From an uncultured virus (IMG/VR IMGVR_UViG_2706795104_000001) (lineage: Duplodnaviria > Heunggongvirae > Uroviricota > Caudoviricetes > Herelleviridae): DNA of 64,000 bases. Of this stretch, positions 1-64,000 are shown in pieces (positions within the stretch are counted from its first letter, which is position 1; the number at the start of each line of letters is the position of its first letter). The stretch is taken from IMG/VR virus record IMGVR_UViG_2706795104_000001, positions 32,001 to 96,000 of that record. One strand, given 5' to 3'. The notes under the pieces are model-generated. The model was given only the letters and a program-made list of their open reading frames with translations, was not told the DNA's origin and made no database searches. The position numbers were made by a program, and so were the translations under genes.

Positions 1-6
1 AGTTTC

Positions 7-80
7 CAGTGTGTGGTGAAGTGGCTTAACACGGACGACTGTGGATCGTTCATTCGCAGGTTCGAATCCTGTCATGCTGA
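7..80 (+). tRNA. tRNA-His(GTG), atypical (no G-1/C73, no encoded CCA)
   Basis: Acceptor CAGTGTG/CATGCTG; anticodon arm GACGA-CTGTGGA-TCGTT; T arm GCAGG-TTCGAAT-CCTGT. Confidence 0.85.
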
Positions 81-176
81 TACTTCAATTGATTCCTCCT
101 ACAGGGATGCGTCCTGAGTAGGTTAAAACTTTTAGGTGCTGAAGTCACTGGGTTATAGGTACCTAGCTCTTATTAC

Positions 177-249
177 GTGGATATAGGCTAGTTGGTCAGT
201 CACTCCGTTTGGGGCGGAGGTCACGCAGGTTCGACTCCTGCTATCCGCA
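177..249 (+). tRNA. tRNA-Pro(TGG), no encoded CCA
   Basis: Acceptor GTGGATA/TATCCGC; anticodon arm CTCCG-TTTGGGG-CGGAG; T arm GCAGG-TTCGACT-CCTGC. Confidence 0.9.
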
Positions 250-350
250 TTTTGTTTATGTTTAGGTTTTTCACGTAGGGTGTTCATCATTAGGAGAAAT
301 ATAATTTGGGGGATGAACGTTTGATATGGGCTGGCAACCTTACACAATAT

Positions 351-425
351 GGATAGATAGCTGAGATGGATTAGCGAGTGGTTGAAACCCACTAGAGGTT
401 GGATCGTTACCAACTCTGTCCACCA
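351..425 (+). tRNA. tRNA-Phe(GAA) with non-canonical T loop
   Basis: Acceptor GGATAGA/TCTGTCC then ACCA; anticodon arm AGTGG-TTGAAAC-CCACT; T arm GTTGG-ATCGTTA-CCAAC. Confidence 0.88.
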
Positions 426-431
426 AAATAT

Positions 432-514
432 GGGCGTGCAATCATTGGAGAGATAAGCTGACTGTAAATCAGTGGTCATTGACTGTGAAGGTTCGAATCC
501 TTCCATTCCCACCA
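432..514 (+). tRNA. tRNA-Tyr(GTA)
   Basis: Anticodon arm CTGA-CTGTAAA-TCAG; long variable arm; GAAGG-TTCGAAT-CCTTC; ends ACCA; one C.U mismatch in the acceptor stem. Confidence 0.88.
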
Positions 515-515
515 T

Positions 516-602
516 ATCGGAATGTTGGAATTGGTAGACATAACGGACTTAAAATCCGTTGCTCCTTGGGGCGTGAGGGTTCGAGTCCCTCTTCCGATAC
601 CA
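516..602 (+). tRNA. tRNA-Leu(TAA)
   Basis: Acceptor ATCGGAA/TTCCGAT then ACCA; ACGGA-CTTAAAA-TCCGT; long variable arm; GAGGG-TTCGAGT-CCCTC. Confidence 0.93.
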
Positions 603-603
603 T

Positions 604-678
604 ACTAGTGTAGCTCAGAGGTAGAGCAGTGTCTTGATAAGGCATTGGTCGTTGGTTCAATCCCAACCACTAGTACCA
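604..678 (+). tRNA. tRNA-Ile(GAT)
   Basis: Acceptor ACTAGTG/CACTAGT then ACCA; GTGTC-TTGATAA-GGCAT; GTTGG-TTCAATC-CCAAC. Confidence 0.93.
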
Positions 679-686
679 TTTAATAT

Positions 687-768
687 GTCGGAGTGTTGGA
701 ACTGGTATACATGCGGCACTTAGAATGCCGTGCCTTCGGGATTGAGGGTTCGACTCCCTCCTTCGACA
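687..768 (+). tRNA. tRNA-Leu(TAG), followed by TCA rather than CCA
   Basis: Acceptor GTCGGAG/CTTCGAC; CGGCA-CTTAGAA-TGCCG; GAGGG-TTCGACT-CCCTC. Confidence 0.92.
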
Positions 769-774
769 TCAAAT

Positions 775-826
775 GCAGAGTGCAATTAACGATTGTCTAT
801 GAGGTCGTTCCTCACATTCTGCTCCA
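775..826 (+). ncRNA. 52-nt tRNA-like mini RNA (acceptor stem, two hairpins, CCA end)
   Basis: GCAGAGTG/CATTCTGC 8-bp stem followed by TCCA; internal hairpins CAAT-TAACG-ATTG and TGAGG-TCGTT-CCTCA; spaced like the flanking tRNA genes. Confidence 0.6.
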
Positions 827-832
827 TATTAT

Positions 833-916
833 GGGGGAGAGAAACTTAAAGGCAAGAGGTAAGCCAGTGGTCTCCAAAACCACCGTTAAGAGGTTCGATT
901 CCTCCCTCCCCTGCCA
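833..916 (+). tRNA. tRNA-Trp(CCA) with extended acceptor-to-D-arm linker
   Basis: GTGGT-CTCCAAA-ACCAC; GAGG-TTCGATT-CCTC; acceptor GGGGGAG/CTCCCCT then GCCA; 11-nt linker at 840-850 instead of the usual 2 nt. Confidence 0.8.
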
Positions 917-921
917 AATAT

Positions 922-993
922 ACGGTTATAGCTCAGTGGTAGAGTGTGGGTCTCATAAGCCCAAGGTCGATGGTTCAATCCCATCTAACCGTA
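922..993 (+). tRNA. tRNA-Met(CAT) (Met versus Ile2 not resolved), no encoded CCA
   Basis: Acceptor ACGGTTA/TAACCGT; TGGGT-CTCATAA-GCCCA; GATGG-TTCAATC-CCATC. Confidence 0.9.
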
Positions 994-1039
994 TCGCTTT
1001 AGTGTGTTTAAAATTGATAATTTAATAGGGGGAATTGAA

Positions 1040-1669
1040 ATGGAAAAGATGTCAGTTCAACGTGGTTTAATGGAGTTAAAAACTTTAGGTAATCGTATCA
1101 CTCGTGCCACTCAACAACCTTTCGTATCTTTCTACGTAGGTGATAAGGGTGCTCCACAAGGATTCAAGACACCTGAAGAGTTCTCCGCATACGCTCAAGG
1201 TCGTTATGACTCTGCTACGGACTTAATTAAGCGCAGAAACGCAATTAAAGCTGCGATTATCCAGTCTAATGCAGTAACTAAGGTTACTGTAGCAGGAAAG
1301 TCAATGACAGTTGCAGAAGCAATTGACCGTAAGGACTCAATTGTTCACGAGAAAGTTCTCTTACAACAACTGCAATCGCAGTTCAGTGAGATTACTAGAC
1401 GTGTAGTTTCTCAACAACAAGTGTTAGACGCTCGAATTGATAAGGTTTTAGAAGAGGAAGGTGGCAAAGACCGTAAGGTTGATGACGCTGACCACGCTCG
1501 CATTGTAAAAAATGCAGAGTCTCGCTACAAACCAAATCTAGTTGATCCTATCGGTATCCGTAAAGTGATTGAACAGATGGAAGAAGACATTAGCTCATTC
1601 GAGTTAGATGTTGATGCTTCATTATCTGAAATCAACGCTCGTACGGACATCGAGTTCGAAGTGAAATAG
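1040..1669 (+). CDS. Helical protein resembling the DIP1984/septicolysin-like family
   Basis: SD AGGGGG before ATG 1040; internal two-fold repeat (MSVQRGLMELKTL...SNAVT and MTVAEAIDRKDSI...EINART); family assignment is from recall. Confidence 0.75.
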   Translation: MEKMSVQRGLMELKTLGNRITRATQQPFVSFYVGDKGAPQGFKTPEEFSAYAQGRYDSATDLIKRRNAIKAAIIQSNAVTKVTVAGKSMTVAEAIDRKDSIVHEKVLLQQLQSQFSEITRRVVSQQQVLDARIDKVLEEEGGKDRKVDDADHARIVKNAESRYKPNLVDPIGIRKVIEQMEEDISSFELDVDASLSEINARTDIEFEVK

Positions 1670-1703
1670 TAGGTTGACTCCCTCTCTTTGAGAGGGACAA
1701 GCC

Positions 1704-2057
1704 TTTGCTGACACACCGACACTTACCAACCAAATGCGTCCCTTACTAACGATATAGTGAGAAGATACTTTTGACAAATTCGTCAAAACTAAGCGATAGC
1801 CAAAATGGGGCTAATACATATATGGTACCTTCAGTGGAAGGAACAGGTGTAAGAAGCTCAAAGCTAATTGTTCAAAGGTTGACAAGTTAAAAGTTCTTAT
1901 GCGTTCAAAGGTAATAGTTGTACAGGTCAAAGAGGGCAAGATGAGTCTCCATGAATGAGAGACTAGCTCGTAAAGGTCGATAAAATCCACTGTAAAAAGG
2001 TTTGCGAGAGTTCATTTGTGGTCTCCGTAGGTGCCTGGTGGCTGGTGTGGTGGCAAA
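1704..2057 (+). ncRNA. Putative ~350-nt structured ncRNA with ~7-nt repeats and a possible pseudoknot
   Basis: Closing stem 1704-1718 with 2043-2057; several internal hairpins; CAGTGGA (1832) pairs with TCCACTG (1986); AAGNTNA-like repeats at 1854-1937; terminator follows. Confidence 0.75.
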
Positions 2058-2064
2058 TAGATGT

Positions 2065-2091
2065 AAGAGACCCTTCGGGGTCTTTTTTTTT
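2065..2091 (+). terminator. Intrinsic terminator
   Basis: AAGAGACCC-TTCG-GGGTCTT plus U tract. Confidence 0.95.
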
Positions 2092-2147
2092 CGTGTGTAG
2101 AAGTCCTATATTACATTGGTAAGACCAAATGTGAAAGGTGGGACTCT

Positions 2148-2987
2148 ATGTTACAAGTTAAATCATTTAGTGGAGCAACACACGCAGAACAGATTCAAAA
2201 TGCAATCAATGCCGCAAGTGTAAGCACAACAGACAAAACTGTACAACTAGAAGAGTTTAAAGACTACTACATCACTGCACCTATCATCGTTAAGAAGAAT
2301 GTTGAGTTACTGTTTGGTTACGGGACAAAGCTAGTTGTAGGTGGGAACGTACGTGTACTGGAACTAGAGACGAACGCATCCGTAACAAATCCGTACATCG
2401 CTATTGACGATCCGACATTCGATTCTGCGGTCTTCTACCTAGACGGTAAGAACAAGTTCTATAACACATGGAATAGAACATCTATTAAGAACGGTGTTAT
2501 TGTCAACTGGTCAGGTTCCTACAAAGGTGTGGGTATATCATGCTTCGCAGGTGGAACTGGTCACGAAGTATCATTCGTAAACTTCTTCGACATCAAGATT
2601 AGTGGTCTACGTAGAGGAATCGAATTAAGAGCAACAAAACCAACTACAGGTATGGCTTGGGTTAACGCAAACAGATTCAGAGACATCTCACTAGACGACT
2701 GCGTTGAAATGATTGTACTTGAATCATCTGAAACGATCCCAAATGAATGTAGTGGAAACATGTTCTTCGGACTTCAAATCCAACCTTCTGCTATGACAAC
2801 AACAGTACTACGAGTGAACGGGCAGCAGAACCGATTCGAGGGTATGCTTTGGGATACACACTTGATATCAACTCCTGGTGCATTCGTTCAATTTACGAAT
2901 ACAAGTTCATACAACAAGATAGATTTTAACGGATCGGTGCCGACTGCAAAAGTATCCGATGCAGGTGCATTCAATAAAGTACTTTAA
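2148..2987 (+). CDS. Pectate-lyase-like right-handed beta-helix protein (function unknown)
   Basis: N-terminal IQNAINAA...TVQL...YYITAPIIVKKNVELL pattern typical of pectate_lyase_3-like folds; TATATTA upstream. Confidence 0.6.
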   Translation: MLQVKSFSGATHAEQIQNAINAASVSTTDKTVQLEEFKDYYITAPIIVKKNVELLFGYGTKLVVGGNVRVLELETNASVTNPYIAIDDPTFDSAVFYLDGKNKFYNTWNRTSIKNGVIVNWSGSYKGVGISCFAGGTGHEVSFVNFFDIKISGLRRGIELRATKPTTGMAWVNANRFRDISLDDCVEMIVLESSETIPNECSGNMFFGLQIQPSAMTTTVLRVNGQQNRFEGMLWDTHLISTPGAFVQFTNTSSYNKIDFNGSVPTAKVSDAGAFNKVL

Positions 2988-3010
2988 GAACTCCTTAGTG
3001 AGTTCTTTTT
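2986..3010 (+). terminator. Intrinsic terminator
   Basis: AAGAACTC-CTTAGT-GAGTTCTT plus Ts. Confidence 0.85.
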
Positions 3011-3130
3011 CTTTTTGTAAAGGTCTCTAGCGAAGGTCGTATCTAACTACTGTGATATAATTAAGATACACGTTACGTACTTCGTATTTATCAAATTACG
3101 ACTATGTAGTCTTATATTATATCTAAGGGC

Positions 3131-3439
3131 GTGAGCTATGTGAGTTTATTCAGCAAAGACAATAAATGGAAGAAAGCGAAACAACTTCTGAACCATAACT
3201 ACACATGGTTAGAAGTCATTAGCTATTATAAGTCGCTAGGTGGTACCAATGTGTCCGTTTACTCTGTTATCGAAGGTGATAAACGGTTGATTGTAGATTT
3301 AACCGATGATGACCAAGTGCTTCTATTAAACAAGCATAACGAGTTAGTCAAGGATACTTATGATAACGTATTGAACAGTCGTAAAGTATTTGAGTACCAC
3401 GAAGACAACTCACGAAACCCCGTTGAATACAAAACATAA
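3131..3439 (+). CDS. Hypothetical protein upstream of portal
   Basis: 102-aa ORF, TATATTA at 3113, position directly before the portal gene. Confidence 0.75.
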   Translation: MSYVSLFSKDNKWKKAKQLLNHNYTWLEVISYYKSLGGTNVSVYSVIEGDKRLIVDLTDDDQVLLLNKHNELVKDTYDNVLNSRKVFEYHEDNSRNPVEYKT

Positions 3440-3465
3440 CTTGTAAATAAACTGAGGTGACATGG

Positions 3466-5139
3466 ATGAGTGTATTAGACTGGTTCAATCGTCAAGGTAG
3501 TGATACGCCACCTGAGAGTATCAGAAAAGTAGACGACAATTTTCTACTGGCTATCAAACACTTAGAAGATGAACAGATACAGAAAAGTAAATCAGGCGGC
3601 CAAGGTAGAGCCAAAGCATACGAGGAACCTCTTTTAGGTAGTATGTCGATGAACCCTGATTACAAAGAAGCTCCTTCTTCAAGAGGGAATCATAACTTAC
3701 TAGAGACATTGAAATTATGGTCTAGAAAGAACATTATTCTTAATGCAATTATTAATACTCGTGTAAACCAAGTATCATTATTCTGTACTCCTGCTAGACA
3801 TAGTGATAGGGGGATCGGATATGAGGTTCGTTTAAAGAACCCGTTAGACAAACCGACATCACATGATATTGCACGTATGGAACGTATTGAAGACTTCCTA
3901 CAGCATACAGGTAAGAGTCATGGTGACTTCACGAGAGACAACCTACGTTCGTTCGTAAAGAAACTCGTTCGAGACCGACTGGTATATGACAAGATTAACT
4001 TCGAACTTATCTATGATACAAAAGGTGAGCTAAACCGATTTAAAGCGGTCGATGCATCTACCATTTATGTAGCAGTAGACGAGAAAGGTCATGAACCAAA
4101 AGGAAAGAATGTTGCCAAGTACGTACAGATTTTAGAACGTAGAAAAGTAGCAGAATTTAAAGCAAACGAGATGGCTTGGGAGGTTCACAACCCGAGAACC
4201 GACATTACAGTTGGCCGCTATGGGTACTCTGAGTTAGAGGTAGCAATGAACCACTTACAGTACCACGAGAATACAGAGCTATTTAATGCTCGTTACTTTG
4301 CACAAGGTGGTACGACAAGAGGTCTATTACATATCAAGACTGGTCAAGACCAATCTAACCAAGCGTTACAGGCATTTAGACGTGAATGGACCGCAATGTT
4401 CAGCGGGATCAACGGGGCTTGGAAAATTCCTGTTATCTCTGCCGAAGATGTTAAGTTCGTTAACATGACGCAATCATCAAGAGATATGGAGTTCGAGAAG
4501 TGGTTGAACTACTTAATTAACGTATGTTGCTCTATCTACGCTATCGACCCATCGGAGATTAACTTCCCGAATAGAGGTGGAGCTACAGGTAGTAGTGGTA
4601 ACACTCTAAATGAAGGTAGCACAAAAGAGAAACATCGTAGCTCGAAAGATAAAGGGTTAGAGCCTTTACTAAAGTTCATCGAAGATGCAATTAATAAATA
4701 CATCGTAAGTCAATTCGGGGATCGCTACCTATTTAGTTTCGTTGGTGGAGACGTACAAACAGAACGTGAGATTATCGAAATCTTAGCAGCTAAGGCAGAG
4801 ATTGGTCTTACAATTAATGATGTACGTAATGAGTTAGGACTACCACCTATCGAAGGTGGAGACATCATCTTAAACGGTGTACACGTACAACGTCTAGGTC
4901 AGTTAATGCAAGAAGAGATGATGAAACAACAAATGGCTATGACACCTAATGGACAAGTCCCAGGTAACAAAACACAGACTCCGAAAGAAGAGAAGTCCCA
5001 AGCAGAACAAAAAGGGATGAACGGTAATTCGGATAACGTTAACGGGAAAGGTACCCACAACAAAGGGGTAGGCAAAGATGGTCAGGTGAAAGGTGCGAAG
5101 AACGCTAACTCAGGAAAACAGGGCGGTAAAGGTAAATAA
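3466..5139 (+). CDS. Portal protein
   Basis: RYGYSELE, FAQGGTTRGLL, WKIPV, DMEFEKWLNYLIN, IDPSEINFPNRGG motifs of Twort/SPO1-like portals; SD GAGGTG. Confidence 0.95.
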   Translation: MSVLDWFNRQGSDTPPESIRKVDDNFLLAIKHLEDEQIQKSKSGGQGRAKAYEEPLLGSMSMNPDYKEAPSSRGNHNLLETLKLWSRKNIILNAIINTRVNQVSLFCTPARHSDRGIGYEVRLKNPLDKPTSHDIARMERIEDFLQHTGKSHGDFTRDNLRSFVKKLVRDRLVYDKINFELIYDTKGELNRFKAVDASTIYVAVDEKGHEPKGKNVAKYVQILERRKVAEFKANEMAWEVHNPRTDITVGRYGYSELEVAMNHLQYHENTELFNARYFAQGGTTRGLLHIKTGQDQSNQALQAFRREWTAMFSGINGAWKIPVISAEDVKFVNMTQSSRDMEFEKWLNYLINVCCSIYAIDPSEINFPNRGGATGSSGNTLNEGSTKEKHRSSKDKGLEPLLKFIEDAINKYIVSQFGDRYLFSFVGGDVQTEREIIEILAAKAEIGLTINDVRNELGLPPIEGGDIILNGVHVQRLGQLMQEEMMKQQMAMTPNGQVPGNKTQTPKEEKSQAEQKGMNGNSDNVNGKGTHNKGVGKDGQVKGAKNANSGKQGGKGK

Positions 5140-5160
5140 TCCTCAATAGAGTGGTACTTC

Positions 5161-5170
5161 TGTTATATTA
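5161..5170 (+). promoter_or_regulatory. Putative late promoter TGTTATATTA
   Basis: Identical 10-mer at 6971; TATATTA core recurs before late genes. Confidence 0.7.
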
Positions 5171-5242
5171 ATAGCATCAAAACGTGCTTGTAAGGTCGGT
5201 TTACTTTACAGGCACATACCACTTAGAGGGGAGGATACCTAG

Positions 5243-6046
5243 ATGCAAGCTGTTAACCCCATAACAGGTAAGGTTAATTTATTCGTGCCAATTGACCTTG
5301 ACGAATCTATCAGTAAAAGTAATGAAGACCCTAGCGGTAAAGCATGGTGCCTTAAAGGTTACGCTACAACGCCTGACCTTGACTTACAAGATGACATTAT
5401 TGATCCGAAGGGAATTGATATTAGTCATTTCATCACACACGGGTATCTAAACTATGAGCACTTCCAAGGTGAAGAGTACAAGGTTGGTGTTCCTACTGAA
5501 GGTACACATGTAGATGATGTCGGATTATTCGTAGAAGGTAAGTTATACAAAGATAATCCATATGCAAGAAGTATTTGGAATCTAGCGAACAGTATTCAGA
5601 AATCAGGTATTGATAGAAAGATTGGATTCTCTATCGAAGGTTTTGCTAAAGCTAGAGACAAAGCTGATCCACGGATTATTAAAAGTACATACATTACTAA
5701 CGTAGCAGTTACAACAAATCCTGCTAACCCTCACGCTACATGGGATGCTTTCATGAAGAGTTTCATGGTAGGTTACGCAATTACACCTGAGGAAAGTACA
5801 GGAGTTGCTGCTATTAGTCCTGATAGTCTAGCACGAAGCCTATACAATTTATCTTGGTCATTGAAAGAAGAAGATGAATCTAAGTTTAAGGATGTATGGG
5901 GAGAAGTTGGTAACTACTTAGATGCAATGGAAAGATACACACCTGAGAGCGCGATCCTATTCTTACAAATCTCAAAAGGATACTCAAGGGCAGAAGCTAA
6001 AGAGAAGTTAGAACAACTATCTCAACAAGCTAAACAAGATATTTAA
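5243..6046 (+). CDS. Prohead protease
   Basis: GYATTPDLDLQDD, GYLNYEH, GFSIEG, VAVTTNPANP; follows portal. Confidence 0.92.
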   Translation: MQAVNPITGKVNLFVPIDLDESISKSNEDPSGKAWCLKGYATTPDLDLQDDIIDPKGIDISHFITHGYLNYEHFQGEEYKVGVPTEGTHVDDVGLFVEGKLYKDNPYARSIWNLANSIQKSGIDRKIGFSIEGFAKARDKADPRIIKSTYITNVAVTTNPANPHATWDAFMKSFMVGYAITPEESTGVAAISPDSLARSLYNLSWSLKEEDESKFKDVWGEVGNYLDAMERYTPESAILFLQISKGYSRAEAKEKLEQLSQQAKQDI

Positions 6047-6065
6047 ACTGAAGGGAGTTTAACTA

Positions 6066-6953
6066 ATGAGTGCGAAACAAACTTTTGCTAAATTAACTGA
6101 AGACTTAGAACAATTAGAAAAGTCTGACAAAGAAAAAGAGGTTACAGTAGAGGAGCCGAAAGCACCTGTAACTGAACCTGAAGTGGTTGAACCTGCTAAA
6201 GAGGAACCAGTAGTGGAAGAACCTGTTAAAGAGGAAGAACCAAAAGAAGAACCTACTAAAGAGGAGCCAAAAGCTGAAGACGAAGAACCTACTAAAGCTG
6301 AGGATACTGAAGAAGTAGAGAAGTCCAAGAAAGATGAAAAGGACGAAGACAAGGAGAAAGAAAAATCTCCTAAAGACAAGAAAGACAAAGACAAGGATAA
6401 GGACAAGAAAGAGGATAAAGAGGAAGTTAAAAAATCCGAAGATTCTCTAGACAGTGCCGACATCGTTAAAGCGTTCGAAGCAGTTGTCAAGTCTAATGAT
6501 AGTCTTCAATCACGAGTAGAAGGACTTGAAAAATCATTAGCTACGATCCTAGAGTTCATCTCTAAATCAGAGGAAGTTACAGAAACTCCTGCGGAAGAAC
6601 CTACTACTGAAGAAGCAGAGGTTACAGAAGTAGAAGAAGAGGTAGAAAAATCTGTAGAGCAACCTGTGGAAGAGGAAGAAGAGTTAGAAGGTAAAGCGGT
6701 TGAGTTCGTTTCTAAATCTAACGGTGTTCCTGAAGTACAAGGTGAGCCAGTAGAAGAAGAGGTAGAAGTTAAACCATTCAACCCTCAAGAGCACGTAGAA
6801 GACATCAAACGTTATTACGAAGAGAAGTCTAGCGAACTATCACCAGGAGCTAAAGACAACTTACGTAGTGCCGTTCACCGTATAAAACGTGGACAATATA
6901 CTGCTAGTGATGCAAAACTTGCTGAACAAATCGTTAATTTTTACGAAAATTAA
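6066..6953 (+). CDS. Acidic low-complexity protein, putative scaffold
   Basis: E/K/P-rich; lies between protease and major capsid genes. Confidence 0.7.
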   Translation: MSAKQTFAKLTEDLEQLEKSDKEKEVTVEEPKAPVTEPEVVEPAKEEPVVEEPVKEEEPKEEPTKEEPKAEDEEPTKAEDTEEVEKSKKDEKDEDKEKEKSPKDKKDKDKDKDKKEDKEEVKKSEDSLDSADIVKAFEAVVKSNDSLQSRVEGLEKSLATILEFISKSEEVTETPAEEPTTEEAEVTEVEEEVEKSVEQPVEEEEELEGKAVEFVSKSNGVPEVQGEPVEEEVEVKPFNPQEHVEDIKRYYEEKSSELSPGAKDNLRSAVHRIKRGQYTASDAKLAEQIVNFYEN

Positions 6954-6970
6954 GAAAAGTCAGTATGAAG

Positions 6971-6980
6971 TGTTATATTA
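6971..6980 (+). promoter_or_regulatory. Putative late promoter TGTTATATTA (major capsid gene)
   Basis: Same motif as 5161; ~140 nt upstream of the capsid start. Confidence 0.7.
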
Positions 6981-7117
6981 ACAACATGAAAGCCGAATAG
7001 AGCTTTTAACATAGACGGGTTCCTCCTCCTAGCCCGTCTGTGTTTATCCTTTTAGGTGGACAAACATAGGTAACTATTAAACTAAAAATAGATAAAACGA
7101 GAAAGGAAGATACATAC

Positions 7118-8560
7118 ATGGGTGCTGAATTAAATAAAGACAAACAAGTGCAAGTAGAGCCTGAAGCACGTAAATTACCTCAAGCTGCTGAAGACAAAAT
7201 CGCAGAACTACAAAAATCGTTTACGACAGGGGTAGGTATCACACCTGATACGCAAACTGATGCTGCGGCTTTAAGACGTGAATACCTTGAAGACGAAGTT
7301 AAGATGTTAACTTGGGATAACTCAGACTTCACGATTTACCCATTAATCGCTAAACAACAAATCTCTAACACAGTTGCGAAGTATGCAGTGTTTAACCAAC
7401 ACGGACGTACAGGTCATAGCCGTTTCGTTAGTGAGATTGGTGTAGCAAGCATCAACGATCCTAACATCCGTCAAAAGACAGTACAAATGAAGTTCATCTC
7501 TGATACTAAGCAACAATCTATCGCTGCTGGTTTAGTGAACAACATCTCTGACCCAATGACTATCCTTACAGAAGATGCTATCTCTGTAATTGCAAAGAGC
7601 ATTGAGTGGGCTATCTTTTACGGAGATGCGTCTCTATCAGCTGATTCGGATCAACAATCAGGTATCGAGTTCGATGGTTTACACAAACTTATCGACCAAA
7701 AAACAAACGTTATTGACTTAAAAGGTCAGTCTCTATCTGAAGCAGTACTTAACAAAGCGGCTGTAATCGTAGGTAAAGGTTACGGTAAAGCTACAGATGC
7801 GTTTATGCCGATTGGGGTGCAAGCTGAATTTACGAATAACCTATTAGACCGTCAACGTGTAATTCAACCGTCTAGTGCAGGTGGATTCTCAACTGGTTTC
7901 ACTATCAACCAATTCTTATCAGCTCGTGGTGCTATCAACTTACACGGTTCTACTATCATGGAGAACGACAACGTATTAGTTGAAAACCGCTTACCACAAG
8001 CAAACGCTCCACTTCCAGTTAAGTCACTTAAAGCAACTGTGAAAGCAGGAGACAAAGGTGGATTCTTACCTGAAGATAAGTCTCTATCATACAAAGTTGT
8101 AGTATACTCTAACGAAGCTGAGTCTGTAGCATCTGATGCTGTAACTGCTGCTATCACTGATGCAACAAGCTCTGTAACATTAGATATCGAGTTACAACCG
8201 ATCTACCAAGCTCAACCACAATTCGTAGTTATCTACCGTCAAGGTGCTCAAACTGGACACTACTTCCAAATTGCTCGTGTACCTGTGGCTAAAGCTAACG
8301 AGTTAAACGTAATTACATTCGTGGATCGTAACGAAATCATCCCTGAAACAACTGATGTATTCGTTGGTGAAATGAACCAAAACGTTCTTAGCTTACTAGA
8401 GTTACTACCAATGATGCGTTTACCATTAGCGCAAATGAACGCTACATACACGTTCTCAGTACTTTGGTACGGTGCTTTAGCACTATACGCTCCTAAGAAA
8501 TGGGTACGTATTAAGAACGTTAAATACATCCCAGCTTTAGCTGCTGATGTGACTCTATAG
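7118..8560 (+). CDS. Major capsid protein
   Basis: KSFTTGVGITPDTQ, ALRREYL, AKSIEWAIFYGD, EFDGL, VLWYGALAL typical of Herelleviridae capsids. Confidence 0.97.
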   Translation: MGAELNKDKQVQVEPEARKLPQAAEDKIAELQKSFTTGVGITPDTQTDAAALRREYLEDEVKMLTWDNSDFTIYPLIAKQQISNTVAKYAVFNQHGRTGHSRFVSEIGVASINDPNIRQKTVQMKFISDTKQQSIAAGLVNNISDPMTILTEDAISVIAKSIEWAIFYGDASLSADSDQQSGIEFDGLHKLIDQKTNVIDLKGQSLSEAVLNKAAVIVGKGYGKATDAFMPIGVQAEFTNNLLDRQRVIQPSSAGGFSTGFTINQFLSARGAINLHGSTIMENDNVLVENRLPQANAPLPVKSLKATVKAGDKGGFLPEDKSLSYKVVVYSNEAESVASDAVTAAITDATSSVTLDIELQPIYQAQPQFVVIYRQGAQTGHYFQIARVPVAKANELNVITFVDRNEIIPETTDVFVGEMNQNVLSLLELLPMMRLPLAQMNATYTFSVLWYGALALYAPKKWVRIKNVKYIPALAADVTL

Positions 8561-8596
8561 TAGTTAGTTCTACGAAAACTGAATAGAAAACTGAAT

Positions 8597-8630
8597 AGGG
8601 ACAGACGAAAATTCTGTCCCTTTTTATTTT
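8597..8630 (+). terminator. Intrinsic terminator
   Basis: AGGGACAGA...TCTGTCCCT plus T tract. Confidence 0.88.
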
Positions 8631-8650
8631 ATTAGAATAGGAGAGATAGT

Positions 8651-8857
8651 ATGTTAGTTCATGATTATTTTAAAAACCACAAGGTAGCTACAGTCTACGG
8701 AGACATTAACTTTGACGAGAAGGGTGAGTCGGAAGACTTAACGTTAGAGCAACAAAAAGAGTTCAAAGGACACCCAGGGTTCAACTTCGTAGAGCCAAAG
8801 AAAGAAGTAAAGAAAGCTCCTGCAAAAGCTAAAGTTAATACTAAAAAAGAAGAATAG
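8651..8857 (+). CDS. Small hypothetical protein after capsid gene
   Basis: SD AGGAGA; 68 aa; synteny. Confidence 0.8.
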   Translation: MLVHDYFKNHKVATVYGDINFDEKGESEDLTLEQQKEFKGHPGFNFVEPKKEVKKAPAKAKVNTKKEE

Positions 8858-8877
8858 AAAGGGAAAGGTGATTGGGT

Positions 8878-9753
8878 ATGATTACTAACCCATACGAAGG
8901 TAATCAGTATCAACATAACAACGAGAAGCTGATAGACCTTGACAAAGTAGATAGTTACACTCTAGCAGACTATGGTTTAACTGTAGACGCAGTAAAGATT
9001 AATCACTTTGGTATTGACGTTACAGACCCACGAACTGGTGAGTATCTACCTGACGCATTCTATAAAGCTAAGATAGAGCAAGCGGTCGCACAGGTAGAGA
9101 AGCAACTAGACATTGTTATTCTTCCTAGATACGTAAAAGAACATCATGATTTTCACCGTAATGATTTCGAGAGCTTCATGTTCGTACAAGCTCACCGTAG
9201 ACCAGTAATACAGATGGAAAAAATCGTCCTAGAGTATGGAGGAGGAACTATCTTCAACTACCCTACGAAGTGGTGGAGAGTTAACAAGTTGCCTGGACAC
9301 ATCGAAATGTTACCTACTCTTATGTCGTCTGATATGGGACAAGGACTAAACCTATCACACGCATACTCAGGATACCCAATGATTACAGGTATCCCGAACT
9401 TAGCAGGAAACAACAACTACGCTCCTCAAATGTTCCATGTGGAATATGTTGCAGGACTATTACCACCTAAGCGTAGTGGTGTATCAGAACCGTGGGAGAT
9501 GCACCCTGACTTATGGACACTAATCATTAAGCACGCTCTAAAAGAAGTATTCCAACAATGGGGTCGCTTAATTATCGGTCCTGGTATTGCAAACATGTCT
9601 ATGTCTATTGATGGTGTATCGCAAAGCATTGATACAACTCAATCTGCTATGTACGGTGGAGCTTCTGCCGATATCCTACAAATTGACAGAGATATCGAAG
9701 AATTAACAAAAGGTCTACGTGCTTACTATGGAATGAATTTAGGAATTATTTAA
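8878..9753 (+). CDS. Head-tail connector/adaptor protein
   Basis: Synteny; IIGPGIA...SIDGVSQSIDTTQSAMYGGASA motif. Confidence 0.8.
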   Translation: MITNPYEGNQYQHNNEKLIDLDKVDSYTLADYGLTVDAVKINHFGIDVTDPRTGEYLPDAFYKAKIEQAVAQVEKQLDIVILPRYVKEHHDFHRNDFESFMFVQAHRRPVIQMEKIVLEYGGGTIFNYPTKWWRVNKLPGHIEMLPTLMSSDMGQGLNLSHAYSGYPMITGIPNLAGNNNYAPQMFHVEYVAGLLPPKRSGVSEPWEMHPDLWTLIIKHALKEVFQQWGRLIIGPGIANMSMSIDGVSQSIDTTQSAMYGGASADILQIDRDIEELTKGLRAYYGMNLGII

Positions 9754-9766
9754 GGAGGGATAGACA

Positions 9767-10561
9767 ATGGCAGAAAAACCATCCATGCTCCAAACGATGT
9801 CTACGGCCGCATTACGTACCGAGATGTTAGACATTCACGTTGATGCTATGTCTCTTCCTGCTCTTTGGGAGAAATCCTACCTATGCCCTTGCCGAGACAA
9901 AGCGACACGACAACCGAACCAATCTTGTAAGGTATGTCATGGTCGTGGGATCGCCTACCTACCTGGAACAAAGATAGGTATTATCGTCCAGTCTCAAGAG
10001 AAGGGTGTATTTAACGGGGACTTAGGACTACTGGATTCAGGGACTGCCATTGGTACTCCTGACCGAGATTACCAAGTAGCATTCCGAGACAGACTTACAA
10101 TCCTAGCTCCTGATTCTACTATATCGCAATCTTTCATTTTCGATGTCACTTCACGAAGAGTTAAGAACGGGTTCTACATGGTATACGATGTTAAGTCTAT
10201 CGAACTTGTGAGAACAATGGAAGAAGAACTAGTAGAAGGAACAGACTACACGTTTGACCGTGCTAAGAACCTGTTCTACCCTAAAGAGCACTTAATGGGA
10301 CAGAACGTATCTATGAACATTAAAACGACTCTACGGTACCTTGTAGCCGACTTACTGAAGGAGCATCGTTACGCAAGAGACGTTAGTGGAAAGTTAAACC
10401 GACTACCACAGAAGTTACTGTTAAAACGTGAAGACGTATTCATTGATAAGGAAGCATTCGAAGTTGGAGTGGACAATAAAGAAGTCAGTCTAGAGATTGA
10501 TGCGAAGAGTAAACCTAACCCTGACGGTCTAAACGGATTCTTTAGGAAGCGTGAAGGTTAA
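9767..10561 (+). CDS. Neck/head-closure virion protein with CPC...CxxCxGxG motif
   Basis: WEKSYLCPC, CKVCHGRGIAY; synteny. Confidence 0.75.
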   Translation: MAEKPSMLQTMSTAALRTEMLDIHVDAMSLPALWEKSYLCPCRDKATRQPNQSCKVCHGRGIAYLPGTKIGIIVQSQEKGVFNGDLGLLDSGTAIGTPDRDYQVAFRDRLTILAPDSTISQSFIFDVTSRRVKNGFYMVYDVKSIELVRTMEEELVEGTDYTFDRAKNLFYPKEHLMGQNVSMNIKTTLRYLVADLLKEHRYARDVSGKLNRLPQKLLLKREDVFIDKEAFEVGVDNKEVSLEIDAKSKPNPDGLNGFFRKREG

Positions 10562-11190
10562 TGGTTAGGAAAGCAAGACGACCTAGGTTACTCAAGAGTA
10601 GCAACGCTATTAAAACAGCAATGACTAACCTAGGTGATAACCTTGCTCAGGACGTTTTAGACACAGGGATGAAAACTATCATAGAGAGTAAGCCAAAAAA
10701 CATCTCTGCTAAACGTATGCCGAAGTACCTGAAATTGACCGAGGAGAGGCTAGAAAAGTTAGAGGTTATAGACCTTAAACCATACTTCGCTAAAAGTTCT
10801 AAACGTAAGACGAAGAAGGACGGTGGTTGGTACTTAACGGTTCCAATCAGACGTAAGGCTAGAGGAATGTCAAGACGTATGTATGAACAACTACGTGCAG
10901 TCGATATAGGTGATAGTACAAATAAAACAGTTGTATCGGATTATCTGTACGACCGCAGAAGACAGTCTGACGCTTCTCTGCTTAATTACACACCTAAGTC
11001 GAATAACATCAACAAAATGAAAGTCGGACGTAATAGACACGACTACGTGGCTTTCAGAACAGTATCTGATAAGTCACCTGCTAGTAGTTGGATCATAAAC
11101 CGTGACAAGGTTAACAAGGATGATACATCTAAAACATTCGTAGCGAACGTTAACCGATTAATGAAGTGGAAGATGAAAAATGGTATGTAG
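10561..11190 (+). CDS. Basic neck/tail-completion region protein
   Basis: GGWYLTVPIR, YVAFRTVSDKSPASSWI; start overlaps upstream stop. Confidence 0.75.
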   Translation: MVRKARRPRLLKSSNAIKTAMTNLGDNLAQDVLDTGMKTIIESKPKNISAKRMPKYLKLTEERLEKLEVIDLKPYFAKSSKRKTKKDGGWYLTVPIRRKARGMSRRMYEQLRAVDIGDSTNKTVVSDYLYDRRRQSDASLLNYTPKSNNINKMKVGRNRHDYVAFRTVSDKSPASSWIINRDKVNKDDTSKTFVANVNRLMKWKMKNGM

Positions 11191-11213
11191 AAAGTTAGGA
11201 GGTGGGCTACGTT

Positions 11214-12071
11214 ATGATGCCTAGTATCGACTCGTATTTATACAACGAAATAGAGGAGAAATTACAGATTTTCCTTACGAACCGTTATATTATAGAGGAA
11301 ATCTTAAAAGACATACAACCTCGTGTAGCAAAAAACTTCATAAGAACATACGGAGGAGATAACCCAACACGGGAAATCCCAATCGTATACACAATGCCAC
11401 AGGACAAGCAAACGCAACAAGGAGCTATCTATATCGGGCTACGAGAAGGTGAAGAGACTGACACAAGTATTGGTAATACCGAAGACACTTACTTGTTTAA
11501 GCAAGGTTCTCTCATCGCAGAGGAATCTCTCATCCACGTATCGGATGACAAGAAGAGACTGTATTTCGAAGTAACACACCCGATTGGAGAGTTAGAAGTT
11601 GTGAAGAACTTCGAGTTCTCCCGTGAAGACAACGTTACAATCGAGGGTAACAGAGTATATTTTGAATACGATCCTGAGCTTGCTACGATCCTGAATCCTT
11701 TTGAAGTGGTCTATATGGCAACGACTGGTGAAGAGGTTGGACTAAAGCAAGGTTTCACTGCCACAGAATACTACTCGGTGTTAGTCGTATCTACGAACAT
11801 GGATACAGTAAGATGCTTAGACCTAGTGGTTAAAGCAATTCTTATCCTAATGCGTAGTAACCCTGAAGAGTTAACGAACAACCTTCTACAGAGACTGAAG
11901 TTCGGTCAGATAGAAGAGATTAACTTAGGTAGGGAAGACGGTTCTAACCCTGAGATACTATACGGTAGAGAGACAATTGTATCATACAAAACTTCTTATA
12001 ACCTAGACGCTCCGCTATTAGACAAGCTAGAGAAAATCATGGTTAACATGAAGGTAAAAGGAGGGGAATAG
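11214..12071 (+). CDS. Putative tail terminator/completion protein
   Basis: SD AGGAGGTG; MPSIDSYL start; position before sheath. Confidence 0.7.
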   Translation: MMPSIDSYLYNEIEEKLQIFLTNRYIIEEILKDIQPRVAKNFIRTYGGDNPTREIPIVYTMPQDKQTQQGAIYIGLREGEETDTSIGNTEDTYLFKQGSLIAEESLIHVSDDKKRLYFEVTHPIGELEVVKNFEFSREDNVTIEGNRVYFEYDPELATILNPFEVVYMATTGEEVGLKQGFTATEYYSVLVVSTNMDTVRCLDLVVKAILILMRSNPEELTNNLLQRLKFGQIEEINLGREDGSNPEILYGRETIVSYKTSYNLDAPLLDKLEKIMVNMKVKGGE

Positions 12072-12073
12072 CA

Positions 12074-12298
12074 ATGGCAAAGGTAGAGAAAGAAGTTAAA
12101 GAGGTTAAACAAGCGACAGAGGTTGAGCCAATCAAACCGTATGTACATGTTGATACATTCCTACAGACCGCAGTTCCACTGTTTGGTATGAGTACCATGC
12201 AAGCAGCAGGATTCAAAGTCATTATGGAAGGTCGTCATTATCAGACGGACGAAACAGTTTTCCTCAATGAGCTTAAACAATATTTAGGTTTAGAATAA
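12074..12298 (+). CDS. Small hypothetical protein before sheath
   Basis: SD GGAGGGG; synteny. Confidence 0.8.
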   Translation: MAKVEKEVKEVKQATEVEPIKPYVHVDTFLQTAVPLFGMSTMQAAGFKVIMEGRHYQTDETVFLNELKQYLGLE

Positions 12299-12326
12299 CG
12301 CTAAAATAGAAAGGAAGATAAACGCT

Positions 12327-14033
12327 ATGGTATCATACGGACACGACAGAAAGCGTCCTCACACTGAGATTACACTTAACGCTAGTGGATTAGGTTCAGC
12401 TAACGCAAGAAGTGAAAAACCTCTTGTATTAATTGGTTCTGCAACTGGTGGACAACCAAAAGTTCCTGTAGAGCTAACGAACTTTGCACAAGCTAGAGAC
12501 TTCTTCCGTGGTGGGGAACTATTAGACGCAATTGAAATGGCTTGGAACCCATCTCCTAATACTCGTGGCGCAGGTAAAATCTACGCAATCCGAGCAGACG
12601 ATGCGAAACAAGCAACGAAAACAAGCGGAGGGTTAACAGTTACATCTAAACTTTACGGTGCAGATGCAAACGAAATCCAATACTCTCTAACTGATAACGC
12701 ACTAACTAACTCTAAACGTTTCAGTGTGTACTTCACAAAAGAACGTTACGAGCAAGTGTATGACAACATCGGTAACATTTTCTCTATCCAATACAAAGGT
12801 TCTCAGGCTTACGGGTCTGTAACAATTGAGGTAGACGCTGCAACTAAACTTGCTACGAAGTTAACTCTTAAAGCAGGGGCAGACAAAGTAGGTGCTACTG
12901 AAATTCGTTCTTACACGTTAGGAAAAGGTGTCTACCAAAATGTTAACGTACTAATCAATGACATTAGCAACCTACCTGACTTCACAGTAGTGACGAACTC
13001 TCTAGGTGGAAACAAGAACGTAGAGACTCAATTCTTAGATGCAGTAGCTGAGGTAGATACAAAAGCAACAGCTAAAATGATTACGGCTGTAGGCGCAGAC
13101 TTAGTTAACCAAACTGACACTGATCCATATGTAAAACTTTCATACGATCCAAAAACTGCAATCCCTGCTACAATCCAAGTTACAAACTTAGCAGGTGGGT
13201 CTACAAGTGTTCCTGGTAACTCTTGGGCAGAACTATTTACGGCAGTGGCAGACTTAGGTGCTTACTACATCGTACCTTTAACTGATAAAGAGTCTATCCA
13301 CGGTGAACTATCTCAGTTCTTACGTGATGAGTCAGGAGCAGGAAACCAACTACGAGGATTCGTAGGTGGAGGTCTAAAAGATACATTCGATAAGTTAAAA
13401 GCTCGTCAAGCAGGTTTACGTAACCCTCGTGTTAGCTTAGTTGGTAACTCAGGAACTCGTAGAATGTCAGACGGTCGAGTGTACAACTACCCTGCATACA
13501 TGGGTGCTGCTTTAATCGGTGGTATCGCAAGTGGTATCGGAGTAGGGGAGCCAGTTACATACAAAAAACTAAATGTTGAAGCATTAGACATGAAGTTCAC
13601 TGGCGACCAGTTAGACCAGTTAGATGCGGCAGGAGTAGTAATGGTAGAGTTCGTTCGTACTCGTCAAAACTCATACTTCCGTATTGTAAGTGACCCAACT
13701 ACTTACAACGCTTCTACGGAGCCTGTACAAAACCGTATCTCTTTAGGAGAGGTTAGTGACTTCTTAACTACTGAGCTACGTACGATGTTAGACGAGCAGT
13801 TCATCGGGACTCGTATCCGTAACACATCTGCTTCTATCATCAAAAACGCAGTTGAGTCATTCTTGGATCAACAAAAGAACGTAGACGGTCTAATCGTAGA
13901 CTACAACCCTGACGATGTGCAAGTTGTTATCACAGGTAACTCTGCTCGTATCAACATCACTGTACAACCAGCTCGTGGTCTAGACGACATCACAGTAGGT
14001 ATCAACTACGTAGACAACAAGCTAACTGCTTAA
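12327..14033 (+). CDS. Tail sheath protein
   Basis: RPHTEI, FRGGELLDAIEMAWNP, GEVSDFL; 568 aa. Confidence 0.95.
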   Translation: MVSYGHDRKRPHTEITLNASGLGSANARSEKPLVLIGSATGGQPKVPVELTNFAQARDFFRGGELLDAIEMAWNPSPNTRGAGKIYAIRADDAKQATKTSGGLTVTSKLYGADANEIQYSLTDNALTNSKRFSVYFTKERYEQVYDNIGNIFSIQYKGSQAYGSVTIEVDAATKLATKLTLKAGADKVGATEIRSYTLGKGVYQNVNVLINDISNLPDFTVVTNSLGGNKNVETQFLDAVAEVDTKATAKMITAVGADLVNQTDTDPYVKLSYDPKTAIPATIQVTNLAGGSTSVPGNSWAELFTAVADLGAYYIVPLTDKESIHGELSQFLRDESGAGNQLRGFVGGGLKDTFDKLKARQAGLRNPRVSLVGNSGTRRMSDGRVYNYPAYMGAALIGGIASGIGVGEPVTYKKLNVEALDMKFTGDQLDQLDAAGVVMVEFVRTRQNSYFRIVSDPTTYNASTEPVQNRISLGEVSDFLTTELRTMLDEQFIGTRIRNTSASIIKNAVESFLDQQKNVDGLIVDYNPDDVQVVITGNSARINITVQPARGLDDITVGINYVDNKLTA

Positions 14034-14084
14034 TCGGAGGGGAGTAATCCCCTTCTATCATAATTATGAACAGGAGTGAACTAC

Positions 14085-14513
14085 ATGGCATCTGTAACTA
14101 ACCAAACGGTACAGACTGGTAATACAGTATACTTCATGATTAAAAACGTACCGATTGCTCGTGCTCAGTCTATCTCAGCAGAGCGTAGCTTTGGTACAAC
14201 TGGGGTATACCAAATCGGTTCTATCATGCCACAAGAACACGTTTACTTAAAGTACGAAGGTTCTGTAACAGTAGAACGTTTCCGTATGAAGAAAGAGAAC
14301 TTAGCGACTCTTGGCTTCGCAGCTTTAGGTGAAGAAGTTCTTCAAATGGACATCCTTGATATCGTGTTATACGATAACTACACACAAGAAGTTATCATCG
14401 CATACCGTGGATGCTCAATTGATACATACAGTGAAGATGTTAAAGCGAACGAAATCACTTCAGAGAGTGCTCGTTTCTACTTCCTAACATCTGCAAACGT
14501 ACGAAGTGTATAA
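14085..14513 (+). CDS. Tail tube protein
   Basis: NQTVQTGNTV, FGTTGVYQIGSIMPQEHVYLKYEG; follows sheath. Confidence 0.93.
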   Translation: MASVTNQTVQTGNTVYFMIKNVPIARAQSISAERSFGTTGVYQIGSIMPQEHVYLKYEGSVTVERFRMKKENLATLGFAALGEEVLQMDILDIVLYDNYTQEVIIAYRGCSIDTYSEDVKANEITSESARFYFLTSANVRSV

Positions 14514-14522
14514 TAGAATCAC

Positions 14523-14554
14523 AGGGAGGACTCACTAGAGTTCTCTCTTTTTTT
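14523..14554 (+). terminator. Intrinsic terminator
   Basis: AGGGAGGACTC...GAGTTCTCTCT plus T tract. Confidence 0.8.
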
Positions 14555-14568
14555 ATGTAACCCTGTAT

Positions 14569-14596
14569 TTTACAATCGTGTTACAGTTCAGTTACA
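14569..14596 (-). promoter_or_regulatory. Putative WalR (YycF) box, three tandem half-sites
   Basis: Minus strand reads TGTAAC-N5-TGTAAC-N5-TGTAAA, matching TGTWAH-N5-TGTWAH, upstream of a 3D-domain autolysin. Confidence 0.65.
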
Positions 14597-14661
14597 ACAG
14601 GGAATTTAGGGTATAAACGTGTTACATTAGGAACTATACCAAAGAAGAAAGGATGATATGA

Positions 14662-15352
14662 ATGAATATCAAGACATTAATCGCAACAGGTGCTTTGTCG
14701 GCAGGACTATTATTTGTCGGACAGGGAACGGCTTCAGCCCAGTGAGTTCGATACGGACAGGAGTGTAGTAGACTATCTGTATCATACGAAAGAGGATCAT
14801 AGCTTTGAGAACCGTAAACAATTGTCCGAAGCCTACGGGATGGTAGGATACACAGGAACAGAAGAACAGAACGTACGATTACTTACGCTTCTTAAAGAGG
14901 ACAGAGGAGAAGTTTCTCCTCAAGAAGGGCAACGAGCAAGAGAAGAAGTTAAACAAGCTAATACGAAGCCACAGACCCCTCAAACGCAACCTAAACAACA
15001 AGCTCAGGTTAAACCTGAACCTAAGCAAACTCAACCGCAAGGTAGAACTATCACAGTGGAAGCAACTGCATACACGCCACATCCAAGTGAGAATGGTGGT
15101 ACATACGGTGGACAAGTACTAACTGCAACAGGATTCAACTTGAGTGCTAACCCTAACGCTAGAGTTATCGCAGTAGACCCACGAGTAATTCCGCTAGGGA
15201 CGAGAGTTCATGTCGAAGGATATGGAGAAGCGACTGCGCTAGATACAGGTGGAGCTATTAAAGGTAATCGTATTGACGTACTAGTACCGACAGATTCACA
15301 AGCAAATGCTTGGGGTCGAAAACAAGTGAAAGTTACGATATTAGGTAAGTAA
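14662..15352 (+). CDS. Secreted 3D-domain (YocH-like) cell-wall hydrolase with DUF3597-like domain; one extra base at ~14738-14740
   Basis: Signal peptide MNIKTLIATGALSAGLLFVGQGTASA is in a different frame from SEFDTDR...; C-terminal VEATAY, IAVDPRVIPLG, DTGGAIKGNRIDV. Confidence 0.85.
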
Positions 15353-15358
15353 TCATCG

Positions 15359-15398
15359 AATAGACACGGATAATAAAAATTCGTGTCTATTTTTTTTT
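15359..15398 (+). terminator. Intrinsic terminator
   Basis: AATAGACACGGA...TTCGTGTCTATT plus T run. Confidence 0.88.
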
Positions 15399-15407
15399 AT
15401 TTTATTG

Positions 15408-15436
15408 TTGACTATTGGAAAACCCTATAATATACT
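15408..15436 (+). promoter_or_regulatory. SigA-type (early) promoter
   Basis: TTGACT-17bp-TATACT with T-rich upstream element. Confidence 0.8.
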
Positions 15437-15488
15437 AAGTATAGAAATTAAAAAACAAACAAAAAATTAAATATGGGGAGTGTTCATT

Positions 15489-16352
15489 ATGACACAGGTA
15501 TTAACAGAAAGATTAGCTATTCTTAGAAAGATGGATTATATCGAGAAGGAGCGTGCTTCACTGTTAGCAGAGTACAATTCTTGCTTTGACCGTCTGAGAG
15601 AACTAGACGAGATTGATAGAATGAGTGCAGAAGCAGATCATGTAGCCCAAGTAATGAAAGAAGCTTACGCACCTGAACCTGAGTCCCAATCTGAGCCTAT
15701 TAAAAAGAGAGTTGTAAGGGTTGGAACGACACGACACAAGTTATCGGACGAAGACATTGAGAGAATTAGTATTCGTATCGGAAGTATGTTTGCAAAGACG
15801 GAGGGCGATCCCAAGATTGAGGAAGTAGTACCTCCTGAGATGGTTGAGCGTATCAGGAACGCAGAACAGAAGATAACGGACGATAGCATTGTATCTATTA
15901 AAACTCCGTTATCTGAGTCTGAGAATGAAGACTTGTTAGCAACCGAAATTGTTGACGTTCCAGTTCACAAAGAAGGACAAACTCTTAAAGAGTACTTTGA
16001 GGAAAACAAAGAGATTCTAGAAGAGGTGGGAGAAGCAAAGGTCGAAGTAAAAGAGGACAAGCCTAAAGAGGAACCTGAGAAAGCTCCTGTAGGTGAAGCT
16101 ACTAAACTACTTCAAATGAAACCTTCATTTATGAGAGGTACAACAAATGATAACAGAATCATTGCTCAGTTCGCAAAAGTTATTCTAAAAGACTACGGTA
16201 AACCAATTAAAGCAAAATTATTACTACAGAAGTTAAGAGACGCAGGTATCTCGATGAAATCACCATATGAAACATTAGCTCAAATAAAAGGATATGAACC
16301 AAGTATCCAAAGTGCAGGTTACGGACTGTATCAATACGTCCCAACCCGTTAA
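15489..16352 (+). CDS. Rok-like protein (N-terminal coiled coil, acidic linker, C-terminal winged helix)
   Basis: LTERLAIL...FDRLRELD N-terminus and ILKDYGKPIK...GLYQY C-terminus resemble Bacillus Rok/sRok domains (from recall). Confidence 0.6.
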   Translation: MTQVLTERLAILRKMDYIEKERASLLAEYNSCFDRLRELDEIDRMSAEADHVAQVMKEAYAPEPESQSEPIKKRVVRVGTTRHKLSDEDIERISIRIGSMFAKTEGDPKIEEVVPPEMVERIRNAEQKITDDSIVSIKTPLSESENEDLLATEIVDVPVHKEGQTLKEYFEENKEILEEVGEAKVEVKEDKPKEEPEKAPVGEATKLLQMKPSFMRGTTNDNRIIAQFAKVILKDYGKPIKAKLLLQKLRDAGISMKSPYETLAQIKGYEPSIQSAGYGLYQYVPTR

Positions 16353-16356
16353 TATA

Positions 16357-16385
16357 AGGCTACCACACTAAGTGGTAGCTTTTTC
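16357..16385 (+). terminator. Intrinsic terminator
   Basis: GGCTACCAC-ACTAA-GTGGTAGCT plus Ts. Confidence 0.85.
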
Positions 16386-16460
16386 TATGTTATAATTAAA
16401 ATAAGTAGACAAGTTACTGCTATATTATTAGTGATAAACAAATTTAGGAGGTACATAACA

Positions 16461-16880
16461 ATGGCTGAAGATTTACAGAAGGATATCGTACACTTACAGG
16501 AAGCATCGCCTGAGAGAGTAGAAGCAGAAAAGAAAGCAGAAGAACGTGCAGTAGTAGACCGTATCATTCGTGGTGTTAATGATACATTCGTAAAGGATTA
16601 TGATTTACCTGAATACGACATGAAATTCACGATTAAGATTAAGGCACCTAACGCAATTGATTCAGGAAAGATACACGCTAGAGCGTCTGCATATCTAAGT
16701 GGTATGAATAACTATGCAAGTGATTATATCTCAACAGTATTCCAAACTCTAGCAGCGATCCGAGTTAACGGAATTGACGTTCCTGATGTATTAGCAAAGG
16801 ACGAAGACATCTATAACCTAGACGTACTATTCATAATTGGACGTGATTATGCGGAGTGGCTAGGTACCTTTCGCAGATAA
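16461..16880 (+). CDS. Tail assembly chaperone
   Basis: SD AGGAGG; between tube and tape measure genes; ends TFRR at a candidate slippery site. Confidence 0.85.
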   Translation: MAEDLQKDIVHLQEASPERVEAEKKAEERAVVDRIIRGVNDTFVKDYDLPEYDMKFTIKIKAPNAIDSGKIHARASAYLSGMNNYASDYISTVFQTLAAIRVNGIDVPDVLAKDEDIYNLDVLFIIGRDYAEWLGTFRR

Positions 16881-17505
16881 AGTACAGAAGTTTGGCGGTC
16901 TAAAGCAGTTAGCCCGTACTACATATATGAGAAACCTTTGGGCACTCATGACGAAATTTGAAGTTCTACCTACGAACGAAGATTTCAGAAAATTGTCACA
17001 TGCCCAAATTGACTTAATGATTTATTCAATGGAAGAGGACTACAGACAAGCAGAGCTTGCTAGAAAAGGTCTTCAAGTTGACTCTGAGCACTACGATAAC
17101 TCATTCGATGAGGAAGTATGGAGCAAAGATGTTGGCGACTGGGATGTTCTTAAAGAAGGTCACGATCCTGACAAGATTGCGAAACAAGTCGAAGCTCTTA
17201 CAAGAGCAGAAGACCTTAAAAACCTTGGCACGAAATTTGAAGGTCTTGATGAGTATAACGCACATCTTGAAGCAGGAGGGAAGACAGCTAGGGAAACTGC
17301 CGTTGAACAGGTTATCAATAAGAACCTTGCAGACGCATATGAGAAAGCGCAACGTATCGCTAAAGCAGGTAAGAGTACTCTTGTCGATGATGCTTACATT
17401 GCAGGGGAATCGGAGGAGAACACAGACCTCGACAAAGAAGCTATGGACAAAGCTATCAGAATGTTCAATCAACAAGACGATGATGACGAGTATACAGAAT
17501 TGTAA
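16870..17505 (+). CDS. Tail assembly chaperone extension, probably reached by +1 frameshift
   Basis: +1 frame is open from TTC 16870 through ATG 16927, which has no SD. Confidence 0.75.
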   Translation, partial: FADKVQKFGGLKQLARTTYMRNLWALMTKFEVLPTNEDFRKLSHAQIDLMIYSMEEDYRQAELARKGLQVDSEHYDNSFDEEVWSKDVGDWDVLKEGHDPDKIAKQVEALTRAEDLKNLGTKFEGLDEYNAHLEAGGKTARETAVEQVINKNLADAYEKAQRIAKAGKSTLVDDAYIAGESEENTDLDKEAMDKAIRMFNQQDDDDEYTEL

Positions 17506-17537
17506 AGGGGGAGAGGGAAACCTCTTCTCCTATTTTT
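17506..17537 (+). terminator. Terminator-like hairpin before tape measure gene
   Basis: AGGGGGAGAGG-GAAA-CCTCTTCTCCT followed by ATTTTT. Confidence 0.7.
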
Positions 17538-17559
17538 AAGAAAAGGGTGGTGAAGGTAA

Positions 17560-20500
17560 ATGGCAGGTAACAAACAAGATTACATTATTGAACTGGATGC
17601 CAAGATAGACAAAGCCGTCACGAAGTTAAATAAAATCCGTAAGATGATGGATGATATCGAACGTATTCGTGATAAAGGTGCAGATAATAACTATACTGCA
17701 AGTTCACAAGATATCAATAAAAACATGCGTCTTATGAAGTTACTTACGCAACAATACAATCAAGCAACTGAAGAACTTAAAAAGTTACAGAGTGCGGCTA
17801 ACAAGACTCCTAAAGGTGCGAAACGTAACGAACAACATAAACGTATATCTGATGAGCAGAAAGCGATCCGTTCCGAGTATGCTAAGACGTTAGCTATGTA
17901 TCGTGAGGTTGCATCGTACCAACAAAAATACTCCAAGAACTTCAACGCTACAATCGGAGAAATTAACCTTCCTACAAAAGACTTCGAGAAAACAAAAGAA
18001 GTTATCTCAGGTATGGTTGAAGAATCTAACCGAGTTAAGAACAAGTTAGATGAGGTTGTAACTAAAATCCGTGAAGTAAATAAACTTGACAGACGTTCTG
18101 AAAGTTTATCACGTAGAGCAAGTGCATCTAAGTACATGTCATTCCAACAAGCTTCAAACTTCAGGAAGGATCGTTCAACAGTAGAAGGATACCATCAAGA
18201 GAAAGCAGATAACATTCGTAGAATGACAGAGATGTCAACAACTGTATCTTCTCTTATGAAGCAGATTAAAAAGATTGAAGAGAAGCCTACGGCAACAAGA
18301 GCCGACATGGATCGTAAGCTTGAGATGCAAAAGAACATCGAGTCTATGGACAAAGAGTTCGAATCTCGTATTGAATTGAACCGTGTACTGGACCGCACAA
18401 TTGCCAACATGGAGAAGTACAACAAGACGGTACAAGACGTAACAGTTAAACCTGAACGTGGTACATTTAAAGGTATGGCTTATGAGCGTGCTCCTGCTAT
18501 TGGTCTAGCAATCACTGGTGCCGTAGCCGCTGCCGTTGGAAGTCTGTATCACCAAGGGGCTTCTATTGACAAAGGTATGCGACAAGATGAAATCTCTATC
18601 GGACAACGTGTCGGTATGGACGGATCGCAGTGGAGAGAGAATATCCGTAACAACGCCCTTAACTCAGGACTAAAAGATAGATTAGGTCTATCAGGTCAAG
18701 AGATGATTGGATTCCAAGAGAACTACTTATCTAAACGTGGTTACAAGGGTATGGATGATTTAAACACTGCTATGCAGAACCAAGCAGTGTTTAGCCGTGT
18801 AAGTGGTATCAACACGGAAGACACAAAGTCATTCTATAACACTGTATACGGTGCTGGTGAAGTTAACGGTAAACAGACGAAGGAAATCCAAAATGCATTC
18901 CTTGGAGCTATCAAACGTAGTGGTATGGAAGGTCGAGAAAAAGACCAACTGAAAGCGTTAGACGGTATCCTATCAGGAATGTCTGAAGGTCGTTCTATGA
19001 CGAACGATGAGATCATGAACACAATGGGACTACAATCTGTATTAGCGCAAACTGGAAACCGTGCTCTGCAAGGAGAAAAAGGTGGAAGAATGCTACAGAG
19101 CCTAGACCAAGGTATTCGTAATGGTATTGACGATCCGATGGTACGTATGGTATTCGGTCAAGGTACTAAGTACCAAGGATTAGAAGGTCGTTGGGCATTA
19201 ACGAAGAAAATGGAAAAAGGTATCTCTGATGCAGGTAACGTAAGGGATATAGCGGCCTTTGCACAATCACAAGGTGGAACAAAAGAATCTCAGAACATGA
19301 ACTTCTATGAATTTGCTCGTACAAAGTTAGGTGCAGAAATCTCTACCCAACAAGCAGAAGCAATGATGGAAGCATTCCGTAAGGGAGACCTTACTGATGA
19401 AAACCTGAAGAAGGTTCTTAAAGGTGACACAGGTGTTGGAGACAAAGTATCGAAAGATAAACTAGACGAATACAAGAAATCTAGTGCGGCCACTAACAAC
19501 CAAAGTGATGCAGTTACAGAGAAACAGGCCGCAGGTATCTACGATATGGGTGAAGCAGTTCGTAAAGCTAATGCGGCTCTCGGTGGTTTACATCCTGCCG
19601 CATATGGAGCTATTGCTGCCCTAGGTGCTCTAACGGTAGCATTTGCCGCAGCTGCCACATCTTTCCTAGTATCCGCAGGTGTTCGTAAAGCAGCTTCCTC
19701 TGTATTCGGTGGAGGAGGAGGTAAAGGTAAAGGAGGTCGAGGTGGCGGTCCTACTGGTGGCGGTGGTGGTAACACTACTGTAGTTGGTGGAGGTAGCGGT
19801 GGAAGACGAGACCGAGGTGGATCAGGTAACACTGTAGCATGGAACCGAGGAAGTGCTCCTGAAGCTAACGCACCTAAACAGAGCTGGTGGAAGAAAATGT
19901 TCGGTGGAGGTTCTAGTGCTGCCGAAGGTGTGACAGCAGGAGCTACAGTAGCAGGTACAACGGCCGCATCTTCAGGTAAAGGATTCCTTAAAGGTGCAGG
20001 TAAGACGTTAGGTAAGGTAGCTCTACCACTTATGGCGCTAACTAGCATAATGGATATTATGGATGCTCCTGACGACAAGAAAGGGGAAGCTACTGGATCG
20101 TCAATCGGAGGTATCGCAGGTGGTATCGGTGGAGGTGTGGCAGCAGGAGCCGCATTAGGTTCTATCGTTCCAGGTGCAGGTACTGTAGTCGGTGCTATCG
20201 TTGGTGGTGTTGGTTCTATCATCGGTGGTCTAATTGGTAGCTCTGTAGGTGGAGGTATCGGTAGTTGGTTCGATTCTGACTCTGATAAAGACAAGCAGAA
20301 GAAAGCAGAAGCTCAGGCTAAGAAAGAGAAAGAAAAAGCTGAGAACAAAGCTACTAACACTTCTAGTATCACAGGGTTCGGTCGCCAAGGAGGTACTGTA
20401 CCAGGATATACTGCAACTAGTATGACTGTAGGTGCAACAGCAGGTACTTTAACAGCTAGTAACCTTGACCCTGGACTAACAAACCAAGTTGTAACTCCTG

Positions 20501-21405
20501 ATACAAATAACAACGTCAACTCTACAAACATCCAAGTAGATAAGGAGAACACGAACACGAAACAACGTACAGAGGTTACAAAGACTGACAACCTTTCTTA
20601 CGAGCGTGAGAACCTTAATATCTACGAGAGAGCATTAATGAAAGCAGAACAACTTCTAGCTCAAGCTCGTTCCCAAAACGGTATCTTCGGTAACGGTAAT
20701 GGTGCAGGAGGTACAGGTGGGGGTAGCGGAATGGGTGTTACAGGTGGAGGTAAACTACAACTTCTATCAGCAGGTCAGAAATGGCAGAATGCAAGTAACC
20801 TACAACAAAGTGACCTAGGATTCACAGAAGCTACTCTAACTGCGGCCGACCTAGACAAATGGATAGACTCTAAAGCTCCTAAAGATTCTATGATGCGTGG
20901 AATGGGTGAAACCTTCCTTAAAGCAGGTCAAATGTACGGGTTAGACCCTCGTTACTTAGTTGCACATGCTGCCGAAGAATCTGCTTGGGGAACTTCTAGC
21001 ATTGCGAAGAAAAAAGGCAACTTCTTTGGGATCGGCGCATTTGATAATAGCCCAATGGAAAGTGCTTACGAGTTTAAAGATGGTGGAGGAAACGCTGCTC
21101 AGAACGGTATCATGGGTGGAGCTAAGTGGATTGCTGAACACTACTACGGAAAAGGTAATACAACCCTTGATAAGATGCACCAAGCAGGTTACGCAACTAA
21201 CTCTGACTGGGCTTCTAACATTGCTTCTATCATGAAAGGCGCACCGTCAGGTTCAGGTCAAGCAGTAACTGCCACTATCAACGTTAATGTTAAAGGTGAT
21301 GAGTCTGTAGCTAAGAAGATTAACGATAGCAAAGAAATGAAGAAAGTCGGAAACAACATTTCCGATATGCTTGGTTTCTACTCTAAAGAGATGGTGATGG
21401 TCTAG
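17560..21405 (+). CDS. Tape measure protein with C-terminal glucosaminidase domain
   Basis: 1281 aa, helical and Gly-rich; C-terminal YLVAHAAEESAWG, NFFGIGAFD, YATNSDWA. Confidence 0.9.
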   Translation: MAGNKQDYIIELDAKIDKAVTKLNKIRKMMDDIERIRDKGADNNYTASSQDINKNMRLMKLLTQQYNQATEELKKLQSAANKTPKGAKRNEQHKRISDEQKAIRSEYAKTLAMYREVASYQQKYSKNFNATIGEINLPTKDFEKTKEVISGMVEESNRVKNKLDEVVTKIREVNKLDRRSESLSRRASASKYMSFQQASNFRKDRSTVEGYHQEKADNIRRMTEMSTTVSSLMKQIKKIEEKPTATRADMDRKLEMQKNIESMDKEFESRIELNRVLDRTIANMEKYNKTVQDVTVKPERGTFKGMAYERAPAIGLAITGAVAAAVGSLYHQGASIDKGMRQDEISIGQRVGMDGSQWRENIRNNALNSGLKDRLGLSGQEMIGFQENYLSKRGYKGMDDLNTAMQNQAVFSRVSGINTEDTKSFYNTVYGAGEVNGKQTKEIQNAFLGAIKRSGMEGREKDQLKALDGILSGMSEGRSMTNDEIMNTMGLQSVLAQTGNRALQGEKGGRMLQSLDQGIRNGIDDPMVRMVFGQGTKYQGLEGRWALTKKMEKGISDAGNVRDIAAFAQSQGGTKESQNMNFYEFARTKLGAEISTQQAEAMMEAFRKGDLTDENLKKVLKGDTGVGDKVSKDKLDEYKKSSAATNNQSDAVTEKQAAGIYDMGEAVRKANAALGGLHPAAYGAIAALGALTVAFAAAATSFLVSAGVRKAASSVFGGGGGKGKGGRGGGPTGGGGGNTTVVGGGSGGRRDRGGSGNTVAWNRGSAPEANAPKQSWWKKMFGGGSSAAEGVTAGATVAGTTAASSGKGFLKGAGKTLGKVALPLMALTSIMDIMDAPDDKKGEATGSSIGGIAGGIGGGVAAGAALGSIVPGAGTVVGAIVGGVGSIIGGLIGSSVGGGIGSWFDSDSDKDKQKKAEAQAKKEKEKAENKATNTSSITGFGRQGGTVPGYTATSMTVGATAGTLTASNLDPGLTNQVVTPDTNNNVNSTNIQVDKENTNTKQRTEVTKTDNLSYERENLNIYERALMKAEQLLAQARSQNGIFGNGNGAGGTGGGSGMGVTGGGKLQLLSAGQKWQNASNLQQSDLGFTEATLTAADLDKWIDSKAPKDSMMRGMGETFLKAGQMYGLDPRYLVAHAAEESAWGTSSIAKKKGNFFGIGAFDNSPMESAYEFKDGGGNAAQNGIMGGAKWIAEHYYGKGNTTLDKMHQAGYATNSDWASNIASIMKGAPSGSGQAVTATINVNVKGDESVAKKINDSKEMKKVGNNISDMLGFYSKEMVMV

Positions 21406-21447
21406 TACCGTCCCTCTCTTCTTTTTAAATATAAGGAGATGATATAA

Positions 21448-23682
21448 TTGACAACGATTGTTAAACGCTATCCCACATTCGAGATAGAGTTAATCACACA
21501 AGACACACCTTATATCTTGAAGTACGATACGCAGAAACAAATTTCACAGAAGACATTTGAAGAAGCTATTATCTCTTTCAGTATCAAGAATGCTATGGCA
21601 GATGATAGTCCTGCATTCTCTCTAGTACTATCCTCTAAAGAGAAGTGGGATAAGATTGTAAACGCAAATGATTTAATTCGAATTAAGGTTTTCCCTGACG
21701 TTACAAAAGAAGTACCTGATAATCCGTATATCATGGTTGGTATGATTTCCGACATCAAGAAAGAAGGGGAGTACGGAAACGGGACACTACTATATCGTAT
21801 AACTGGGCAAGCCATGACGAAAGCACTAATCAACTTTAACGTAGGGGTTATCCAAGAAGTAGCAACAATTATCCCTACCATTGGTTGGCTACCTGATGAT
21901 GCGGCCAACGGATTAAAGTTCTCTTCTAACAATGCGGCAGGTATCGGTAACGAACTAATGGAACGTTTCATTTACAAGTACGCACAATACAAGTGGGCTA
22001 ATGGTGCAGGACTGAAAGATTACTTAATTCATAGTTTCTCTAGTTGGAAGGAAGATGAGACTCTAGCCGATCCGTCTCCATTCATTAACTACCAAGGTAG
22101 TTTACGTCAGTTCTTAACGGATGTAACGGCAAAGCCATTTAACGAACTATTCTTCGAATACACAAAGAATGGACAATGTGTAGGACTAATGAGACCTACT
22201 CCTTTCGACCCTGATAAGTGGAACCAATTACCTCTATACCGTTTCACAAGTGATATCGTTGTTCAAGAATCATTCGGTAAGAACGATAACGAAATGTTCT
22301 CTGTATTCGTAGTACAGGCACCAAACATTAACGAGTTCAACAGTATGGACTTAGGGGTGTTCCCGAAATACCACCCTGAACTAGTTAAACGATATGGATA
22401 TAAGCGTCTAGACGCTCAGAACCGTTATCTGCTAACGCCAGGTATCGCAGGTACCCAACAACCAGGAACAAACGCAGGAACGGGCACAGGGGCTACTACA
22501 CCGTCAGGAAACGGTACTGGTACTACTAACCCTACACCAGCGATCCGTACGGAACCTGCAACTGCACAACCTAACTATGAGGAAGTAATTACATTCATTA
22601 CACAGAATAAATTACAAGACCCTGAGATGCTTAGATTGAAAAAGAATGAAGTATATGCTCAGTTAGTAGGGGAATATCCTACTATGCAACCAAGTCTAGT
22701 AAACGGTATTATCGACTCACTGAAAGATGGTAAGTTCAGTAGAGAAATCTACACACAACTTGTAAACTCCGCAGGTGGTGGAAATAACTCTGAAGCGGCC
22801 AAGGAGAAAGGTGTAGCGAACGAGAAGTTAAATAAGTACACACAGAGACTATTTAACTGGTACTGTGAGAATGCTAACTTCTATGCAGGAGATATTCGTG
22901 TATTAGGGAACCCTGCATACCGTGTAGGATCGCGAGTAATGTACGATGACTTTGAACAAGAGACTGTATGGGAGTTCTATCTAGAGTCTGTACAGCATGA
23001 GTTCTCATTCAATGGTGGGTATACTACTATATTAGGAGTAACAAGAGGTTTACCTGACCAAGGTGCAAAACGATTCAAGAACCTATGGGGTAAATCAGAA
23101 GACTTCAAAGGTGGATACCTAGGTGAGAAATCGTTAGAGCAGTTAATTGAAGCAGGTAAAGCTGCTAACCCACCAGGAGGTACAGGAACAGGAGGAACTG
23201 GCTCAGGTGGATGGGGCGGTGGCTCAGGAAGTGGAGTTGCAATGCAAGCTCTAGCTACTGCACGAGAAATGACTTCTAAACCGTCTGTATACGTATTCGG
23301 TGGCGGTCGTTCAGGTAACAACCCATTCCTAAACTCCCCAATCAAAATCGACTGTTCATCATTCGTATGGTGGTGCTATAACGTACACGGTGTCCAACTT
23401 AACGGAGGGGCAACAGGTATGACTACAGATACGATTGCGAAAGACCCTAGGTTACAGGTAGTTAGCGCCCGTGGTTCCGATAAGAGCCAAGCTATGAGTA
23501 AGATACAGACTGGTGACATTATCTACTTCGACACGTACAAGAGTGATGGACACATTGGAATCTACTCAGGTAACGGTAAGTTTATCGGTTCACAGAGTAC
23601 CCCAGGTATCCATGAAGAAGATTTAAGCACAAGTTATTGGCAAAAAGTTTTTAATGGTCACGTACGTAGGTTTACAGGATAA
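21448..23682 (+). CDS. Baseplate hub/tail lysin with C-terminal NlpC/P60 peptidase
   Basis: YVFGGG, DCSSFVWW, GDIIYF, HIGIY; follows tape measure gene. Confidence 0.88.
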   Translation: MTTIVKRYPTFEIELITQDTPYILKYDTQKQISQKTFEEAIISFSIKNAMADDSPAFSLVLSSKEKWDKIVNANDLIRIKVFPDVTKEVPDNPYIMVGMISDIKKEGEYGNGTLLYRITGQAMTKALINFNVGVIQEVATIIPTIGWLPDDAANGLKFSSNNAAGIGNELMERFIYKYAQYKWANGAGLKDYLIHSFSSWKEDETLADPSPFINYQGSLRQFLTDVTAKPFNELFFEYTKNGQCVGLMRPTPFDPDKWNQLPLYRFTSDIVVQESFGKNDNEMFSVFVVQAPNINEFNSMDLGVFPKYHPELVKRYGYKRLDAQNRYLLTPGIAGTQQPGTNAGTGTGATTPSGNGTGTTNPTPAIRTEPATAQPNYEEVITFITQNKLQDPEMLRLKKNEVYAQLVGEYPTMQPSLVNGIIDSLKDGKFSREIYTQLVNSAGGGNNSEAAKEKGVANEKLNKYTQRLFNWYCENANFYAGDIRVLGNPAYRVGSRVMYDDFEQETVWEFYLESVQHEFSFNGGYTTILGVTRGLPDQGAKRFKNLWGKSEDFKGGYLGEKSLEQLIEAGKAANPPGGTGTGGTGSGGWGGGSGSGVAMQALATAREMTSKPSVYVFGGGRSGNNPFLNSPIKIDCSSFVWWCYNVHGVQLNGGATGMTTDTIAKDPRLQVVSARGSDKSQAMSKIQTGDIIYFDTYKSDGHIGIYSGNGKFIGSQSTPGIHEEDLSTSYWQKVFNGHVRRFTG

Positions 23683-23722
23683 AAAATGTTATAATATAAA
23701 GGAAAGGTGGTAGAACTATATC

Positions 23723-25759
23723 GTGGAAGATTTTGACTACACACCACTGTCCTCTATGAGGTTTCAGGCTCAACTAGGATCAGAAGTTAAACGTATGTAC
23801 AAAGAGGGAGAGAATGTTATTAAACTCTCCCTTGCTAGGGTTACAAAGGTTAACTACAAGTACAATACAGTAGAAGTTATGACAACATTACATAAAAATT
23901 CAACATCGAAGAACCCGAGTGATAACGGTAAATACTCTGCTAGATTGCCTGTAATGTTTGGTGGACGTACACCTGAAGGAAAAGTATATGGTTCGAATAC
24001 AATTGTTACAGTCGGATCGTTAGTTTTAATTGGATTCCTAGAAGGTAATAAAGACCACCCTATTGTTTTAAACATCTATGGGGATGCAGATAATCAGTCG
24101 ATGTTAACACGTACAACGATGACAGGTGGAGACGAATCAGACGAAGCAGTCCAACGTGAACTATGGCAGTTATTTACTTTATACCCTTCTATGACATATC
24201 AGAATATTGATGGTCGAGGGAATAAGGAAGTAACGTTCTCAGGTAAATCCTTTATGTATATTACAGACTCAGACCCTGGGAACGAGTACGTACAGGACGG
24301 AGCTTTCGATTACGCAGACTTACCTAGTTCTCGTTATGCAAATGGTGAACTAATCGAACCAACGTCTCCTAACTCTCCTACCGTATTATACGTCCACCAA
24401 GGGATTTATGACAACCATAGAGTTACATTCTTCCTTAAATCGGACGGAACTCTTCGTGTAGGTAGTAGACATAGAAATGGTAAAGGTATTACATACCAAG
24501 AAATGAAAACAGACGGATCGTTCTCTATCGTGCAGAAGCATGATACAACAGACCCTGAAGAGATTTCTAAAAAGTTCTCTAAGTTTGAAATTTCTGAAAA
24601 TGGTGATGTTACAATCCAATCTCTAGACCACAAATTAACCATCACAAAAGATGGTGTACTGATTGACGGTAAGCCAATCGGTTCAGGTGGTGGAGGAGGA
24701 GACCTTGAGATTATCAAGGACTTACAAGAAAAGGTAGAGGGCGTAACAACACAGATAACAATGGTAAACGGTAAGCTAGATTTCAAGATTGATAAGATTG
24801 AAATTGAGATAGACTTAGACACACTTCGACAGGAGCAACAGAAGGTACTAGATAGTATCCGAGAGAAGCTAGATGGACTTTCTAGTGCGTTAAAAGCTAT
24901 GAAGGACTATACGATCCCTGCATTCGAGGATGGAACCGTTACAACAGACGAAAAGAACAAAGTTAATAGTCTTCTAGCTACAGTAAAAAACGAGAAAGCA
25001 AAAGTGGACGAAAAGTATAGCCAAGTTATCTCCGATCCGTTCCTACCAGCTACATATAAAGACTTACTAGGTATAGCCAAAGGTAATTTAGATAGCAGAC
25101 ACCAAGCTCTAATAAACACAATAGAGATTGTCATGCTAGATGGGGTTATCACACCTGATGAGCGTATAGCAGTTAACCAAGCATTCGATGGGTATAACCA
25201 GTCTATCGAAGCAATAGATGTAGCTTTTAAACAAGCAATGGACGCTATTCTAGAAGCTCGTATTAGGGAAGCACAAGAGAATGCAATGAAGTACCGAGAT
25301 ACGGAGATGCGTAAAATCGGTTCACAGATTACGCAACTAGCAGACTCTATTACGGCTAAGGTAAGCTCGGAACAATTGTCGAAAGAAATAGAAGACGTTC
25401 GTTCTGAAATGGCTACAAAGGAAGAACAGAAGGAAATTAAGGACACATTAGAACAAGCACAAAAAGATATTGACGAAGCCGTAACAAACCTTCCGTATCG
25501 AGTAGAGTTAGGAAGTACCAATGGACTTATCTTTAAAAACAATAACATTGATACTGTCATCTATGCAAAGGTATATAAAGGTAAAGACGAGATTACGTCA
25601 CAGATTCCAAAAGAGCAATTTATTTGGAAACGTGTCTCTGATGATGCAGACGGAGACCTTGCTTGGGATGTAGCCCACAAGAACATCGGTAGCTCATTCA
25701 AAGCTACAAAGGAAGATGTCCCTATGAGGGCAACGTTCTCATGTGACTTGGACATTTAA
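23723..25759 (+). CDS. Baseplate central spike/tail protein with coiled-coil extension
   Basis: LARVTKVNYKYNTVEV and VLIGFLEG OB-fold-like N-terminus; synteny. Confidence 0.75.
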   Translation: MEDFDYTPLSSMRFQAQLGSEVKRMYKEGENVIKLSLARVTKVNYKYNTVEVMTTLHKNSTSKNPSDNGKYSARLPVMFGGRTPEGKVYGSNTIVTVGSLVLIGFLEGNKDHPIVLNIYGDADNQSMLTRTTMTGGDESDEAVQRELWQLFTLYPSMTYQNIDGRGNKEVTFSGKSFMYITDSDPGNEYVQDGAFDYADLPSSRYANGELIEPTSPNSPTVLYVHQGIYDNHRVTFFLKSDGTLRVGSRHRNGKGITYQEMKTDGSFSIVQKHDTTDPEEISKKFSKFEISENGDVTIQSLDHKLTITKDGVLIDGKPIGSGGGGGDLEIIKDLQEKVEGVTTQITMVNGKLDFKIDKIEIEIDLDTLRQEQQKVLDSIREKLDGLSSALKAMKDYTIPAFEDGTVTTDEKNKVNSLLATVKNEKAKVDEKYSQVISDPFLPATYKDLLGIAKGNLDSRHQALINTIEIVMLDGVITPDERIAVNQAFDGYNQSIEAIDVAFKQAMDAILEARIREAQENAMKYRDTEMRKIGSQITQLADSITAKVSSEQLSKEIEDVRSEMATKEEQKEIKDTLEQAQKDIDEAVTNLPYRVELGSTNGLIFKNNNIDTVIYAKVYKGKDEITSQIPKEQFIWKRVSDDADGDLAWDVAHKNIGSSFKATKEDVPMRATFSCDLDI

Positions 25760-25779
25760 ACAGGAGAGGGAGAGATTAA

Positions 25780-27183
25780 ATGGTAGTTAGAGCAACAGGT
25801 CAGATAACACTTAGTGACTTAAACGATGCTAAACAGTTAGTCCTATATTTAAACAGTAATTACAAAACACAAATTTACGATCCAAACGGAACAACATATA
25901 ATCCGAACTTTACATCTTCAAACCTAGTTATCACTCCCGAGCTATACGTAGCAGGTGGTAACGGTGGTAACATGCTACCATCGGCAGCAATTAAGTCATT
26001 GTTTTGGTATGAGGGTTCACAGACAGTAACACCTTTAGCGGAAACAGGCGCAGGTACAACTCCTAGTGGTCTATCTTATACAATCCCAACAGGTGCGGTA
26101 GCTACAACTGCTAAACCATTAACAATAAAATCTAACTTAACTGCAACAACTTCACAGATGTTTACCTGTGTGATTACGTATCTAGACTCTGATTTACAGA
26201 TGGAAACAACGATTAAAGCAAACGTAGACATTGTTAAAATCGTTAACGGTGCGGCAGGTACGAACGGTACAGATGCTTACTACCTAAACCTTTGGGCACC
26301 AGGTGGAGACGCTATCCGTAACAGTAACGGCAACTTAACGTTAAAGGCTGATATGTACAAAGGTGCAGGTTCAGTTACACCTACTGCGTTCCAGTGGTAT
26401 ATCCAAGACCCTACGGCTACAGTCGGTGGGGGCGGAGATGCGGATGGTGGAGCAGGTTGGAGACGTATTAACAACGTTGCAGACCCAACTGCGGCCCCAA
26501 CTCTAGCACTATCCGCTAATGCAAGTTCACAGTTGACACCAGCTACATACTATGTTAAGTACACATGGTGTGGTCTATCAGGGGAGACAATCGGATCGGC
26601 ACAAGCACAGTTAGCAGTAACCACAGGTAACGAACTGAAAGTTACAATCCCTGCTTTTGCAACAAACGTTACAATGGCTAAGGTTTACGTTGGTACTGCA
26701 TCGGGTGTTCTATTCTACGCAGGAGATATTACAACAAGTGCAGGTAACTTAATCGTTAAACGATTCGATAACTCAGCTGAACCGATTCCAACGGCTTCTA
26801 GTACAAGCATGAACGTAGCACAAATTACGATCCGTAACTGGGCTATTCCAGGAGTTAAAGGATTTAAGTGTGTAACTTCCGTATCAGGTACAAGTACGAA
26901 GTTTACGGCAGTTATCGTTGTACGAGACTTCCAAGACCCGTTAGTAGTTAATATCATCGGTACGAACGTATTCAAGAACGGGCAAGGTTCTATCACATTG
27001 AATGCTCAATTGATTCAGGCAGGTCTAGTAATCTCTAATACAGGTTACACATTCGGATGGTCATTGTACAAGCCCGATGGTGCCTTAATCAAGACGTACC
27101 CGACTGTAACTACTGACCAAATTACAGTACCGAGTACAGATGTAGATGCTACTGCTAACTTGGTAGTGGACGCATCTAAGTAG
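25780..27183 (+). CDS. Tail-fibre-associated beta-rich virion protein
   Basis: ATGQITLSDLND start; T/A/G-rich Ig-like character. Confidence 0.7.
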   Translation: MVVRATGQITLSDLNDAKQLVLYLNSNYKTQIYDPNGTTYNPNFTSSNLVITPELYVAGGNGGNMLPSAAIKSLFWYEGSQTVTPLAETGAGTTPSGLSYTIPTGAVATTAKPLTIKSNLTATTSQMFTCVITYLDSDLQMETTIKANVDIVKIVNGAAGTNGTDAYYLNLWAPGGDAIRNSNGNLTLKADMYKGAGSVTPTAFQWYIQDPTATVGGGGDADGGAGWRRINNVADPTAAPTLALSANASSQLTPATYYVKYTWCGLSGETIGSAQAQLAVTTGNELKVTIPAFATNVTMAKVYVGTASGVLFYAGDITTSAGNLIVKRFDNSAEPIPTASSTSMNVAQITIRNWAIPGVKGFKCVTSVSGTSTKFTAVIVVRDFQDPLVVNIIGTNVFKNGQGSITLNAQLIQAGLVISNTGYTFGWSLYKPDGALIKTYPTVTTDQITVPSTDVDATANLVVDASK

Positions 27184-27271
27184 TTAAGCTCGTATTATAT
27201 TATAATAGAGATAGGTAAGACAAGAGGAACTTAGCGATAAGTTCCTTTTATTTTTAGAGGGATGTGATTAA

Positions 27272-30200
27272 ATGGCAAAATATAAAGCGACTGGTCAGAC
27301 AACATTGTTTAACGTGAATGATGCTATCGCAGATACAAAGCCACCTGTTAATCCTAAAGAGGGTGCGTTGTGGTATAACACGACTGATAATAAATTTTAC
27401 ATATATACAAATGGTGAATGGAAGTTTGCTGCTGAAGGTATGAATTTTAATGCGAGAAACTTACTTGTAGGCTCTAAAGATTATACAGGCGCAGGTTGGG
27501 TACTACAAGCAGCGTATAAAATAAATGAATCTTACAGAGGAACAACAGTTGTCGAAACAATTAGCGACTGGGGTAGTGCGGATTATAAAGTTGCGGAACT
27601 GATAGACCGTAAAGTAGTCAGTGTAGGTGAAGAGGTTACATTATCTTGTTACGCTCGTCTAGTAGGTACAACTGAGACTAGAGATGTTAAGTTCTTCTTT
27701 GACGGATCATCAAAAAGTGGTACTACAGTTGGTAAAGCAGATGCAAACTGGAAGATGTTCTACATCACGATAAAGATTGAACAGTCTGTTATTGATAACA
27801 ACAAAGGCATGAGATTCGAAGTAGATACTATTAACGGTAAAAACATCAAGTTCCAAACAGCAGGGTTTACTTTGATTCGAGGTAATGTCCCTATTGATTG
27901 GGTTCCAGCTCCCGAAGACACGCAAGAACAAATTGACAAAAATAACAACGATATCATCAATATTACTAATTCATTAGACGCACTAGGTAACGATGGTAAA
28001 CTAACTCGTTTCGAACGTAGTTTAGTTAGAGGATACCTTGCAGATATTACAGGTAAATATTTAAACCCAACTGATACACTACCGTCACTAGCTAACATTG
28101 ATGCAGATACTTATAATGCAGGTAAATTATATGCGATCCGTAGAACTGCACGTAAGATTGGGTTGAACTTGACTACGAGTGCGAACTACAAACCGATGGG
28201 GGATGCGTATACTGCCTTAGTAGCATACCTAAATACGTATAGTCCTAAGCCTTGGGATACATCGGCTACTGCGATTAACAACATCCCTGATAGAAGCCGT
28301 ATGGAACGCTAAGTGGAACGACTATTACAATCGTTATGCTCTATTCGAAATCGAGGTGCAGGATCGTCAAAAAGAGTATACAGAGCAAAAAGTCGGAGAA
28401 ATGAAGGAAGAAACGATTGCGGCCATTAGTACGGCAGGTAACTACGATAGAGCTACATTCGCTAATCCAATGAATGTTAAGCCACCTATCGCCACACTTG
28501 GTCTTCCTGAGTTCGAAGGTTCCCACTCAGATAGTTGGGATTGGAACGGACGTAACTATATACTAAAATCGGATGTAGCCTACTCTTGGGATGGAAAGTT
28601 AGCTGATAACGGTTTTTATACTAAGCAACTCAGCCCACTATCAGTAGCTGCTTTTGATAAACAGAAGGTTACAATGTCTCTATCATACAAATTAACTAAC
28701 GTTGTATATGGTACTACAAACCCTTGGGTGGGTATGCAGATAACTGTAGAGTACACGGACGGTACAAGAGGGTACCCTACTTGTGTTGGAGGTAAAGCAG
28801 ATGGTTCGCCTACAACTAGCGGTTTCGTAACTAGAGCAGGTACATACCAGTTCAATGCGTCTAAGACAATCAAAACTTTAAGTATTATGTTAGGTGGTAG
28901 GGACTTAACAGGTAAAGTAGAAATTCAGAATTACAAAGTTGAAGTAGGAGACAAAACTGCGGATAAAGTAGTATGGACACCTGCTATCGAAGATGTGTGG
29001 GCAGGTACAGGAAACCGTATTCGTCCTGTAACAAACCCTACATTTAGTAGTGGTACCGACCTAACTATTTGGGGCAAGTTCTACGGAGACGGGACAAACA
29101 ACGATAAGTTCTATTGGGAAACAAACGGTTCTGCTATTAAAGAGAAAAGATGGATGGATGTTTCTCTTAACGATAAGCAGAGTTGGGCGTTCTCTACAAA
29201 TGGTCTATCAACTAACGGAGTAAACAGAGTCCTAAATTCTAGTTGTAATAATATGCAACCATACATGTTCGACAACTCAAGTACAGGTGGCACAATAGGT
29301 CGAGCTACATCAAAGTTTGTCAGTGACTACCTTGAACTGACATCTACAGATGCGAGTGACAGTTTCTATCAGATTGGTTCTTACGAAATGAACTTGCATA
29401 TGTTCTCTACAGGAGAGACAGTTACATTCTCCGCAGAAGTAAACTGTGAGGTTGCAGGAGCATACGTATCTGTTTGGCACCATGACGGATCGAACTGGAT
29501 TGAAAATAGGGGTGACGCTAACTCTGTAGGAGCAGCCAACACATGGAAACGTCTTTACAAGACATTTACGATTCCGAGCAATGCGAAAGGACTATTCGGT
29601 CGTGTGTACTTCCCTAGAGGAACAGCAGCAACAGGGAAGAAACTTAACATGCGAAAAGTACAACTCGAGTCAGGAAGCGTTATGACCGATTGGGTTAATA
29701 CGAGCCTAGTAAAAGTTACACGAGTGAGAGCTGATGGTTTTGCTTACGCTAACGCAAACAGTAACTCATTAACAGTTGTTAAAGCAGACGGAACACTAAT
29801 ACCAAAGGACGGACAGCTACATGTGAACACGTATTCAACTAGTAGCAATCTTGATAAAATTTGGTTCTCTATTGACAACAACGATAGTGGTTGGGCTGAA
29901 GCGTATAACCCTAGTAAGGAAGACATTAACGCCTACTTCTTAGGTTGGAGAGTATGTAATGGTACTTTTGGAGGGTTGTACCCAGGGTCAGGAATTAAGC
30001 AGTGGTATCCAATAGGTGATAAAGATTTATCTCGTGCTACTGTAGCAGGTAACACGGCACCAACAGAACCCTCACCTTCGATTAGTGATAAATCTATAAA
30101 TCACTATCAAGTTGTCTATCAGCTTGTAGACCCAATTCAAGAGATAGTTGAATTTGATGGTATACTAGAATTACTAGGGGAAAAGGACAACGTTGTAACA

Positions 30201-31353
30201 ACTTACTACCCTACTTGGTCATCTACGATTTCTAAAGGTTCAATCAAGTATGGTACCAACTTAGCTACAGTCAACCAAGACACACGTTACATCATCCCAT
30301 CTATGGTAAAACGTATCGCTAATGCAGAACAGAAGATTACGGATGACTCTATCACAAACACAGTCTTCAGTTCTAGAGAATACACACTTGCTCTAAAGAG
30401 TAAGGCAAATGCTAGTGACCTTGGTAACTTAGCTTCTAAAGATGAGTTAAACAACGTGTCAGGTGCCGTAGACGGTAAGATTAAAGATGCGATGGACAAG
30501 TTAGACTTCTCTCCATACGCAACGAAATCTGAGTTAAAACAGACCGCTACAGACATCACTGCTAAGTTCTCTGCTACAGGTGGTATGAACTTAATTAAGA
30601 ACTCTATCGGTTACAGTGACAGAGATTTTTGGAGCTTAACTACTGCTTATGCAGTAGAGACCATTGCAAACTCTGCTTTAGATAATCTAGGGTTCGGTAA
30701 AGGGTTCTACTTTAAAGCCAACGGACAAGAGACAGGAATCTATCAAGATGTATCTGTTATTCCTGGGCAACCTTACACATTAGGTTGGTACTTGAATAAG
30801 ATGACAAAGGGTGCAGATTCTAGCTATCGTTTTTGGATTCAGGCTCAGGAATATAACGGCACAGCTTGGGTTGTACCTCCTGGGAACCAAATAGCAGATA
30901 ATAGTAATCAGACAACAAACGGGTTCGAAGCTCGTTATATGACATTCACTCCTACAAAGGATAAAGTAAGAATACGTTTCATCGGATACGCTAACGTAGA
31001 AGCTATTGTATCAGGAATCATGTTAAACATCGGTGACGTCGGCTCTACAATGGACTCTAGCTACAGGAGAGCTTTACAACACGAACATCCGAATGAACAT
31101 AAATGGTATCCGTGTATCGCAGTTAGATGGTAACGGTAGTGAAGTTGGTTACACTCAAATTACACCGTCAGAGTTCGCAGGATATTACCAAAATAACGGA
31201 ACATTCGAAAAAGTATTCTACTTAAACGGAGATGAAACGGTAACGAAAAAGCTTCGAGCAACAAACGAAATTACGTTAGGGAACATTAAAATCCTGTCCA
31301 TTCAGAGTAAAGACTCTACAGGATGGGCGTTCGTATCGAATAAAGTACAATAA
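27272..31353 (+). CDS. Long tail fibre with carbohydrate-binding modules; split by extra bases at ~28295 and ~31041
   Basis: Three ORFs join into one frame when single bases are removed (DRAVWNAKWND and GDVALQWTLA junctions); repeated RNLL/RNYI/NLIKNS module starts. Confidence 0.8.
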
Positions 31354-31370
31354 CGATTGGAGGAAACAAC

Positions 31371-34082
31371 ATGGCAAGTGGTTCATTTGGAGTTTCTACC
31401 AGTAATAGGTATGTTTCGGGTACTGTGAATTGGCGCAGTACCCCGAACACTGGTGGTAACTATAGTGATGTGTACGTAGAGATGCGCTTCTCTCGTACAA
31501 ATACAGGATATACAACATACGGTACAGGTACCTTCGGATTATATGTAGATGGACAACAAGCAGTAAATACAACAGGTTTCTCCTTTACATATAACTCTAA
31601 TACACTGGTAGTTAGCGGTAACTTCAGAGTCAATCATAATTCTGATGGTTCTAAAAACTTACGTATTGGTGCAAGTGGTTACACAGATGTATTCTCTATT
31701 AACGATGCAGTCGCATATGTAGACTTGGATCGTATCCCACGAGCAAGTACAGTATCGTCTAACATTAGTTGGACTGCTGCTATCGAACCTCTACCTATCT
31801 CGATTAACCGTGCTTCTACTGCGTTTGACCACATTGTAACAGTAGAGGTGCAGAAACCTGATAATAGTATGGCCGCAATTGCTTGGCGAAGTGGAGTTGG
31901 AGATAATGTAACATTCTACTTCAGTAAGGATGAGACAACCATCCTCTATCAAGCAATTGGTGGATACGAGAATAGACCTGTAAAGATTAAGGTGCAGACA
32001 TGGTATAACGGTAGTGTAATTGGAGAGACAGAGAAATGGGGTACTGTATACGGTGCAACACCTGCTACACCAGTTCTCTCTGACTTCGATATTGGTACGA
32101 AAAATGTACCTGTGACACTAGATTATTACTATGCGGAGTTTGCATATTCATTAGTGTTCACGTTCGGCAGTTTCTCAAAAACATTCTCTACGGGTGTAGG
32201 GAAGACATTCACAATGACATTCGATGACAACGACATCGCTAAGATGTACCAACAAACACCGAATGACAATGTGAAGCAAGCCAACGTTTGGGCAAGTACG
32301 AAGTATAACGGGGTAGAGATAAACGATGGGGTTCCGAAGGATCAGAATAAGAAGGTTAACTTACGGGTTGTAAATAGTAATCCAGCATATGCAGGAGGAT
32401 TTACCTACCTAGATTCGAATGGTACAACAACTGCTCTTACAGGGAATAACCAGTACATTGTACAGAACAAATCTACGTTACAAGTTAAGATTCCTGCAAC
32501 AGCTAAAGCTATCGCACAGAATAGTGCTACAATGGCTCGATACGAAGTATCTGTAAACGGTTCAACGCAGTCTATCAACTACGCAACTACAGACCTTACG
32601 CTTAACTTCGGTACGGTGGATGCGGCTACTAACGCTACACTTACAGTTACTGCAATTGATAGTCGAGGTAATAGAACATCTGCATCTTCTGTTATATTAA
32701 TGTTGCCTTATTCACCACCTAGTATTTCTGCTAGTGCAGAACGATTAAACAACTTTGAAGCTTCAACTACGATTAAGTTAAGTGGGTCAATCTCACCTCT
32801 AACCATTGGTGGTACTAATAAGAACTCTCTTCCCGTTGTTAAATTCCAAAGAAGACAGGTAGGTGGTACATACGATAGTCCAGGTACTAACTTTACAATA
32901 ACAGGAAACCCTAACTTCACTGCAACGAATGCCGTAGTAACGCTAGATAATACAGTAGCTTGGGAGATTCTGATTACAGTAACAGATAAGGTAGGCTCCA
33001 CTGTAACGGCTCTACGGACAGTAGCGGTCGGTACTCCAATCTTCTTCATTGATACAGTGAAGAATGCTGTAGGGATTAACAAGTTCCCTAAAAGCGCAGC
33101 AAGTGGTCTCGAAATAGCAGGTGACTTGGATGTTGATGGTATACTTAAATTAAAGGCTAACCAATGGATCGCACAAGGTGCATATAGTTTACATGCCAAT
33201 GGTTCCGACTTTATGGCAGTCAACTCTATCTACTTTAGTAGTCCAGTACAGTCCACTGGGCAAGGATTAAACTTCCTAAGACCAGGTAAAACAGCAGGTT
33301 CTACAAATGCGAATGACTACAGTACTTTCGGTGTTCTAGACTATGCGATGAGGATGAACAACCAAACAATATTTTACCAGTTCCCGAATACTGGAAACCT
33401 ACGATTCGGTGGGGATTTTTATTCACAGAATAGCGGTGGAATTTTCTTTGATGTATATGGGAATATGAAAGGTCAACCCGATGCAGGTAGCGGTAATACA
33501 TGGTCACTTAAAGATGCTGATGGAAGAAATAGATTCCTAACGTATATCGGTAAAGGTGCGACAGGCTCTACAGAAATTAGTTCATATACGAACGGTGTAG
33601 ACTTTTACAACGATGGTGCAAAAGTGTTGATGATATACCAATCAGGTAGTAACGTTAACCGTTATTTAAAATTTGGTGATAGTGGTGGGATCATTAAGTG
33701 GCAAAATAACCAAGGTCGTTTCGAGGTTAGAACTAGTAATGACGGTGACTGGATGGAAATTGCAGGTAAAATCACAAACGCATCTTCTAGAAAGTACAAG
33801 CGGGACATTGAGGTATTCGAGGGAAGCGCAATGGATATTATCAATACCTCTGTAGCAAAAACGTACAAGTATAGAGATAGTGATTTAACACAGGTCGGTC
33901 TTATTGCAGAAGAAGCACCTCAAATTATTTTAGGTAAGAACGGAGACACAGTAGACTCCTATGGTATGGCAACACTGTCTTGGAAAGGGCTTCAAGAGAC
34001 ATATGCAGAACTTAGAAGTGTAAGGGAAACTCTAGCAGAAGTGCAGAGAGAGCTAATAAGATTAAAAATACAAATAGGATAG
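31371..34082 (+). CDS. Tail fibre/receptor-binding protein with C-terminal intramolecular chaperone (S74-like)
   Basis: DUF859-like N-terminus (LDRIPRAS); C-terminal SSRKYKRDI...GLIAEE. Confidence 0.85.
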   Translation: MASGSFGVSTSNRYVSGTVNWRSTPNTGGNYSDVYVEMRFSRTNTGYTTYGTGTFGLYVDGQQAVNTTGFSFTYNSNTLVVSGNFRVNHNSDGSKNLRIGASGYTDVFSINDAVAYVDLDRIPRASTVSSNISWTAAIEPLPISINRASTAFDHIVTVEVQKPDNSMAAIAWRSGVGDNVTFYFSKDETTILYQAIGGYENRPVKIKVQTWYNGSVIGETEKWGTVYGATPATPVLSDFDIGTKNVPVTLDYYYAEFAYSLVFTFGSFSKTFSTGVGKTFTMTFDDNDIAKMYQQTPNDNVKQANVWASTKYNGVEINDGVPKDQNKKVNLRVVNSNPAYAGGFTYLDSNGTTTALTGNNQYIVQNKSTLQVKIPATAKAIAQNSATMARYEVSVNGSTQSINYATTDLTLNFGTVDAATNATLTVTAIDSRGNRTSASSVILMLPYSPPSISASAERLNNFEASTTIKLSGSISPLTIGGTNKNSLPVVKFQRRQVGGTYDSPGTNFTITGNPNFTATNAVVTLDNTVAWEILITVTDKVGSTVTALRTVAVGTPIFFIDTVKNAVGINKFPKSAASGLEIAGDLDVDGILKLKANQWIAQGAYSLHANGSDFMAVNSIYFSSPVQSTGQGLNFLRPGKTAGSTNANDYSTFGVLDYAMRMNNQTIFYQFPNTGNLRFGGDFYSQNSGGIFFDVYGNMKGQPDAGSGNTWSLKDADGRNRFLTYIGKGATGSTEISSYTNGVDFYNDGAKVLMIYQSGSNVNRYLKFGDSGGIIKWQNNQGRFEVRTSNDGDWMEIAGKITNASSRKYKRDIEVFEGSAMDIINTSVAKTYKYRDSDLTQVGLIAEEAPQIILGKNGDTVDSYGMATLSWKGLQETYAELRSVRETLAEVQRELIRLKIQIG

Positions 34083-34097
34083 GGAGCGAACAAATAG

Positions 34098-34629
34098 ATG
34101 ATATACGATGGCTTACAAATTTACGAAAAAGAACTTATTATGCAAGGATTTAACAAGATGCAACCAAACAACCAAGATGCAACCAAACAACCAAGATGCA
34201 CTAGTAAGTGCTATTGCCCGTAAACAAGGTATAACTCTGTGGCAAGTCAAACCTGAGGACATCTTAAAGTACCATAAAGAACTTAAAACAGCTATGATGG
34301 ACGAGTTCGCTGACGTGTATATTAAGCTAGGGTTTAAATCGGTTAACGGGCATAGATATCGTTTAAATGAAAATGACCAAATTAACTTCTTAGGTAAGAA
34401 AGATTGGCTTCGTGACCACCCTGAAGCTACAGAGGTTCCGTGGAAAACAGAGGATGTAGGGTACATAGTGCATACAAGAGAAGACTGGTTAGTAGTACAA
34501 GCTGAAGCGTATACACACAAAGAAACTCAATTGTTCAAATACAACGAGAAAGTTACTGCTATTGCCGCTGCTACAACACACGAAGAACTTGTAGCAGTTT
34601 CTTGGACTGGTGAAGCACCAAATAAATAA
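34098..34629 (+). CDS. Tail fibre assembly protein (DUF4376-like), frameshifted by a 19-bp duplication
   Basis: SD GGGAG then ATG 34098 (MIYDGLQIYEKELIMQGFNKMQPNNQDA) joins the downstream frame if one repeat unit is removed; ends IAAATTHEELVAVSW. Confidence 0.7.
34154..34200 (+). repeat. Tandem repeat, 19-bp unit x ~2.5
   Basis: CAAGATGCAACCAAACAAC at 34154 and 34173, plus CAAGATGCA at 34192. Confidence 0.95.
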
Positions 34630-34653
34630 TAGATTCATATAGGAGGAAATAAA

Positions 34654-34830
34654 GTGGAACAACAATTACAACAACCACAGAATAAACCAATTAACCCGAA
34701 ACACATCATTGACGAGCAGAGAGTGTCTATCTTCGACCTAATGAACGAGAACATTATGCTTAAAGCATATATTGCTCAGTTAGAAGAAGAGAAAGCACAG
34801 TCTCAGGAACCAAAGGAATCGGCAAAATAA
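34654..34830 (+). CDS. 58-aa hypothetical protein (absent from ORF track)
   Basis: SD AGGAGG, GTG start, MEQQLQQPQNKPINPKHII... Confidence 0.8.
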   Translation: MEQQLQQPQNKPINPKHIIDEQRVSIFDLMNENIMLKAYIAQLEEEKAQSQEPKESAK

Positions 34831-34846
34831 GAAAGGTGAATAGACT

Positions 34847-35332
34847 ATGACAACTGAAACGATCCAATCGGCAGATGTTATATTCTATAGACCTAAGAGT
34901 TTCATAGGCTGGGTGATTAGTAAAGTTACTAAGTCACCCTATAGCCATGTTGCCCTTGCTATCGACTCTGACACATTGATAGAAGCCAACAGGTTTATAA
35001 AAACGAGAGTCGTACCTATAGAGTATGACAAAAACATCACACATATTTATCGGTTAGATAGTTTAACGAAAGAGGAACAAGATAAAATCGTCTCTATCGC
35101 ACTAAGCTACGAAGGTACTGATTACGACTATGCTCAGATATTTGAAATGTTCTTACGGATCGTACTTAACATTAAACGTACCCTGTTCAACAATCAAAAG
35201 AAACTTACCTGTTCTGAGGTAGTAGATAGCTCTTTCTATAAAGCAGGGATTAAGAGGAAAGACACAGAGTTCCTATATGACATCACTCCTGAAGAGTTAT
35301 TGCAAAAATACTCACTACATAGAGTCCTTTAA
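34847..35332 (+). CDS. Permuted papain-like NlpC/P60 protein (YaeF/YiiX type)
   Basis: ADVIF, YSHVAL (His) precedes YDY and TCSEVV (Cys). Confidence 0.85.
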   Translation: MTTETIQSADVIFYRPKSFIGWVISKVTKSPYSHVALAIDSDTLIEANRFIKTRVVPIEYDKNITHIYRLDSLTKEEQDKIVSIALSYEGTDYDYAQIFEMFLRIVLNIKRTLFNNQKKLTCSEVVDSSFYKAGIKRKDTEFLYDITPEELLQKYSLHRVL

Positions 35333-35354
35333 GCCGAGGTTTTCCTCGGCTTTT
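35331..35354 (+). terminator. Intrinsic terminator
   Basis: AAGCCGAGG-TTTT-CCTCGGCTTTT. Confidence 0.8.
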
Positions 35355-35383
35355 CTTATATTATAAAAGAGAGGTGATAACAC

Positions 35384-36211
35384 ATGGGAATGTCAGATGG
35401 TAAAACAGCATTAACAAGAATTGCTTTCCAAGTAGGAAACAGATTCTTCCGATTCGCTATCAACCCTGAAAATATGACGTTTGCAAATCCACACCGTACA
35501 ACTGCTTTAAAAACAAAGAGTAGGATCGTAATTGAGGATTTCCAAAGCGACATCCCTACGTACACGATTAGTGGTACAACAGGATTCAACCCCACAGGTA
35601 AAGCTTCAGACCGAGGGATTGCTAAGATAAAAGAAATGAAAGCCTTTCTACGAGACTATGCAGAGATTGGTGGTAACGGTAAGAAATCCGCAGATGATTT
35701 TTATTTCCACAACTTTACAAATGATGAGAGCTTTGTCGTCCACTTAGCTCCTGAAGGGGTTACATATACACAGGACGTTAACGCTCCACTAATGTTCCGA
35801 TACGAGATTAAATTCGTGGTACTTAGAAAGTCTACCGATCCTGCCGATGACGATGTTGTGGCACCTGAGATTGGTAATAGATATCCTACAGTCGGTGGGG
35901 GAGGAAGTAGCTCAGGATCAAATCCTAACCAACGTCCCGACACAGATATTAACTTAGGTGGTGGAGGTCTTGTATGGCAGCCAAGCCCACTGTTCCCCCC
36001 AATAAGTGGTAGACCGAATACAGGTGGTAACGGAGGAAAGTACGACCCGAGTTCAGGTAATGATGACATCTATAACAAGGGTGAAGGTGGAGGTTATGTT
36101 CCAGGCACAGGACGTGACCCAGTTAACCCACAACGACCATCCAACCTATCATATGATTACGGTATGAACGGACTAGGATATAACATCGGTTATTACGGAA
36201 GGTGGTATTAA
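35384..36211 (+). CDS. Baseplate/tube-initiator-type virion protein
   Basis: FRFAINPE, ISGTTG, FHNFT; synteny. Confidence 0.75.
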   Translation: MGMSDGKTALTRIAFQVGNRFFRFAINPENMTFANPHRTTALKTKSRIVIEDFQSDIPTYTISGTTGFNPTGKASDRGIAKIKEMKAFLRDYAEIGGNGKKSADDFYFHNFTNDESFVVHLAPEGVTYTQDVNAPLMFRYEIKFVVLRKSTDPADDDVVAPEIGNRYPTVGGGGSSSGSNPNQRPDTDINLGGGGLVWQPSPLFPPISGRPNTGGNGGKYDPSSGNDDIYNKGEGGGYVPGTGRDPVNPQRPSNLSYDYGMNGLGYNIGYYGRWY

Positions 36212-36215
36212 GAGT

Positions 36216-36740
36216 ATGACAATTAGAAAGCCGTTAGACCTTGTTAGATTCGTCTCTAGCGTTCCTGTTCTTACTGATGGGACTATCCCATTAAACGAGA
36301 TGGGAAACACACCACAGTTCGTCTCTAGCCTTTATACACCATCATTTAGTGTATCGGCTCTTGCAAGATTAACGTTAGAGGATATCCAACAAAATAAAAT
36401 TGAAGTGATAAATGTACCACTAGACCCACGAACAATTGTAGCTCAGGTTATTAATAGTGATTTAGCTACGTATAACCCTCGTGTGTATGTTCTAGTGTGT
36501 GCCGTAGTGTTAGAGTCCTTCGCACTATTATATAGCCTAGAAGAGACTCGTACGAGCTTACAATACGTAACGAAGAAAGATATCTTGAAGATAAAGCAGA
36601 ATATAAACTACATTGCAGATTACTTCGGTACAGAAAGAAAGTACCGTCCAATGATTGAGACTTTACGAGATATCGACATCTCTATCGGTTACTTAGAGAA
36701 CCAAGTAGAGTCCGTTATGAATAGATGGGTGGTGAGATAA
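36216..36740 (+). CDS. Baseplate-region virion protein
   Basis: 174-aa ORF in the baseplate operon. Confidence 0.75.
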   Translation: MTIRKPLDLVRFVSSVPVLTDGTIPLNEMGNTPQFVSSLYTPSFSVSALARLTLEDIQQNKIEVINVPLDPRTIVAQVINSDLATYNPRVYVLVCAVVLESFALLYSLEETRTSLQYVTKKDILKIKQNINYIADYFGTERKYRPMIETLRDIDISIGYLENQVESVMNRWVVR

Positions 36741-37489
36741 TGGCTAAGTTTAAAAGAAGAATTATCGCAGATGGGGACACGATGCAAGCTATCGCACAAC
36801 AAGAGCTAGGAGATGTGAGCCGTTGGGTAGAGTTAGCTCGGTTCAATGACCTACGACATCCGTACATCGTAGATACTGTAGCAGAGAAGCTAAAGAATCC
36901 AACACACCTACTAACTATCGGGGACACTCTACTGATTGAAATTTCTGAAAACTCACAAGAAGACTTGATGAACGTACTCAATCGTGCAACAGATTTCGAT
37001 AAAGAGGAACTGTACGCACTAGCCTTAGGTAAGGATTTAGATGTACTTCCAATTCCGAAACCGTTTGGTAAATCAGGTTGGGATAATGATGTATTCGAAA
37101 TGAAGGACAACGAAAGAGGAGATGTTGCTACGATCCGTGGAATCGAGAACTTAAAGCAGTCTCTATACATGCGACTAGTAACACCACTTGGAGGTTATCT
37201 AGGCTACCCACGATACGGCTCAAAAGTTCACGAGTATCTTGGTAAAAAGAACACAGAAGAGAACGCAATCCTACTAGACATCGAGATTGAAAGAACGTTG
37301 CGTACCGATGGTAGGGTACGAAGTGTAGAGAAAGTAGGTCATGTTATTGACGGTAACTCCTACTCAACTACTTTTAAAATCTACTCTATTGCGATGGAAG
37401 AAGCTTTCCTACTAGCACTATCAGGTGAGTTAGGTGTAGCAGGTTCATTAGTATTAACAGATAACTTCGTAGATAACATTATACGATAA
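36740..37489 (+). CDS. Baseplate wedge protein (LysM-like plus gp25-like)
   Basis: GDTMQAIAQQELGD...W..LARFNDL; GIENLKQSL..RL.TPLG...YPRYGS. Confidence 0.85.
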   Translation: MAKFKRRIIADGDTMQAIAQQELGDVSRWVELARFNDLRHPYIVDTVAEKLKNPTHLLTIGDTLLIEISENSQEDLMNVLNRATDFDKEELYALALGKDLDVLPIPKPFGKSGWDNDVFEMKDNERGDVATIRGIENLKQSLYMRLVTPLGGYLGYPRYGSKVHEYLGKKNTEENAILLDIEIERTLRTDGRVRSVEKVGHVIDGNSYSTTFKIYSIAMEEAFLLALSGELGVAGSLVLTDNFVDNIIR

Positions 37490-37502
37490 GGAGGTTTACC
37501 CA

Positions 37503-38549
37503 TTGAGATATAAACAAATGACAGAAATCTATGGGAGATTGGTAGACCATACGATTACAAATACAAATAAGATTAATGACTTCTCTATCGGTAGTGCAAT
37601 CCGAGCGATGTACGAAGCTACTGCTAGGGAGATTGAGCAGCTATACATTTTAACAGAGGAGAATATCCGAGAAGCTATTGCGGCAGGAGTATACTCTTCA
37701 TTCGGGTTCCAACGTAAACCTGCACAACGAGCATATGGTAAAGTCCAATTGGTCTTCCACAATGCCGTACAACAGACTTTACCTCTACCAAGGGGTACAA
37801 GGTTCACTTCTAGTTTAGCAGACTACACGATGACATATGAGACGGTAGAGGACTACTACGTACCACAAGGTGCAGTTACTGCCGAAGTACAAATATTCTG
37901 TACGATTTCAGGAGAGATTGGTAACGTACCAAACAACGTAATTAACATTATGATGACTCCCCTAGCAAACATCAAGTCTGTAACGAACGCACAAGCTTTC
38001 CAAACAGGACAAGACGAGGAGCCATTAGAAGAGTTGAAGTCTCGTTTCCGTGCTTATATCGAATCTCTAAGTAAGGGTACGATTCCTGCACTAGAGTATG
38101 GTACACGCTCCGTTGCAGAGATTTCAGGTGTATGGATTGATGAACAGACAGGTATCGTATATGTTTACGCACACGACCGAAATGGAGACCTTCCTGATGT
38201 TGTGAGAGACAAAGTAATTGCGACATTACAAAACTACCGAGCAGCAGGAATACCAGTTGTTGTACGACCTGTAGTACGTAAAGCAGTTAACATTGATGTT
38301 ACAATAGTAGTAGCTGATAAAACTGCTATTACAAAGGCGCTACAAGATAAGATAGCGTCTGAGATTTCAAGATACCTTAACAACATGCAGACTTCACAAA
38401 GCGTAATCCTATCTGACCTATCTAGTGTGATTAAAGGATTAGATAGACGATTAATCTACGATATCACGTTTAACGATCCGAAAGCAAACGTAATCGTAGC
38501 AGGTAACGAAGTTGTTCGTGCAGGTACAGTTAAGGTTACTCTAGTATAG
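37503..38549 (+). CDS. Baseplate J-like wedge protein
   Basis: DFSIGSAIR, GEIGNV, GQDEEPLEELKSRF, YRAAGI. Confidence 0.9.
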   Translation: MRYKQMTEIYGRLVDHTITNTNKINDFSIGSAIRAMYEATAREIEQLYILTEENIREAIAAGVYSSFGFQRKPAQRAYGKVQLVFHNAVQQTLPLPRGTRFTSSLADYTMTYETVEDYYVPQGAVTAEVQIFCTISGEIGNVPNNVINIMMTPLANIKSVTNAQAFQTGQDEEPLEELKSRFRAYIESLSKGTIPALEYGTRSVAEISGVWIDEQTGIVYVYAHDRNGDLPDVVRDKVIATLQNYRAAGIPVVVRPVVRKAVNIDVTIVVADKTAITKALQDKIASEISRYLNNMQTSQSVILSDLSSVIKGLDRRLIYDITFNDPKANVIVAGNEVVRAGTVKVTLV

Positions 38550-38560
38550 GAGGAACTTAA

Positions 38561-39586
38561 ATGTCATTTCTAAAACATCTACATCCAGGGTGGAAAATCG
38601 GTTTACAAGATAAGACAAAAGTGAATGCGGCCATCCTAGATGCAATTGACCAAGAACTGAAAGTAGCGGAATCGGATATGATTGCTAGTAAGTTCGATTT
38701 ATCTTTAGAAAGTGCAACAGGTCAATGGTTAGATGAATACGGAGATGTATTTGGAGTAGTACGACAGGACAACGAGAACGATACGGCTTACAGAGCACGA
38801 ATCATTCAATACATCTTGTTAGACCGAGGTACTATTCCTGCTATTAAAAAAGCAATCCTAGCATTCCTAGGAGACCCAAATACATACGTAAACATCTATG
38901 AGCCATTCAATAATATCTTCTTCTTAAACAAGTCTAAGCTAAACAGTAAGGACTGTCTACTAGGAGAGTATTACACAAACGCAGTTATTGATATCTTCTT
39001 CGCAAACAACTTCCCTGTAGCCGTTATTGACATCGTTAAGAAGTTTAAGCCAGCAGGGGTATCAGTATTTTTAACAAGACAACCAAAAGCATATAATCCT
39101 GCGGTCCAACCGTTTAAAGTGAAACAAGGGACTGACCCTGTAGCAGAAGCAATGAAGATGCAAGCTAATAGGGACAGCACATACTTGTCAATTGGGGAAT
39201 CTGCTATAATAGGTTATAAGAGGATTCACAAGATTATGTTAGCAAGACCTCTAAAAGATACAGAGAATGTTAACAACCCTCCATACCCAGTAGTAATGTA
39301 TGGAAATAAACCATTCGTACTTGTTCCTAGAGACAACGCAGTAGCCGAAGGTGCGAAGTGGTTATACATAAATGTAGCAGTCGAGGACACGGACTTTGTG
39401 AATCAGTCCTACTCTAAAACAGGAGTCTACTTTAATCTTGTTCCTAAGGTAAGTAAAAAAGATACACTGTTACCTAGTGAAGTGACGAGTGCAGGTACAT
39501 TACTAGTTTCCGAGACAAAGGATTCACAAGGTCGTAAGCTAGGACTAAAAATGGACGAACAATTCATGATTGAATTTACAGTATAA
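38561..39586 (+). CDS. Baseplate wedge protein (P2 gpI-like)
   Basis: ATGQWLDEYGDVFGVVR...END..YRARII; FKPAGV. Confidence 0.85.
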   Translation: MSFLKHLHPGWKIGLQDKTKVNAAILDAIDQELKVAESDMIASKFDLSLESATGQWLDEYGDVFGVVRQDNENDTAYRARIIQYILLDRGTIPAIKKAILAFLGDPNTYVNIYEPFNNIFFLNKSKLNSKDCLLGEYYTNAVIDIFFANNFPVAVIDIVKKFKPAGVSVFLTRQPKAYNPAVQPFKVKQGTDPVAEAMKMQANRDSTYLSIGESAIIGYKRIHKIMLARPLKDTENVNNPPYPVVMYGNKPFVLVPRDNAVAEGAKWLYINVAVEDTDFVNQSYSKTGVYFNLVPKVSKKDTLLPSEVTSAGTLLVSETKDSQGRKLGLKMDEQFMIEFTV

Positions 39587-39600
39587 AGGAGTGAAACGTT

Positions 39601-42600
39601 TTGGCAGATATCATTGATTTAAGCGGTAAACCGTATTATGACCGATTCGATTCTAAGAAAGGTCGCTCTAAGGTTCTATTCCGTTCCGACAGACCATTAC
39701 AACAAGCAGAACTAAATGAGATACAATCTATCGCAGAAGATAACTTAAAACGACTTGGGGATCGCGTATTCTCTGATGGAAACATTCAGACAGGTATGGC
39801 ATTCACATTCGACAACATGGAAACAAAAACGAAGATTACGGTAGAGGATGGATTGCTTTACTTAGCAGGAAAGATTCTACCATTTAAGAAACAAACCATT
39901 CCATTCACAGGTAAAGGTAGAGAAGTGATTGGTGTGAAAGTCGTACAAAGAGTTGTTACATCAAATGATGACCCTACTCTATTAGACCAAACACAAAACG
40001 CTCCTAGCTATCTATCACCAGGTGGAGACCGATTAGAAGAACAGGTTGTATTAACATATAACGATGATAGTACAACCATGATTTACCGTTTTGACGATGG
40101 TAAGTTATTCATCGAACCGAACCGTCCCGAGTTCTCAGGTATCATCGAAATGATTGCTCAACGTGACAAAGAGACTTTAGGTTCGTACCAAGCCGAAGGA
40201 TTTAATATGTGGGCAGAGAAAGGTAGAACTCCTGACACAATTGATGCCGTAGTTGATGCAGGTATTGCTTACGTAAACGGATACCGTATTCATAAACCTA
40301 CTGCAACTCGTATAGCAGTTAAGAAGTCTTCAGATTTCCGTTCTATCGTACAAGAAGCAAGTACATATAAAGCATCTACAAGTAAGGTTAACGTAGGTAG
40401 CATCTTCGTAAAACAAATTAAGAATGTAGTAGGACGTACTTTAAGCCCTGCTGGTGGCGTTCAAATCTCAAAGGGTACGGTAGACGGTCGAGACGCTTTA
40501 CCTGCCCAATACACGAACGTAGACGCTTCTACGGTGCAAGTATATGTAGGAGCTAAAGTATACAAACAAGGGACAGACTACACTATCGTACAAGACAGTG
40601 GTATCCAGTACGTAGATTGGAAAGGTACACTTAACGGTGAAGAACCTACACCAGGTACAACTTACTTCTTAACATTTGAGTATGACCGAGTAATGAAGTT
40701 AGGTACGGATTACAAAGTAGTTACAACACCATTAGGTGATACAACGCCTGGGGCAACCACTGTAATCGACTTTAACGTTGCAGGTGGAGTGAAACCGAAA
40801 GATGGTGGAACGATCCGTGTAGACTACGACTACTACCTATCACGAGAAGACATCATCACATTAGACGTTACAGGTAACTTCACAGTAATTGAGGGGCAGC
40901 CTGACCGTGAAGGTTTAACAAAGCAACCCGAAAACCGTGACCCGTTAACACTGAAAATCGGTAACGTTCACGTATACCCATTCTCTGACTTCGCAGAAGC
41001 TAAGAACACTGCCGTTATGCGTCTCCGTATGGAAGACCTACAACGTATGAAGACTCGTCTAGAGAACGTTGAGTATAACCAAGCTATGTTAATCCTTGAG
41101 AAGCAAGCTACGAAAACAGAAGACCCGTTAACACTACGTGGTGTATTCGCAGACCCATTTACAGACTTCACTAAAATGGATGCAGCTATCTCGTCAGTAG
41201 CTTTCTCATTCGATGACGCTACTATTACGATCCCAACAAAAACTCCTGATGACCAAAAGGTTAGACCGAAGTTCATGGAGAACGAGTCAGTAGCAAACTC
41301 TTGGGGCCGCTTAGTAACTGCACCGTTCACAGAGATTAAAGAGATTAGCCAACCCCTAGCTACAGAAGCTTGGAACGTTAACCCGTACATGGTATATAAC
41401 AAGCAAGGTGTACTAAAGTTAACTCCTGAAACAGATAACTGGATTGATGAGAAACGTGTAACATTATACGAAGAAGACCACATCACAACAAGCTTAAACC
41501 GTTGGTGGATGCACCAAGGAGAAGGAGACCCAGCAGGTAAGGTTAGTGACTGGAATAAAGAGTTAATCGACAAGACACAACTTGAGGGTGGAATCCAGTG
41601 GAATGAATCTTCTATCGGTTGGAGAGAGAAACAAGAAGGATCGTTTTGGTCTTCTGCTCAAACAACTCGTAATGAAGTAATTGAATACATGCGCCAAATT
41701 GAAGTAGCATTCCAAGCAACGAACTTGAAACCGAATGAGAATAACTTATTTATGACATTCGATGGATAATAGAGTCGCAGTTAAACCAACAGGTGCAACA
41801 CAACCAGGTAGTGACGCAGGTACAGTACGTTCTAACGCACAAGGAGAAGCTTCAGGTACATTCATGATCCCTACAGGTGTAAGAACAGGAACACGAGAAG
41901 CTACGTTACAGAATGCGAATAACCAAGCTACAACAACATTCACGGCTCAAGGTTCTGCAAAGATTACGACAGATACAATCACACGTACTCGTGTAACATT
42001 CAACCTATACGATCCACTTGCACAATCGTTCGCATTTCCACAAGCCCGAGTAATTACGAGTGTTGGAGTTTACTTCGGTTCTAAGTCTACTAAAGATAAT
42101 ATCATCATGCAAGTGCGTGGATTATCTGAAGGTGGTTTACCAAACCGTACGATTTACGCAGAGCGTGTACTAACTCCTGACAAGGTTATCGTTTCTGACG
42201 ATGCTTCTAAAGAAACTCGTATTGCTCTTGATGATCCGTTAATGGTTAAGCCAGGAGAGAACTACTGTATCGTGTTCATTACGGACAGTGCCGATTACAC
42301 AATGTGGTGCGCTACAATGGGACAAAAGACATTAGGTTCTAATCCACAAACTGTAATCTCTAACCCGTTCGTAAACGGTGTGTTATTCAGTTCTTCAAAC
42401 GCAGTATCTTGGACAGTACACCAAGAGACAGATATGAAGTTCAATATCTACACTGCTCAGTTCGAAGAGGAAGGTATCATCGAATTTGATACAATGAAGA
42501 ATATTGATTCTAATGGTATCCTGTTAATGGCTTCTTACTTAACACCTGATAACACAGGTTGTGTATGGGAAGTTAAAATAGTAAATGCTTCAGATGTCGG

Positions 42601-43096
42601 AACTGTATCTATTGATAGTGTACCGTGGATGCCACTGGTAAACTATGCAGGAATTGAAACACCGTTCGTAGTTGGTTTAGCTAAGTTACGTGCGAAGTTT
42701 AAGTCTAACCGATATATCTCTCCAATGCTTGTACTTGATGATTTACTATTCGTAAACTTCGTTAGTGCAACAAAAGGTGAGTATGTCTCTAAGACAGTTG
42801 ACCAATCGGCAGCTCCGTTCAACCAAGTTACACTTGCATACGACTCAGCAGCACCAGCAGGAACTCGTGTTAAACCTTACTACTCGTTAGACCAAGGTGC
42901 AACATGGAAAGAGTTTACGAAAGCACCAACTACTACGAAGAGATCAGCAGAGTTCACTCGTTTCACATTCGTAGAGAAAGTTGCAAGTTCTGCAAGAGAG
43001 ATTTCGATTAAGTATAAACTGGTACTTGAAGGGGATAACCGATTCCTACGTCCAAGGGTTAGACAGTTAACTGGTATGACTACGGACGCAATCTAA
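39601..43096 (+). CDS. Large baseplate/adsorption protein (DUF4815-like); extra base at ~41766
   Basis: PYYDRFD, RPLQQAELNE, DPLAQSF; two ORFs join as MTFDGNRVAV when one base is removed. Confidence 0.85.
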
Positions 43097-43108
43097 GGAG
43101 GGAAACAC

Positions 43109-43300
43109 ATGCCAACAGAACATCGTTGTCCAAACTCAGGGGCGTTAATATTCGTCCCTACTTCCTCTGAAAAATCTACGATTCAAATTGCTAGAGAATT
43201 TAAATCTAGTAAAGAGGAACTTGATAAGAAACTTGAAGATGTGGATAAGTTGAAAGAGGAATTGATGACCTTAATAGCTAAGGCTAAAGAGGAAAAATAA
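43109..43300 (+). CDS. Small hypothetical protein at the end of the structural module
   Basis: SD GGAGGG; RCPNSGALIF. Confidence 0.8.
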   Translation: MPTEHRCPNSGALIFVPTSSEKSTIQIAREFKSSKEELDKKLEDVDKLKEELMTLIAKAKEEK

Positions 43301-43303
43301 GCA

Positions 43304-43336
43304 TAAAAAAGAAGAGGTGTTGATAGCACCTCTTTT
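43304..43336. terminator. Bidirectional intrinsic terminator
   Basis: AAGAGGTGT-TGATA-GCACCTCTT with an A run on the left and Ts on the right. Confidence 0.8.
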
Positions 43337-43420
43337 AAATTTGTCCTTATTAATATGTGAGTCCGTATTTGGGAAATGGAAGATAAGGACGGTTCTAGTG
43401 TGAATTGTGGATGCAATCAC
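43304..43420 (-). ncRNA. Putative ~115-nt minus-strand small RNA
   Basis: Minus-strand SigA-type promoter at 43427-43456, internal stem GTCCTTAT/ATAAGGAC, minus-strand terminator. Confidence 0.55.
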
Positions 43421-43426
43421 AAACAA

Positions 43427-43456
43427 AGTATACTTGAACAATGTGAAACTTGTCAA
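43427..43456 (-). promoter_or_regulatory. SigA-type promoter, minus strand
   Basis: TTGACA-18bp-TATACT. Confidence 0.65.
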
Positions 43457-43474
43457 CACTTTTATAAATAATTA

Positions 43475-43717
43475 TTTTTGACATATTTAAAACCCTTATA
43501 AATAAAGGATTCTTGACTAAATAGTACACTTTTTTGTCCTATTTAATTTTTAACATGGTACGTATATTATTATTTAAATATACTTAATTAATACTAATAT
43601 TTAATATAAATAATAATTAATTATAAATACAAGCTAGTTATAATTTTAATATGACTAACTTCAAATAGAAAAGTACGATAATCCCTTATGTATCAACGGT
43701 TTAAAATATGACAGAAA
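43475..43717. other. Candidate replication origin
   Basis: Very AT-rich core flanked by ~37-bp imperfect inverted repeats (43475-43511 and 43680-43717), directly upstream of the helicase module. Confidence 0.55.
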
Positions 43718-43741
43718 TTTAAAATTAGATGGTACATTCAA

Positions 43742-43770
43742 TTGCTCACACTGTAGTCTTATGGTAAAAT
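43742..43770 (+). promoter_or_regulatory. SigA-type promoter
   Basis: TTGCTC-17bp-TAAAAT with extended TG. Confidence 0.6.
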
Positions 43771-43809
43771 AGAGACATGGATATAAAGTAAATATCAAGG
43801 AGGAATATT

Positions 43810-44082
43810 ATGGATTTAACAGGTGGCGTTCATACATACATATTGTTTGGTGACGAAATGAATAAACGTTTCAATTCAGGTGATGCTCCATTAGGACGTA
43901 AAGTAAAATACCTTAACAGAGGTGGATGGGACGGAGATAGAGAACATGCCAACCGTTACTTCAAAGAGAGAGATATTTTAACAGTTAAAGAGATTTACGT
44001 TGGGCGTTCAAGTTCCGATGTAGAGTTTGTGGAACATCCATACAAGAAATTTAACACAGTAATGTTCGAGGATATCAAATAG
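43810..44082 (+). CDS. Hypothetical protein
   Basis: SD AGGAGG; 90 aa. Confidence 0.8.
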   Translation: MDLTGGVHTYILFGDEMNKRFNSGDAPLGRKVKYLNRGGWDGDREHANRYFKERDILTVKEIYVGRSSSDVEFVEHPYKKFNTVMFEDIK

Positions 44083-44103
44083 CGAAAGGATGTAATTGAA
44101 TAC

Positions 44104-45876
44104 ATGAAAGTTACAGTAGACATTATGTACACGAGTGTAGACTTTCAAGGTGATACGCTCTTACAAGAAAAGGTTCATGACATGATGCACTTAGCAATGG
44201 GAATCAAAGAAGAAGGTGCATTCCACTCACGAGCATACAAGTCAGGTCACTGGGATGGAATTACTGACTTCTACGACAAGAAAGAGGACAAGTTCCATAC
44301 AGGACTACTACCTCAATTCCTAGAAGGTATGCGTGCCCTGAAGAACCAGTACGCTAACCTTTCATACGAGATTGAAGATATCCGCCCTCCTCAATTGATG
44401 CACCATGACAGTATGGACGAAAAAATTGTACTGGGCAATGGTGACAAAGACCCAATTACTCTACGTGATTATCAATACAATGCAGTAAAGAAAGCATTAG
44501 AGTCCCAAGTACAAATTCTGAATCTTGCGACAAACGCAGGTAAAACGGAATGTGCTTCAGGGATCATGCAACAACTTCTACCCCACATTAAACGAGGAGA
44601 ACGTATTGCATTCTTCTGTAACTCACGAGAAATCTTCCACCAAGGGGCTGAACGTGTAAGTAAACGTTTGAACTTGAAGGAGAGAGATATCGGTAAAATC
44701 GGTGACGGTAAGTTCGACATCAAGAATAAGAAAGTTGTATTCGTGATGGTACCGACATTAGCTAGTGCATTGAAAGACCCGAAAAAAGGATTAAGCTTCA
44801 CACCGAAGGAACGGGTTATCAAGTTCATTGCAGAAGAGATTGTTCCTAAGTTCAAGGGTACAACGAATACAAGGCATCTAATGCGTAACTACATCAAGAA
44901 CTGTAAACTCGATACACGAGTATGGAAAGATGCGGAAGAACAGTTAATGTACATCGCATACGATAACAAGTTCACTGATAAGTCTGCCCAAATGCAGTTG
45001 AATAAATACATAGTCGAGTTCGACAAAATCATGCAAAAGAAAAACAAGAAGAAGTATACGAAGTTTAAAGAGGTTTCAGAGTTCATGGATTCCGTTCGAG
45101 TAGCGATCCAAGACGAAGCGCACGAGATTAATGGTGCCACTATATTCGACACTATATCTCGATTACCTCATGCACAATACCGTATCGCACTAACAGGTAC
45201 AGTTGACCAAAAGAATAAAATGCTATGGCAACGTATGCAATGTATCTACGGAAATGACTTGTTCAAGGTATCGAATGACTACTTAATCGAGCAAGGTGTA
45301 TCATCTAGACCAGTCATCCGTTTGTTCCCAATCAAGGAGCCGAAGAATATTGATTTAGCCGATACATACTTAGAAGCGTACAAGCTAGGTATTGCTGAGA
45401 ACGATTACCGTAATACAGTCATTGCAAGATGTGCTAGTTGGTACCTGAATAATAAACCAGGTGGAGTATTAATCTCTGTAAACCACATTGAGCACGGATT
45501 AAGAATACAACAGATTCTGAAAGAGCAGTTCGAAGTGGAGAGTGATTTCACAAACGGCAGCTTACATATGGATGACCGAAATGAATACTTACGTAGATTC
45601 AGTACAGGTGAATCACGAGTACTTATTGCTTCCAGTATTCTTGACCAAGGGGTAGATATCCAGTCTATCGGAATGCTCCTCATGTCAGGTGGAGGTAAAA
45701 GCTTACGTGTCAACTTACAACGGATCGGACGTGGATTGCGACTAAATGGTATAGACGGTAATACAGTCCAAGTGTTCGATTTCTTTGATATGACACACAA
45801 GTACCTGTTAGACCATAGCAAGGAACGACTAAAGATTTACAAAAACGAGAACTTTGATGTCCGAGTAATGGAATAG
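44104..45876 (+). CDS. SF2 DNA helicase
   Basis: LRDYQ, ATNAGKT, DEAH, LTGT, QGVDI, QRIGRGLR. Confidence 0.93.
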   Translation: MKVTVDIMYTSVDFQGDTLLQEKVHDMMHLAMGIKEEGAFHSRAYKSGHWDGITDFYDKKEDKFHTGLLPQFLEGMRALKNQYANLSYEIEDIRPPQLMHHDSMDEKIVLGNGDKDPITLRDYQYNAVKKALESQVQILNLATNAGKTECASGIMQQLLPHIKRGERIAFFCNSREIFHQGAERVSKRLNLKERDIGKIGDGKFDIKNKKVVFVMVPTLASALKDPKKGLSFTPKERVIKFIAEEIVPKFKGTTNTRHLMRNYIKNCKLDTRVWKDAEEQLMYIAYDNKFTDKSAQMQLNKYIVEFDKIMQKKNKKKYTKFKEVSEFMDSVRVAIQDEAHEINGATIFDTISRLPHAQYRIALTGTVDQKNKMLWQRMQCIYGNDLFKVSNDYLIEQGVSSRPVIRLFPIKEPKNIDLADTYLEAYKLGIAENDYRNTVIARCASWYLNNKPGGVLISVNHIEHGLRIQQILKEQFEVESDFTNGSLHMDDRNEYLRRFSTGESRVLIASSILDQGVDIQSIGMLLMSGGGKSLRVNLQRIGRGLRLNGIDGNTVQVFDFFDMTHKYLLDHSKERLKIYKNENFDVRVME

Positions 45877-45957
45877 AATTTAGATATTGCATTCGTTATA
45901 GTATGTGTTATACTGTAGTTACAAAGCAACAAAGGATTAAACCAAGGAGGAGAACCA

Positions 45958-47628
45958 ATGGAGTGCGGAGTGTACTTAGAATCGTCAGTAGTAGGTATCA
46001 AGCCTAAAGTATTGGATTTTTTAACAAAGTTAGTAGAGAAAGCGAAACAAGCAAGTGAGTACGCTATCTCATTCACAAAGAGAGAGTTGTCTAACGATAT
46101 GGGACAAGATATACGTACCACACATCGTTACTTGCAAGAATTAGAGAATAAAAGAATCATCGAGTTAAAAGCGAAGAGAGGTCGTGGGGGTGGAACAGTA
46201 ATCATGTTCAACCCTGACCTTATTCGTTTTGAAACATCGGATAAAGCACTCATCAATTCAGAGGAGCGTGTAACCATTGAAGATGTTTTAGAAGAGAAGC
46301 TGCCGAAGAAGCAGAAGGAACCAAAAGAAAACAAACGTAACCGTAGAACGAAACAACAGTTATTTGAAGCACAGCTTCTACGTTCCGAGCAACAAAAGAA
46401 ATTAGACGAGTTAAACGATGAGTTAGACAATTGTGGAAATCATCCGAACTGGGAGTGGTTCCAAAAAACAGAAAACCCAGTAGGTGATTACCGTACATAC
46501 TTAATCACTCGTTTATACAACCGTTATGCAGTTCTATTCACAGATAAGAACAACTTCAATGTCGCAAACGGTTTAGAAGAGGGGAACCCAGTTCCTACAG
46601 TAAGCAGTGGGTATGACGTATTACCTGAACGATTCTACGGATCGTCACGTTGGCAACAATTTGCAAAGTTCCGTGAGTTCTGCGAAGAAAACAACATCGA
46701 CCCTGCTGTATATTTATCTGCACAGTTCAACCGTTCTATCTTCGATAGTTCCCGTAGAGGTAACAAAAAGATGCTTCCATTCACGAACGCATTGATGAGT
46801 GATACGTCTTACGATGTATACAATCAATACTGCTCATACCAAAAATCATACAGTGGCGCATACACAGTGTACCAAGAGTACAAAGCGAAGTTCATGAATG
46901 ACTTCGTAGTTGTAGCTATTCGTGACGCCTACGAGACTGCTGAAAAAGGCACAGGGTTACTGCAATACGCAACAACGATTAAAGAGTTTTTACGTGGTGA
47001 GTTCGCTAGTGATAGAGCAGACGCATTAATTGATTTCTACGATATGACTAGTGAGAACCTTGTAAACCAAAAAGTGTCATTTAAAACTCGTAACACGATT
47101 AAGAAGTTCCTTGTGTTACAGTCATTGATGCAACTTGAAGGAGAGCAAGTATTACCTCGTTACGTGATTCTTGGTTCTGAAATGGCACAAATTGCGTTAG
47201 CTTCTGTTAACGATCCATCTAAGAGCAGAGAACAAGTTCGTGAAATTAGGGAGTTCATCTTAGGTGCGCTTGTAATGCCAAATGAAAAGAAAGAAGTACA
47301 GAAGCAAGTAGGTGGACAATTGTATTACGAAATGGTTGCCCTTCACGAAACTCGAAACGTACTACAATTGATTGCGGAACGAAAAGGTTTAGCGTTAACT
47401 TTAGCAGACCTTCAAGAAGCATTCAGTGAGTACGGAAAAGAGAAAGTTCCTGTAGACGAGTTCTCTATGCTAGACATTACACAAATTGTCGAGTTCATTA
47501 ATAGAGAACAATCATATCAAGATGTAGTAGACCACAAAGCTATTACAGACAACAAAGACTGGGAACTAGTAGGTAGTGTACAACCGAAAGCAGACATGGA
47601 CAAGTTGATTACTAACTTCTTCGGATAA
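45958..47628 (+). CDS. Winged-HTH DNA-binding protein, putative replication initiator or regulator
   Basis: N-terminal KRELSNDMGQDIRTTHRYLQELENKRII...KRGRGGG; lies between the two helicases. Confidence 0.75.
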   Translation: MECGVYLESSVVGIKPKVLDFLTKLVEKAKQASEYAISFTKRELSNDMGQDIRTTHRYLQELENKRIIELKAKRGRGGGTVIMFNPDLIRFETSDKALINSEERVTIEDVLEEKLPKKQKEPKENKRNRRTKQQLFEAQLLRSEQQKKLDELNDELDNCGNHPNWEWFQKTENPVGDYRTYLITRLYNRYAVLFTDKNNFNVANGLEEGNPVPTVSSGYDVLPERFYGSSRWQQFAKFREFCEENNIDPAVYLSAQFNRSIFDSSRRGNKKMLPFTNALMSDTSYDVYNQYCSYQKSYSGAYTVYQEYKAKFMNDFVVVAIRDAYETAEKGTGLLQYATTIKEFLRGEFASDRADALIDFYDMTSENLVNQKVSFKTRNTIKKFLVLQSLMQLEGEQVLPRYVILGSEMAQIALASVNDPSKSREQVREIREFILGALVMPNEKKEVQKQVGGQLYYEMVALHETRNVLQLIAERKGLALTLADLQEAFSEYGKEKVPVDEFSMLDITQIVEFINREQSYQDVVDHKAITDNKDWELVGSVQPKADMDKLITNFFG

Positions 47629-47649
47629 TACGGAGAAGTTATAGTACTG

Positions 47650-47678
47650 TTTACAAAGTAGGACAATCATGATATAAT
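47650..47678 (+). promoter_or_regulatory. SigA-type promoter
   Basis: TTTACA-17bp-TATAAT with extended TG. Confidence 0.75.
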
Positions 47679-47711
47679 GCAACACAGACGCAAGTACAAG
47701 GAGGAGAAACA

Positions 47712-49175
47712 ATGGAATCACCAATTATGACCCAAATATTACGAAAGGCAATCGAGAACCCAATCTTCGCAAAAGAGGTTCTTGCAGTGGCTCCCTTGAC
47801 AGTGTTCGAGGGTTCACCTGCTTATACCGAGTTAGCAGGTATTGTAAAACGGTATTACCAAACGAACAACAAGCCTTTAACAGAAGATGCATTCCTTACA
47901 TTGACGGAAGATAAACTGGACCGCATGAAAAAGGATGCACTGACACAACAAGATTACTTCGGTAAGATTCATTATCTGTACGAGGTACGCAACAGTGGGG
48001 ACAACGATGTTATAGACGAGAAGATTGAAGAGTACATAAGACAAAAGATGTCGATTGACCTTCTAACCAAGGCCGCAACGAACTTAAAGAATAAAGAGTT
48101 TCTAGAGAAGTTACCTGATGAATTTAAAAAGATTCTTATGTTAAACATTTCAGGTAAACGTAATGAAATTATCAACGTATTAGATGACGCAGAATACAAG
48201 CGCACATCTTTAAGTACGTTATTCCAAAACATGATTCCAACTGGATTTAAAGAGATTGACCATCTAAACGGTGGTGGATTAGCAAAAGGTGAGTTGGGAT
48301 TAATTGTAGCAGCTTCAGGTACAGGTAAAACATTAGTACTTACCAACCTAGCTACTAACTATACGAAGAATGGTTACAACGTACTATTCATTGCATTAGA
48401 GGAACTTGAGAACCGTATGATTCTGAAGTTCGAGCAATCGTTACTACGACAAAACAAGAGTACAATTCTTACAGGATCGGTACTGAACCAAGAGCAGTTC
48501 GATAAGAGACAAGCTTTCATTAAACAACACCGACAACATTTCGGTAACTTGTTCTTTGCTCGTTACTCTCCACAAGCAGTTACTCCTGCTAAGATTGAAC
48601 AATTGATTTCGGATTTAATGATCCGTGAAGGTATCCAAGTAGACGCAGTTGTAGTCGATTACCCTGAGTTACTTCGTAACCCACGTTCTACTGGTAATGA
48701 AGCAGAAGATGGTGGACGACTATTCGAAGAAATGAGACGTATTGCCCAAGACTATAACGTGGTAATGTGGACTGCCGCACAGATGAACCGTACGGCTTAC
48801 TCTGCTTTAGTTCGTACTGCCGAGCACATGGAAGGTTCTCACCGTAAGAAGAATGCGGCCGAGCTAGTATTAACAGTTAACCAAACCCCTGAAGAGTACC
48901 AAGCAGGATTCATTCGTTTATATGCGGATAAAGTACGTAACCCACCTGAAGGACAGTACAATAGAATGCTAGGTTTCAAGGTTGTAGGTAGTGCCCAAAC
49001 TGTACGAGACTTTGAGAGCGAACAAGAACGTAAGGAGCACCAGTACGTATTGGAAGCTGCCGATGAAGCACGAGACGCTATGTTCAAGTCAAAACGTAGA
49101 GACAGTAAGGACAATACACCTAAGATTGACTATGCAGGGGAAATCAACCAATCCTTACAGAATATGAGGGGGTAA
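47712..49175 (+). CDS. DnaB-like replicative helicase
   Basis: PTGFKEID, AASGTGKT, ALEE, VVDYPE, WTAAQMNR. Confidence 0.92.
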   Translation: MESPIMTQILRKAIENPIFAKEVLAVAPLTVFEGSPAYTELAGIVKRYYQTNNKPLTEDAFLTLTEDKLDRMKKDALTQQDYFGKIHYLYEVRNSGDNDVIDEKIEEYIRQKMSIDLLTKAATNLKNKEFLEKLPDEFKKILMLNISGKRNEIINVLDDAEYKRTSLSTLFQNMIPTGFKEIDHLNGGGLAKGELGLIVAASGTGKTLVLTNLATNYTKNGYNVLFIALEELENRMILKFEQSLLRQNKSTILTGSVLNQEQFDKRQAFIKQHRQHFGNLFFARYSPQAVTPAKIEQLISDLMIREGIQVDAVVVDYPELLRNPRSTGNEAEDGGRLFEEMRRIAQDYNVVMWTAAQMNRTAYSALVRTAEHMEGSHRKKNAAELVLTVNQTPEEYQAGFIRLYADKVRNPPEGQYNRMLGFKVVGSAQTVRDFESEQERKEHQYVLEAADEARDAMFKSKRRDSKDNTPKIDYAGEINQSLQNMRG

Positions 49176-49181
49176 CATGTA

Positions 49182-50268
49182 TTGGCTAAGAAATTTGTTG
49201 TTTTCGGAGATTACCATTTACATAACTTCGCAGATTATGCGAAACCAGTGACTGCCACATTGTACGGACAGGAATTAGAAGTTACGAGATCGTCTAGTAG
49301 CGCATGTTAAAACAATAGACAAGCTATTTGAAATTGCTCACGAGAATGACGCAGACGTAATATTCGTAGGAGACTTCTTCCACTCCCGTTATAGTATCCC
49401 AACCTTAGTATTTAATCTAGGGTTCGATGCTATTTACGAGAACATGCAGAAGTATCCGAATACTAATATGTACATGATTGTAGGAAACCATGACCAAAAG
49501 GATAACTCACGATTTCCTGTACATAGTTTACGATCCTTTAGAACGATTGACAGAGTACATGTGCTAGATGAGTTCCGACCAATGGACATTGGTTCTTGTG
49601 TACTGTATCCTGTTTCTTATTCGGACGATACAAGATTCTTAAAAGAACAAATCGTTCAATATGCTCAGGACGCAAAACTGCAAGACAAACCAACTCTACT
49701 ACTGGGACACATCGGTATAGATGGTAGTGAAACAGGACGATACAGTCACAGACTAGAAGGTGCATTCAAAGTAGGGGACTTATTCCCTCACATCTTTACA
49801 TATGGTTTATTTGGTCACTATCATAAATGGCAGTTTCTAGCAGGACTACTCCACTTCCTTTACACAGGTAACACAATCCAAACCAGTTTCTCAGATGAGG
49901 GACAAGACAAAGGTGTGTGGCTAGTAGACGTGGAGAACATCGGTAGACCACAGTTCATTCCGATACAAAATAAAAAGTTCATTACGTTAACGGAGGTTCC
50001 TGCTAACGCACAAGAAGTTATCGACAATAATTACGTACGTTTTGTCGTCCCTCAATCAGTAGCTACAGAGATAGAAGTGTTCAAGGAGAGTACCGATAAT
50101 ATCCGAGTAGAAGTGCAGAGAGAGTACAAATCAGATTTACGTATTGACATTGAAGTCGGGTCGGATGAGCATACAATCGTAGAAGCATATACGGAAAAGA
50201 TGTATCCACACGTAACGAGTATAGCACTAGATGTACTAAAAGAAGCCAAAATGAGACAGACGGGTTAG
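49182..50268 (+). CDS. SbcD/Mre11-like nuclease; extra base at ~49287
   Basis: GDYH, GDFFH, GNHD, GHYH metallophosphoesterase motifs; the N-terminal motif lies in another frame and joins as VTDRLVAH. Confidence 0.88.
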
Positions 50269-50288
50269 TCCTTAGGACTAGCCCTTTT
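50262..50288 (+). terminator. Intrinsic terminator
   Basis: GGGTTAGTCC...GGACTAGCCC plus TTTT. Confidence 0.75.
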
Positions 50289-50293
50289 CGTCA

Positions 50294-50322
50294 TTGACAT
50301 AACACACTCTAAATGATACAAT
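50294..50322 (+). promoter_or_regulatory. SigA-type promoter
   Basis: TTGACA-17bp-TACAAT with extended TG. Confidence 0.8.
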
Positions 50323-50362
50323 GAGGTTACAGAAATGTATACACGAAGAAGGGAGATATATC

Positions 50363-52255
50363 ATGCAGTGGGACAAGTTAATCGTGAAGAACTTCCTAGC
50401 CATTAATGAAGCTACGGTACCTCTACATAACCAAGGATTAGTCCTGATTGACGGGATTAACGAGAGCGATCCGAAGTTTAAAAGTAATGGCGCAGGAAAG
50501 AGTACACTAATCCCTGATGCTTTATCGTACGCCCTGTACGATATCACAACTAAAGGGGATAAAGCAGATGATGTTATAAACAATAAAGTGGGTAAGAATA
50601 CAGAAGTAATTCTTATCGGTCGTAAAGGTGAAGATACATACAGAATCGAACGTTACAGAAAACATACAAAACATAAGAACAAAGTGAAATTGTTCCGAAA
50701 CGATACAGAGATTACTGGTAAGACAGCACCAGTAACAAACAAGTTAATCGAAGACCTTATCGGAGTACCGTATAACACCTTCATTAACAGTATCTTGTTT
50801 GCACAAAAGTCGGACGGTTTAGGATCGTTCGCAGTACTTCCTGATTCACGTAAGAAAGAGATTCTTGATAGTCTACTAAACTTAGACATCTACTCGTTAG
50901 CACAAAAGGTCGCTAAGGAAAGAGTAGCATCTAAGGAACGTGAGATTGACGAGAAGAAGCGTGAAGGGGACAAGCTAGAATGGAACCTACAACAAGTCGA
51001 TGTACTAGAAGAACGGGAGAAACAACAATACGAAAATACTCGTGCTCTGATTAAACAGGAACAGAAGAATTTAGCAGACACAATTAAACAGCTAAATGAC
51101 TATCCTGCAAAGTTCTTCCCAGTTGTGGATAAGTGCCGAGAAGAAGTGGAAAGGCTTACGAAGGAACGAGACGAGATGGCTACAGTCGATATCTCAGCTT
51201 ATCAGAATGACGTAAACCAAAAGCAACAACTTGTAATGGCTACGAAAGCTGAGATTAATAGACTGACAAAAGAAAAGGCAAGCATTGTTACGAACTACAA
51301 AAAAGTAGAGATGAGTAAAACGTGTCCAGTGTGCGGTAGTGAGTTAGATAGTACACACCGTGAACAGGAATTAAACTCACTAAAGGATCAGCTACGACAA
51401 GTACTAATCTCCTTACAATCTTTAGAGCCACTACTACAACAACACGAAACAGAGTATCAAGCAGCTTACGAAGTCTTCTCACAGCACAAGGATGTACAGA
51501 ACCGAGCGATGGAAGAGTACCGTAACATCTCAGTTCGGATTCAAAAGAACGAGCAAGCGGTCCAACATTACGAAACGAATCTGAAAGCACTCAAGGATAA
51601 AGTAAAACATATCTCTAGCACATTAGAGAAGCTTATGAGCATCCCTAAGCCACAGAAAAAGGATTCGGATAGGGAAGGTATTAAAGAACAAATAACGGCT
51701 CACAAACACTCTCTCGTGGCTTTAGAGAAAGAGAAGTTAGAGTTAGAGGATGTAGTGAAGGTGTACTCGAACGAGGGAGTTAAATCTCACGTACTTGATT
51801 TAATCACACCAGTCCTTAACGAACAAGGAAATACATATCTTGCACAATTAGCAGGAAGTAACATGGAACTGAAGTTTAGCACACGTACACCGAAGAAGGA
51901 CGGAGGATTCTCTGAGAAGTTTGATGTACAGTTAATCAACCGAGCAGGTGGAGACAAGTACAAGTCTAACTCAGGTGGAGAACGTAAACGAGCAGACTTA
52001 GCTATCTCTCTAGCAATACAAGATTTAGTATTAGGTAGTACGAACTTAATAGTTTACGATGAGGTATTCGATGCACTAGACGAAGTAGGAGTAGAGAACG
52101 TAATCGAACTACTGAAAGAGCGTGCAAAAATTATCGGTACGGTATTCGTAATTACACACAACCAACACTTTAGTAATCTATTCGAAAAACGGATTACAGT
52201 GGTAAAAGATAAAAACGGTATTTCAACATTAAAAGAAGGGGAAGGAAAATCATGA
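50363..52255 (+). CDS. SbcC/Rad50-like ATPase
   Basis: NGAGKST, CPVCG zinc hook, SGGERKR, YDEVFD, ITH. Confidence 0.93.
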   Translation: MQWDKLIVKNFLAINEATVPLHNQGLVLIDGINESDPKFKSNGAGKSTLIPDALSYALYDITTKGDKADDVINNKVGKNTEVILIGRKGEDTYRIERYRKHTKHKNKVKLFRNDTEITGKTAPVTNKLIEDLIGVPYNTFINSILFAQKSDGLGSFAVLPDSRKKEILDSLLNLDIYSLAQKVAKERVASKEREIDEKKREGDKLEWNLQQVDVLEEREKQQYENTRALIKQEQKNLADTIKQLNDYPAKFFPVVDKCREEVERLTKERDEMATVDISAYQNDVNQKQQLVMATKAEINRLTKEKASIVTNYKKVEMSKTCPVCGSELDSTHREQELNSLKDQLRQVLISLQSLEPLLQQHETEYQAAYEVFSQHKDVQNRAMEEYRNISVRIQKNEQAVQHYETNLKALKDKVKHISSTLEKLMSIPKPQKKDSDREGIKEQITAHKHSLVALEKEKLELEDVVKVYSNEGVKSHVLDLITPVLNEQGNTYLAQLAGSNMELKFSTRTPKKDGGFSEKFDVQLINRAGGDKYKSNSGGERKRADLAISLAIQDLVLGSTNLIVYDEVFDALDEVGVENVIELLKERAKIIGTVFVITHNQHFSNLFEKRITVVKDKNGISTLKEGEGKS

Positions 52256-52824
52256 AGCTAATTAATATTTCGGAAAAGGAGATTCTGTTAGAACTGAAAA
52301 CAACAGATAAGAAGACAGAAGAAGTTTGTCTGCCCAAAGATAATATCCATTTTTGGTACCCGTTCAACATTAATTTCTACTACAAGTATTCAAGTGCAAA
52401 AGGGTATATGTACTTAGTTCAGGATAAGCATTACGAAGGAGCTAATATCTATCAGACTACGATCCTAAAACGCACAAAGAAATTAATGAAGCATGAAGGG
52501 GTTCCATTGAATCTACCAGTATACGAAAGAAACAGTTACATAATGGCTAAAGCATTTGAGTTAGGTATTCCGACTAGCGTACAGGATTACACGAGTGAGA
52601 GCGTACAGCATGGGTTCGATACACTAGCTGCTATTATGGGAGATTTAAGAAACGAGATTGAAGACCGATATGTGAAAGCAGTCGGTAAATCTAGTCCACC
52701 TGTTAACACAGAGAAGTGGGATAGAGAAATGTACAAACACGCTACAGAAGAAGAGTTAGCAGAACTACAAGAGTACGGTGAAATGTACACAATGCTTTCT
52801 GTAATGAGAAAGTTGGTGCAGTGA
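52252..52824 (+). CDS. Anti-sigma factor, similar to Staphylococcus phage G1 gp67
   Basis: MKL start, WYP, KA...G.P....Y....V..GF and G..Y.ML..M.K pattern; position between sbcC and primase. Confidence 0.7.
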   Translation: MKLINISEKEILLELKTTDKKTEEVCLPKDNIHFWYPFNINFYYKYSSAKGYMYLVQDKHYEGANIYQTTILKRTKKLMKHEGVPLNLPVYERNSYIMAKAFELGIPTSVQDYTSESVQHGFDTLAAIMGDLRNEIEDRYVKAVGKSSPPVNTEKWDREMYKHATEEELAELQEYGEMYTMLSVMRKLVQ

Positions 52825-53018
52825 TGGATAACAAAGACTATGAACGACATGCGAAACAAGAAGCAATTAAGTTTGAAGTTGGGAGCCTACTAGTACTAAG
52901 AAAAATGTACCAACAGTACCTAAATAACGAAATAGATAAGTACCAACTCACTAACTCGATTGTAGCGCATTGTAATGTGTACGGAGGAGACCCACGTTCA
53001 ATAGCACTTAATTTCTAA
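52821..53018 (+). CDS. Hypothetical protein
   Basis: Start overlaps upstream stop; 65 aa. Confidence 0.7.
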   Translation: MMDNKDYERHAKQEAIKFEVGSLLVLRKMYQQYLNNEIDKYQLTNSIVAHCNVYGGDPRSIALNF

Positions 53019-53033
53019 AAAGGAGAATGTACT

Positions 53034-54110
53034 ATGTTTATGGACTTACTAGAGGAGGAGCTAGGGGAGTCTAAACCAGCAGGTAATGAGACAAGGTTTA
53101 ACTGCCCATTCTGCCTAAATACAAAACATAAATTTTATGTAGAGAACGCAGACTTAGGACGATGGATATGCTTTAAGTGTTCCAAATCGGGGAACCCTGT
53201 ATCGTTCGTTATGCAATACTATCACGTTGACTTTGAAGAAGCTAAGGAAATTCTACTAACCTACGATTATGACGTAGAAGAGTACAAGAAGCAACGAACA
53301 TCATTCTCAAGTTACGGAGCAGGAGGACTCACAGAGGAAGAGAGACTGCTCCTATATATCACTCGGGGAGGAGAACCATTAGAAGATGAGGTAGAGAAGA
53401 TTAACTACACATGCCCGAGACCTCCTACGAACTGTAAATCATTAATGGAGAACTTCAATAACCCTGAAGCATTCATCTTCTTCCAGTACTTACAAGGTCG
53501 TGGTGTGACACTAGAAAATATCAGAGACCACAATATATCCTATGTTACATACGGGGAAGTAGAACTAGTGGATGGACGAAAGATGAACCTAATCAATCAT
53601 CTTGTATTCTTCACGTTCGATGTGAATGGTGTACCTGTTTATTGGAATACTCGTAGCATTGATCCAAACCCGTTCATTAAGTCATTCAATGCTCCTGCAA
53701 AACCGACAGAATATTCTAAAAATAATACGGTTTTCAATCTAAACAGAGCACGGTTTTATGATAAAATAGTAGTTACTGAGGGTGTATTTAACGCAATGAC
53801 AGTAGGTTATCATGGAGTTGCAACCTTCGGTAAAAAAGTTACAGAAGAACAGGTTAAGATGATGTTAGAAGCAACATCACATTTTAATACACCAATCTAC
53901 TTGTTCCTCGATAAAGATGCTTGGAAAGAGATGATACAAGCTGCTCATACGATCCATCGTATTGATCCTGCTAGACCAGTGTACTACGTAAACAGTCCAA
54001 CAGACGAAGATGCGAATGACATCGGTACAGAGAGATGTTACGAATGGATTTCAAATGCGTTTTTAGCAGATGCTCAAGGAGATTTACAGTTACAACTATT
54101 AAACATGTAG
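53034..54110 (+). CDS. DNA primase
   Basis: CPFC...CFKC zinc finger; TOPRIM TEGVFNA, LDKDA, DAND. Confidence 0.93.
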   Translation: MFMDLLEEELGESKPAGNETRFNCPFCLNTKHKFYVENADLGRWICFKCSKSGNPVSFVMQYYHVDFEEAKEILLTYDYDVEEYKKQRTSFSSYGAGGLTEEERLLLYITRGGEPLEDEVEKINYTCPRPPTNCKSLMENFNNPEAFIFFQYLQGRGVTLENIRDHNISYVTYGEVELVDGRKMNLINHLVFFTFDVNGVPVYWNTRSIDPNPFIKSFNAPAKPTEYSKNNTVFNLNRARFYDKIVVTEGVFNAMTVGYHGVATFGKKVTEEQVKMMLEATSHFNTPIYLFLDKDAWKEMIQAAHTIHRIDPARPVYYVNSPTDEDANDIGTERCYEWISNAFLADAQGDLQLQLLNM

Positions 54111-54121
54111 GAGGAAAACAA

Positions 54122-54394
54122 GTGGAGCACAAATTTAAAATGTACGATTGGGACGAAGGTTGTTTCTACATCATTCCGAAAAACAATATTGTAGACGCAA
54201 TACACTATGCTTGGAATTACGAGTTCGATGTCTACGACAGAGAAACAGGAGAGCTAATCTTCTCAGGACAAGAAGACGATGACTTCAACTCAGAGATGTT
54301 GGAACCTTACGGGATACGACTTATTGAAAATGGTACACATCGCTGCTTACAAACGATTGAGACAGGTGAAATTCATTTAGCGGAGTGGCAATAA
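54122..54394 (+). CDS. Hypothetical protein
   Basis: SD AGGAGG before GTG 54122. Confidence 0.75.
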   Translation: MEHKFKMYDWDEGCFYIIPKNNIVDAIHYAWNYEFDVYDRETGELIFSGQEDDDFNSEMLEPYGIRLIENGTHRCLQTIETGEIHLAEWQ

Positions 54395-54397
54395 TGA

Positions 54398-54426
54398 TTG
54401 ACAGTATCAAACCTGTATGCTAGAAT
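54398..54426 (+). promoter_or_regulatory. SigA-type promoter
   Basis: TTGACA-17bp-TAGAAT with extended TG. Confidence 0.8.
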
Positions 54427-54462
54427 ACTAGTTATAGTGAAGATATTAGGAGGAATAAATAA

Positions 54463-55260
54463 ATGGATACGTTGAAACCAGTAGAAGAATTGGAAGTATT
54501 ATACATAGCACCACCAGGATTCGAGCCAACGAATGCTCATGGCGATGATTTTTGCTATGACATCAAAGCGTTAGAGGGTCGCTTAATCCCACAAGGAACG
54601 TTTAAATCAGTACTAGTACCAACAGGGCTAAAGACTGCATTCGTTACTAAGTACGGTATGAAGCTAAACACTCGAAGTGGCTCAGGATACCATACACCAA
54701 TTATCCTTTCAAACTGCACAGGTATTATCGAAGGATCGTATCGTGGTTACATTGGTGTACTATTACGCAACACATACCAAGATAACTCAGTGGTAGACTT
54801 CGTATTTACAACGAAAGGTGAACGAGTTCCTTTGTCTGAAGTACCTGAATCGGTATTACAGAACGCTCGTGAGTTCTATGAAGAGGATTCAGTAAACTTA
54901 GGCTACCCTAAACCACTAACACTAGAAGATTACGAAAGAGAGTTTGAAGCGTGGGAGAGACGTTGGCATGGTGTCGATATCCACGGTGCAGTATCCGGTA
55001 TCCACGCTAAGTTACAACGTGGAGAAATGTTAACAAAAGAGGAAGCAGACCTTTGGACAGACCGTAACGCACCTCAACCTGAAATTCAACATCGCTTATT
55101 CGTAGACTTAGTACCACGAGGAACTGTGTTTGTTCAAGAGGGAGAACGTATCGCACAGATTCACTTCCAAAAAAGTGTGAAGATAAAGTTAACTGCAACA
55201 GACGAACTACCTGATAGTGTTCGTGGCGAAGGTAACTACGGTTCAACAGGTTCCAAATAA
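54463..55260 (+). CDS. dut: Trimeric dUTPase with large insertion
   Basis: Motifs YDIKA, RSG, GIIEGSYRG, GERIAQ, RGEGNYGSTG. Confidence 0.88.
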   Translation: MDTLKPVEELEVLYIAPPGFEPTNAHGDDFCYDIKALEGRLIPQGTFKSVLVPTGLKTAFVTKYGMKLNTRSGSGYHTPIILSNCTGIIEGSYRGYIGVLLRNTYQDNSVVDFVFTTKGERVPLSEVPESVLQNAREFYEEDSVNLGYPKPLTLEDYEREFEAWERRWHGVDIHGAVSGIHAKLQRGEMLTKEEADLWTDRNAPQPEIQHRLFVDLVPRGTVFVQEGERIAQIHFQKSVKIKLTATDELPDSVRGEGNYGSTGSK

Positions 55261-55275
55261 TAAGGAGTGAAGCTT

Positions 55276-55614
55276 ATGAGCCAAACACCTAACAGTAATA
55301 AGATTCTCGAATACATTGAGGATATCATCTATTTGAAGCGTAACCACGATGGACAAGGGCTATTAGCCCTCCAACGTGAAGGAAAGGACAAGCAGGTATC
55401 ACTTGAAGAAGTGGGTTTTGCATTCATGTCTATCATGGATGACTTTACCCACTATGTTGATGCTTCACAAGGATTAATGGAGATGCGCTTTAAAGCGCTC
55501 GTAGACTCTCTAGACGAGGAGACAAGGGCTAAGGTACTCCAACAGTTCGAAGAAGCAGGAGACGACCTATTACATACGATAAAGGAGACTGAAGATAATG
55601 GCAAAGGAAACTAA
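55276..55614 (+). CDS. Hypothetical protein
   Basis: SD AAGGAG. Confidence 0.8.
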   Translation: MSQTPNSNKILEYIEDIIYLKRNHDGQGLLALQREGKDKQVSLEEVGFAFMSIMDDFTHYVDASQGLMEMRFKALVDSLDEETRAKVLQQFEEAGDDLLHTIKETEDNGKGN

Positions 55615-55978
55615 AGTAGTAGCGTTAACAGATGAGGAATTAGAGTTATACGCTAATTACGTATTCTCAGGTAAGGTAGAAAAAGAAGAGGACGAGAAAG
55701 CAATTGAGGAATTGAAGCAACGTTCTGTTACATTAGAGGATGCGACTACAATCGCAAAAATGTTATCCACTCAAGTTGCACAACAAATCACTCACCAAAT
55801 GGTAAACATTATGGAACGAGTGCAGATTCAAGAAATTGTTCTTGAGAAACTAGGTGCAAACGGTAAAACAAAGAAAGACGCAAAAGTGAAATACAAGAAA
55901 CAGATTGAAGAACAGAAAGAGAAACTTATCAAGTTACAATCTGAAATGGCTGAGACGTTAGAGAAAGAGGAAGCCTAA
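55598..55978 (+). CDS. Hypothetical coiled-coil protein
   Basis: SD AAGGAG; overlaps neighbouring genes. Confidence 0.8.
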   Translation: MAKETKVVALTDEELELYANYVFSGKVEKEEDEKAIEELKQRSVTLEDATTIAKMLSTQVAQQITHQMVNIMERVQIQEIVLEKLGANGKTKKDAKVKYKKQIEEQKEKLIKLQSEMAETLEKEEA

Positions 55979-56184
55979 TGGCTCCTCTAAAGGCGATATG
56001 TCTAAAGACCTTTCGTTTAAGGGATGCAAGTGGTTCTGTAGGTGTATTCTGTGAAAAAGGTAAAACGTACAACATTGTAGAGTACAGTGAAGACCTAATG
56101 ACACTTGAACTGGAAAAGGAATCTTGTTACCAAACAACTATTAACGATCCTGACTTCCTAGTACATTATGAGGAGGACAAGTAA
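55978..56184 (+). CDS. Hypothetical protein
   Basis: TAATG stop-start coupling. Confidence 0.7.
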   Translation: MAPLKAICLKTFRLRDASGSVGVFCEKGKTYNIVEYSEDLMTLELEKESCYQTTINDPDFLVHYEEDK

Positions 56185-56185
56185 C

Positions 56186-56755
56186 ATGGCATCAACTGGT
56201 AGAGGTAGTAAGACAAAAGGGTCAGGCTATGAGTTAAAAACAGCCAAGACTCTAGCAGCTTGGAGTGGGGAACAGGTACATAGGGTTCCCCAATCGGGTG
56301 CAGGAGGACACACATGGGGTAGCGATAGTCGTATGAATGGTGACATTGTATTCCCTGTAGGAAGTAAAAATCCTTTTGTATACGAATGCAAGAAGCGTGA
56401 AGGGTGGGAGATGCATCACCTATTCCTAAATATCGGTGAAATTAAAACATGGTGGGAACAGGTTGTTACAGATGCTCGAAGAATGAAAGAGCACGGTATG
56501 GCTCCATGTCTCATCTTTTCTAAGAACCGTGATAAGGACTATGTGTTAATTCCGTACCTTCCTGAAGTATTTAATAATCTACTAATAAATAAGCACCCAG
56601 TATCATTACAACGGGTACGTTACAATAATATCCGTGGAGAAGAACAAAACTTTGATACGATTCTAACTACGTTAGACGGATTCACTTCTTTTGCTCCTCA
56701 GGAATTATTCGCACTGTATCAAGATATAAACTGGGATATGCATAATGCAAGTTAA
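56186..56755 (+). CDS. Holliday junction resolvase (PD-(D/E)xK)
   Basis: KGSGYE, RVPQSGA, GDI, YECKKRE. Confidence 0.85.
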   Translation: MASTGRGSKTKGSGYELKTAKTLAAWSGEQVHRVPQSGAGGHTWGSDSRMNGDIVFPVGSKNPFVYECKKREGWEMHHLFLNIGEIKTWWEQVVTDARRMKEHGMAPCLIFSKNRDKDYVLIPYLPEVFNNLLINKHPVSLQRVRYNNIRGEEQNFDTILTTLDGFTSFAPQELFALYQDINWDMHNAS

Positions 56756-56786
56756 TACATAAGTCTGAAAGGGGCATACACAGAAA

Positions 56787-59126
56787 ATGGCAGAGGTACA
56801 AATTATTAACCGAGGTAATTTTATTGAGTTTTACGATCCGAAAAAGGTAGAGAACTATCTTCGTAGGTACACTCCTGAGGGAGTAAACGTAAATAGTATC
56901 GTAGGAAGTGTAACAGAGTTCGTAGAGTTAGAGGAGAACGTTACAAGTCTTAAAATCCAACAAGAACTCTACTCTATTACAGAAGGTTTAATCTCCGTAC
57001 GTGAGTCGTATTGGCAAGACGTAGCAGGATGTATTAAAGCAGATATCCTACGTAAAGAGGTATACAACAACCGTGGCTTTGAAACTGGTTTAAAACGAGT
57101 TCTAGAGTTAGGTTACGAAGGAGAACAGTATGCAGACTTCTTCAAGAAATACTCTGACGAAGAGATTGCAGAGTTAGAAAAACATATTAACGAAGACAAT
57201 GATTACTTCGTAAACCATGTAGGTGTACATATTGCTTATGACCGTTACACAACTTCAGTTCCAGTTAAGAAAGAACAGAACGGTAAAGAAATCACTGTAG
57301 GCGTTAAGAAGATTGAAACACTTCAAGAACGTTACATGATTGTCTCAATGTTCCTACATCAAAACGAAACAAAGGATCGTATTGCAAAAGTTATCAGAGG
57401 TTATAATCGTACAGGTGCTACAGACTTCACTCCTGCAACTCCGACATTCATGAATAGCGGCCGACCGAACGGTAACTTATCATCTTGTTTCGTAGGTATG
57501 ACAGACGACTCATTAGACGATATCTACCGTGAAGCAGACCAATTTGCGAAGGTTTCTAAAAACGCAGGTGGTTACGGATTATACTTCGGTAAAGTTCGTT
57601 CATTAGGTTCTAGTATTCGTAAGAAGCCAGGTCTAAGTTCAGGTGCAGTACCATTCATGAAACTATTTGATGTAACGGCAGGTACAGTAGACCAGCAGTC
57701 AAAACGTCCAGGAGCAGTTACAATCACATTAGATGTGTGGCACCGTGACACTAGTTCATTCTTAAAAACACCTTTAGATAACACAGTACTAGAGAAGCAA
57801 ATGCATAAAATCTTCTTAGCAGTATCTCTCCCTGATTTATTCTTCCGTAAGTTACAGAAGAACGAACAGTGGTACCAATTCGATCCGAAAGAAGTACAAG
57901 ACATCATGGGATGGGGTTTAGAAGACTGCTATGATGAGAGAAAAGATGGTGGAACTTTCTCAGAACGTTATGAGCAATGTGTACAAGCATACAAAGCAGG
58001 TCACTTACAGTTAGTAACAATTACAAACCCACTTACGATCCTAGCGGAAATTAACAAAACACGTATTGAAAAAGGACATCCGTTCTTATTCTTCCGTGAT
58101 GCAGTTAACCGTGATAATGCGAATGGTGGTATGATTTACTGCTCTAACTTATGTACGGAAATTGCAATCCCAATGTCAACTCCTGCAATCGTTACAGAGA
58201 AGATTAAGAAAGACGGAGAAGACATCATGGTTCAATATACACGACCAGGTGACATCCCAACTTGTAACTTATCTTCTACCAACCTTAGCAAAGTAGCGAA
58301 GGTGCGTATCGCAGGTGGAGATTGGAGAGCATACTTAGCAGAACTTATTCCAGTTCAGTACCGTATGTTAGCTAACGTAGTATTACTAAACGAGCAAGAC
58401 GAAATGCCACAAACGAAAATCAGTTCTCTTCGTAAGCGTGAAGTAGGATTAGGTACTATGGGTCTAGCTCATGCACTAGCAATCTCTCACATTGCTATCG
58501 ACAGTGAAAAAGCTCTTGAATGGCAAAATGAAGTATTCGAAGAAATTGCTTACCAAGTAATTAAAGCAAGTATGGAACTAGCGAAAGAAACTGGTGACAT
58601 CGCTCCTCACTTCCCTAAAACAAAGTGGGCAGATGGTAGCTATATCGAATACAAGTTTAAAGCACACAGTGAAGATAAAGAACGTTGGGAAGCTCTTAAA
58701 CAAGACATCATTAAATATGGGCTGTATTCTACAATCCATATGGCTACGGCACCAACTGAAACTATCTCTTACATTGCGAATACAACGGCAGGTAATGATC
58801 CTATCTACGGTAAAGAGTATACGTTAGAGAAAGCAGGAATCAAAACGAACATGGTAGCTCCTGGAATCGGTATGGACAACATCTTCTACTACAAAGATGC
58901 GTTCATCATCAAGAAGGACATGTTCCTAAAAGGCGTAGGTATTCGTCAACGTTGGATCGACCAATCTATCTCAACTAACTTATACTACATCAAGGACAAC
59001 CTACAAGCATTCGACATGATTCAAGATTATATCACTGCTTGGAAAGAGGGAGCTAAAACAATCTACTACCATCGTTCACAAACAACGAAAGCTTACGAGC
59101 TTGCTTGTGAGTCATGCGCTGGTTAA
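56787..59126 (+). CDS. nrdA: Class I ribonucleotide reductase alpha subunit
   Basis: PATPTFMN, LSSCF, SNLCTEI, TCNLSS, APTET, YY, C-terminal CESC. Confidence 0.93.
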   Translation: MAEVQIINRGNFIEFYDPKKVENYLRRYTPEGVNVNSIVGSVTEFVELEENVTSLKIQQELYSITEGLISVRESYWQDVAGCIKADILRKEVYNNRGFETGLKRVLELGYEGEQYADFFKKYSDEEIAELEKHINEDNDYFVNHVGVHIAYDRYTTSVPVKKEQNGKEITVGVKKIETLQERYMIVSMFLHQNETKDRIAKVIRGYNRTGATDFTPATPTFMNSGRPNGNLSSCFVGMTDDSLDDIYREADQFAKVSKNAGGYGLYFGKVRSLGSSIRKKPGLSSGAVPFMKLFDVTAGTVDQQSKRPGAVTITLDVWHRDTSSFLKTPLDNTVLEKQMHKIFLAVSLPDLFFRKLQKNEQWYQFDPKEVQDIMGWGLEDCYDERKDGGTFSERYEQCVQAYKAGHLQLVTITNPLTILAEINKTRIEKGHPFLFFRDAVNRDNANGGMIYCSNLCTEIAIPMSTPAIVTEKIKKDGEDIMVQYTRPGDIPTCNLSSTNLSKVAKVRIAGGDWRAYLAELIPVQYRMLANVVLLNEQDEMPQTKISSLRKREVGLGTMGLAHALAISHIAIDSEKALEWQNEVFEEIAYQVIKASMELAKETGDIAPHFPKTKWADGSYIEYKFKAHSEDKERWEALKQDIIKYGLYSTIHMATAPTETISYIANTTAGNDPIYGKEYTLEKAGIKTNMVAPGIGMDNIFYYKDAFIIKKDMFLKGVGIRQRWIDQSISTNLYYIKDNLQAFDMIQDYITAWKEGAKTIYYHRSQTTKAYELACESCAG

Positions 59127-59211
59127 TAAGAAATACACTGTACAGACTTGCTTCTATAGTAAGTCTGTATTATACTATAACTGTGACTATACATATAAAG
59201 GAGTTAGAACC

Positions 59212-60342
59212 ATGAAAGCAGAAAATAGAACGAAAATTAAATTACTACAACCGAAGAAGAGTATGTTGTACCCTAGTAAAATACTAGCAAATGACGGAGT
59301 TAATAGTCTGAACTGGAATGATATTCGTTTCCCTCAGTTCCACACGTTCTACGATAAACTGTTAGCTAATTTTTGGCGTGCAGAATCAGTTAAAATGAGC
59401 AAGGATGACCTTGACTATAAATCAGCACCCGAGAAAATTCGTAAAGCATATAACTTAGGATTAGGTAACTTAACTGCAATTGATGTTGTTCAGACACGTA
59501 TGGCAGCTATTCTATCGGCCGCTATTACCGATCCTTCGATTAGTGCATGTTATGCCGTAGCATCACAACAAGAAGCAGTACATACACAGTCGTATTCGTA
59601 CGCATTACTGGACAAGTTAGACAAAGCAGAACAGAACCGTATCCTGCGTGAAGCCGTAGCAGACCCTGTAGCGCAAGAACGTAATAGCTTAGTAGTAGAA
59701 GTCCTAGAAGAGATGGAAGACGCTTATAAGCTTTATGTGTTCAACGAAATGACTGCTCATGAGTTCTCTAAATACCTAGCACGAGGACTAATTGCAATGT
59801 CAGTATTAGAAGGAGTAAACTTCTATTCTACATTTATGATGTTCTACTACATCCAACACCGTTATAGTATCCTAGATGGTACTGTAAGTATCATTCGTTA
59901 CATCCATAAAGATGAGTTCCAACATACTTACCTGAATGGTCATACACACCGTGCTCTATTAACGGATTACAAAATGACAGAAGAGGAAGAAGCAGAACAC
60001 ATCGAGTGGGCTACTAACTTTATCAAGGAGAACGTAAAGCGTGAGATTGCTTACGGATTGGATTTATTCACTACAATCAACGTACGTCCTACAGAGATAG
60101 AAACATATATTACTTGGTTAGGTAATGTACGTGCTCAATCTCTAGGTCTACCATTACCGTTCCCTGATGAGAAGTTCGCTGCTAACGAGAACCCGATCCC
60201 TTGGATGAAAGCATTTGACGATAGCCGTTTAGACTCAGGACAGAAGCAAGACTTCTTCGAGAAGACCGTAACGCAATACGAACAGGCAAGTGCAACCAAT
60301 ACAGAAATGAACGTAACAGATATCAGCAAGCTACAGTTCTAA
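59212..60342 (+). CDS. nrdB: Class I ribonucleotide reductase beta subunit
   Basis: NFW, LTAID, EAVHTQSY, LEGVNFYSTF, DEFQH, DFFE. Confidence 0.93.
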   Translation: MKAENRTKIKLLQPKKSMLYPSKILANDGVNSLNWNDIRFPQFHTFYDKLLANFWRAESVKMSKDDLDYKSAPEKIRKAYNLGLGNLTAIDVVQTRMAAILSAAITDPSISACYAVASQQEAVHTQSYSYALLDKLDKAEQNRILREAVADPVAQERNSLVVEVLEEMEDAYKLYVFNEMTAHEFSKYLARGLIAMSVLEGVNFYSTFMMFYYIQHRYSILDGTVSIIRYIHKDEFQHTYLNGHTHRALLTDYKMTEEEEAEHIEWATNFIKENVKREIAYGLDLFTTINVRPTEIETYITWLGNVRAQSLGLPLPFPDEKFAANENPIPWMKAFDDSRLDSGQKQDFFEKTVTQYEQASATNTEMNVTDISKLQF

Positions 60343-60369
60343 GAGAGGAAATTTCCTCTCTTTTTTTTT
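60341..60369 (+). terminator. Intrinsic terminator
   Basis: AAGAGAGGA...TCCTCTCTT plus long T run. Confidence 0.88.
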
Positions 60370-60379
60370 ATTTTTATTG

Positions 60380-60409
60380 TTGACTATTGGACAACTCACA
60401 TGTTATAGT
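60380..60409 (+). promoter_or_regulatory. SigA-type (early) promoter
   Basis: TTGACT-18bp-TATAGT with extended TG; shares TTTATTGTTGACTATTGGA with the 15408 promoter. Confidence 0.75.
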
Positions 60410-60442
60410 AATTATAGAAGTTAAGAAAAGGAGTTGTTACAA

Positions 60443-60685
60443 ATGAAAGTATTAACGAAAGAGCGTTACGGTAACTTTGAAGTGTTCACAGAAAATTTTA
60501 GTATGGAAGTGTCCATACACATTGAGACAGGTATAGTGAACAAAGTAGAAATCAGTGAATCGGCTTTGTTCAACCAAGCAGTAACGATCCAAGAACTAGA
60601 TTCATTTGTTGGTAAGGCAAGAGCAGAGTACCGCAAGTTTATGGGTAAGAAATACGTAGATAAGTTTACTATAGGAGGAGAATAA
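60443..60685 (+). CDS. Hypothetical protein
   Basis: SD AAGGAG. Confidence 0.75.
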   Translation: MKVLTKERYGNFEVFTENFSMEVSIHIETGIVNKVEISESALFNQAVTIQELDSFVGKARAEYRKFMGKKYVDKFTIGGE

Positions 60686-60686
60686 T

Positions 60687-61004
60687 ATGAAAATGCCTTG
60701 GGAATGTGAAGATTGTGGTCATAAAGAATTAGCAAGTCCGTTTATGACATTCGTGTTATGTCCTGAATGTGATTCTATAAACTTCTTCCACGGTTCGATA
60801 ATCGAGGAAGAGGAAGAAGAAGTGGACGAGCATGTAACTGTCTTCGAGGATCAATACGGAGAGAAGATTACAGTTGTAAACGAGATAGATGACGAGGGTG
60901 ACATTAACTTGTTACCTTCCGATAGAAACTTATTTTTTAGTAAAGAAGAAGCTATTGAACTAGCAAAACATATTTTAAGAATTTGTGGGGAGGATTCGGA
61001 ATGA
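60687..61004 (+). CDS. Small zinc-ribbon protein (CxxC...CxxC) with acidic region
   Basis: CEDCG, CPECD; SD GGAGG. Confidence 0.75.
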   Translation: MKMPWECEDCGHKELASPFMTFVLCPECDSINFFHGSIIEEEEEEVDEHVTVFEDQYGEKITVVNEIDDEGDINLLPSDRNLFFSKEEAIELAKHILRICGEDSE

Positions 61005-61150
61005 AACTGAAGCATTTAGTACTCGATTACATTAATACGATTAAAAATCGAGACTGCCACCATTACGTTTCATACTCGTATCATGAACTGGATAAGAAAG
61101 CTCGTGAAATTGAAGAAAAAATCATGGAAAAATTAGAGGAGGAAGAGTAA
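61001..61150 (+). CDS. 49-aa hypothetical protein (absent from ORF track)
   Basis: SD GGAGG; ATGA overlap; MKLKHLVLDYINTIKNRDCHH... Confidence 0.7.
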   Translation: MKLKHLVLDYINTIKNRDCHHYVSYSYHELDKKAREIEEKIMEKLEEEE

Positions 61151-61151
61151 A

Positions 61152-61913
61152 ATGAAAACAGTAGATTTAAGCGTAACAGGTATGAGTTGGATGGAAGAGA
61201 GAACAATCTTATTAACACCGTATGGTAGCCGTTTATACGGAACGGACACAGAGAACTCGGATTGGGATTTCAAAGGAGTTTGTATCCCACCAAAAGAGTA
61301 CTTCTTAGGACTAGAGACATTTAATGAGTATAACAACACTGGTGGTAAAACATTCAAGAACACGAAGGACGATGTTGACATCAATATCATTCATGTAAGT
61401 AAGTTCGTAAAAGATGCTATGCACGGAGTACCGAATAACATCGAAGTATTATTTGCTAGAGAGCAAGACTATATCATCTTGACTGAACTTGGACAAGTCC
61501 TACGTGATAACCGACACCTGTTCCTATCAAAACAAATCATCACGAAGTTTGGAGGGTACACACGATCCTTAACAAACAAGCTGAAGAATGGTGCAGGTCG
61601 TCAAGAGTTAGTCGAAGAGTTTGGTTATGATACAAAGAACTTTATGCAAGGTGTACGACTACAGTTGTCTGCAATCGAAATCCTAGAAACAGGTGATTAC
61701 AGTACATACCGTCCTGAGCGTGACTTCTTACTAGGATGTCGAAACGGGGAATACACTCGTGAGCAAGCACTAGCATTAGTAGAATCATATGATGAGAGGT
61801 TACAAGTAGCGCACGAGAATTCGAAGCTGCCTGAGAAACCTGACTATAACAAAATCAACGGTATGTTAATGGCTATCAATGAAGACGCATTGAAGTTTGG
61901 TATCCACTCATGA
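61152..61913 (+). CDS. Pol-beta-family nucleotidyltransferase (RlaP/Nuc-transf-like)
   Basis: YGSRLYGTDTENSDWDFKGV; PNNIEVLF; GYDTK. Confidence 0.85.
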   Translation: MKTVDLSVTGMSWMEERTILLTPYGSRLYGTDTENSDWDFKGVCIPPKEYFLGLETFNEYNNTGGKTFKNTKDDVDINIIHVSKFVKDAMHGVPNNIEVLFAREQDYIILTELGQVLRDNRHLFLSKQIITKFGGYTRSLTNKLKNGAGRQELVEEFGYDTKNFMQGVRLQLSAIEILETGDYSTYRPERDFLLGCRNGEYTREQALALVESYDERLQVAHENSKLPEKPDYNKINGMLMAINEDALKFGIHS

Positions 61914-62152
61914 GCGTAATGTACGTGTGGGACATACTGTATAAGCAAGGTGAGAAGGTAAAGTCTGTTACATTAAATGGGATCAATCCTATTAAAGTAG
62001 TAGAGACCCTACAACGTATCCAGTACGATAAGAGTAAGAGGATAGTAGTTTACTGCGTGGATGCAGTAGGACACATCAATAAATCGACTGGTGAGATTGT
62101 AACACTACCGTTAATGTTCGAAGGTAAGAAAGCAAAATATAGTACTAAGTAG
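61910..62152 (+). CDS. Hypothetical protein
   Basis: ATGA overlap; 80 aa. Confidence 0.7.
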   Translation: MSVMYVWDILYKQGEKVKSVTLNGINPIKVVETLQRIQYDKSKRIVVYCVDAVGHINKSTGEIVTLPLMFEGKKAKYSTK

Positions 62153-62180
62153 AGCAGGTTTCCACAACCTGTTCTTTTTT
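62151..62180 (+). terminator. Intrinsic terminator
   Basis: AGAGCAGGTT-TCCAC-AACCTGTTCT plus Ts. Confidence 0.85.
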
Positions 62181-62302
62181 CTGTTTATGGTATAATGAAG
62201 GTAACGGTATACCATTGCTTGTGAAGTCTGAAAATTCAGAATTGGAGAGATAAAAATGGGACATAGAAAATGGCAAGAAGAAATTGGACGAGGTGAAATC
62301 TA

Positions 62303-63061
62303 ATGGCTAGAAAGAAATCATTAAATATTTTTAATACAGATAGAGCATATAATATTAACTTAACTACAGTACAAGAGGAAGGTAGTTTTATTAAAGTTAC
62401 ACGACTAAACGAAAAAGAGATTGAACGAGAGATGGACAAGTTAAAAGAAGAGTCTACCCGATTCAGTCTACGTAACGATAAAAAGTATCTGCTATTCAAA
62501 GAGCGATATTCGAATGACACACTATATGAGAAGGTTATTAATCACGGTGGTTACATTAAGTATTACAGTGACGGTAGAGTCCCGATCCCTGTTATCAATC
62601 AATTATCCAGTGTACCTCAATCAGAAGTTATTTACATGTGTAAGAAGGATCATAAAATTGACGATGTATTGAATGTACAATTAGCATCTATGGCAACGAG
62701 TGTCGTAATTGATGTACCAATTGTACTTCCCGATATTAACATTTACGATTACTTATTCTCACTGTATCCTTTGCGATACCATGTTGATAAAGTTAGGCTT
62801 TCGTTCCCTCCTTTACGAGAGGATGAGATACAGGATCGACATAAAGAGTATTACGCATTCTACAACGGTATGTATCATCTCAAATCAGAGTATAAATACA
62901 AATGCTTCTGCTACCTACAGGAACCCTTATCTACGTGGAAAATGAATATATGGGTTGTATGTGATTCGAAGAAAGATAGAAAGATGGTAGAGGATTTAGT
63001 ACTAAAAGACAACAAACGTTTTAGACGTATGGAGAATCCTTTCGTAACGGAGGGAAATTAA
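62303..63061 (+). CDS. Hypothetical protein
   Basis: SD GAGGTG; 252 aa; precedes HU-like gene. Confidence 0.8.
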   Translation: MARKKSLNIFNTDRAYNINLTTVQEEGSFIKVTRLNEKEIEREMDKLKEESTRFSLRNDKKYLLFKERYSNDTLYEKVINHGGYIKYYSDGRVPIPVINQLSSVPQSEVIYMCKKDHKIDDVLNVQLASMATSVVIDVPIVLPDINIYDYLFSLYPLRYHVDKVRLSFPPLREDEIQDRHKEYYAFYNGMYHLKSEYKYKCFCYLQEPLSTWKMNIWVVCDSKKDRKMVEDLVLKDNKRFRRMENPFVTEGN

Positions 63062-63062
63062 G

Positions 63063-63362
63063 ATGGTTGTGAATAGAAAAGAGATTGCAAGACGTGCGGC
63101 CCACATCGGTAACTACGACATTGGTGGGACGGAAGAACTAACAAAGATAATCGAAGACGTGATTGTTAACGCTCTAGCAAATGGAGAGAGTGTGAAGTTC
63201 GGTAAAGTATGTAAATGGGAGATCGAGGAAGTACCTAAGAAGAAAGCATATGACGGTCTAAATAAAAAGTATTTTACTAGACCAGCGAAACGCATACCGA
63301 AATACAAACCGTTAAAACGGATTACGGACATCGAGCTACCAGTACAAAAGAAAGAGGAGTAA
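63063..63362 (+). CDS. HU/IHF-like DNA-binding protein
   Basis: NRKEIARR, ALANGESVKFG, PAKRIPKYKP. Confidence 0.85.
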   Translation: MVVNRKEIARRAAHIGNYDIGGTEELTKIIEDVIVNALANGESVKFGKVCKWEIEEVPKKKAYDGLNKKYFTRPAKRIPKYKPLKRITDIELPVQKKEE

Positions 63363-63376
63363 CGATCCTCTTTTTT
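63351..63376 (+). terminator. Intrinsic terminator
   Basis: AAAGAGGA...TCCTCTTT plus Ts. Confidence 0.75.
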
Positions 63377-63391
63377 CTTTGTAATTTATTG

Positions 63392-63420
63392 TTGACTTAT
63401 AGACAAAGTTACAGTAATAT
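63392..63420 (+). promoter_or_regulatory. SigA-type (early) promoter
   Basis: TTGACT-17bp-TAATAT within TTTATTGTTGACT. Confidence 0.65.
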
Positions 63421-63463
63421 TATCTACAGATACAGAATACACTATTAAGTTGAGGAGGTAATC

Positions 63464-64000
63464 ATGGACGAGCTAAGAGTAGTAGAACTGTTTGCAGGAT
63501 ACGGTAGCCAATCAATGGCACTGAAACGAGCAAACATCAATTATAAAACTGTAGCGATTGCAGAGATTGATAAGGACGCATTAATCTCTTATGAAGCAAT
63601 CCACGGCAAACCAAACAACCTAGGAGACATCACACAGGTAAAAGGAGAGGACGTTCCTGACCATGACTTCCTGACATACTCATTCCCTTGTACAGACATT
63701 TCTGTATCAGGTGCAATGAAAGGTCTATTGGAAGGTTCGGGTACAAGCTCTAGTACGTTATGGGATGTAAAGAGAGTAATAGAAACGAAGAAACCTAGAT
63801 TCCTAATGATGGAAAATGTAGACAACCTTGTTATCAAATTCATGGACGATTACTTAATGTGGTTAGGATTCTTGAAGTATCAAGGATACACAACAACATG
63901 GAGAGTCATTGACGCATCTCCTTACGTACCACAAAGACGTAAGCGTGTTATAGCAATCTCTCAGTTAGGAAAACAAGGATTCGTATTCCCTGAAGACCCT
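63464..64000 (+). CDS. C5-cytosine DNA methyltransferase (5' part, runs off window; absent from ORF track)
   Basis: ELFAGYG (motif I), EID, GDI, SFPC (IV), ENV (VI), PQRRKR (VIII); SD GAGGAGG. Confidence 0.93.
   Translation, partial: MDELRVVELFAGYGSQSMALKRANINYKTVAIAEIDKDALISYEAIHGKPNNLGDITQVKGEDVPDHDFLTYSFPCTDISVSGAMKGLLEGSGTSSSTLWDVKRVIETKKPRFLMMENVDNLVIKFMDDYLMWLGFLKYQGYTTTWRVIDASPYVPQRRKRVIAISQLGKQGFVFPEDP

Follow-up and report, generated by a model that had tools for sequence, protein, structure and literature searches.

TRAP and HutP are attenuation regulators that act on 5′ leaders; both proteins are β-rich rings, and the UAG motifs of HutP, like the units described here, lie 7 nt apart. 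In the type III toxin-antitoxin system ToxIN, RNA repeats of ~36 nt are located upstream of the gene for an endoribonuclease toxin. GOLLD and ROOL are RNAs larger than the one analyzed here, and neither is known to us to have an obligate partner gene. According to PMC5737381, both are frequently found near tRNAs and in prophages. RAGATH-27 (RF03100) is held in Rfam as an orphan motif and candidate sRNA.

We analyzed a locus in a 64,000-nt stretch of DNA (the window) from an uncultured virus, a Bacillus phage, where the gene for a 209-aa protein is followed by a knotted RNA that carries an array of 7-nt units. With TRAP/trp leader and HutP/hut mRNA, the locus may share an oligomer that reads short purine-rich motifs set at even distances along single-stranded RNA. 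The RNAs of those two systems, however, have no knotted closing domain, and because the model of the window protein is helical and not β-rich, the likeness is at most an analogy. Like ToxIN, the locus is a small module of phages and bacteria that couples a protein gene with an RNA bearing repeats, but its RNA lies downstream of the gene, its units measure 7 nt and its protein is helical, and it falls outside type III. The window RNA resembles GOLLD and ROOL in being large, structured and tRNA-adjacent; neither of the two Rfam models matched it, nor did they match the further and sister loci that were searched.

Results

The stretch 1704-2057 of the window is a structured non-coding RNA and not a product of chance (Table 1). 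An earlier note on this DNA had proposed a structured RNA downstream of the ORF, and the proposal was borne out by covariation, by folding and by the coding content of the gap. The + strand folded better than its shuffles (z −4.14, with none of 100 shuffles as good), whereas the − strand was unremarkable (z −1.85). Across 21 diverse sequences, 90.0% of the cells in P1, P2, P3 and X were paired, compared to 31-42% in slid controls; 27 of the 30 pairs changed on both sides, and none of 500 shuffles reached as high a value. Within 14 Bacillus phages the paired proportion was 94%, against 33-45% in controls. Many of the helix pairs are G-U, and they are so on the + strand only. Between the stop codon (1667-1669) and the ATG at 2148, a mechanical frame list contained, on either strand, nothing but short frames (32-59 aa) that overlap one another. 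These results bear on the alternative that the stretch is not an RNA but a DNA-level element (iterons, an origin or a promoter array) or a hidden small gene. Although the repetition of short motifs and a SigF-like promoter that the Bc431v3 annotation places in the homologous gap would suit such an element, the compensatory changes that keep the helices, the strand-specific G-U pairs, the unremarkable fold of the − strand and the lack of any frame above 59 aa speak against it, and we consider its probability close to negligible.

Table 1. Features of the protein-RNA locus in the window.
Feature	Position	Strand	Remarks
Likely ribosome-binding site, AGGGGGA	1027-1033	+	Before the partner-gene ATG at 1040
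Partner protein gene	1040-1669	+	ATG at 1040; product of 209 aa, mostly helical
Hairpin between stop codon and RNA (UCCCUCUC / GAGAGGGA)	1679-1697	+	Stem 1679-1686/1690-1697; MFE fold
Structured non-coding RNA, 354 nt	1704-2057	+	First to last base of closing helix P1
P1, 5′ strand	1704-1718	+	Pairs with 2043-2057; 14 pairs and one mismatch
P2, 5′ strand (ACUUAC)	1721-1726	+	Partner GUAGGU 2027-2032
P3, 5′ strand	1729-1736	+	Partners 2013-2016 and 2019-2022; 2-nt bulge 2017-2018
Variable 5′ domain, four local hairpins	1742-1841	+	1742-1748/1755-1761; 1769-1775/1782-1788; 1797-1801/1809-1813; 1828-1832/1837-1841
Array of ~12-13 heptad-like units (UYAAAG-like)	1850-1975	+	Parsed by eye
Strong heptads	CUCAAAG 1857-1863; UUCAAAG 1871-1877; UUAAAAG 1887-1893; UUCAAAG 1904-1910; GUCAAAG 1926-1932; CGUAAAG 1969-1975	+	Units of the array
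Hairpin interrupting heptad array	1944-1949/1959-1964	+	Absent from the other families compared
Conserved 3′ domain	1973-2058	+	R1 match; UCGAUAAAAUCC, X, P5, 3′ strands of P3 and P2, X′, CUG, 3′ strand of P1
Pseudoknot strand X (CCACU)	1987-1991	+	Pairs with X′ GGUGG 2037-2041; crosses P2 and P3
P5 hairpin	2006-2025	+	GAG 2006-2008/CUC 2023-2025; loop holds the 3′ strand of P3, giving a second knot
Intrinsic terminator	2065-2091	+	9-bp stem, UUCG loop, U run; stem-loop 2065-2086; terminator scan; ends the unit

The closing helix P1 lies exactly where it had been predicted and covaries: 96% of its cells were paired in the 21 sequences, both-side changes occurred in 10 of 12 pairs, and the inner pairs C1717-G2044 and G1718-U2043 were near-invariant family-wide. 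In the same sequences P2 was 78% paired, with both-side changes in all seven pairs, and P3 was 87% paired, with such changes in all six; both helices were 100% paired in the Bacillus phages. P2 takes the place of a helix between CTTAC (1722) and GTAAG (1849) that the earlier note had drawn. A second long-range pairing claimed there, CAGTGGA (1832) with TCCACTG (1986), was likewise not upheld, as its 5′ partner is not conserved and strand X pairs with X′ instead. When 41 sequences were compared, X/X′ was 100% paired, with both-side changes in four of five pairs and up to six pair types per position. P5 was supported by the same set, in which pairs 36-55 and 38-53 showed five and six pair types respectively; among the Bacillus phages these pairs are invariant. 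For X and P5 together, 91% of the cells were paired in the 41 sequences versus 27-46% in controls.

The local hairpins were evaluated within the Bacillus phages. Those at 1742-1761 and 1769-1788, both claimed previously, were paired in 100% and 79% of cells, with both-side changes in each, and the hairpin inside the heptad array (1944-1964), also claimed, was paired in 98% of cells with no both-side change. Pairing at 1797-1813 was weaker: 76% of cells were paired, but no both-side change was seen and the alignment is poor there. The hairpin at 1828-1841 exists but lies within a stretch that is indel-rich even among close relatives, and it was omitted from the pairing count.

Two further structures were tried and rejected. 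Candidate helix P6, drawn by RNAalifold between GUUCUU 1894-1899 and 1932-1937, formed, at its best pairing, a mean of 4.57 pairs in the 21 sequences, no better than the 4.17 obtained with shuffled partners. A single-sequence fold in which P1-P3 were enforced paired the heptads with the 5′ domain, and the covariation-supported hairpins were lost.

The 3′ domain is near-constant in length: it occupied 84 model positions in each of the 41 diverse sequences of the alignment. Covariance model R1 matched it in the window with 54.6 bits (E 4.5e-9, + strand), a match that is partly due to construction because the window is one of the 41 seed sequences; it was the sole match in the window and in the 152,778-base record, and many loci outside the seed also match R1. 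Recovery of the RNA depended on the tool: a strict motif script found 35 of 86, a looser script 73 of 86 and R1 nearly all of them. Upstream of this domain, the tract of ~7-nt repeats described in the earlier note was confirmed in 59 distinct RNAs, where A-rich motifs were spaced by 7 nt in 21.5% of spacings versus 2.7% after shuffling, and by 14 nt in 8.6% versus 2.3%. Twelve A-rich peaks stood at a fixed register to the 3′ domain. The heptads are degenerate, and about six of 13 are strong in the window. Membership of this heptad-repeat knotted RNA family was defined by the ~84-nt 3′ domain (AAAUCY, X, P5, X′, CUG and the 3′ strand of P1), by helices P1-P3 together with X/X′, by about twelve 7-nt A-rich units in register and by a PHROG 1491 gene directly upstream on the same strand. 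The window carries each of these features: the 3′ domain, the helices with the pseudoknot, the heptads and the upstream gene.

As the earlier note had stated, no terminator-like site was found in the window scan between the last tRNA, which ends at 995, and the ORF; the same scan gave no + strand promoter-like site within 349-2148. The UUCG terminator said to close the unit was also found, followed by a T run. So was the hairpin after the stop codon, which has no U run behind it and carries changed letters in both arms in aligned relatives. This hairpin is specific to the lineage of the window. The other families inspected have no room for it, because the gap between stop codon and P1 has a median of 9 nt (≤40 nt in 57 of 59 distinct cases); in the window this gap is 34 nt. 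The arrangement suggests that partner protein and RNA are almost certainly made from one transcript, which in the phage of the window probably also carries the tRNA array.

An RNA that adjoins the stop codon and is followed by the sole terminator could be a cis-acting 3′ UTR that stabilizes the partner mRNA or feeds back on its translation, with no separate RNA product. However, known 3′ stabilizers make do with far less than a double pseudoknot and a dozen phased units in ~350 nt, and the near-constancy of the 3′ domain in 41 of 41 aligned sequences also argues against this alternative, to which we give little credence.

Three soil metatranscriptome libraries contained a relative, ~91% alike by a hand count of differing letters and gaps; the contigs concerned, 2.9-6.8 kb long, cover the stretch in full. 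Such contigs do not tell where a transcript ends, which strand it comes from or how abundant it is, and the libraries may contain DNA, so that we draw no conclusion about expression from them.

The product of the partner gene matched PHROG 1491 over residues 1-207 (E 1.7e-81, PHROG profile), and no family match was obtained for it in Pfam or NCBIfam. Five helices and small strands make up its AF2 model (pLDDT 86.4, pTM 0.77). Conservation is highest in the block of residues 61-90, which has a net charge of +5, while the protein is slightly acidic overall (pI 5.86; family median 5.63) and its C-terminal 29 residues have a net charge of −8. Fold searches returned generic helical bundles only (Z up to 8.6 in VIA-align; E ≥ 0.13 in Foldseek), and nothing among the fold matches marks the protein as an RNA binder. 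In the Protein Atlas it fell among unnamed clusters only, and the nearest named cluster (score 0.88) has PF20935 in 16% of its members.

The proposal that the protein is DIP1984-like had sub-threshold support only. DIP1984/DUF6847 (NF038048, PF20935) gave sub-threshold matches to each model in 7 of 35 partner-family members (best E 0.0008 and 0.005), and the window protein, which is ~50 aa longer, gave no match to either. The partner-family profile matched the DIP1984 structure (PDB 3kdq) with E 0.023 over the conserved SNAxT...MTVAEAI block; for the window protein, 3kdq ranked third in Foldseek (E 0.18, TM-score 0.26/0.35) and was absent among the VIA-align matches listed. Downstream of two true DUF6847 genes (G003 and G005; n = 2 only) there was no R1 match. 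The label 'tail fiber protein' attached to PHROG 1491, present on many phage records with the partner gene, is doubtful, and we correct it here as a probable mislabel. In T5, M5.1 and Cody, genes of this family sit within tRNA arrays, remote from the tail genes, and in bacteria they stand amid housekeeping genes.

Protein and RNA behave as one conserved unit, in agreement with the earlier note, and the structure and the repeats recur downstream of homologous genes; their lack there had been named in the note as a refutation. Starting from the protein in IMG/VR, R1 detected the RNA downstream on the same strand in 78 of 80 loci; one of the two misses was a contig that ends inside the gene, and the other gave a weak match (E 0.0079, filters off). 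Starting from the RNA, the partner gene was directly upstream in 24 of 24 loci, with 228-481 nt between the gene end and the 3′ domain. On bacterial chromosomes the RNA was beside the partner gene in 69 of 80 loci; at the other 11, R1 detected nothing up to E 0.01, which does not distinguish a divergent RNA from an absent one. All R1 matches at the 80 viral and 80 bacterial loci (78 and 70, respectively) were on the + strand, which is that of the partner gene. The same unannotated gap exists in T5, Pseudomonas M5.1 and Vibrio Cody, and R1 matched all three. The RNA is obligatorily linked to the partner gene in phages and in Bacillota chromosomes. The family is widespread. The related clusters of the partner protein number 1177, the protein was present in 737 phage records out of 50,697, T5 among them, and a search of bacterial assemblies with one genome per species, whose pattern limits the count, turned up 181 stretches that code for a relative.

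A tRNA was located within 1.5 kb in 46 of 80 viral loci and within 3 kb in 6 of 80 bacterial loci. The tRNA neighbourhood thus belongs to the phages and not to the module, and the idea of a tRNA-related device is not supported as it was stated.

The linkage could merely reflect that the RNA needs the partner mRNA for its own synthesis. The RNA might act alone, as a self-assembling or scaffold RNA, with the upstream gene giving a promoter, a transcript or a transient chaperone. A rich knotted fold, a 3′ domain of constant length and a protein that has no recognizable RNA-binding fold would agree with such a role, as would the position beside tRNAs in 46 of the 80 viral loci, since GOLLD and ROOL are often near tRNAs too (PMC5737381). 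Nevertheless, the near-absolute coupling to one protein family across distant phage families and chromosomes exceeds what a shared promoter would need, and a largely A/U/G tract of phased 7-nt units resembles a binding array and not a folded core. We judge it unlikely that the RNA acts by itself.

The earlier note had also considered a toxin-antitoxin or anti-defence function. In a toxin-antitoxin-like pair, type III-like in its logic only, the free protein would be harmful and the repeat RNA would keep it inactive. Such a pair would account for the joint transcript of a protein gene and an RNA with repeats and for the presence of both in phages and scattered over bacterial chromosomes, and the weak Foldseek rows include the α-pore-forming toxins AhlC, AhlB, XaxAB and MakE, though at E 0.4-1.7, which is chance level. 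But the gene order is opposite to that of ToxIN, the units are 7 nt long and not ~36 nt, and the protein model is helical and does not have an endoribonuclease fold. PADLOC gave no match, just single chance-level rows, and the bacterial copies examined are stable and syntenic among housekeeping genes across seven species of the B. pumilus group. Neither proposal is supported as it was stated, and we regard a toxin-antitoxin-like pair as very unlikely.

Rfam searches gave no match for the window RNA, whether in 1665-2100 (E up to 10) or in 1-4000 (E up to 1), and 12 further loci yielded tRNAs only, none of them reaching RAGATH-27. The statement that the RNA is not a named family thus holds for the window, but not for some of its sisters. 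In three of 20 sister loci (L085, L067 and L077), which have the same partner gene upstream, the first 84-86 nt of the RNA scored 78.5-88 bits against RAGATH-27, whose gathering score of 76.1 bits the window does not reach. The RAGATH-27 consensus begins inside the 5′ strand of P1 and carries a CGAAAAC motif seen across the RNA family. Its Rfam model covers 86 positions with a single 7-bp hairpin, and has neither heptads nor 3′ domain nor pseudoknot; the first 46 positions are unpaired in the model, whereas in the RNA family they correspond to P1, P2 and P3, whose partners lie >200 nt downstream. Our literature searches returned no description of the RNA or of the protein-RNA pair and no mention of RAGATH-27. 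The main text of PMC10690425, which reports 10,006 candidate viral RNAs, is silent on the RNA, and 'RAGATH' is absent from the main text of PMC5737381; the supplements of either paper could list parts of the RNA.

Discussion

The reading that we favour, with a probability of about 0.6, is that the window RNA belongs to a widespread family of knotted RNAs of ~250-410 nt and would form a protein-RNA particle with the 209-aa protein. According to this proposal, the RNA would be transcribed as a 3′ extension of the mRNA for the helical protein. Its ends join through P1, P2 and P3, and the 3′ domain, constant at 84 nt, is locked by X/X′ together with the hairpin whose loop is shared with P3. About twelve 7-nt UYAAAG-like units, in fixed register to the 3′ domain, form the tract of largely A, U and G that connects the two end domains. 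Protein and RNA would then assemble into a ribonucleoprotein in which each protein copy may recognize a single heptad by means of its conserved basic stretch near residues 61-90, much as TRAP and HutP read phased triplets. Since the end domains would close the heptad array into a loop, the product would be a particle of fixed size, with about a dozen protomers, and not an open filament. As for its function, our leading guess is that the particle holds or titrates the partner protein, or a host RNA-binding factor, both in infection and in the cell.

To our knowledge, large structured RNAs of bacteria and phages with conserved knotted folds are few, and each one whose role has been solved proved to be fundamental or unexpected. 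What had already been catalogued of the present family is only an 86-nt piece of one RNA subgroup, the orphan motif RAGATH-27, and the strict pairing of the RNA with one small protein offers a direct experimental handle, all the more as T5 with E. coli K-12 and non-pathogenic Bacillus or Lysinibacillus strains are genetically tractable. More tentatively, and at somewhat less than even odds, the pair may represent an undescribed class of ribonucleoprotein of Bacillota cells and of large lytic phages ranging from T5 to Bacillus myophages, in which a knotted RNA clasp would loop a twelve-heptad ruler and so count about a dozen proteins into a particle of fixed size, and which phage tRNA operons may deploy to hold or titrate an RNA-handling activity.

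Fold of the heptad RNA in the Bacillus phages

In the 478 bases that follow the partner ORF, the mechanical ORF list has nothing but overlapping short frames (32-59 aa). Folding of the + strand of 1670-2095 gave -130.6 kcal/mol where shuffles averaged -109.2 ± 5.2 (z -4.14), and the - strand had a z of -1.85; that the stretch serves as a DNA element is hardly credible. The gap after the partner gene is conserved in 28 phage records (lowest identity 70%, genus Tsarbombavirus) and carries no annotated gene in them, except two hypothetical proteins in phage BC-VP. When the gaps of 14 Bacillus phages were aligned, three elements that an earlier note had proposed were kept with compensatory changes: the closing helix 1704-1718/2043-2057 and the hairpins 1742-1761 and 1769-1788. 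The hairpin at 1944-1964 was also kept, compensatory changes being absent, and that at 1797-1813 was less clear, with 76% of cells paired. Two proposed long-range pairings had to be replaced. CCACU, the strand X, pairs with X′ and not with 1832-1838, as CAGTGGA (1832)/TCCACTG (1986) would have it, and ACUUAC 1721-1726, which includes the proposed CTTAC (1722), pairs with 2027-2032 and not with GTAAG at 1849. The revised structure paired 94.2% of cells, compared with 33-45% when the 3′ partners were slid.

Features of the window and of the partner protein (helix lengths from the 21-member test)
Feature	Position	Strand	Remark
Eight tRNA genes	7-995	+	
Partner ORF	1040-1669	+	209 aa
Heptad RNA	1704-2057	+	354 nt
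P1			12 pairs
P2			7 pairs, directly inside P1
P3			6 pairs
X/X′	1987-1991/2037-2041		5 pairs
P5	2006-2025		hairpin
R1 match	1973-2058	+	3′ domain
Terminator	2065-2086		
Tail-spike-like gene	2148-2987		
Portal gene			after tail-spike-like gene
Partner-protein helices	residues 6-24, 45-75, 91-141, 149-163, 173-199		AlphaFold2
Partner-protein small hairpin	residues 81-90		AlphaFold2

A knotted RNA with a register of heptads

The gaps of T5, M5.1, Cody and 80 IMG/VR loci revealed a common plan, in which a 5′ strand mostly ending in CGAAAAC is followed by variable hairpins and a tract of UYAAAG-like units. Next come UUCGAUAAAAUCC or one of its variants, the five-nucleotide word X and, ~45 nt later, its complement X′; CUG and the 3′ arm of the closing helix come last. 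When 21 diverse members were aligned with MAFFT, the long-range helices P1, P2 and P3 together with X/X′ had standard pairs in 90.0% of cells versus 31-42% in six slid controls; both sides had changed in 27 of 30 pairs, and none of 500 shuffles reached any of five measures. Because X lies 5′ of the 3′ strands of P3 and P2 and X′ lies 3′ of them, X/X′ is a pseudoknot. The 3′ domains of 41 diverse sequences needed few gaps to align over 91 columns (84 model positions); X/X′ was paired in 100% of their cells, with up to 6 pair types per position, and the small hairpin P5 also covaried. Since the P5 loop carries the 3′ strand of P3, P5 creates a second knot. Hairpins resembling tRNA T-arms (GGTTCGAATCC-like) occur in the variable 5′ domain of some members (L056, L093 and L066), and L066 also has a D-arm-like stretch inside its heptad RNA; tRNA and Rfam scans found no tRNA-like arms in the heptad RNA of the window.

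Among 59 distinct RNAs, successive A-rich motifs were spaced by 7 nt in 21.5% of cases and by 14 nt in 8.6%, versus 2.7% and 2.3% in shuffles. When these RNAs were aligned at the 3′ domain, the frequency of A showed twelve peaks at 7-8 nt steps before fading. As the peaks are in register with the 3′ domain, unit number and register are conserved while the letters drift; the units of Vibrio Cody, for example, read UUUAAGU. The tract of the window (1850-1975) contains ~12-13 units, about six of them strong, and is broken by a hairpin that is not found in the other families compared. A helix suspected inside the unit tract did no better than shuffled controls.

The RNA had not been recognised as a named family. 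This holds for the window, which gave no Rfam match, but not for the starts of sister RNAs: three of 20 sister loci have an RNA whose opening 84-86 nt pass the gathering score for RAGATH-27 (RF03100). The RAGATH-27 model consists of a single hairpin and leaves unpaired the stretch that forms P1-P3 here. The name RAGATH-27 did not occur in the literature searched, which covered two survey papers by their main text, and neither the complete RNA nor the RNA-protein pair was described there.

The RNA and the partner gene are coupled

The knotted RNA family is real and its linkage to one protein family is obligate. The partner protein falls in PHROG 1491 (E 1.7e-81), with relatives in 737 phage records of widely differing kinds, including T5 and its kin and phages of Salmonella, Klebsiella, Erwinia, Vibrio, Pseudomonas, Lactococcus and Clostridioides. 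Behind the homologue, T5, Pseudomonas M5.1 and Vibrio Cody each have 360-590 nt free of annotation. R1, a covariance model of the 3′ domain, had a single match in the window and in the entire record. As anticipated for homologues of the gene, R1 matched at 78 of the 80 viral loci collected through the protein, in every case downstream and on the same strand; of the two misses, one contig ends within the gene and the other gave E 0.0079 with filters off. In the RNA-first direction, R1 confirmed 24 of the 80 loci that an IMG/VR motif scan had brought up, and the partner gene was directly upstream in every one of these 24. One-genome-per-species assemblies yielded 181 bacterial stretches encoding a partner relative, and R1 matched downstream in 69 of the best 80. 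An RNA acting alone is unlikely.

The median distance between stop codon and P1 is 9 nt, and therefore the heptad RNA almost certainly comes from the transcript of the partner gene. A terminator scan recovered the terminator that had been predicted to close the unit and, again as predicted, found nothing resembling a terminator in the stretch separating the tRNAs from the ORF; none was found between the partner ORF and the RNA either. That the RNA serves as a cis-acting 3′ UTR is highly unlikely.

At L257, a Parabacteroides metagenome assembly, tandem R1 matches (3838-3922 and 4200-4280, +) lie downstream of the partner gene and may reflect duplication of the 3′ domain or another copy of the RNA. 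FuFi-1 RNA (RF02986) was detected in two loci with heptad RNA, L092 (1155-1327, -; 68.2 bits) and L067 (1154-1326, -; 66.7 bits), on the opposite strand ~170 nt upstream of the partner gene.

Genomic setting in phages and cells

The virus record behind the window has 152,778 bases, and among named phages it is closest to myophages of the Bacillus cereus group that belong to the genus Caeruleovirus (Herelleviridae, Bastillevirinae); identity to Hobo, BM15, Bc431v3 and JBP901 is 92-93% over 1000-2150. A relative ~91% alike over this stretch (differences counted; runs X2, X3 and X13) occurs in soil metatranscriptome libraries under many study codes, where contigs of 2.9-6.8 kb cover it entirely and do not separate RNA from carried-over DNA. 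Between tRNA-Leu and tRNA-Met, the Rfam tRNA model matched 850-905 (+) in part (29.5 bits, model positions 9-63), with no ARAGORN call; the Bc431v3 equivalent is annotated 'tRNA-Trp, possible pseudogene'. Just 5′ of the portal gene, a 102-aa ORF (3131-3439, +) matches PHROG 1108 'portal protein' (E 8.6e-39), and its Bc431v3 counterpart has a noted similarity to gp82 of Listeria phage A511. Rather than a portal, the ORF probably encodes a small, conserved protein of the head module.

In bacteria, the pair is flanked in Bacillus safensis by an amino-acid permease on one side and a subtilase on the other, and in one Lysinibacillus by an MFS transporter and by an RNA methyltransferase; it is collinear in seven B. 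pumilus-group species and several Lysinibacillus species. Of 80 viral loci, 46 have tRNA genes no further than 1.5 kb away, compared with 6 of 80 bacterial loci within 3 kb, indicating that the module stands alone and that the tRNA link is a phage habit. PHROG 1491, like many phage records, carries the label 'tail fiber protein', which is probably wrong, since the gene lies in tRNA or early regions in T5, M5.1 and Cody and among housekeeping genes in bacteria.

The partner protein and a putative ribonucleoprotein

The AlphaFold2 model of the partner protein (35 sequences) is mostly helical and confident (pLDDT 86.4), and fold searches returned generic bundles only. The description 'DIP1984-like' stands as a distant likeness, a faint repeated signal to the DIP1984/DUF6847 family and structure 3kdq, and not as membership: Pfam, NCBIfam and PADLOC gave no above-threshold family for the window protein or any of 35 aligned relatives. 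The two true DUF6847 genes examined both lack a heptad RNA by R1 search. A toxin-antitoxin-like logic, one of the suggestions of the earlier note, is highly improbable. The best conserved block (residues 61-100) contains a +5 segment; the entire protein is mildly acidic and its tail has a charge of -8.

We infer that heptad RNA and partner protein form a ribonucleoprotein whose protein subunits read the heptads. The end domains would close the heptad array into a loop, and because the array would be so closed and its unit count fixed, the result would be a particle of defined size.
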